Made by a program: the position numbers and the translations under genes
The notes under the pieces: generated by a model
What the model was told of the DNA's origin: nothing
Databases searched by the model: none
Seen by the model: the letters and a program-made list of their open reading frames with translations, nothing else
Shown: one piece after another, positions 1 through 13,435 of the stretch
Layout of the letters: each line of letters starts with the position of its first letter
Numbering within the stretch: the first letter of the stretch is position 1
NCBI GenBank assembly: GCA_039795795.1
Contig: JBDKKX010000088.1
Span: 1-13,435 of the forward strand
Length of the DNA stretch: 13,435 bases
Direction of reading: 5' to 3'
From: Bacteroidota bacterium
GTDB lineage: Bacteria; Bacteroidota; Bacteroidia; Chitinophagales; Saprospiraceae

Positions 1-25
1 AGCGTGTGATGAAGTCGTAAATGTA

Positions 26-1060
26 TTGATTCAACCCGATTTCAAACAAAAAACGGAAAATGCCTTAGAAAAAAGACATCGTGTGCCTAATGAAGATGCT
101 CATCCGACTTTTCTCGTAATTGATTTTGGCATTTGCGAGAACGAAAATGGAGCATTAATGCCACAACTCATTGAATTACAAGGTTTTCCATCTTTATATT
201 TTTTTCAATATACGTTGGCAAAAAAGTATCGCTGTCATTTTGACTTGCCTAAAAATAGTACGACTTACTTAAATGGATTGGATGAAGCGCATTATGTGGA
301 AGTGCTACGGGAAGTCATTGTTGGAGATACGGCACCAGAACAAGTGGTTTTATTGGAAATTGAACCGATGAAGCAAGCAACCGTGATTGATTTCTTGGCA
401 ACGCAGAAAGCATTGGGTATCAAAATTTTATGTATTACAGAAGTCTTGAAAAAAGATAAAAAATTATATTATAAAGATGAAAATGGAAATAATATTCAAA
501 TTTTAAAAATTTATAATCGAGTCATTTTTGATGAATTAGAACGACGTAAAGATTTAAAATTGAATTTTAATTTTACAGATGAATTAGATGTAGAATGGAT
601 TGGTCATCCGAATTGGTTTTTCCGCATCAGTAAATATACGATGCCTTTTTTGAAAAGTGAATTTATACCCGAAACACATTTTTTAAAAGATTTTAAGGGA
701 CATTATCCGACGGATTTGAATAATTATGTTTTGAAACCGTTGTTTTCTTTTTCGGGACAAGGCGTTCAATTACATGTTACCAAATCCGATTTGGACAAAA
801 TTCAAGATAAGGATAATTATATTTTGCAAAAGAAGGTTCAATACAAACCTGCTTTGGCTGCTCCGAACGAACCTGTGAAAGTGGAGATTCGGATGTTATT
901 GGTTTGGAAGAAAAATGAAGCGAAACCGCGATTGATTAATAATTTAATTCGGTTGAGCAAAGGGGAAATGATTGGAGTTCGTTACAATAAAGATAAAGAT
1001 TGGGTGGGTTCGAGTGCAGGTTTTTTTTGCGATGAATCCGAAGGATGCGAATTGGGATAA
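26..1060 (+). CDS. Hypothetical protein, possibly ATP-grasp fold. Start uncertain: TTG at 26, and the frame is open to the window edge, so the gene may be 5'-truncated.
   Basis: 344-codon ORF. The motif YVLKPLFSFSGQGVQLHV resembles the ATP-grasp K-P-x-x-G-x-G-V nucleotide-binding loop (RimK/glutathione-synthetase-like). The first in-frame ATG is at codon 45, and no in-frame stop lies upstream within the window. Confidence 0.6.
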   Translation: MIQPDFKQKTENALEKRHRVPNEDAHPTFLVIDFGICENENGALMPQLIELQGFPSLYFFQYTLAKKYRCHFDLPKNSTTYLNGLDEAHYVEVLREVIVGDTAPEQVVLLEIEPMKQATVIDFLATQKALGIKILCITEVLKKDKKLYYKDENGNNIQILKIYNRVIFDELERRKDLKLNFNFTDELDVEWIGHPNWFFRISKYTMPFLKSEFIPETHFLKDFKGHYPTDLNNYVLKPLFSFSGQGVQLHVTKSDLDKIQDKDNYILQKKVQYKPALAAPNEPVKVEIRMLLVWKKNEAKPRLINNLIRLSKGEMIGVRYNKDKDWVGSSAGFFCDESEGCELG

Positions 1061-1108
1061 TTTTTTTCGTGGATAAAAAAATCAAAATAGTTATTTCAAA
1101 AATAAAAC

Positions 1109-1116
1109 TATCTTTG
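1109..1116 (+). promoter_or_regulatory. Candidate Bacteroidetes-type -7 promoter element (TATCTTTG) upstream of gap.
   Basis: Matches the TAnnTTTG consensus of Bacteroidetes sigma-A promoters about 98 bp before the gap start codon. No clear -33 TTG partner. Confidence 0.25.
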
Positions 1117-1213
1117 CGGCATTATTGTTACTTTTACACTAAGTCATTATTTTAGCGGCTTTGAATAAAAACCTGTAAATTTCATTTCAATTTTTTTTTT
1201 AATATAGCAACCA

Positions 1214-2227
1214 ATGGCAAAAATTAAAATCGCTATCAACGGTTTCGGACGGATTGGAAGAATTACGTTTCGTAACTTGTTGAAAAACAAAAATGTAGAA
1301 GTTGTCGCGCTCAACGATTTGACGGATAACAAAACTTTAGCCCATCTTTTAAAATATGATTCTGTACATGGCAAATTCGACGGTACGGTAGAGGCTGATG
1401 CAGAATATTTATATGTGAATGGCAAAAAAATTCGGGTTTACGAGGAAAGAGACCCTGCTAATTTGCCTTGGAAAAAGCATAAAGTAGATGTCGTGATTGA
1501 ATCCACAGGTCGTTTCACGGATTCGGAAACCGCGAAAAAACATATTACAGCAGGTGCATCCAAAGTGATTATTTCCGCGCCTGGAACGGGTGATGTGAAG
1601 ACGATTGTATTGGGTGTCAATGACAAAGATATTGATGCAAATGCTACTATATTTTCAAATGCGAGTTGCACGACGAACTGTTTAGCTCCGATGGTGAAGA
1701 TTTTGGATGAAACTTTTGGCATTGAAAGTGGTTTTATGCAAACGATTCACGCTTATACGTCAGACCAGAATTTGCAAGATGCACCGCACCGCGATTTGCG
1801 TCGCGCACGGGCTGCGGCATATAGCATTATCCCGACGAGTACGGGTGCTGCGAAAGCCGTTGCGTTGGTGATGCCGCATTTGAAAGGCAAATTGAATGGG
1901 GGTTCGATGCGTGTACCTGTGCCAGACGGTTCGGTAACGGATTTCACGGCGGTGTTGAAAAAAGCAGCGACCGCAGAAGAAATCAATGCAGCGTTTAAAA
2001 CGGCATCCGAAGGTGCGCTGAAAGGCATTTTGGAATATCAAACGGATCCGATTGTAAGTATTGACATTGTGGGCAATCAACATTCTTGCATTTTTGATGC
2101 TGCGTTGACGCTGACGATTGGCAACACGGTCAAAGTGATTGGTTGGTATGATAATGAAGCAGGTTATTCAGCGCGTTTGGCGGATTTGGCGGCGCGTGTG
2201 GGTAGCATGGAAACGAAAGAAGCATAA
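1214..2227 (+). CDS. gap: Type I glyceraldehyde-3-phosphate dehydrogenase.
   Basis: 337 aa. N-terminal NAD-binding motif INGFGRIGR and the catalytic-site signature [12 protein letters not shown]. Ends with TAA at 2225-2227. Confidence 0.95.
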
Positions 2228-2256
2228 TCGTTTAAAATATTGTAAAATAATAAAAC

Positions 2257-2298
2257 AAAATGCGTCAATTGGTTACAATTGGCGCATTTTATTTTGCA
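2257..2298. terminator. Bidirectional intrinsic terminator between the convergent gap (+) and RND permease (−) genes.
   Basis: Hairpin aaaatgcg-t-caattg [gtta] caattg-g-cgcatttt, about 15 bp of stem with one G-U pair. T-rich tracts follow on both strands (auuuugcaaaauuauuuauu on +, guuuuauuauuuuac on −). Confidence 0.65.
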
Positions 2299-2308
2299 AA
2301 ATTATTTA

Positions 2309-5300
2309 TTACGGTTCTTCAACTGCTGACGGATTATAATTTTTATTCAACTTCATTTTCAATCGCTCGCTCATAAGCAACATCGCTGGCACTAAAATAA
2401 GCGTTAAAAACGTAGCAAAGGATAATCCATAAATCATCGTCCAAGATAAGGGTCCCCAAAAGGCGACACTATCTCCGCCAAAAAAGATATGTGGGTCTAA
2501 ATCGTTGAACAAGGTTACAAAATCCATATTCAAACCCACCGCTAAAGGGATTAATCCGAGGATGGTTGCTGAAGCAGTTAGTAAAACGGGAGTCATTCGC
2601 GTTCGCCCAGCTTCGATGATGGCTGCTTTCAATTCCATCCCTTGTTTTAACAGAATCTCGGTAAATTCTACCATTAAAATCCCATTCCGAACCACAATCC
2701 CCGCTAAAGCGATGATACCAATGCCCGTCATAATGATGGAAATATCCATGCGGAAAAACACAAATCCAAGCAAAACGCCGATGATACTGAAAATAATTTC
2801 ACTCAAAATAATGACCATTTTGCTGATAGAATTGAATTGTATCACCAAAATAAGGATAATTAAACCAATGGAAGTCAATAATGCGCCGCCCAAAAAGCTG
2901 GTAGATTCTTTTTGGTCATCCTGCTCGCCGCCAAAACGCACTTCTACGCCATCGGGTTTATTATATGACTTAATCGCTTCTTGCACATCCGTAACAACCT
3001 TGTTAGGATTGAAACCCGTCAATACATTCGACGATAATATAACAATGCGTTTTTGATTTTTGCGCTTGATACCACCATAAGTATTGCCGTAATGCACATC
3101 CGCAATCGCGCTCATTGGCACATTTCGCAAGACTCCACCCATATTCATATCGCGGAAAATGATTTTTTGATTCATCAACGCGTTGATATTGCCGCGTTGT
3201 TCGGCTTTGAACCGCAACATGATAGGATATTCGTCATTCACATCTTTGAATTTTGAGATTTCTTTCCCAAAAACCGCATTTCGCAAACCAGAACCAATTT
3301 GCGCCGTCGAAATGCCTTCTCGATTGGCGCGTTCCCGGTCAATATCCACAATTAATTCGGGTTTATTCAAAACTAAATCTGATTTTAACTCTTCCACACC
3401 AGGAATTTGAAGCGCGTCTAAGTGCCGTTTCAAACCTGTAACCGTTTTCGACAAGATGCTAAAATCATCGCCCGTTATCTCTACGCTAATGGCTTTACCC
3501 GTCGGTGGTCCGCCTTGTTCTTGCTCCACCGCGATTTCTGCACCCGGAATGCCTTTGACAGCTTGTCGGAATTGATTCAAAAACGGCAAAGTCGATTTGC
3601 CATGTCGCTCCTCAAACGCTACAAAGGCAACCGTTACTTTTGCTTTATGCGGGCTGGCACTCAAATCGAAAGAGCGCGGGTCATTCGCGCCTACCGCGAC
3701 ATTCGTAATCACAGATTCCACCAATGGATTTTTCTCTCCAATCACTTTGAAAATCCGACGTTCCACTTCTTTGGCGACTGAATCGGTATAAACTTGGCTT
3801 GTTCCCACAGGCAAACTGATGTAGGTGTATGCAAAATTGGGGTCTGCGGATGGAAAAAAGACAATATTGGGCGGAAATTTCGCTACTAAAAAGAAACTAA
3901 AAAACAATAACAATACTGTTGCAACTAATAAACCCGCAGGTCGATAACCTTTTAAAAAGAAAGTCATTAAGTTGGCATAAGCGTTTTGAACCGCAGGCCA
4001 TATTTTCTCTTGAAAAGTTAAAATCATCCCCGTCAAAACGAACTTATTCAGTAAATATAAGAAATAAATGAAAACTATAAAATTGCCAAAACCATGATTT
4101 TTAGTTACATAGCTCAAAATCGCTATTCCAGCAAAAACAAGGCTTGTTATCAACAATCCGCGTGTAAATTTGGACTTTTTGACCCCAGTATGATGCGGTT
4201 TCATAAACGAAACGGCAAAAACAGGGTTAATAATGTACGCAACTAACAACGAGGCAAATAAGGTTATAATCATCGTTATCGGCAGGTAAAACATGAACTT
4301 ACCCACCAAACCTTGCCAAAAAGCCAACGGAAAAAATGGAGCTAAAGTCGTCAAAGTACCGCTTAAAACGGGCAAAAAGACTTCTCCTGCGGCTAATTTA
4401 GCTGCTTTTTTAATCGGCACTTTGCCATTATCGAAGATCCGATGCGTGTTCTCAATCACCACAATTGCATCATCCACCACGATTCCCAATGCCAATAAAA
4501 AGGCAAACATAACCATCATATTTAGCGAAAAATTCGCTCTGCCAAAACCATAAGTAAAAATAGCAGGTTCTACCAAAAACGCGACACACATCGAAATCGG
4601 CACAGACAAAGCTACAAAAATCGCATTCGTTACCCCCATGAAAAACATTAAAATCAACGTTACCAAGAGGAAACCAATGATAATCGTGTTTGTCAAATCG
4701 TGCAAAGTGGTTTTAGTTCGCGTGCTTTGGTCGCCCGTAATTGTGATTTTTAACCCTTTTGGAAAGGTCGTTTGCTTCATTTCGGTGCAAATTGCTCGAA
4801 TATCATCGCTTGCTTTGATAAGATTCTCGCCACTGCGCTTGATAACGTTGAGCGTAATCACATTTTTGCTGTCCAAATGCGCAAAACTTTCCCGTTCTTT
4901 ATGCGTATCGACCACATCCGCAATGTCGCCCACATGCACCACAGCCCCTGTACCGCCGCGAACTACAATATCGCTAATCATTCGCGGGTCTTTGTAAGTG
5001 CCTTTGACCGAAATTTGCCGTTTGACATCGCCCATATCAATCGCACCACTGGAAATCGTCATATTTTCGAGGCTAACCGCATTTTCAATGTCGCGCATCG
5101 TAATATTGTTCGCCTCCATTTTATACATATCCACATTAATTTGAATTTCACGCTCCAATGCGCCAATCAAATCCACGCGGGTAATTTCTTTCATGCCTTC
5201 GATACGGTCTTTCAACCCATCTGCATACCGTTTCAACTTGTCCAAATCGAAGTCCCCCGATAGGTTGACATTCATAATCGGCGTTTGCGAAATATCAATT

Positions 5301-5713
5301 TCAACGACCGTTGGTTCTTTGGGCAAATCGTTTGGCAAGTTAGAACGCGCTTTGTCAATTGCATCTTTCACTTTTTGCTTCGCCACCGAGACATCTACAT
5401 TCGTGTTGAACTCCACCATCACAGATGAAAAATCTTGGATGGAATTAGAGGTGATTTTCTTTACACCCGAAATCGATTTACATTGTTTTTCAATGTGTTT
5501 GGAAACCAAACTCTCCATATTTTCAGGCGAAGTCCCCGGATAAATCGTATTGACCATCATTTGCGGGAAAATCACTTCGGGATATTGCTCTTTGGGCATA
5601 TTCACATACGCCGAACCGCCTGCCAATAAAATGAAAATCGTTAATAAATAAATACTGGTACGATTATCAATTGACCAACTCGCAGGACCAAATTCTTTTA
5701 TTTTATCAAGCAT
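2309..5713 (-). CDS. Efflux RND transporter permease subunit (AcrB/HAE1-like), 1134 aa.
   Basis: Large periplasmic loops and 12+ hydrophobic segments. TM4 proton-relay motif GIVVDDAIVVIEN. Last gene of the tetR-tolC-MFP-RND cluster. Confidence 0.93.
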   Translation of the reverse strand: MLDKIKEFGPASWSIDNRTSIYLLTIFILLAGGSAYVNMPKEQYPEVIFPQMMVNTIYPGTSPENMESLVSKHIEKQCKSISGVKKITSNSIQDFSSVMVEFNTNVDVSVAKQKVKDAIDKARSNLPNDLPKEPTVVEIDISQTPIMNVNLSGDFDLDKLKRYADGLKDRIEGMKEITRVDLIGALEREIQINVDMYKMEANNITMRDIENAVSLENMTISSGAIDMGDVKRQISVKGTYKDPRMISDIVVRGGTGAVVHVGDIADVVDTHKERESFAHLDSKNVITLNVIKRSGENLIKASDDIRAICTEMKQTTFPKGLKITITGDQSTRTKTTLHDLTNTIIIGFLLVTLILMFFMGVTNAIFVALSVPISMCVAFLVEPAIFTYGFGRANFSLNMMVMFAFLLALGIVVDDAIVVIENTHRIFDNGKVPIKKAAKLAAGEVFLPVLSGTLTTLAPFFPLAFWQGLVGKFMFYLPITMIITLFASLLVAYIINPVFAVSFMKPHHTGVKKSKFTRGLLITSLVFAGIAILSYVTKNHGFGNFIVFIYFLYLLNKFVLTGMILTFQEKIWPAVQNAYANLMTFFLKGYRPAGLLVATVLLLFFSFFLVAKFPPNIVFFPSADPNFAYTYISLPVGTSQVYTDSVAKEVERRIFKVIGEKNPLVESVITNVAVGANDPRSFDLSASPHKAKVTVAFVAFEERHGKSTLPFLNQFRQAVKGIPGAEIAVEQEQGGPPTGKAISVEITGDDFSILSKTVTGLKRHLDALQIPGVEELKSDLVLNKPELIVDIDRERANREGISTAQIGSGLRNAVFGKEISKFKDVNDEYPIMLRFKAEQRGNINALMNQKIIFRDMNMGGVLRNVPMSAIADVHYGNTYGGIKRKNQKRIVILSSNVLTGFNPNKVVTDVQEAIKSYNKPDGVEVRFGGEQDDQKESTSFLGGALLTSIGLIILILVIQFNSISKMVIILSEIIFSIIGVLLGFVFFRMDISIIMTGIGIIALAGIVVRNGILMVEFTEILLKQGMELKAAIIEAGRTRMTPVLLTASATILGLIPLAVGLNMDFVTLFNDLDPHIFFGGDSVAFWGPLSWTMIYGLSFATFLTLILVPAMLLMSERLKMKLNKNYNPSAVEEP

Positions 5714-5755
5714 AAACTTTTTTTTATTATTTTTAATTTAAGTTTGTGGTGCGCT

Positions 5756-6051
5756 GGAATTAGGATTAAATGGGATTTTTGGGGGATTAAATGGGATTGA
5801 TTTTTAGGATTTGTAAGATTATAACCCTAAAAGTTTTATAAATTTTAAAAATCAATAGGATTTATAAGGTTATAACCCTAAAAATTTTATAAATTCTAAA
5901 AATCAATAGGATTTATAAGGTTATAACCCTAAAAATTTTATAAATTTTAAAAATCAATAGGATTTATAAGGCTATAACCCTAAAAATCTTATAAATCCTA
6001 AAAAAATCAATCCTATTTAATCCCAAAAAAATCCCATTTAATCCTAATTCC
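5756..6051. repeat. Composite intergenic repeat element: ~44-bp imperfect inverted-repeat arms (5756-5799 and 6008-6051) flanking a 51-bp tandem repeat array.
   Basis: The left arm ggaattaggattaaatgggatttttgggggattaaatgggattg matches the reverse complement of the right arm at 41 of 44 positions. Each arm holds five GGATT (or AATCC) motifs spaced 10-15 bp. Confidence 0.85.
5805..6008. repeat. Tandem repeat, 51-bp unit in about 3.6 copies.
   Basis: Unit taggatttataaggttataaccctaaaaattttataaattttaaaaatcaa starts at 5805, 5856, 5907 and 5958; the first and last copies are degenerate. Each unit contains the 10-bp palindrome GGTTATAACC and three TTATAA hexamers. Confidence 0.85.
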
Positions 6052-6062
6052 AACCGCCCGCG

Positions 6063-7184
6063 CTACAAATTAATCAAATCGCCATCATTCAAATCATTAT
6101 AACCCGTTACAATCAATTGGTCTCCCGTTTTAAGACCACTCAAAATCTCCGCTTGGTCTTTGTACAAACGACCAATTTTAATCATTGCCCGCTTTGCAAA
6201 CCACTTATCGCCCGTTTTTTCAGCGATTAAAACGAAATCCCCTGCATCCGCCTTTTGCAACAAATTGATAGGAACAATAAACGCATTAGAATTACTATAA
6301 TCCGTAACCTTAATGATACTCAACATATTCGGCAACAATCCCGCCATCGAACTCACAGGTACTTCCACTTTAAAAGTCCGATTCATCGGATTCACTGCAT
6401 TACCAATATATTTAATACTCCCCGAAACATCTTTATTCAAATCAGGAAAATGAATGGTTACATTATTGCCCGTGCGCACTTTTCCAGCGTAACTTTCAGG
6501 CACATCCGCCTTGACTTTTAGTTTAGAGAGATTCACAATCTTCGCTAAAGGTACTCCAGGAGCCGCCGTTTGACCAATTTTCATCGCCACTTCATCCACC
6601 ACACCCGAAATTGCCGCTTTCACTTTATACATCTCACGCGTTTCTTGAAGCGTACTCATTGTTTTTTCGAGTGCCTCTTTATTATTCTTAGCGGTTAAAA
6701 ACTGGATTTCAGAACCAATACTTTGTTTCCAAAGCGATTCTTGTTTTTGAAACACTTCATTTGCCAATTCCCACCGTTTCTGAACTTCTGCAACGTTATT
6801 TTGCAAAATGGCATCATCAATCTCAGCAACCACATCGCCCGCGCTCACTTTATCACCGACTTTAATATTCACCCGAATCAAAGAACCCGGTACTTTTGCA
6901 TTCACAAACACCTCATCATCTGCGATAATTGCCCCCGGAAGCTCAATAAAATGATTAAAGGTCTGCTGTTTTGCCTCTGCGAAAGTGACCGTTCTGGATT
7001 TTTGCACCACTTTCGTCGAATCAGAAGTCGAAAGTTCCTTTTCCAAAGCCGTAATTTCACCCGCAATTTGCGTTTGTTTTTTACGCAATTCCGCAAGTTG
7101 AGCCTTTTTATCTAACTTCTTTTCACCACCGCCACACGCCGTTAAGAAAAGCGTTAACATCAAAAAAATGGAAATATTTTTCAT
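6063..7184 (-). CDS. Efflux RND transporter periplasmic adaptor subunit (membrane fusion protein, HlyD family), lipoprotein.
   Basis: 373 aa. N-terminal signal with lipobox LTAC (MKNISIFLMLTLFLTACGG), a coiled-coil hairpin region and a C-terminal beta-barrel domain. Lies between the tolC and RND genes. Confidence 0.9.
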   Translation of the reverse strand: MKNISIFLMLTLFLTACGGGEKKLDKKAQLAELRKKQTQIAGEITALEKELSTSDSTKVVQKSRTVTFAEAKQQTFNHFIELPGAIIADDEVFVNAKVPGSLIRVNIKVGDKVSAGDVVAEIDDAILQNNVAEVQKRWELANEVFQKQESLWKQSIGSEIQFLTAKNNKEALEKTMSTLQETREMYKVKAAISGVVDEVAMKIGQTAAPGVPLAKIVNLSKLKVKADVPESYAGKVRTGNNVTIHFPDLNKDVSGSIKYIGNAVNPMNRTFKVEVPVSSMAGLLPNMLSIIKVTDYSNSNAFIVPINLLQKADAGDFVLIAEKTGDKWFAKRAMIKIGRLYKDQAEILSGLKTGDQLIVTGYNDLNDGDLINL

Positions 7185-7227
7185 TATTTAAATAAATATA
7201 ATTTTTAAGGAATTGATTTTCAATAAA

Positions 7228-8628
7228 TTACTTACCGAGTGCTTTTTGCAACGCTTTTTGAGCCACTAATAAATCATATTGCGCCTGCCGCAAATTTTGT
7301 TGCGACTGATACAATTGCTGCTCCGAAACCACCACTTCAAGACTACTGCCCAAACCTTCTTTATATTTTGTCTGCGTCGTTTTATAAATGCGTTCGGCTA
7401 AGGCAATATTTTTTTGTTGACTTGCAACCCTTTTTTGGGCGGTTTGAATTTGAATTCGAGCATTCAAATTTTGCAATTGAATGGCTCTTTCCAAATCATT
7501 TTTTTGCAATTTCAACTGCTCTAAAACCAATTGAGCCCGTTCAATTTTATACTTTTTTTCTCGATTATCCCAAATATTATAAGTTGCCTTAATGCCAATC
7601 ACCGATGAAGGTAAAAATTTCGTGCTACCCGCCGTGAAATAATTATTAGCCGTAATATTTTCTTGTAAATTTGCAAAGGCGGAAACCGTTGGCAAATACG
7701 CCGCTTTATTCACTTCTACATTCAATTCATTCATGGCGTAAGTCATTTCCAAAAATTTATACATCGCATGATTATTGAAATCGACTTGCTCCTCCAAATT
7801 CACGTTTGCCTGCAACAATGTATTTACATCATCCGCCACTTCCAATGGCTTATCCAAAGGATATTGAATTACCATCTTTAAACCATTGAGAATCAATTCT
7901 TTTTGCCTATCTAAATTCTCTCTTTCCACTTTCAAATTCGCCAAAGACAATTCTAATCTATCCACATCCAATTGTTCCGAAAAGCCCGCTTTCTGAATGG
8001 CGGAACTTTCTTTCAACAATTTTTCGATATTACTAATATTATTGTCTAAGGTTTTCATGCCTTCCGTCACGAGCAGCGCGGGCAAATAAACATCCATAAC
8101 TTGATTGCGCACCTCCGTTTTCTTGACAGCAACCTGTGCTTCTACAAACTTTCTATATGTTTTTGCCGCCTTCACCGCTACATTATAACTGCCACTATAC
8201 ACCAATTGACTCGCCGTCACGCCCGCAGTCAAACTATTGCGCTGCAAAAAACTCCCCTCAAAAAAACCACCCGAACCCGCAGGAAAACCAATCGGATTCC
8301 CAGTTCTGTCCTTGACCCCTTCTTTGACGAGCACCCCATAGACCGCAGGCGAAATAAAATCAGGAATCAACGTTTTAGGCGTAATCGCAAAAAATTGATA
8401 ACCGACTTCCGCATTAACTTGCGGCAAACCATTCGCCAGCCGTTCTTTGACCTGCAAATCCGCATCCGTAATATTGGATTCAGCGATTTTGATACTATTC
8501 GCATGAGCCAATGCGTACTGAACGGCAGCATCCAAAGTCATACGTTCCTGCGCCTTGACCTGCCCAGTCAAGACGACACACGATGCCATCAGTAAAAATT
8601 TTGAAAAATCATTTCGTCGCATACACAT
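7228..8628 (-). CDS. TolC-family outer membrane efflux protein. An alternative start at 8622 (MRRN...) is possible.
   Basis: 466 aa. Signal peptide ...LMASCVVLTGQVKA|QE. Two repeated coiled-coil/beta halves typical of outer membrane factors. Sits directly upstream of the adaptor gene. Confidence 0.9.
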   Translation of the reverse strand: MCMRRNDFSKFLLMASCVVLTGQVKAQERMTLDAAVQYALAHANSIKIAESNITDADLQVKERLANGLPQVNAEVGYQFFAITPKTLIPDFISPAVYGVLVKEGVKDRTGNPIGFPAGSGGFFEGSFLQRNSLTAGVTASQLVYSGSYNVAVKAAKTYRKFVEAQVAVKKTEVRNQVMDVYLPALLVTEGMKTLDNNISNIEKLLKESSAIQKAGFSEQLDVDRLELSLANLKVERENLDRQKELILNGLKMVIQYPLDKPLEVADDVNTLLQANVNLEEQVDFNNHAMYKFLEMTYAMNELNVEVNKAAYLPTVSAFANLQENITANNYFTAGSTKFLPSSVIGIKATYNIWDNREKKYKIERAQLVLEQLKLQKNDLERAIQLQNLNARIQIQTAQKRVASQQKNIALAERIYKTTQTKYKEGLGSSLEVVVSEQQLYQSQQNLRQAQYDLLVAQKALQKALGK

Positions 8629-8645
8629 CTTTTGGTTAATACTTT

Positions 8646-8686
8646 ATTGATAATCAATGAATTACAATAGGATAAAGATAATCAAT
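8646..8686. promoter_or_regulatory. Candidate operator between tetR and tolC: palindrome ATTGAT-a-ATCAAT plus a direct repeat GATAATCAAT x2.
   Basis: 13-bp palindrome at 8646-8658. Decamer GATAATCAAT at 8649-8658 and again at 8677-8686. No TAnnTTTG promoter motif was found here, so the operon may be co-transcribed from the tetR promoter. Confidence 0.25.
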
Positions 8687-8689
8687 TGC

Positions 8690-9295
8690 TTATTTATCCG
8701 TTATCATTTTTAATCGTTCTAAACCTTTTGGCGCAAGAACGCCGTGCAAATGATAGATGATAAATTGTTTATACAAAACCGTTTTGGAATAACGGCTTAA
8801 TGGAAATAAATGATCATCTAAAATACAAAGGCTTTTTGCAACATATAATTTTGCAATAATATCTGCATCTATATCCGCACGATACAAATCTTCTTGCATC
8901 CCGCGTTCAATATTTTTTTTGATAATGCCATAAATATGTTCATTGGAAGTTTTTTCCAAAATCAACCACGTTTCTCGATGATATTTTTGCAAATCATAGA
9001 TAAAAGTCGAGGTCAATTGCGCCAATTCCAGCGCGACATGTTGAGCAATACTCAAAATTTCATCTACAGCGTCGGTTGCCGAATTCAAAATGGTAGCCAT
9101 AATAATTTGTTCAGCCTCAAAATGTTCGACAACCATTTGCTCAATAATTTTGTTTTTGGTATCGAAATGTTGATAGAGCGTTTTTTTGGAGATGCCGAGT
9201 TCGCGGGCAATATCATCCATCGTAACGCTTTTGATGCCGTATCGTAAAAACAAAGGTTGACACCGTTTTAAAATATTTTTTTTGATATTTTCCAT
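8690..9295 (-). CDS. TetR/AcrR-family transcriptional regulator.
   Basis: 201 aa. N-terminal HTH ...YGIKSVTMDDIARELGISKKTLYQHF... First gene of the efflux cluster. Confidence 0.9.
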   Translation of the reverse strand: MENIKKNILKRCQPLFLRYGIKSVTMDDIARELGISKKTLYQHFDTKNKIIEQMVVEHFEAEQIIMATILNSATDAVDEILSIAQHVALELAQLTSTFIYDLQKYHRETWLILEKTSNEHIYGIIKKNIERGMQEDLYRADIDADIIAKLYVAKSLCILDDHLFPLSRYSKTVLYKQFIIYHLHGVLAPKGLERLKMITDK

Positions 9296-9330
9296 AATTT
9301 GGGCGTAAAATACACTCCCGTAACAATAGA

Positions 9331-9362
9331 AACTTTGAATAGTTTAAAAGTTTCCAAAGTTT
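9331..9362. promoter_or_regulatory. Candidate TetR operator in the divergent tetR / membrane-protein intergenic region.
   Basis: Perfect 8-bp inverted repeat AAACTTTG (9331-9338) and CAAAGTTT (9355-9362) separated by 16 bp, with an inner AAAAGTTT copy at 9346-9353. Located 30-60 bp upstream of the tetR start. Confidence 0.3.
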
Positions 9363-9387
9363 TTTAAGTTTTTTTTAACTTTTTTTT

Positions 9388-10263
9388 ATGAAACTAAAAC
9401 CAGCTCAACTTGTCGGTTTGCCTTTTGCGATTGCCGCGTTTGTCGGTTTTTATTTGGCTTACACCAAAAGTAGTGATTATGCCTTGTATGCTGCGTTGCC
9501 GCTGATTCTGCTGTCAGTTACATTTGTGATGAGTCCGCAGATTAATTGGTGGTGGTACAAGCGAAATCCGCCTGATACATCGGCAGGTATCACGCGTTTT
9601 TTGGAAAATGTGCCGTATTATCGCCTGTTGAACCCGGATTTGAAACCCAAATTTCGGCAACGAGTGGCTTTATATATGGAAGGAAATCAATTTATGCGCC
9701 CTGCACCGCCCCAAGAGGATAATCGGACGCGTTCCGATGTGCCCGAAGATTTAAAAGCGGCGGCAGCGGCATCTGCGGTTCAATTGACGTTTGGATTAAA
9801 AGATTTTATGTTGGATAAATTTGAAAATATTATCATCTATCCACAGGCATTTCCATCGCCACAATATCCAGATAGATTGCATTTATCAGAAGTTTATGAA
9901 GAAGATGGAGTCATTATTTTTTCAGCAGACGCGCTGATTCAAGGACTTACAAATCAAAATCTTTTTAATGTGGGTTTGTACGAATATGCCAAAGCGTATC
10001 AAATCCAATATTTGAAAGCGAAACCGATTCAATGGGAAGGGCAGATTTGGGAAAAATTAGCGGCAGTCGGCGGCATGAATGAAGCCGATTTTCAGCGATT
10101 TTTAAATTTGCCAGAGATTGATATTTTTGGGGTTGCAGTGCATCATTTTTTCAAATTACCTGTGGCATTTCAGAAGGTTTTACCTGAATTATTCCAATTA
10201 TTTGAAAAAATGTTTAAACAAAATCCTTTGAATGTAACCATGCCGATAGATTCAAACACATAG
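9388..10263 (+). CDS. Hypothetical membrane protein with two N-terminal TM helices and a cytoplasmic domain. Possibly distantly related to MtfA/peptidase M90, with a degenerate metal-binding motif.
   Basis: 291 aa with good coding periodicity. Hydrophobic helices at residues ~8-25 and ~32-50. The motif IIIYPQAFPSP resembles the MtfA LIYPAPF motif, but HExxH is replaced by YEYAK. The stop codon TAG at 10261-10263 lies inside the downstream palindromic repeat. Confidence 0.75.
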   Translation: MKLKPAQLVGLPFAIAAFVGFYLAYTKSSDYALYAALPLILLSVTFVMSPQINWWWYKRNPPDTSAGITRFLENVPYYRLLNPDLKPKFRQRVALYMEGNQFMRPAPPQEDNRTRSDVPEDLKAAAAASAVQLTFGLKDFMLDKFENIIIYPQAFPSPQYPDRLHLSEVYEEDGVIIFSADALIQGLTNQNLFNVGLYEYAKAYQIQYLKAKPIQWEGQIWEKLAAVGGMNEADFQRFLNLPEIDIFGVAVHHFFKLPVAFQKVLPELFQLFEKMFKQNPLNVTMPIDSNT

Positions 10264-10383
10264 GAGCATAGGAAACATAGATTTTGAACACATAGGAGCA
10301 TAGGAAACATAGGTTTGTACAAATCTATGTTTCCTATGCTCCTATGTGTTCAAAACCTATGTTGCCTATGTCCCTATGTGTTT
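10255..10383. repeat. Nested palindromic repeat (CATAGG element): four copies of a ~26-bp unit arranged as two direct followed by two inverted.
   Basis: Perfect 29-bp stem, 10284-10312 (ttgaacacataggagcataggaaacatag) paired with 10325-10353. The 12-nt loop gtttgtacaaat is itself palindromic. Outer imperfect copies at 10255-10281 and 10354-10381. Confidence 0.85.
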
Positions 10384-10423
10384 AAAAAAAAGCGCAACCA
10401 GTTGATTACCAACTGATTGCGCT
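10383..10423 (-). terminator. Intrinsic terminator for tRNA-Glu (minus strand).
   Basis: Hairpin agcgcaa-c-cagttg [attac] caactg-a-ttgcgct at 10391-10423, followed on the minus strand by U8 (plus-strand A-run 10383-10390). Confidence 0.6.
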
Positions 10424-10433
10424 GCATTTGTAG

Positions 10434-10505
10434 TAGCCCGTACGGGAGTCGAACCCGTCTTTTAAGAATGAAAATCTCATGTCCTAACCGATAGACGAAC
10501 GGGCC
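10434..10505 (-). tRNA. tRNA-Glu (anticodon UUC), 72 nt, CCA not encoded.
   Basis: Manual cloverleaf fold. Acceptor stem GGCCCGT/ACGGGCT with a G1-U wobble. D-arm GTCT-ATCGGTTA-GGAC. Anticodon stem TGAGA/TCTTA with loop TTTTCAT (U33, anticodon TTC, A37). T-arm ACGGG-TTCGACT-CCCGT. Discriminator A. Confidence 0.9.
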
Positions 10506-10606
10506 AGAGATTCTTTTTTCTTACACTTGTGTCGCTTGACAACTGCTTTGTTTCAAATGCGATGCAAAATTACAACTGTTTTTGGAATCTGCAAATTTTT
10601 TTTCAC

Positions 10607-10679
10607 TTTTTTTTGAAAAAAAATGATTTTTTTTGAAATTATTTTTCTCAAAAAAAAGATTTCAAAAAAAATCATTTTT
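10607..10679. promoter_or_regulatory. A/T-tract palindrome upstream of the tRNA-Glu promoter region, possibly a curved-DNA/UP-like element.
   Basis: 20-bp perfect inverted repeat aaaaatgattttttttgaaa (10618-10637) and tttcaaaaaaaatcattttt (10660-10679). Direct repeats of ttttttttgaaa. A8/T8 tracts lie ~100-175 bp upstream of the tRNA 5' end. Confidence 0.35.
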
Positions 10680-10702
10680 AATATATTGAATATCAATTAT
10701 TT

Positions 10703-10870
10703 ATGAAAATCATGAGTTTAACGACCAAATGGTATAATTTAAAATGGTCGCAAAACAAACCCAAGAAATATACGGCACGAGCAACCATGAAGCGAGCCGC
10801 GAAATGGGCGCAAATTGAAAAATGGTTTTTAAAATTGAAAGGTTTGATTCGACGCGAAACCTTTTTCTAA
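10703..10870 (+). CDS. Small ORF of 55 aa, basic and Trp-rich (four KW motifs). Not in the supplied ORF track. Speculative.
   Basis: ATG at 10703 to TAA at 10868-10870. Translation: MKIMSLTTKWYNLKWSQNKPKKYTARATMKRAAKWAQIEKWFLKLKGLIRRETFF. Immediately followed by a terminator-like hairpin. Confidence 0.25.
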   Translation: MKIMSLTTKWYNLKWSQNKPKKYTARATMKRAAKWAQIEKWFLKLKGLIRRETFF

Positions 10871-10880
10871 ATCTTTTTTA
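10837..10880 (+). terminator. Terminator-like hairpin with a U-rich tail at the end of the small ORF.
   Basis: Stem gaaaggttt (10837-10845) and aaacctttt (10857-10865) around an 11-nt loop, followed by ttctaaatctttttta. Confidence 0.4.
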
Positions 10881-10911
10881 ACCAATTGATAAAAACAAAT
10901 ATAGAAATCTA

Positions 10912-10919
10912 TATATTTG
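10912..10919 (+). promoter_or_regulatory. Candidate -7 promoter element TATATTTG for the carboxyltransferase gene.
   Basis: Matches TAnnTTTG about 90 bp upstream of the ATG at 11010. A TTG lies 24 bp upstream (10886-10888), so the spacing is slightly long. Confidence 0.25.
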
Positions 10920-11009
10920 CATATTCGTTTCGACATTCGACACGCGTGACGTAACGAACGGACGCAATATATTGATTATCAACGTTTTTAAAATCAAGTA
11001 CCCGACTCA

Positions 11010-12551
11010 ATGGATAAAAAATGGGACATCCTCCAACAAAAGCGTGACGAAGCCAAACTCGGCGGTGGTCAAAAACGCATTGATGCGCAACATAAAAAAG
11101 GTAAATTGACGGCTCGGGAACGGGTTCATTTCCTACTTGACCCGGATAGTTTTGAGGAAATTGGTCAATTGGTGACGCATCGCAGTTCTGATTTCGGTTT
11201 AGAAAACGAGATTTATTATGGGGACGGCGTTATTACAGGTTATGGAACGGTGAATGGTCGCTTAATTTATGTTTTTGCACAAGATTTTACTGTATTTGGC
11301 GGTTCGCTTTCGGAAACGCATGCAGAAAAAATTTGCAAAATTATGGATTTAGCGATTAAAAATGGCGCGCCTTGCGTTGGTTTGAACGATTCGGGGGGAG
11401 CGCGGATTCAAGAAGGGGTTAATTCATTGGGCGGTTATGCGGATATTTTCTATCGAAATGTTTTAAGTTCGGGCGTGATTCCACAGATTTCTGCGATTAT
11501 GGGACCCTGTGCGGGCGGCGCAGTGTATTCGCCTGCGATTACCGACTTTATTTTGATGGTGGAACATACGTCTTATATGTTTGTCACGGGACCGAATGTG
11601 GTTAAAACGGTGACGAACGAAGAAGTGACTTCGGAAGAACTCGGCGGCGCACATACACACGCGAGCAAATCGGGCGTGACGCACCTTACGGCAATCAATG
11701 ACATTGATTGTATTGAAAAAGTAAAAAAATTATTGAGTTACATTCCTCAAAACTGTGAAGATACGACTCCAAGAGTCCCTTACACGATGAGTGATGAATA
11801 TCGTCCCGATTTGTCTAAAATCGTCCCTGAAAATGCAAATCAACCGTATGATATGCGAGAAGTGATTGCAGGAATCGTTGATAATGAATCGTTTATGGAA
11901 ATTCATGAGCAATATGCTGAAAATATTGTCGTTGGATTTGCGCGATTGGCGGGACGTTCGATTGGAATTGTAGCGAACCAACCGATTAGTTTAGCGGGGG
12001 TTTTGGATGTAGAAAGTTCCAAAAAAGGCGCGCGATTTGTGCGTTTTTGCGATTGTTTTAATATTCCTTTATTGGTTTTGGTGGATGTTCCCGGGTTTTT
12101 GCCCGGTACAGACCAAGAATGGCATGGCATTATTACAAATGGTGCAAAATTATTATATGCTTTTAGCGAAGCGACCGTTCCGCGTGTGACGCTGATTACG
12201 CGCAAAGCGTATGGCGGCGCGTATGATGTGATGAATTCAAAACATATTGGGGCAGATATGAACTTTGCTTGGCCCACTGCGGAAATTGCGGTGATGGGTG
12301 CAAAAGGTGCGTCGGAGATTATTTTCAAACAAGAAATATCCAAATCGGCTGACCCTGCGGCAAAATTGGCTGAAAAAGAAGCGGAATATGCTCAAAAATT
12401 TGCCAATCCGTATCGGGCAGCGAGTCGCGGTTTCATTGATGAAGTGATTCACCCTTCGGAATCGCGTCGAAAATTAATAAAAACTTATGCTATGTTGGAA
12501 AATAAAGTAGCTAAATTGCCGAAAAAGAAACATGGCAATATTCCATTGTAA
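11010..12551 (+). CDS. Acyl-CoA carboxylase carboxyltransferase subunit (propionyl-CoA carboxylase beta chain / methylmalonyl-CoA decarboxylase alpha family).
   Basis: 513 aa. Two carboxyltransferase half-domains. Signature stretches [34 protein letters not shown] and [16 protein letters not shown]. Confidence 0.93.
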
Positions 12552-12571
12552 AGAAAATGGAATAAAACACA

Positions 12572-12674
12572 TTTTTGGAACACATAGGAACATCGAAGAC
12601 ATAGATTTTCTAAATCATTGATAATCAGTTATTTAGAAAATCTATGTCTTCGATGTTCCTATGTGTTCCAAAAA
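12572..12674. repeat. Perfect 44-bp inverted repeat with a 15-nt loop, CATAGG-family palindromic element.
   Basis: Left arm 12572-12615 tttttggaacacataggaacatcgaagacatagattttctaaat is exactly the reverse complement of 12631-12674. Shares the gaacacatagga and acatagatttt cores with the element at 10255-10383. Lies between two convergent stop codons. Confidence 0.85.
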
Positions 12675-12684
12675 TGAAACATCC

Positions 12685-13435
12685 CTACTCAACGTCATGT
12701 TCCAACACATCGCTCAAAATGGTGCCTTTCAATAGGCTTGAAAATACATCCGCAACGCTTTTGCCGCCCAAAATAGAAAGTGGAGACATTGAAACCGCTA
12801 CTTTTTCCGCCAAAGCCCGATTGCTAAACGATTGAAGTGCTGCAATCAAATTCGGCGAAACGGCGGCAGCTTTACTAACTGTCGCATCCACTTCGGCTTT
12901 CAACTCCAATAACCGTTGTTGCAAGTGCAATTCTGCCAACGCGATTTCGACTTCTCCTTTCGATTTCACGATAGATAATTCGGTTGCATTGATTTTTTCC
13001 AAATGAGATTGGGCATTTAATTCGGCTTCCAAACTTTCTGAACGCGATTTGGCATCTGCCTCAATCCGTGCTAACGAATTTTGCAAAGTCAACTCTATTT
13101 CTTTTTTCGCCAGCGACAATGCTAAACTTTGCGTATCCGCCTTGCTTTGCATGACGCTTCGATTGATAGATTCCGTTTCAGTGGTCAATAACAAGCGTCG
13201 TTTTTCCGCACGGATGCCTAAATTTTGCGTAATCACATCTTGTTGCGCTTGAATCAACATTTTTTCAATATGAGCATCTCCTAATTTGATGTCAAAAATC
13301 TCTACGTCATAAATCCGCATATTATTCTCGGAAAACAACTTTCCAGGACGTTTATTTTGCTCATTTGGCAAACCCAAAACCGTATCTCGAATAATATTAA
13401 TCCCATTCGCGTAAAAATCCATAATATTATACCGC
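12685..13435 (-). CDS. Flotillin/SPFH-domain-like protein, C-terminal part (the gene continues beyond the window end).
   Basis: The ORF is open to the window edge. Long A/E/L/K-rich coiled-coil segment (…ELKAEVDATVSKAAA…, …EADAKSRSESLEAELNAQ…) after a band-7-like segment (IYDVEIFDIKLGD). Stop TAG at 12685-12687. Confidence 0.65.
   Translation of the reverse strand, partial: RYNIMDFYANGINIIRDTVLGLPNEQNKRPGKLFSENNMRIYDVEIFDIKLGDAHIEKMLIQAQQDVITQNLGIRAEKRRLLLTTETESINRSVMQSKADTQSLALSLAKKEIELTLQNSLARIEADAKSRSESLEAELNAQSHLEKINATELSIVKSKGEVEIALAELHLQQRLLELKAEVDATVSKAAAVSPNLIAALQSFSNRALAEKVAVSMSPLSILGGKSVADVFSSLLKGTILSDVLEHDVE

What the first reader, a model, noticed from the sequence alone, without database searches (positions are those of the whole stretch)
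5714..6062. Structured 296-bp palindromic and tandem composite element splits the adaptor and permease genes of an RND efflux operon
In tetR-tolC-MFP-RND clusters the adaptor and permease genes are normally adjacent or overlapping. Here they are separated by 349 bp, almost all of it one organised element.
- Two ~44-bp arms are near-perfect inverted repeats of each other (41/44).
- The arms enclose ~3.6 copies of a 51-bp tandem unit. Each unit contains the palindrome GGTTATAACC and three TTATAA hexamers.
- No target-site duplication is evident, so it is not a clean MITE, and it has no coding capacity.

It could be a REP/BOX/Correia-like dispersed element that splits the operon transcript, or an RNA-structure module controlling permease translation relative to the adaptor. 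It could also be a binding array for a regulator.
Basis: seen in the sequence. Interest (0 to 1): 0.65.

Follow-up and report, generated by a model that had tools for sequence, protein, structure and literature searches.

The report
BOX-like palindromic repeat inside efflux operon
The 298-bp structure between the adaptor and pump genes is real, and it is one of many long, near-perfect DNA palindromes that sit just behind stop codons in this uncultured Bacteroidota lineage and are swapped between strains; it is an undescribed relative of REP/BOX/MITE-type repeats, not a one-off regulatory device.

Summary
There are 51-nt inverted arms (48/51 complementary, 5755-5805 and 6002-6052) around 3.9 copies of a 51-bp unit. 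The whole spacer folds as one hairpin (-130.6 kcal/mol, z = -14). The element lies 10 nt after the MFP stop codon and 41 nt before the RND ATG. An independent metagenome contig carries the same element at the same site.

It is not unique in kind. In 14 other versions of this operon the MFP-RND spacer runs from 18 to 456 nt. Most versions hold a different long palindrome directly after the MFP stop, even between strains whose flanking genes are 96% identical.

Across about 245 kb of this clade, long palindromes occupy 28/66 tandem and 12/20 convergent gaps, but only 1/20 divergent gaps. Most start within 13 nt of a stop codon. Several form dispersed families, and one has 9-bp target duplications.

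The arms covary by exact Watson-Crick changes with no strand-specific G·U excess, which points to DNA-level symmetry.

The exact family here was seen only at this locus. Its terminus (GAATTAGGAT) recurs at both ends of another palindrome in a related strain.

Best reading: a BOX/REPIN-like foldback repeat that is tolerated within the operon. An effect on the mRNA is inferred, not shown.

The parts
6002..6052 (-). MFP-proximal arm, the 5' arm in the operon mRNA. It reads TGGAATTAGGATTAAATGGGATTTTTTTGGGATTAAATAGGATTGATTTTT and holds GGATT cores about 10 nt apart.
   Evidence: I4, 51 nt, 94% complementary to 5755-5805; GGATTAAATGGGATT module four times, only here in the window; the same arm is in L141.
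5755..5805 (-). RND-proximal arm, the 3' arm in the operon mRNA.
   Evidence: I4; pairs with 6002-6052 in the minimum-free-energy and centroid folds.
5805..6004 (.). Tandem array of 3.9 copies of a 51-bp unit. Each unit consists of two inverted half-units of about 25 bp (TAGGATTTATAAGGTT and a degenerate reverse complement) that resemble the arm module TAGGATTAAATGGGATT.
   Evidence: period 51, 93% match, score 344; D1; I1-I3 and I5-I8 show that the array is itself quasi-palindromic; single units fold at -11 to -14 kcal/mol on the + strand.
6053..6062 (-). A 10-nt G+C-rich linker (CGCGGGCGGT on the operon strand) between the MFP stop codon TAG (6063-6065) and the arm.
   Evidence: partly paired with GCGC after the 3' arm.
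5714..5754 (-). A 41-nt A-rich leader of the RND gene (GCGCACCACAAACTTAAATTAAAAATAATAAAAAAAAGTTT). It lies outside the hairpin. Its 3' part is conserved in relatives as AAAATATAAAAAACAAGTTT-ATG.
   Evidence: not part of the long helix; conserved box in L001, L002, L008, L014, L016, L017.
6063..7184 (-). Membrane-fusion (adaptor) protein gene, upstream of the element.
   Evidence: HlyD_D23, HlyD_3.
2309..5713 (-). RND permease gene, downstream of the element.
   Evidence: ACR_tran, E = 6.7e-181.
7228..9295 (-). Outer-membrane factor gene (7228-8628) and TetR-family regulator gene (8690-9295), which head the cluster.
10254..10383 (.). A second palindrome of the same class (CATAGG family). It has 65-nt arms and no loop, and each arm is a 32-bp unit repeated twice. 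It overlaps the stop codon of the M90-peptidase-like ORF.
   Evidence: family members at L014:5020-5085 and L016:18441-18507; covariation.
12570..12676 (.). A third palindrome of the same class, with 53-nt arms, lying between convergent genes. In the related strain L142 a different palindrome occupies this site, and both of its arms begin TTGAATTAGGATG.

Best explanation
The 298-bp element (5755-6052) is a non-coding, foldback-type palindromic repeat. It is built like a pneumococcal BOX element, with two complementary end modules around a tandem array of an internal module.

It is one member of a large population of long, nearly perfect DNA palindromes found in this Bacteroidota clade (relatives are labelled Saprospiraceae or Chitinophagales MAGs). 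These palindromes sit directly behind stop codons and turn over quickly between strains. The MFP-RND junction is a recurrent site for them.

Shown:
- The structure itself, and its position 10 nt after the MFP stop and 41 nt before the RND ATG.
- Its presence in a second sample.
- Different palindromes at the same junction in relatives.
- The bias of the class towards gene 3' ends.
- Dispersed families, one of them with target-site duplications.
- Arms that stay exactly complementary through paired changes with no strand bias.

Inferred:
- The element arrived by transposition-like insertion or replacement into the only permissive slot, between the stop codon and the RND translation-initiation region.
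- The array then grew by slippage or unequal recombination of a 51-bp unit derived from the arm module.
- The arms are kept symmetrical at the DNA level, either by intrastrand template switching or by passage through a single-stranded hairpin intermediate.

Also inferred: the operon is read through the element, because no promoter or terminator motif was found. The resulting hairpin of about 300 nt in the polycistronic mRNA then acts as a by-product barrier to 3' exonucleases, or as a double-strand-specific cleavage site. That would favour the upstream tolC-MFP part of the mRNA over the RND part, as the REP hairpin does between malE and malF.
For: Structure. Second sample.

Junction comparison:
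- There are 15 distinct versions of the junction.
- Ten have a stem of at least 18 bp starting -4 to +13 nt from the MFP stop. Two more (L002, L016) have shorter hairpins.
- The elements come from at least 6 unrelated sequence types.
- L001 and L016 are 96.3% identical in the flanking genes, and L002 and L008 are 95.6% identical, yet each pair carries different elements.

Class census over about 245 kb:
- Palindromes occur in 28/66 tandem gaps, 12/20 convergent gaps and 1/20 divergent gaps.
- Most start within 13 nt of the upstream stop codon.

Dispersed families:
- AATTGGAACGCGGATGAC... occurs at L008:7122, 2569 and 12328 and at L014:15494.
- GACACGAATTT... occurs at L017:3318 and 11353, L019:890 and L016:9984.
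- CACATAGG... occurs at window:10254 and 12570, L014:5020, 6778 and 21400, and L008:10822.
- CAGGTTGAAYGAAAG occurs at L001:5000-5148 and, nested, at L014:9699-9911. Its 9-bp duplications are TCATTCCGT and TAGAAGAA.

The arms-plus-internal-tandem layout recurs at L008:10822-11092.

Arm symmetry:
- In the CATAGG family, 22 of 48 pairs changed on both sides, and only three sequence-at-pair cells show a one-sided change.
- Among 79 arm mismatches, 24 are G·U and 25 are A·C on the sense strand.

Terminus sharing: the 10-mer GAATTAGGAT occurs in about 900 kb of fetched DNA only at the arm termini of this element, its L141 copy, and the L142 palindrome at an unlinked site.

Read-through: there is no TAnnTTTG motif on the operon strand of the spacer and no terminator-like site in the element.

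Analogies: BOX architecture and variable boxB number (PMC3049150); the malE-malF protective hairpin (PMC5927463); REPs abutting stop codons (PMC3733652).
Against: - No second full copy of this arm or of the 51-bp unit was found in about 245 kb of related loci or in viral contigs. My one metagenome scan used too loose a pattern and was uninformative. The dispersal evidence for this family therefore rests on a 10-13-nt shared terminus.
- There is no target-site duplication, and no transposase or RAYT gene was identified.
- Between the window and L141 the element differs at 3.8% of 132 nt, while third codon positions of the adjacent MFP gene differ at 12.8%. This suggests constraint, or a more recent spread, and fits a selected function better than junk.
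- My control for palindrome density was poor. The 120 metagenome loci had been selected for a repeat pattern, and they show a similar density.
- All RNA-level effects are untested.
Confidence: 0.6

Rival explanations
1. The element is an adaptive intercistronic RNA module. The hairpin is selected because it sets the adaptor-to-pump ratio, through protection from 3' exonucleases, double-strand-specific cleavage or partial attenuation. Its repeat-like appearance is secondary.
For: - A long hairpin directly after the MFP stop is present in 10-12 of 15 versions of the junction, even in lineages where MFP is only 52-62% identical.
- The element is more conserved than third codon positions between the window and L141: 3.8% against 12.8%.
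- The RND leader stays unpaired.
- There is precedent in malEFG and other operons (PMC5927463).
Against: - The sequence is replaced wholesale between strains whose flanks are 96% identical.
- Palindromes of the same kind follow many unrelated genes and also lie between convergent genes.
- Arm mismatches show no excess of G·U on the sense strand: 24 against 25. Family covariation is almost purely Watson-Crick.
- The three arm mismatches in this element are U·C, U·C and A·C on the operon strand.
- A 300-nt helix is far more than a stabiliser needs.
Confidence: 0.2
2. The element is a non-mobile palindrome that grew in place. An ancestral short hairpin with TTGGAAY...RTTCCAA ends expanded by replication slippage (duplication of the 21-nt arm module and the 51-bp unit) and by quasipalindrome template switching, with no transposition.
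For: - The window, L001, L008 and L014 share TTGGAAY/RTTCCAA ends at nearly the same distance from the stop codon, and their 3' flanks can be aligned.
- There is no target duplication.
- The arms and the units are built from one related module.
- Modules are gained or lost symmetrically in both arms when L016 and L017 are compared.
- Template-switch correction of quasipalindromes is an established mutational route (PMC7202029 and PMC5941160, listed).
Against: - The AATTGGAAC end is also found at unlinked loci (L014:15494; L008:2569 and 12328), so it is an element terminus rather than an ancestral flank.
- The GAATTAGGAT terminus recurs at another locus in L142.
- One family in the same genomes has clear 9-bp target duplications and a nested insertion into this very spacer.
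- Complete replacement between strains 96% identical in their flanks is hard to obtain by local slippage alone.
Confidence: 0.15
3. The element is a DNA binding array for a protein, such as the cluster's TetR regulator, a nucleoid protein or a transposase, which recognises the phased GGATT or TTATAA motifs.
For: - The GGATT cores in the arms are spaced about 10-11 nt apart.
- Other families show the same roughly 10-nt phasing of their own cores: ACGAAT, CGGAT and CATAG.
Against: - The array lies inside the operon, about 2.6 kb from the tetR-side promoter region.
- Orthologous operons carry unrelated motifs at the same place, so no operon-specific regulator site is conserved.
- The TTATAA spacing within a unit (about 8, 17 and 26 nt) is not helically phased.
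- No candidate protein was identified.
Confidence: 0.04
4. The element is an assembly artefact, a chimeric or collapsed repeat in a short-read MAG contig.
For: Arrays of 51-bp repeats are hard to assemble. L141 breaks inside the array.
Against: - An independent sample gives the same stop-codon flank, arm and first units, with its own point differences.
- The four units differ from one another by point changes, which anchors their order.
Confidence: 0.01

Closest known systems
BOX elements of Streptococcus pneumoniae (boxA-(boxB)n-boxC)
   Same: Both are composite intergenic repeats in which two end modules pair with each other, and a variable number of an internal module of about 45-51 bp sits between them in tandem. 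Both are transcribed into stem-loops and are often inserted within or next to operons (PMC3049150).
   Different: The phylum is different and no sequence relationship was tested or is expected. Here the end modules are near-exact reverse complements of each other (48/51) and are built from 10-nt-phased GGATT cores. The internal unit is itself a two-half palindrome related to the arms. Dispersal of this exact family is not shown.
REP/BIME and REPIN elements of Proteobacteria, including the malE-malF intercistronic REP
   Same: Both are extragenic palindromes placed just after stop codons, often between co-transcribed genes. They are abundant, have no target duplication, and their hairpin-preserving changes are correlated. 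The malE-malF hairpin stabilises the upstream mRNA segment (PMC3733652; PMC5927463).
   Different: REPs are 20-40 nt units with a GTAG or CGTC head. The arms here are 51 nt (24-102 nt across the class), have no such head, and have periodic interiors. No RAYT transposase was identified.
MITEs (for example Correia elements of Neisseria, Nezha of cyanobacteria)
   Same: Both are small, AT-rich and non-coding, with terminal inverted repeats and a strongly paired secondary structure. One family in these same genomes (CAGGTTGAAYGAAAG) has 9-bp target duplications and is nested in the orthologous spacer of L014. Correia transcripts are cut by RNase III (cited in PMC3049150).
   Different: This element has no target duplication, and no partner insertion sequence with the same ends is known. 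Its arms covary, whereas MITE arms diverge independently.
Foldback (FB) transposons of Drosophila
   Same: Both have long inverted arms that are themselves made of short tandem repeats of variable number, so that elements of one family differ in arm length.
   Different: FB elements are eukaryotic, kilobase-scale and sometimes carry coding inserts. This is an analogy of architecture only.

Membership tests
MITE | Terminal inverted repeats; small size (under about 600 bp); AT-rich; no coding capacity | tested here: met
   51-nt arms at 94% complementarity; 298 bp; G+C about 0.22; ORFs of 29 aa or less.
MITE | Target-site duplication flanking the element | tested here: not met
   The flanks CGCGGGCGG(T) and GCGCACCAC share no direct repeat.
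MITE | Multiple copies at unlinked sites in the host genome | tested here: inconclusive
   There is no second copy in the window or in about 245 kb of related loci. The terminus GAATTAGGAT is shared with both arms of a palindrome at another locus in L142.
MITE | A partner insertion sequence with the same terminal repeats | not tested
   No transposase gene was examined.
REP / REPIN | A 20-40-nt imperfect palindrome with a conserved GTAG or CGTC head | tested here: not met
   The arms are 51 nt and start TGGAATTAGG, with no GTAG or CGTC head. The feature is defined in PMC3733652.
REP / REPIN | Extragenic position close to gene 3' ends | tested here: met
   The element starts 10-11 nt after the MFP stop. 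For the class: 28/66 tandem, 12/20 convergent and 1/20 divergent gaps.
REP / REPIN | An associated RAYT (Y1 transposase) gene flanked by the repeats | not tested
   This needs the whole genome.
BOX element (Streptococcus) | Modular A-(B)n-C layout with mutually pairing A and C modules and tandem B modules | tested here: met
   The layout is described in PMC3049150.
BOX element (Streptococcus) | Sequence homology to boxA, boxB and boxC | not tested
   No BOX sequences or models were available in the tools, and Rfam gave no match. The host phylum is different, so I do not file the element as a member.
Intrinsic (Rho-independent) terminator | A G+C-rich stem-loop followed directly by a U-tract on the transcribed strand | tested here: not met
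   No terminator-like site lies in 5714-6062 on the minus strand. The 3' arm is followed by GCGCACCACAAAC.
Any curated RNA family (Rfam 15) | A covariance-model match at the gathering score | tested here: not met
   The only match in the window is tRNA-Glu. In the element there are only sub-threshold plant miRNA hairpin models, at 23 bits or less against gathering scores of 60-150.

The most novel reading that the evidence does not exclude
This Bacteroidota clade may carry an undescribed foldback-palindrome system. In this reading, elements with short conserved termini (TTGGAAY-type) and freely varying, roughly 10-nt-phased repeat interiors are targeted to the first nucleotides after stop codons. 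They replace one another at fixed sites like cassettes, and a dedicated DNA-level mechanism, probably a single-stranded hairpin intermediate handled by an unknown enzyme, keeps their arms exactly symmetrical. They would then double as the lineage's gene-end RNA structures. The 51-bp array in the efflux operon would be a hyper-expanded member.
Probability: 0.15. Interest if true: 0.75.

Novelty: new variant of a known kind. Interest (0 to 1): 0.42.

Why it matters
Small palindromic repeats are well studied in Proteobacteria, streptococci, neisseriae and cyanobacteria. My searches of the held literature found no description of them for Saprospiraceae-like Bacteroidota.

This locus gives a clean natural series. 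One operon junction, with flanking genes 85-96% identical, carries at least six unrelated palindromes, a nested insertion and an expanded array. Such a series can be used to ask three questions:
- How do such elements choose sites just behind stop codons?
- How are their arms kept symmetrical?
- Do they alter the subunit ratios of a tripartite efflux pump?

There is also a practical point for annotation. A long spacer with extreme predicted RNA structure inside an operon in these genomes should not be read as a dedicated riboregulator.

Tried and rejected
1. Metagenome-wide DNA scan with GGATTN5GGATTN{5,8}GGATTN5GGATT. The pattern was too loose.

2. Viral-contig scans. The arm 18-mer gave 4 hits, all in coding sequence; three are homologous copies of one phage region and the fourth (L011) is an unrelated sequence, so they are chance matches. 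The unit core gave 0 hits.

3. Exact-protein look-ups of the window's MFP and RND returned nothing on record. Cluster members did work.

4. Rfam at the gathering score and at E <= 1 returned nothing real.

5. The sigma-70 promoter and terminator scan found nothing in the element, although it is not designed for Bacteroidota. The Bacteroidetes -7 motif TAnnTTTG is absent on the operon strand.

6. I looked for an empty site upstream of GAPDH (window against L014). The upstream genes differ, so this is not a clean empty site.

7. I used the 120 metagenome loci as a background for palindrome density. I rejected this control because those loci had been selected for a repeat pattern.

8. I tested whether the window arm belongs to the CGGAT family by sequence. 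Only 7-24-nt local matches were found, so I do not claim membership.

9. blastn of the L142 palindrome against all loci found no further copies.

10. Integron attC sites (conserved ends, variable interior, placement after ORFs) were considered only from memory. I rejected them because the ends do not fit RYYYAAC/GTTRRRY and the flanking genes are syntenic housekeeping genes.

Full report
**What is at the coordinates**

The cluster runs on the minus strand: TetR regulator (8690-9295), outer-membrane factor (7228-8628), membrane-fusion adaptor MFP (6063-7184) and RND permease (2309-5713). The MFP-RND spacer is 349 nt.

Within the spacer, 5755-5805 and 6002-6052 are 51-nt inverted arms that are 94% complementary. 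Between them, 5805-6004 holds 3.9 copies of a 51-bp unit at 93% identity.

Each arm contains the module GGATTAAATGGGATT twice, so GGATT cores recur about every 10 nt. Each 51-bp unit consists of two inverted half-units of about 25 bp that resemble the arm module. As a result the array is quasi-palindromic about several centres (I1-I8).

As operon-sense RNA the spacer folds into one long hairpin of -130.6 kcal/mol (z = -14 against shuffles). The hairpin starts 10 nt after the MFP stop codon and ends 41 nt before the RND ATG. The A-rich leader lies outside the helix.

The element contains no ORF longer than 29 aa. It has no Rfam match and no terminator-like site. It has no Bacteroidetes-type -7 motif on the operon strand and no target-site duplication.

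**Source, and whether the element is real**

The window is a complete 13,435-bp contig of an uncultured Bacteroidota MAG. The nearest genomes are labelled Bacteroidota, Chitinophagales or Saprospiraceae MAGs.

A 1323-bp contig from another JGI sample (L141) encodes an MFP that is 95.2% identical at the nucleotide level. It carries the same linker, arm and first 1.5 units, with five small differences, and it ends inside the array. The element is therefore real and predates the split of these two strains, although its copy number is not secure.

The element differs at 3.8% of 132 nt, while third codon positions of the adjacent gene differ at 12.8%. This hints at constraint or at later spread.

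**The same junction in relatives**

I collected 14 other distinct versions of the operon. Spacer lengths are 18, 88, 94, 110, 128, 149, 160, 161, 183, 193, 265, 294, 334 and 456 nt.

- Ten of the 15 versions, counting the window, have a stem of at least 18 bp that begins -4 to +13 nt from the MFP stop.
- Two more (L002, L016) have shorter hairpins.
- The sequences fall into at least six unrelated types.
- L001 and L016 are 96.3% identical in the flanking coding DNA, and L002 and L008 are 95.6% identical, yet each pair carries different elements.
- L014 has the L001-type hairpin with another palindrome nested inside it. The nested element is flanked by a duplicated TCATTCCGT.
- L008 has two tandem copies of its element, together with a duplicated MFP 3' end.

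Just before the RND ATG, a conserved A-rich box (AAAATATAAAAAACAAGTTT) is retained in most close relatives.

**The wider class**

I ran a census of long inverted repeats (stem at least 18 bp, at least 82% paired, loop up to 320 nt) over the window and 16 related loci, about 245 kb in total. It found about 60.

- They occupy 28 of 66 gaps between same-strand genes, 12 of 20 convergent gaps and 1 of 20 divergent gaps.
- In same-strand gaps most begin -9 to +13 nt from the upstream stop codon, while the distance to the next start codon is much larger.
- Many arms are periodic. Examples are CGGATTG, ACGAATTT, CACATAGG, GTGAAAA, ATGAATG and ATTGTTAA; the arms of L005:5727-5951, which are built mainly of the ATTGTTAA motif, are 102 nt long.
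- Several types recur at unlinked loci.
- The CAGGTTGAAYGAAAG type has 9-bp target duplications at both of its sites, so it is a genuine MITE.
- L008:10822-11092 also combines arms with internal tandem arrays.

The window itself has two more members of the class, at 10254-10383 and 12570-12676.

**How the arms evolve**

Within a copy the arms are 91-100% complementary. Different copies of one family match only over parts of their arms, at 74-96% identity.

In an alignment of five CATAGG-family copies, 22 of 48 pairs show changes on both sides with pairing kept, and only three sequence-at-pair cells show a one-sided change. The ACGAAT family gains or loses a 10-nt module in both arms together.

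Among the 79 arm mismatches in palindromes between same-strand genes, 24 would be G·U and 25 would be A·C on the sense strand. Pairing in the mRNA therefore does not appear to be what is preserved. The symmetry is strand-neutral, which points to the DNA level.

**Is this particular family dispersed?**

I could not settle this. No second copy of the arm or of the unit occurs in the related loci or in viral contigs. My single metagenome scan was wasted on a pattern that was too general.

One positive sign exists. In L142, a related strain that is 93% identical over 2.2 kb, the site after the carboxyltransferase gene holds a different palindrome. In the window that site carries the CATAGG palindrome at 12570-12676. 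Both arms of the L142 palindrome begin TTGAATTAGGATG, close to the TGGAATTAGGATT terminus of the efflux element. The 10-mer GAATTAGGAT occurs nowhere else in about 900 kb of fetched DNA.

This mirrors the AATTGGAAC terminus, which is shared by elements with different interiors. It suggests short conserved ends with free interiors.

**Interpretation**

The best-supported reading (confidence 0.6) is a BOX/REPIN-like foldback repeat. It inserted, or replaced an earlier palindrome, in the only permissive slot of the junction. Its array then grew by slippage, and its arms are kept symmetrical at the DNA level. The operon tolerates it because the RND translation-initiation region stays free.

Read-through transcription, and an effect of the RNA hairpin on relative mRNA stability, are inferences by analogy with malE-malF (PMC5927463) and with BOX and Correia elements (PMC3049150).

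The rivals are:
- a selected intercistronic RNA module (0.2);
- purely in-situ growth without mobility (0.15);
- a protein-binding array (0.04);
- an assembly artefact (0.01).

**Comparison with known families, and novelty**

The architecture matches BOX elements, and the position and lack of duplication match REP/REPIN elements. However, the defining REP head (GTAG or CGTC) is absent, the MITE hallmark of a target duplication is absent, and homology to BOX was not testable. I therefore file the element as working like these families and not as a member of any of them.

I rate it a new variant of a known kind, of moderate interest. The single element is not remarkable. The behaviour of the class is worth follow-up: placement hard against stop codons, periodic arms, exact symmetry, and cassette-like replacement at fixed sites.

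Noticed in passing
window 10254-10383: A palindrome with 65-nt arms and no loop. Each arm is a 32-bp unit (AACACATAGGAGCATAGGAAACATAGATTTTG) repeated twice. It overlaps the stop codon of the M90-peptidase-like ORF (9388-10263) and lies 50 nt from tRNA-Glu(UUC) at 10433-10505. Family members occur at L014:5020-5085, L014:6778-6926, L014:21400-21499, L008:10822-11092 and L016:18441-18507.
   Followed up: partly
window 12570-12676; L142 2419-2535: The palindrome between the convergent carboxyltransferase gene and the ORF at 12685-13422 is replaced in the related strain L142 by an unrelated palindrome. Only the last 13 nt or so of the old right arm (ATGTGTTCCAAAA) remain next to the new one. This is an allelic replacement of one palindrome by another.
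   Followed up: partly
L008 7113-7425: The spacer element is present as two tandem copies, and the last 25 nt or so of the MFP gene, including its stop codon (GGCGATTTGATTGCTTTGTAA), is duplicated with it. This is either a real tandem duplication of about 130 bp or a MAG assembly problem.
   Followed up: no
L014 9699-9911 and L001 5000-5148: A palindromic element with ends CAGGTTGAAYGAAAG, flanked by 9-bp direct repeats (TCATTCCGT and TAGAAGAA+G/T). It occurs once nested inside the MFP-RND hairpin and once straddling the RND stop codon. It is a classical MITE in the same genomes.
   Followed up: partly
L003 7110-7567: In this Saprospiraceae MAG the 456-nt MFP-RND spacer contains an ATG-started open frame that appears to encode a small hydrophobic protein (MKKSLLTVLIANTVMAF...). 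This could be an extra small membrane component of the pump, or a spurious ORF.
   Followed up: no
L018 6660-6787: Here the conserved A-rich box follows the MFP stop almost directly, and about 90 nt of AT-rich sequence (with ATGATTCA/TCATCATT repeats) lies between the box and the RND ATG. The insertion is on the other side of the box compared with all the other strains.
   Followed up: no
L005 5727-5951; L006 3415-3529 and 4686-4822: More distant Saprospiraceae operons carry palindromes built of very short repeats in the TolC-MFP spacer as well. One has 102-nt arms of ATTGTTAA/ATTGTTGT units, and the others have GTGAAAA units. Every intercistronic gap of this operon can therefore host such elements.
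   Followed up: partly
window about 10551-10835 compared with L142 4-688: L142 and L014 have a TspO/MBR gene between the carboxyltransferase and M90-peptidase genes. The window aligns to L142 only over 4-288 and from 689 onward, so about 400 nt are missing and only the 3' end of TspO seems to remain. This is a likely deletion remnant next to the A/T-run palindrome at 10619-10679.
   Followed up: partly
window 5856-6008, plus strand: Single 51-bp units fold clearly better as plus-strand (antisense to the operon) RNA: -11.3 and -13.7 kcal/mol (z = -3 and -5.7), against -5.7 kcal/mol (z about 0) for the two middle units tested on the operon strand. The half-units differ by G-to-A transitions that give G·U pairs on the plus strand only. 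These are probably a few transitions copied along by unit duplication, but an antisense transcript was not excluded.
   Followed up: no
L062 36-250 and L115 7378-7470 (unrelated metagenome contigs): Palindromes with arms made of phased GGATTAAT or CGGATT modules also turn up in unrelated metagenome contigs. GGATT-periodic foldback arms are therefore not confined to the window's clade.
   Followed up: no

What the first reader, a model, noticed from the sequence alone, without database searches (positions are those of the whole stretch)
10255..10383. Nested 4-copy CATAGG palindrome immediately after a stop codon, with a palindromic loop inside a perfect 29-bp stem
The unit (g/a)aacacataggagcataggaaacatag occurs twice direct and then twice inverted, so the RNA or DNA can fold as a very long interrupted hairpin of about 60 paired bases. 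The stop codon TAG of the upstream membrane-protein gene is part of the first unit. On the other side the element abuts the tRNA-Glu terminator.

No U-tract follows on the plus strand, so it is not a canonical intrinsic terminator. It could be a REP-like mRNA-stabilising or termination element, or the footprint of a small palindromic mobile element. A related element is reported separately at 12572-12674.
Basis: seen in the sequence. Interest (0 to 1): 0.55.

Follow-up and report, generated by a model that had tools for sequence, protein, structure and literature searches.

The report
Hairpin repeat tied to GxxExxY nuclease
The nested palindrome is real and is a gene-less copy of a widespread hairpin repeat, built from iterated CATAG boxes, whose full-length relatives carry a small nuclease gene of unknown function (GxxExxY) inside the hairpin, which gives that large orphan protein family a testable role.

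Summary
Window 10251-10386 holds four copies of a ~32-nt unit, two direct then two inverted. It folds into a 60-pair hairpin (-92 kcal/mol, z = -19). A related hairpin lies at 12570-12676.

It is not a local oddity. Arms of 3-4 iterated (CA)CATAG(G) boxes were found in 68 genome loci and at least 120 metagenome loci, mostly Bacteroidota. They are 96% intergenic and depleted between divergent genes.

The only protein family enriched beside the arms is the ~136-aa GxxExxY protein (TIGR04256/PF13366, PD-(D/E)XK nuclease). All 16 such genes in 1.24 Mb lie within 656 nt of an arm, 14 within 150 nt (11.9% expected). Compact full-length units read arm-gene-inverted arm (~0.5 kb). In 8 of 10 loci chosen by protein alone, the gene is also bracketed by box arms, and the box sequence changes with lineage.

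Best reading: a gene-less, REPIN-like partner of a minimal nuclease-encoding element. Mobilisation in trans is inferred, not shown. It has no target-site duplication, no RAYT or transposase and no U-tract, so it is not a REP, MITE or intrinsic terminator by membership. I found no prior description.

The parts
10251..10386 (.). Whole composite palindrome: two forward arms followed by two inverted arms, with the centre at 10318/10319
   Evidence: (I1): 68-nt arms, 91% complementary, no gap; 60-pair fold, z about -19.
10255..10284 (+). Unit a, a forward arm with three CATAG(G) boxes starting at 10259, 10267 and 10276. It contains the TAG stop of the upstream ORF.
   Evidence: It is 100% complementary to unit c (I3).
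10287..10316 (+). Unit b, a forward arm and tandem copy of unit a (32-nt period, 97% identical)
   Evidence: D1
10321..10350 (-). Unit c, an inverted arm. It pairs with b in the fold and is the exact reverse complement of a.
   Evidence: I3, D2
10353..10384 (-). Unit d, an inverted arm and the most diverged copy (84% identical to c)
   Evidence: D2, I2
10261..10263 (+). TAG stop codon of ORF 9388-10263 (Peptidase_M90-like), lying inside the first CATAGG box
10383..10423 (-). Intrinsic terminator of tRNA-Glu: hairpin 10423-10391 plus a T8 run at 10390-10383. It abuts the element but is not part of it.
   Evidence: I5; tRNA-Glu at 10433-10505
12570..12676 (.). Second family member: a single hairpin with arms CACATAGGAACATCGAAGACATAG and a palindromic loop containing TTGATAATCA. 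It lies between the convergent genes 11010-12551 (+) and 12685-13422 (-).
   Evidence: I5, D2, D3; -76.7 kcal/mol, z = -19.7

Best explanation
The element at 10251-10386, and its relative at 12570-12676, are gene-less members of a widespread family of 'box hairpins'. Each arm is a run of 3-4 iterated (CA)CATAG(G) boxes spaced 8-10 nt apart, facing an inverted arm across a short variable loop.

This family is the non-coding partner of GxxExxY protein genes (TIGR04256/PF13366, a ~136-aa PD-(D/E)XK nuclease with an intact E...D...ExK site). In full-length copies the nuclease gene sits in the loop, giving arm-gene-inverted arm in about 0.5 kb. Alternatively the gene lies between two complete hairpins.

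I propose that the nuclease recognises the iterated boxes, probably as a dimer or oligomer on duplex or extruded-hairpin DNA. I also propose that it drives copying of both gene-bearing and gene-less hairpins into intergenic DNA, mostly at gene 3' ends. On this view the gene-less hairpins stand to GxxExxY as REPINs stand to RAYTs, but with a different enzyme class.

The window's four-arm form arose by tandem duplication of arms, which is common in the family.

In place, the element is probably a passive 3' hairpin on the Peptidase_M90-like mRNA. Its insertion supplied the gene's last codons and its stop codon.

Shown: family membership, the architecture, the link to GxxExxY, lineage-matched boxes, and turnover at one site. 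Inferred: that the nuclease binds or cuts the boxes, and that the gene-less copies are mobilised in trans.
For: 1. Family size. Anatomy is consistent across them.

2. Genomic context. Of 210 elements in 1.236 Mb, 202 are intergenic. Flanking genes are convergent in 38 cases, tandem in 61 and divergent in 10.

3. Specific partner. GxxExxY is the only protein family enriched next to the arms, in 15 loci. It matches TIGR04256 at E = 1e-34 to 1e-41 and PF13366.

4. Proximity. All 16 GxxExxY genes in the motif loci lie within 656 nt of an arm, and 14 lie within 150 nt against 11.9% expected. My binomial estimate is about 1e-11.

5. Window-type copies are included. Five of the 16 genes are beside arms with the window's 8/9 spacing: L080, L101, L134, L179, L187.

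6. Full-length units. Clean arm-gene-inverted arm copies occur in L021, L022, L027, L028 and L041.

7. Reciprocal test. Of 10 independent loci chosen by protein alone, 8 have inverted box arms. The box differs by lineage: CACAGAGG in Bacteroides and Bernardetia, CGCAGAGG in Gemmatirosa, CGCGAAGG in Sphingomonas, CATAG in Flavobacterium, a Logan metagenome contig of unnamed organism (L204) and Pyrinomonadaceae, and ATAAG in Pedobacter.

8. Selfish-looking placement. The gene is wedged between housekeeping genes: fabD|fabG, FtsX|ABC ATPase, FecCD|ABC ATPase, radA|FAD protein.

9. Turnover. After the same carboxyltransferase stop codon, three close relatives carry three different elements and a more distant relative carries none.

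10. Nuclease features. Catalytic residues are invariant. The model has a Cas4-like or restriction-enzyme-like fold.

11. Boxes versus pairing. Boxes are more conserved than the pairing of spacer positions, which argues for sequence recognition and not only structure.
Against: - No transposition or homing event was observed. There is no clean filled-versus-empty pair with exact boundaries.
- No GxxExxY gene lies in the 13.4-kb window, and I could not inspect the rest of the source genome.
- In Bacteroides the gene-bearing element sits in the same context across species, so it is stable there rather than visibly mobile.
- PD-(D/E)XK enzymes acting alone as transposases are not established.
- The structural model is only moderate (pLDDT 72.7; best TM about 0.43).
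- The 16 motif-selected genes are not all independent, because some loci are close relatives.
- The protein-selected sample is small (10 loci).
- Copy number per genome could not be measured.
Confidence: 0.55

Rival explanations
1. Landing-pad or homing model. The hairpins come first, either as a self-propagating repeat or as a host repeat. The GxxExxY gene is a free-standing homing-endonuclease-like gene that cuts empty hairpins at their centre. It is then copied into the loop by repair from a filled copy, with the two arms serving as homology. On this view the window's elements are unoccupied target sites, not derivatives of the gene-bearing unit.
For: The gene always occupies the loop position between the arms. 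There are no conserved cassette ends separate from the arms. No target-site duplication is present, as expected for repair-based copying. Weak profile hits to homing endonucleases were found (I-Bth0305I). A recurrent palindromic loop motif, TTGA-N1-3-TCAA, occurs in 10 of 77 loops and in near-form in window element 2. It could be a cleavage site.
Against: This model does not explain how gene-less hairpins spread to many loci and across phyla together with a matching protein lineage. Arms and protein co-vary (CATAG, CACAGAG, CGCAGAG, ATAAG), which fits a single co-evolving unit. In forms such as L204 and L080 the gene lies between two complete hairpins rather than inside one.
Confidence: 0.2
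2. Host-selected RNA element. The hairpins are kept because, as long 3'-UTR stem-loops, they block 3' exonucleases or help terminate transcription between convergent genes, as is proposed for REPs. The link to GxxExxY would be secondary: the gene merely uses the same hairpins as insulators.
For: Elements are enriched between convergent genes (38) and depleted between divergent ones (10). Both window copies lie between convergent genes. The predicted RNA structures are very stable. Arms are more complementary at variable positions than re-paired arms (41/66 against a shuffle mean of 30).
Against: No U-tract follows the hairpin on either strand; the flanks read T-rich, hairpin, A-rich. Pairing at spacer positions is only about 60%, whereas the box sequence is conserved across phyla. 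A purely structural element would drift in sequence. Close relatives carry a different element, or none, at the same site, so no single sequence is required there. Tandem arrays of single arms (L027, L190) have no obvious RNA role.
Confidence: 0.13
3. Footprint model. The gene-less hairpins are decayed remains of full-length GxxExxY elements that lost their gene by deletion. They do not propagate on their own.
For: A frameshifted GxxExxY pseudogene with intact arms exists in Gemmatirosa (L200), showing that gene decay inside the arms does happen. L069 keeps a 13-nt remnant of a CATAG arm.
Against: Gene-less copies outnumber gene-bearing ones by more than 10 to 1 in motif-selected loci. Loops are short (median 19 nt). 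I noticed no gene remnants in the loops I read, though I did not test this formally. Some loops share a palindromic motif. That uniformity is not expected from independent deletions.
Confidence: 0.1

Closest known systems
REP / REPIN elements and their RAYT (TnpA-REP) genes
   Same: Both are short intergenic palindromes present in many copies, often as inverted doublets. Both are linked to one small nuclease-type gene that is itself flanked by the repeats in inverted orientation. Neither has a target-site duplication. In both, the repeat sequence co-varies with the lineage of the protein.
   Different: The partner enzyme here is a PD-(D/E)XK nuclease (PF13366), not a Y1 HUH transposase. There is no GTAG or CGTC head. 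The arms are arrays of 3-4 iterated 8-10-nt boxes rather than one 20-40-nt imperfect palindrome. The partner gene is multi-copy and sits inside operons, whereas a RAYT is typically single-copy.
MITEs (non-autonomous derivatives of insertion sequences)
   Same: Both are short and gene-less, have terminal inverted repeats, and have rarer gene-bearing relatives that share the same ends.
   Different: No direct target-site duplication of 3 nt or more was found. The gene-bearing relative encodes no recognised DDE, serine or tyrosine transposase.
23S rRNA intervening sequences that carry an ORF (23S_rRNA_IVP, PF05635)
   Same: Both consist of a small ORF held in the loop of a long hairpin formed by terminal inverted repeats, inserted into otherwise conserved DNA. 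Both protein families are multi-copy in Bacteroidota. In L217 a PF05635 gene lies about 2.4 kb from a GxxExxY gene in the same gene cluster.
   Different: The protein fold and family differ. IVS elements sit inside rRNA genes and are removed by RNase III. No flanking repeats stood out when I read the sequence around the one PF05635 gene I looked at; I did not run a repeat search there.
Free-standing PD-(D/E)XK or Vsr-like homing endonuclease genes (for example I-Ssp6803I, I-Bth0305I)
   Same: Both are small nuclease genes wedged between conserved host genes. Weak profile and fold similarity was found.
   Different: Known examples lack iterated-box inverted arms and have no large population of gene-less hairpin partners.
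Rho-independent (intrinsic) terminators
   Same: Both are stem-loops at gene 3' ends, often between convergent genes.
   Different: The stem here is AT-rich and very long, with no U-tract after it. The sequence, not just the shape, is conserved across phyla.

Membership tests
CATAG-box hairpin family (defined here) | Arm made of at least 3 (CA)CATAG(G) boxes spaced 8-10 nt apart, beginning AACACATAGG | tested here: met
   Window boxes start at 10259, 10267 and 10276, with equivalents in units b, c and d. All six window arms fit AACACATAGGNNCATNGNNNACATAG, which matched at least 120 metagenome loci.
CATAG-box hairpin family (defined here) | An inverted arm across a short loop, with T-rich and A-rich flanks that extend the palindrome | tested here: met
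   for the window. Family consensus is tttTA|AACAC...GTGTT|TAAa.
CATAG-box hairpin family (defined here) | A cognate GxxExxY gene present in the same genome | not testable with these tools
   No GxxExxY ORF lies in the 13.4-kb window (hmmsearch).
REP / REPIN-RAYT | Conserved GTAG or CGTC tetranucleotide at the head of a 20-40-nt palindrome (PMC3733652) | tested here: not met
   The arms start AACACATAGG, and the repeated core is CATAG.
REP / REPIN-RAYT | A linked Y1 (HUH) transposase gene, the RAYT, flanked by the repeats | tested here: not met
   Clustering of all ORFs within 300 nt of arms in 188 loci found only GxxExxY enriched. That protein is PF13366, not a Y1 transposase. The ORFs were not individually scanned against Pfam.
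REP / REPIN-RAYT | Many dispersed intergenic copies in each genome | tested here: inconclusive
   Elements are 96% intergenic. Single MAGs gave 3-6 exact-pattern hits. Full per-genome counts could not be made.
MITE | Direct target-site duplication flanking the terminal inverted repeats | tested here: not met
   Among 83 hairpins, direct repeats of 3-8 nt at the two ends are no more frequent than in shuffles. The flanks are complementary instead. In the window the flanks read TTGA...TCAA and TGGA...TCCA. A 2-nt TA duplication cannot be excluded because TA is itself a palindrome.
MITE | A parent insertion sequence with the same ends that encodes a transposase | tested here: not met
   The gene-bearing relatives encode only a PD-(D/E)XK nuclease.
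Intrinsic terminator | GC-rich stem of 5-20 pairs followed directly by a U-tract | tested here: not met
   The hairpin is followed by an A-run on the + strand and by GAATC on the - strand. The scan calls only the neighbouring tRNA-Glu terminator as canonical; its hits inside the element rely on the T-rich box sequence as the 'tail'.
Any Rfam family | Match at or above the family's gathering score | tested here: not met
   Only generic miRNA-precursor-like hairpin matches appeared, all far below gathering (best 60.9 bits against 101).
CRISPR array | Direct repeats separated by unique spacers of similar length | tested here: not met
   The window has two direct plus two inverted copies with 2-4 nt between them. 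The tandem arrays seen elsewhere (L027, 57-nt period) have repeated rather than unique inter-arm sequence.

The most novel reading that the evidence does not exclude
GxxExxY proteins (TIGR04256/PF13366) form a family with about 23,000 clusters at 50% identity and no known function. They may be the enzymes of a previously unrecognised class of minimal mobile element, about 0.5 kb long: one PD-(D/E)XK nuclease gene held between inverted arms of iterated 8-10-nt boxes. Each protein lineage would be matched to its own box sequence. Each would spawn populations of gene-less 'box hairpins' such as the two in this window. That would be a second, independent invention of the REPIN-RAYT lifestyle using a different catalytic fold.
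Probability: 0.35. Interest if true: 0.85.

Novelty: new variant of a known kind. Interest (0 to 1): 0.72.

Why it matters
GxxExxY / PDDEXK_3 is a very large family: 23,176 clusters at 50% identity reach E <= 0.001. It is listed as 'unknown' in the PD-(D/E)XK survey (PMC3424549), and only three papers in the searchable library mention the name.

Tying the family to a specific, lineage-matched DNA motif gives an immediately testable function: does the protein bind or cut its own box arms?

It would also explain three other things:
- why these small genes turn up wedged inside operons such as fabD|fabG and ABC-transporter operons;
- a widespread class of intergenic palindromes in Bacteroidota and some other phyla;
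- the rapid turnover and synteny breaks seen at gene 3' ends in these genomes.

If the REPIN-like reading holds, it shows that the 'domesticated nuclease plus hairpin population' arrangement evolved more than once.

In practice, these repeats can end ORFs artificially (as in the window) or extend them artificially (as in the Sphingomonas ORF tail). They can also confuse annotation and assembly.

Tried and rejected
**My errors**
- The single genome-contig scan used a pattern with one N too many (NNNN where the window has NNN). It therefore missed the window's own variant and its source genome. It still hit the 8/10-spaced sister variant and led to the GxxExxY link. The corrected pattern was then run on metagenomes.
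- One search used wrong minus-strand coordinates and wasted a look-up.

**Searches that found nothing**
- Exact-protein look-ups for the Peptidase_M90-like ORF and GAPDH were not on record. I therefore have no orthologous comparison for the element 1 site.
- Viral contigs gave no hit for the DNA pattern and none by protein profile.
- Rfam returned only sub-threshold generic hairpin hits.
- No solved structure is related by sequence.
- PADLOC and PHROGs gave only weak Cas4-like or homing-endonuclease-like hits, so I do not call it a defence gene.
- Six literature searches found no description of the repeat or of its link to GxxExxY.

**Ideas tested and rejected**
- The idea that family members typically supply the upstream gene's stop codon. 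Stop-to-arm distances are broad, and only about 7% abut or overlap a stop.
- A clean nested-insertion origin for the four-arm form. Unit a matches c exactly, and d is the outlier.
- Identical GxxExxY sequences seen on many contigs (P0135, P0321) turned out to be one conserved context each, so they give no evidence of recent movement.
- The second 136-aa ORF in L218 is an esterase fragment, not a GxxExxY gene.
Full report
**1. The observation**

The sequence is as described. A unit of about 32 nt occurs twice in direct orientation (10255-10284 and 10287-10316, 97% identical). It then occurs twice inverted (10321-10352 and 10353-10384). Together these form one palindrome with 68-nt arms that are 91% complementary and have no gap between them (10251-10318 and 10319-10386).

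As RNA, either strand folds into a 60-pair interrupted hairpin. Energies are -91.7 and -93.9 kcal/mol, with z about -19, and none of 200 shuffles folds as well. The core motif occurs 6 times in the window against 0.94 expected.

The TAG that ends ORF 9388-10263 lies in the first CATAGG box. Because the palindrome begins at 10251, the last 3-4 codons of that ORF are also inside it. On the other side the element abuts the A8 run, which is the T-tract of the canonical minus-strand terminator of tRNA-Glu.

A simpler relative with 53-nt arms (96% complementary) lies at 12570-12676. Both elements sit between convergent genes.

Two corrections are needed. The upstream ORF matches Peptidase_M90 rather than an obvious membrane protein. 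Unit a is the exact complement of unit c, not of its nested partner d, and d is the diverged copy. This looks like tandem duplication of arms rather than a clean insertion of one hairpin into another.

**2. It belongs to a large family that spans phyla**

My one scan of the species-representative genome collection used a pattern with one N too many, which was my error. It therefore targeted a sister variant whose third box sits one base further along. It still returned 68 loci where about 1 is expected for 20 specified bases.

Almost all of those loci are Bacteroidota: Chitinophagaceae, Saprospiraceae, Crocinitomicaceae, Luteibaculum, Sphingobacteriales, Cytophagales and Bacteroidales. A few are Ignavibacteria and Acidobacteriota.

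It gave no hits in viral contigs.

The typical member reads tttTA-AACACATAGGcACATAGnnCACATAG-loop-CTATGTGnnCTATGTGCCTATGTGTT-TAAa, with a median loop of 19 nt. Tandem arrays of arms also occur: nine units of 57 nt in L027, and others in L054, L007, L060, L068 and L190. The window's doubled arms are therefore in character for the family.

Across 1.236 Mb I counted 210 elements, of which 202 are intergenic. Flanking genes are convergent in 38 cases, tandem in 61 and divergent in 10, so the elements favour gene 3' ends. Only about 7% abut or overlap a stop codon, so the window's stop-codon overlap is incidental.

Rfam has nothing comparable.

**3. The partner gene**

I clustered all ORFs in the loci. 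One family stood out: a protein of about 136 aa present right beside the arms. It is the GxxExxY protein, matching TIGR04256 at E = 1e-34 to 1e-41 and PF13366 (PDDEXK_3).

A profile search of every ORF in the 188 motif-selected loci and the window itself found 16 such genes. All 16 lie within 656 nt of an arm, and 14 lie within 150 nt. Only 11.9% of positions would qualify by chance. My binomial estimate is about 1e-11, somewhat weaker in reality because some loci are related. Five of the 16 genes are next to arms with the window's own spacing.

No RAYT or other transposase is enriched near the arms.

The gene-bearing copies have a clean anatomy: arm, then 0-60 nt, then the ORF and its stop, then 0-35 nt, then the inverted arm (L021, L022, L027, L028, L041). 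In L022 one arm runs straight into the ATG and the stop codon abuts the other arm, for a total of about 490 bp. A second form has a complete hairpin plus a ribosome-binding site on each side of the gene (L204, L080).

**4. The reciprocal test**

I next chose GxxExxY genes by protein alone, using tblastn on plasmids and exact look-ups of database homologues. This gave 10 independent loci.

Eight have inverted arms made of about three iterated boxes, and the box sequence changes with lineage:

| Organism (locus) | Box |
|---|---|
| Bacteroides (L198/L212), Bernardetia (L199) | CACAGAGG |
| Gemmatirosa (L200) | CGCAGAGG |
| Sphingomonas (L201) | CGCGAAGG |
| Flavobacterium sp. TMP13 (L217), a Logan metagenome contig of unnamed organism (L204), Pyrinomonadaceae (L218) | CATAG |
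| Pedobacter (L223) | ATAAG |

In Sphingomonas the right arm is hidden in the tail of the annotated ORF. The other two loci differ: Treponema (L202) has only an 11-nt inverted repeat, and Prevotella (L203) has direct box arrays.

In these loci the gene is wedged between housekeeping genes with gaps of tens to a few hundred nt, the tightest being 30-60 nt: fabD|fabG, FtsX|ABC ATPase, FecCD|ABC ATPase, radA|FAD protein, ade|manC and M1 peptidase|DapB. That placement is typical of a selfish insertion.

**5. The protein**

E30, D70, E80 and K82 (numbering of P0121) are invariant in close and in distant alignments. This is the E...D...ExK pattern of an active PD-(D/E)XK nuclease.

An AlphaFold model of moderate quality (pLDDT 72.7) best matches the Cas4 protein SSO0001 (probability 0.99, TM about 0.43). 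The next matches are Cas4-family, restriction and homing endonucleases. No solved structure is related by sequence. Defence and phage libraries give only weak Cas4-like hits.

The family is very large: 23,176 clusters at 50% identity reach E <= 0.001. It includes two-domain fusions, which suggests a dimeric working unit.

**6. Turnover at one site**

The window comes from a Bacteroidota MAG (locus tags RLZZ628_) whose nearest named relatives are Saprospiraceae. I compared the position directly after the carboxyltransferase stop codon across relatives:

| Locus | Carboxyltransferase identity to window | What follows the stop codon |
|---|---|---|
| Window | - | CATAG/CATCGA hairpin |
| L069 | 100% | A different GGATG-box hairpin, plus a 13-nt remnant of a CATAG arm |
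| L190, L191 | 97% | A 4-box CATAG hairpin with extra tandem arm pieces, and a different downstream gene |
| L192, L193 | 86% | No hairpin |
| L194-L196 | 86% | Other long palindromes next to a Uma2 nuclease gene |

The site is therefore a hot spot with rapid replacement. This is indirect evidence of mobility or of recombination at the repeats.

**7. What constrains the element**

At the variable spacer positions, the two arms of one element are more complementary than randomly re-paired arms. For example, there are 41/66 Watson-Crick pairs against a shuffle mean of 30 and a maximum of 39. Pairing at those positions is still only about 60%, while the boxes are conserved across phyla. Sequence recognition therefore seems at least as important as hairpin formation.

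The palindrome extends 4-6 nt beyond AACAC. Direct repeats of 3 nt or more at the two ends are no more frequent than chance, so there is no target-site duplication.

**8. Interpretation**

The best-supported reading is that the window's two elements are gene-less members of a box-hairpin family that co-evolves with GxxExxY nuclease genes.

By analogy with REPINs and RAYTs, I propose that the nuclease recognises the iterated boxes. I also propose that it drives copying of both gene-bearing and gene-less hairpins. This step is inferred, not shown.

Three rivals remain:
- The hairpins are homing targets that the gene invades.
- They are host-selected 3'-end RNA hairpins.
- They are dead footprints of full-length elements.

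Each is weighed in the rival list.

By membership the element is not a REP (no GTAG/CGTC head, no RAYT). It is not a MITE (no target-site duplication, no transposase parent). It is not an intrinsic terminator (no U-tract), and it matches no Rfam family.

**9. Novelty**

PF13366 is listed as 'unknown' in the PD-(D/E)XK survey (PMC3424549). Only three papers in the library hold 'GxxExxY', none about repeats. Six searches found no description of these repeats or of the association. The library does not cover subscription journals, so a prior report cannot be excluded.

I rate it a new variant of a known kind: a palindromic repeat population paired with a nuclease gene, but with a different enzyme fold and a distinctive iterated-box arm.

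**10. Limits**

- No movement event was observed.
- The source genome beyond the window could not be examined.
- Copy number per genome is unknown.
- The protein-selected sample is small.
- The RNA-level role of the window copies is untested.

Noticed in passing
window 5754-6052: This is a different box-type repeat. A 51-nt inverted repeat built from GGGATT boxes (5755-5805 and 6002-6052, 94% complementary) brackets four tandem 51-nt units, each containing the palindrome GGTTATAACC. It lies inside the efflux operon, between the HlyD-family gene's stop and the AcrB gene's start on the minus strand.
   Followed up: partly
L069 2409-2530: A hairpin whose arms are GGATG/CGATT boxes at a 9-nt period occupies the same post-stop site as window element 2, in a contig that encodes the identical carboxyltransferase. 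A 13-nt remnant of the CATAG arm (ATGTGTTCCAAAA) lies beside it. This may be a sister family with its own partner protein.
   Followed up: partly
L190 1636-1806 and L191 2317-2487: In the relatives with 97% identical carboxyltransferase, a 4-box CATAG hairpin at a strict 9-nt period follows the TAG stop directly. It is extended by tandem partial inverted arms. The downstream gene also differs from the window's, so the repeat marks a break in synteny.
   Followed up: partly
L027 6208-6700; also L054, L007, L060, L068, L020: Single arms occur as tandem arrays. L027 has nine 57-nt units directly after a full-length GxxExxY element. The other loci have periods of 76-126 nt. The mechanism that amplifies them is unknown.
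   Followed up: partly
loops of L081, L093, L118, L125, L143, L144, L145, L158, L162, L173; window 12609-12637: A palindromic loop motif, TTGA-N1-3-TCAA (often TTGATAATCAA), recurs in 10 of 77 distinct hairpin loops. A near-form, TTGATAATCAG, occurs in window element 2. It could be a second recognition or cleavage site.
   Followed up: partly
L192 7599-8186, L193, L194 6362-6976, L195, L196: In relatives with 86% identical carboxyltransferase, the gene next to it is a Uma2-family (PF05685) putative endonuclease, which is another small multi-copy PD-(D/E)XK protein. In L194-L196 it comes with long unrelated palindromes that have arms of about 85 nt.
   Followed up: no
L217 7253-7615: A 23S_rRNA_IVP (PF05635, four-helix-bundle) gene lies in the same cobalamin/ABC-transporter cluster as the GxxExxY gene of Flavobacterium sp. 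TMP13. No flanking repeats stood out when I read the flanks; I did not run a repeat search there.
   Followed up: partly
L200 1150-1600: The Gemmatirosa GxxExxY copy is a frameshifted pseudogene, yet its CGCAGAGG-box hairpins are intact. The record holds three such places.
   Followed up: no
L201 1560-1620: The annotated Sphingomonas GxxExxY ORF reads through the element's right arm and fabG's ribosome-binding site. Its C-terminal tail (…IASSRLRVNQRIGG) is probably an annotation artefact of the repeat.
   Followed up: yes
P0364-P0366, P0369, P0371 and others: Some family representatives are 270-295 aa long with two GxxExxY domains in tandem. This suggests that the working unit is a dimer.
   Followed up: no
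window 10619-10679: An A/T-rich palindrome with 28-nt arms (93% complementary) lies upstream of the minus-strand tRNA-Glu gene and overlaps promoter-like matches.
   Followed up: no

What the first reader, a model, noticed from the sequence alone, without database searches (positions are those of the whole stretch)
12572..12674. Perfect 44-bp inverted repeat between convergent carboxyltransferase and flotillin-like genes; second member of the CATAGG family
44/44 complementary arms (tttttggaacacataggaacatcgaagacatagattttctaaat) around a 15-nt loop sit exactly in the 133-bp gap between two convergent stop codons. The arms share the cores gaacacatagga and acatagatttt with the element at 10255-10383, but the units have diverged (aacatcgaagacatag versus gcataggaaacatag).

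Perfect arm identity in a diverged family suggests recent copying (arm-to-arm gene conversion) or selection for the structure. It may act as a bidirectional terminator or RNase-protective hairpin. The stem incorporates its own flanking T5/A5 runs.
Basis: seen in the sequence. Interest (0 to 1): 0.5.

Follow-up and report, generated by a model that had tools for sequence, protein, structure and literature searches.

The report
Fast-evolving palindromic intergenic repeat element
The perfect 44-bp inverted repeat is real; it is one copy of an apparently undescribed family of hairpin-forming repeats built from short CATAG units that sits after genes in Bacteroidota and is swapped, resized and re-symmetrised between close strains, and it does not look like an ordinary transcription terminator.

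Summary
Observation confirmed. Arms 12572-12615 and 12631-12674 are 44/44 complementary around a 15-nt spacer (53-nt arms at 96%). The element fills the 133-nt gap between a carboxyltransferase gene and a vault-protein-like gene.

It belongs to a repeat family: a T-run, the head RAACACATAGG, then one to three further NACATAG(G) units. Other copies are E1 in the window, three elements in close relatives, 15 metagenome contigs (GC 0.30-0.55) and two Bacteroidota MAGs. All copies are intergenic, often touching or supplying stop codons.

The site turns over fast. A strain with the identical carboxyltransferase protein carries an unrelated palindrome there. A relative has a related copy (86%) at another locus, inside a roughly 435-nt stack of nested inverted repeats that the window and outgroups lack.

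The arms evolve in concert. Four substitutions between orthologous E1 copies are each mirrored in the opposite arm.

The polarity is T5-stem-A5 on both strands, so no U-tail follows the hairpin. The same window holds canonical A-run/stem/T-run terminators elsewhere.

Best reading: a dispersed, mutation-driven palindromic repeat kept symmetric by templated repair, acting at most as a 3' stem-loop. How it spreads and what, if anything, binds it are unknown. Rfam, RAYT-associated REPs and the searchable literature gave no match.

The parts
12572..12615 (.). Left arm of E2 (44 nt): T5, head GGAACACATAGG, variant unit AACATCG, unit AAGACATAG, then ATTTTCTAAAT
   Evidence: Exact reverse complement of 12631-12674
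12616..12630 (.). 15-nt spacer CATTGATAATCAGTT. It is itself nearly palindromic and holds the lineage-enriched motif ATTGATAATCA (12618-12628)
   Evidence: The arms extend through it to 53 nt at 96%
12631..12674 (.). Right arm of E2 (44 nt)
12570..12676 (.). Full near-perfect palindrome (107 nt, two central mismatches)
12577..12588 (+). Family head GGAACACATAGG. Its mirror image CCTATGTGTTCC lies at 12658-12669
   Evidence: The head RAACACATAGG is conserved in arms from other genomes, including arms my search pattern did not select
12583..12604 (+). Three sub-repeats at 8-9-nt spacing: CATAG 12583-12587, CATCG 12591-12595, CATAG 12600-12604. They are mirrored at 12642-12646, 12651-12655 and 12659-12663
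   Evidence: The CATCG variant is shared with the L139 third element
12564..12571 (+). Truncated head AAAACACA before the T-run. A half-unit followed by a T-run also precedes full units in L136/L010 and L001
12668..12684 (-). 17-mer GGATGTTTCATTTTTGG (read on the - strand), running from the vault-like gene's stop codon into the right arm. Shared with L001 and with both arms of the L139/L140 third element, and found nowhere else in about 1 Mb of held loci
12567..12660 (.). Segment replaced in strain L001 by an unrelated 118-nt GGATG-type palindrome. L001 keeps ATGTGTTCCAAAATG, the outer end of the right arm
   Evidence: Alignment A1
10251..10387 (.). E1, the other family member in the window: two 32-nt units followed by two inverted units. 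Its first CATAG supplies the TAG stop of the M90 peptidase gene
11010..12551 (+). Left flanking gene: acyl-CoA carboxyltransferase beta subunit
   Evidence: Pfam PF01039, E 9e-203
12685..13435 (-). Right flanking gene: major-vault-protein shoulder-domain protein, cut by the window end
   Evidence: Pfam PF11978
2252..2296 (.). For contrast: canonical bidirectional terminator (A-run, 13-bp stem, T-run) between the convergent GAPDH and AcrB genes
10391..10423 (-). For contrast: canonical terminator of tRNA-Glu (15-bp stem followed by T8)
   Evidence: One compensatory pair differs from L139

Best explanation
E2 is one copy of a dispersed, non-coding, hairpin-forming repeat family. I call these CACATAGG elements.

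Each arm is a short array: a T-run, the head RAACACATAGG, then one to three more NACATAG(G) units spaced 8-9 nt apart. Two such arrays face each other.

The family belongs to a wider habit of these Bacteroidota genomes. They fill the space after genes with inverted arrays of 7-9-nt tandem units, and the motif differs from element to element.

Shown:
- The elements are gained, lost, swapped for unrelated palindromes and resized between strains that differ by only a few percent in the flanking genes.
- They overlap or supply stop codons.
- The two arms change together.

Inferred:
- Units multiply and shrink by replication slippage.
- The two arms are kept identical by intrastrand templated synthesis or repair, that is fold-back or quasipalindrome correction by template switching. 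This is a mutational mechanism established in E. coli (my own knowledge: Ripley 1982; Dutra and Lovett 2006). Selection for pairing is not needed to explain the symmetry.
- Copies reach new sites by a mechanism that leaves no target duplication and preferentially replaces existing hairpins at gene 3' ends.

The element is tolerated at this site because it disrupts nothing. Its likely effect on expression is a very stable 3' stem-loop present in both convergent transcripts. That stem-loop could block 3' exonucleases or serve as an RNase III substrate. It is not a canonical intrinsic terminator.
For: Family and dispersal:
- E1 and E2 share the head and 79-82% of the unit.
- A metagenome scan with a pattern of 20 specified bases gave 15 loci. 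All have extra CATAG/CTATG copies beyond the pattern, and 8 have an inverted partner arm.
- Two genome hits are Bacteroidota MAGs.
- The head is conserved in arms that the pattern did not select.
- An HMM built only from those unselected arms was run over 96 kb of lineage loci. It hit nothing but CATAG elements: E1 units at E 4e-6 to 1.5e-3, E2 arms at 0.067 each.
- All copies are intergenic, next to unrelated housekeeping genes.

Turnover:
- L001 has the same carboxyltransferase protein (gene DNA 97.2% identical) and a different palindrome in the gap.
- L116 (87.9%) has a CATAG variant plus a 27-nt tandem array.
- L139 (89.8%) has a short unrelated hairpin there.
- L139 carries a relative of E2 at another locus: 86% identity, the same rare CATCG unit, and a shared 17-mer flank. 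It lies inside a roughly 435-nt stack of nested inverted repeats that is absent from the window and from outgroups.

Concerted arms:
- Four of four substitutions between the window and L139 E1 copies are mirrored in the other arm.
- A 16-nt deletion is mirrored in both E2 arms.
- With 8.4% third-position divergence between the window and L001, zero mismatches in 44 pairs is unlikely if the arms date from that split. My estimate is P about 0.03, derived.
- Arms in other taxa are only 65-90% complementary.

Wider class:
- Arrays with 7-9-nt periods are 8-10 times denser in these loci than in random genome loci, and many occur as inverted pairs.

Not a canonical terminator:
- The polarity is reversed, while true terminators of the usual form lie nearby.
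Against: - No mobilising enzyme, autonomous partner or clean empty site was found, and there are no target-site duplications. The mode of spread is therefore inferred.
- The 11-nt head and the CATAG motif are conserved across contigs of GC 0.30-0.55, even where pairing is poor. Some loci have direct arrays with no hairpin at all. A purely mutational account does not predict this; it hints at sequence-specific recognition.
- Every allele of this site carries some hairpin right after the stop codon. That is also what a functional requirement for a 3' structure would produce.
- E2 itself is seen in a single assembly.
- The copy number per genome could not be measured.
Confidence: 0.55

Rival explanations
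1. A functional, U-tract-independent bidirectional terminator or insulator. A very long hairpin placed between two convergent genes stops or processes both transcripts. The structure is under selection while the sequence is free to change.
For: - E2 fills the whole 133-nt gap, and no other terminator-like hairpin is present there.
- Every allele of the site has some hairpin just after the carboxyltransferase stop codon.
- Palindromes with arms of at least 25 nt occupy 6 of 12 convergent gaps, 7 of 31 tandem gaps and 2 of 13 divergent gaps in lineage loci.
- The changes between orthologous E1 copies are fully compensatory.
- The predicted stem is extremely stable.
Against: - T5 lies 5' and A5 lies 3' of the stem on both strands, so no U-tail follows the hairpin.
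- The genome uses canonical A-run/stem/T-run terminators elsewhere.
- E1 sits directly beside a canonical terminator, so it is not needed for that job.
- Family members also occur as direct arrays without any hairpin, in divergent and tandem gaps, and with 65-90% arms.
- Four double substitutions with no unpaired or wobble intermediates left over fit templated copying better than stepwise compensatory selection.
- The enrichment by gap type is not significant with these numbers.
Confidence: 0.17
2. An array of binding sites for a conserved Bacteroidota protein. The protein would recognise the CATAGG units and the RAACACATAGG head on double-stranded DNA, single-stranded DNA or RNA. The hairpin would be secondary to the motif.
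For: - The head and the CATAG units are conserved across contigs of GC 0.30-0.55, while spacers, loops and pairing are not.
- Direct arrays without hairpins exist (L124, L126, L131, L133, L135, L138).
- A precedent: the TAACTGA heptamer repeats shared by Beggiatoaceae, Cyanobacteria and Bacteroidetes have been proposed as binding sites for a regulator (PMC4679880).
Against: - No candidate protein was found, and no functional class of gene is associated with the elements.
- Elements of the same architecture at the same sites use unrelated motifs (GGATG, GGGATT, TGGATAA, ATGATGA, AGTTACA).
- Single arms show no consistent orientation relative to neighbouring genes.
- E2 has lost one of its three CATAG motifs in both arms.
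Confidence: 0.13
3. A classical MITE: a deletion derivative of an insertion sequence, whose terminal inverted repeats (TTTTTGGAACACATAGG...) are recognised by a transposase supplied in trans.
For: - The outer ends are conserved while the interior is variable.
- The size is 70-150 nt, the element is AT-rich and intergenic, and copies are dispersed.
- Presence and absence vary between relatives.
- Two copies 85-90% alike, including their loops, flank a PDDEXK_3 gene in L136/L010.
Against: - No target-site duplications are evident at any copy I inspected.
- Alleles differ by replacement, not by clean insertion.
- No arm pair encloses a transposase gene in about 250 kb of relevant loci.
- The number of units per arm varies, and the arms are themselves tandem repeats.
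- The viral-contig scan found nothing.
Confidence: 0.1
4. A REP/REPIN-type element mobilised by a RAYT (Y1 HUH transposase).
For: - It is an inverted doublet forming a long hairpin, it is extragenic, and it leaves no target duplication, as for REPINs.
- Bacteroidetes do have their own RAYT subclass 2.6, associated with 'atypical' structures (PMC6006769).
Against: - The REPs listed for subclass 2.6 are mostly short (about 24-49 nt), largely GC-rich hairpins with feet such as GCTAG or GCTG. CATAGG, CCTATG and ACATAG were searched in that paper's supplementary files: only CCTATG occurs, inside subclass 2.4 REPs, and no CATAG-unit REP is listed.
- A single E2 arm is not itself a palindrome.
- There is no GTAG or GTGG tag.
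- No RAYT gene is present in the loci examined.
Confidence: 0.04

Closest known systems
P6b stem-loop of the Nostoc tRNA-Leu(UAA) group I intron, built on 7-nt repeat motifs (class I TDNGATT, class II NNTGAGT) (PMC4476775)
   Same: - The hairpin arms are made of degenerate short tandem units that pair with their complements in the other arm.
- Length varies by whole units on both sides of the stem.
- One motif class has repeatedly been replaced by another at the same site in closely related strains.
- The window's other element at 5755-5805 even uses TAGGATT/TGGGATT units, which fit the class I motif.
   Different: - That structure lies inside a group I intron of one gene in Cyanobacteria.
- E2 is intergenic, dispersed over many loci, has 8-9-nt units and a conserved 11-nt head flanked by T- and A-runs, and occurs in Bacteroidota.
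Long simple sequence repeats with 5-11-nt units, including cyanobacterial heptamer repeats (STRR) and the TAACTGA repeats of Beggiatoaceae, Cyanobacteria and Bacteroidetes (PMC4679880, which cites Mrazek 2007)
   Same: - Short-unit tandem arrays in intergenic DNA.
- The same unit recurs in distant genomes.
- Arrays are strain-specific and absent from close relatives.
- Slippage is the proposed origin, and the function is unknown.
   Different: - Those are direct arrays of exact units.
- E2 is an inverted pair of short, degenerate arrays forming a perfect hairpin. TRF reported no tandem array at E2, although it reported several at E1.
REP / BIME / REPIN elements with RAYT transposases (PMC6006769, PMC3116915, PMC3733652)
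   Same: - Extragenic palindromic repeats placed after genes and found as inverted doublets.
- No target duplication.
- Proposed roles in mRNA stabilisation and termination.
   Different: - REPs are 20-40-nt GC-rich imperfect palindromes with a GTAG-type foot and a cognate RAYT gene.
- None of these features is found here.
Bacterial MITEs, for example the Porphyromonas gingivalis MITE that contains a minisatellite (PMC4596501)
   Same: Small, non-coding, AT-rich, with terminal inverted repeats, dispersed, intergenic, and containing internal tandem repeats.
   Different: MITEs have target-site duplications and a parent insertion sequence with the same ends. Neither was seen here, and here the arms themselves are the tandem repeats.
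Rho-independent bidirectional terminators
   Same: A hairpin between convergent genes, flanked by A- and T-runs.
   Different: - The polarity is reversed: the T-run is 5' and the A-run 3'.
- The stem is 44-53 bp at 30% GC, instead of a short GC-rich stem.
- Canonical examples exist in the same window.
Quasipalindrome correction by intramolecular template switching (own knowledge: Ripley 1982; Dutra and Lovett 2006)
   Same: It converts imperfect inverted repeats into perfect ones by copying one arm from the other. This is the pattern seen in the mirrored substitutions and the mirrored deletion.
   Different: It is known as a mutational hotspot mechanism in E. coli genes, not as the maintenance mechanism of a repeat family. 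It was not tested here.

Membership tests
Rho-independent (intrinsic) bidirectional terminator | U-tract within 0-2 nt 3' of the stem on the transcribed strand (with an A-tract 5' if bidirectional) | tested here: not met
   On both strands the RNA reads U5-stem-A5. The sequence downstream of the stem is AAAAAUGAAACAUCCC on the + strand and AAAAAUGUGUUUUAUU on the - strand. The consensus terminator scan does not report E2.
Rho-independent (intrinsic) bidirectional terminator | Short GC-rich stem (about 5-15 bp) with a small loop | tested here: not met
   The stem is 44-53 bp at 30% GC. The canonical terminators in the window have 13-15-bp stems.
Rho-independent (intrinsic) bidirectional terminator | Transcripts end at the element | not testable with these tools
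   No RNA data are available for this uncultured organism.
REP / REPIN (RAYT-associated) | 20-40-nt imperfect palindrome with a conserved GTAG/GTGG-type foot | tested here: not met
   No such tag is present, and a single arm is not palindromic. The subclass 2.6 (Bacteroidetes) REPs listed in PMC6006769 are unrelated hairpins, mostly short and GC-rich.
REP / REPIN (RAYT-associated) | A cognate RAYT gene in the genome, flanked by the repeats | not testable with these tools
   Only 13.4 kb of the source genome is available. None of the neighbouring genes examined is of that type.
MITE | Terminal inverted repeats conserved among copies | tested here: met
   The head RAACACATAGG lies at the outer end of both arms in most copies.
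MITE | Target-site duplication flanking each copy | tested here: not met
   No consistent direct repeats are evident at the copies I inspected. E2 has AAACA on both sides of the extended palindrome, which is not reproduced at other copies. Allele comparisons show replacement rather than insertion.
MITE | A parent insertion sequence with the same ends | tested here: inconclusive
   None was seen in the loci held.
Short-unit tandem repeat arrays (LSSR / STRR type) | Head-to-tail copies of a 5-11-nt unit, longer than chance allows | tested here: inconclusive
   TRF detects arrays with periods of 8-9, 17 and 32 nt in E1 and in L116, but none in E2. E2's three units have diverged (CATAG, CATCG, CATAG at 8-9-nt spacing).
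CACATAGG elements (family defined here) | Head RAACACATAGG preceded by a T-run, in each arm | tested here: met
   TTTTTGGAACACATAGG at 12572-12588, with its mirror image at 12658-12674.
CACATAGG elements (family defined here) | One to three further NACATAG(G) units at 8-9-nt spacing | tested here: met
   AACATCG (a variant unit) and AGACATAG are present in both arms. The CATCG variant is shared with the L139 third element.
CACATAGG elements (family defined here) | Significant match to a profile built from independent copies | tested here: inconclusive
   nhmmer with an HMM built from arms of other taxa gives E = 0.067 for each E2 arm, against 4e-6 to 1.5e-3 for the E1 units. There were no hits outside CATAG elements in 96 kb. 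Direct similarity is stronger: 79-82% to the E1 units, and 86% plus a shared 17-mer flank to the L139 third element.
Any Rfam RNA family | Score at or above the family's gathering threshold | tested here: not met
   Only the tRNA passes. In E-value mode E2 matches generic long-hairpin (miRNA precursor) models at 18-39 bits, against thresholds of 44-100.

The most novel reading that the evidence does not exclude
The CACATAGG units are the recognition ends of an undiscovered mobilisation system that targets hairpins and leaves no target duplication. Alternatively, they are the binding sites of a conserved Bacteroidota protein that drives such a system.

The system would insert palindromes into, or in place of, existing terminator hairpins at gene 3' ends. 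Repeated events would build concentric stacks of inverted repeats, rewrite the last codons and stop codons of genes, and spread the same 11-nt head across genomes of very different base composition.
Probability: 0.2. Interest if true: 0.75.

Novelty: new variant of a known kind. Interest (0 to 1): 0.5.

Why it matters
The element shows that in at least one freshwater Saprospiraceae-like lineage, and apparently more widely in Bacteroidota, the DNA just after genes is a fast-moving layer. It is made of self-symmetrising palindromes assembled from short tandem units.

This layer has several practical consequences:
- It changes stop codons and C-termini.
- It marks synteny breakpoints.
- It differs between strains whose genes are nearly identical, so it could serve as a very fine strain marker.
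- It can mislead terminator, small-RNA and repeat annotation.

The mirrored substitutions give a natural record of arm-to-arm copying. That makes template-switch repair measurable in wild populations.

The conservation of an 11-nt head across genomes of GC 0.30-0.55 is the one feature a purely mutational account does not explain. It would be the way in to any dedicated protein or mobilisation mechanism.

Tried and rejected
- **Genome-collection scan with a 15-mer.** Two real family members (L010, L036) were recovered from it afterwards.
- **Viral-contig scan with the family pattern.** No matches.
- **Rfam at gathering and at E-value thresholds.** Only the tRNA, plus generic hairpin matches far below threshold.
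- **RAYT/REP hypothesis.** Checked against the published table of Bacteroidetes subclass 2.6 REPs; nothing similar.
- **Exact-protein look-ups for the M90 peptidase and GAPDH ORFs.** Both failed; no gene with exactly these products is on record, possibly because the called starts differ from my ORFs.
- **Homologues of the vault-like gene, to find more alleles of the E2 site.** None closer than 55% identity.
- **Literature searches.** I searched for the motif, Bacteroidetes REPs and MITEs, Saprospiraceae palindromes, and nested palindromes. None of the hits I examined describes this family.
- **Bacteroidetes promoter reading (-33 TTTG / -7 TAnnTTTG).** The centre of E1 matches TAnnTTTG on both strands. 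E2 and most other copies do not, so I dropped it.
- **ECF-sigma -35 reading (GGAAC).** The spacing does not fit and there is no -10 element.
- **Target-site duplication.** AAACA flanks the extended E2 palindrome on both sides, but other copies do not reproduce this, so I treat it as chance.
- **Stop codons in all frames.** An 8-nt period puts TAG into three frames, but this property is not general across the other motif types.
- **Assembly artefact.** Rejected. Related elements are identical in independent assemblies from different samples (L139/L140 and L116/L117).
Full report
**1.

Window 12572-12615 is the exact reverse complement of 12631-12674 (44/44), around the 15-nt spacer CATTGATAATCAGTT. 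Allowing two central mismatches, the palindrome runs from 12570 to 12676 with 53-nt arms.

The predicted hairpin is far outside the shuffle distributions:

| Molecule, strand | Energy (kcal/mol) | z-score | Shuffles folding as well |
|---|---|---|---|
| RNA, + | -76.8 | -18.1 | 0 of 200 |
| RNA, - | -79.6 | -16.5 | 0 of 200 |
| DNA, + | -51.8 | -16.4 | 0 of 200 |

The element fills the 133-nt gap between two convergent genes. One is an acyl-CoA carboxyltransferase gene (11010-12551, +). The other (12685-13435, -) has a product that matches the major-vault-protein shoulder domain rather than flotillin proper.

The source is an NCBI MAG labelled 'Bacteroidota bacterium' (locus tag RLZZ628). Its nearest named relatives are Saprospiraceae MAGs.

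**2. It belongs to a family, and the family is much wider than the window.**

The element at 10251-10387 (E1) consists of two 32-nt units followed by two inverted units. E2's unit is 26-27/33 identical to the E1 units. GAACACATAGGA allowing one mismatch occurs 5 times in the window against 0.01 expected.

I scanned the metagenome collection with GAACACATAGGNNCATNGNNNNCATAG (20 specified bases). This gave 15 contigs with GC between 0.30 and 0.55.
- All 15 carry further CATAG/CTATG copies beyond the pattern.
- Eight have an inverted partner arm.
- Several carry two or more copies.

Two members came from genome records: a Bacteroidales MAG and a Bacteroidetes MAG.

Across these loci the conserved part is a T-run, the head [G/A]AACACATAGG, and one to three more NACATAG(G) units at 8-9-nt spacing. 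The head is conserved even in arms my pattern did not select. Loops and spacers are not conserved.

I built an HMM only from those unselected arms and searched 96 kb of lineage loci. It hit nothing but CATAG elements. E1 units scored E = 4e-6 to 1.5e-3. The two E2 arms scored E = 0.067 each, so E2 is a diverged member.

All copies are intergenic and many lie -12 to +26 nt from a stop codon. Their neighbours are unrelated housekeeping genes.

**3. The family is one instance of a broader habit of these genomes.**

Tandem arrays with 7-9-nt periods were counted per 100 kb:

| Locus set | Arrays per 100 kb |
|---|---|
| Loci related to the window | 15.4 |
| CATAG-bearing loci | 11.8 |
| About 0.8 Mb of unrelated genome loci | 1.5 |

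Many of these arrays come as inverted pairs that form hairpins, each with its own motif: TGGATAA, ATGATGA, AGTCGGA, AGTTACA, GGATG, GGGATT.

Short-unit tandem repeats in Bacteroidetes intergenic DNA are on record. Examples are the TAACTGA and other heptamer repeats, absent from close relatives and of unknown function (PMC4679880).

The nearest architectural precedent is the P6b stem-loop of the Nostoc tRNA-Leu intron. Its stem is built on one of two 7-nt motifs, and one motif class has repeatedly replaced the other (PMC4476775).

**4. Comparison with relatives shows rapid turnover.**

Alleles at the E2 site:
- **L001** encodes the identical carboxyltransferase protein (gene DNA 97.2% identical; third positions 91.6%). 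Window 12567-12660 is replaced there by an unrelated 118-nt palindrome with GGATG units. L001 retains only ATGTGTTCCAAAATG, the outer end of the right arm.
- **L116/L117** (87.9% DNA identity) have a CATAG-type palindrome starting in the stop codon (tta TAG aacacatag), followed by a 27-nt tandem array. The downstream gene is different.
- **L139** (89.8%) has only a short unrelated hairpin there.
- **L120-122** (76%) have other palindromes with 70-nt arms.

L139 is a syntenic 21-kb relative. It keeps an E1 orthologue next to tRNA-Glu, and it has a third CATAG element (9026-9174) in the TetR-OEP gap.
- That element is 86% identical to E2 over ungapped columns.
- It shares E2's rare CATCG unit.
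- It shares the 17-mer GGATGTTTCATTTTTGG, which occurs nowhere else in about 1 Mb of held sequence.
- It lies at the centre of a roughly 435-nt stack of concentric inverted repeats. The window lacks this stack (61-nt gap), and so do the outgroups L141 and L142 (40-88 nt). The stack is therefore a gain in the L139 lineage.

The elements repeatedly reach into genes:
- E1 supplies the last codons and the TAG stop of the M90 peptidase. The protein ends PIDL* in the outgroup, but PIDSNT* in the window and PIDANT* in L139.
- The outer arm of the L139 stack encodes the end of TetR.
- E2's flank abuts the stop codon of the vault-like gene.

**5. The arms evolve together.**

Between the window and L139 E1 copies, the left arm differs at four positions (GC to AG, AA to GG). 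The right arm carries exactly the four complementary changes. Both copies stay perfect over 30-32 nt, while the flanking M90 gene is 86.6% identical.

Relative to the L139 third element, E2 looks like two units fused by a 16-nt deletion, and the deletion is present in both arms.

Given 8.4% third-position divergence between the window and L001, zero mismatches in 44 pairs would be unlikely if the arms dated from that split. My estimate is P about 0.03.

In other taxa the arms are only 65-90% complementary, with differences at spacer positions. Perfect pairing is therefore not a requirement of the family.

Complete mirrored changes with no intermediates fit copying of one arm from the other. 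Fold-back synthesis or quasipalindrome correction by template switching would do this; it is an established mutational mechanism, cited here from my own knowledge. Stepwise compensatory selection fits less well. This step is inferred, not shown.

**6. It is not a canonical terminator.**

On either strand the RNA would read U5-stem-A5, so no U-tract follows the hairpin. The same window contains terminators of the usual form:
- A-run/13-bp stem/T-run between the convergent GAPDH and AcrB genes, at about 2252-2296.
- A 15-bp stem plus T8 after tRNA-Glu, at 10391-10423. This one shows one ordinary compensatory pair relative to L139.

E1 lies directly beside the tRNA terminator. Some family members are direct arrays with no hairpin.

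What remains in favour of a structural role is that every allele of this site has some hairpin right after the stop codon. Long palindromes are also commoner in gaps that contain a gene's 3' end: 13 of 43 such gaps against 2 of 13 divergent gaps. That difference is not significant.

**7. Known families were checked.**

- **Rfam:** nothing beyond the tRNA. E2 gives only generic long-hairpin matches far below threshold.
- **REPs of the Bacteroidetes RAYT subclass:** the listed sequences are mostly short, GC-rich hairpins with GCTAG-type feet, unlike E2.
- **MITE features:** the conserved ends, size and dispersal are met. Target duplications and a parent element were not found.
- **Literature:** searches on the motif and on Bacteroidetes or Saprospiraceae palindromic repeats returned no paper that I could see describing this family.

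**8. Verdict.**

E2 is a genuine, non-chance, perfectly symmetric copy of a dispersed palindromic repeat family built from CATAG units.

The most likely account has four parts:
- The family arises by slippage.
- Its symmetry is maintained by templated arm-to-arm copying.
- It spreads to, and replaces, hairpins at gene 3' ends by a mechanism that leaves no target duplication.
- It is tolerated there, acting at most as a very stable 3' stem-loop in both convergent transcripts.

My confidence in this account is about 0.55.

Two things remain unexplained. One is the mode of spread. The other is why an 11-nt head is conserved across genomes of very different base composition. Those are the features that would make the family more than an ordinary repeat if a dedicated protein or mobilisation system were found.

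Noticed in passing
window 5754-6052: Composite palindrome in the AcrB-HlyD gap. An outer 51-nt inverted repeat (5755-5805 / 6002-6052, 94%) is made of TAGGATT/TGGGATT heptamers, which fit the Nostoc trnL P6b class I motif TDNGATT. It encloses four 51-bp tandem units, each itself a hairpin. The relative L139 has a completely different nested palindrome in the same gap.
   Followed up: partly
window 8647-8657, 10972-10982, 12618-12628: The palindromic motif ATTGATWATCA(A) lies 19-29 nt upstream of the OEP start codon, about 30 nt upstream of the carboxyltransferase start codon, and at the centre of E2. The OEP-site copy is conserved in L139, L141 and L142. The motif is roughly 40 times commoner in this lineage's loci than in the other loci held. 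It may be an operator or promoter element, and it may have seeded the E2 palindrome.
   Followed up: partly
window 12685-13435 (-): A bacterial protein with a major-vault-protein shoulder domain (PF11978), which JGI calls 'major vault protein'. Only 6 homologues reach E < 1e-60 in 5.8 billion proteins, and the closest is 55% identical.
   Followed up: no
window 10700-10860: A TspO gene remnant. Relative to L139 and L001, about 410 nt of the TspO gene between tRNA-Glu and the carboxyltransferase gene is deleted. This leaves its 3' part joined to the carboxyltransferase upstream region.
   Followed up: partly
window 10251-10263: E1 overlaps the end of the M90 peptidase gene and supplies its last two or three codons and the TAG stop. 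The protein ends PIDSNT* here, but PIDL* in the outgroups L141 and L142, which lack the element.
   Followed up: yes
L139 8888-9322: A roughly 435-nt stack of at least five concentric inverted-repeat layers. From outside to centre: ATGATGA heptamers, a 33-nt layer, a 35-nt layer, GGGATGTTTCATT, then the CATAG element. It is absent from the window and from the outgroups. Its outer arm encodes the last 10 or so residues and the stop codon of TetR.
   Followed up: partly
L136 691-1363 (the same element occurs in L010, a Bacteroidales MAG): A PD-(D/E)XK PDDEXK_3 ('GxxExxY') gene is flanked by two CACATAGG elements that are 85-90% identical, loops included. In other relatives, Uma2-family nuclease genes sit next to large palindromes downstream of the carboxyltransferase gene (L118, L120).
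   Followed up: no
window 10595-10680: A very AT-rich inverted repeat (10619-10646 / 10652-10679, 93%) made of T8/A8 runs, upstream of tRNA-Glu. It is conserved in L139.
   Followed up: no
L139 1727-2385: A PIN-domain toxin gene and a small partner gene lie between GAPDH and AcrB in L139. The window has only a canonical bidirectional terminator at that position.
   Followed up: no
L130 1074-1120 and L055 2932-3065 (Bacteroides sp. 224): The same heptamer, AGTTACA, forms arrays in two unrelated genomes. In Bacteroides sp. 224 it forms an inverted pair of arrays flanked by T-runs. L135 has AAACTGA arrays, one base away from the published TAACTGA repeat.
   Followed up: no
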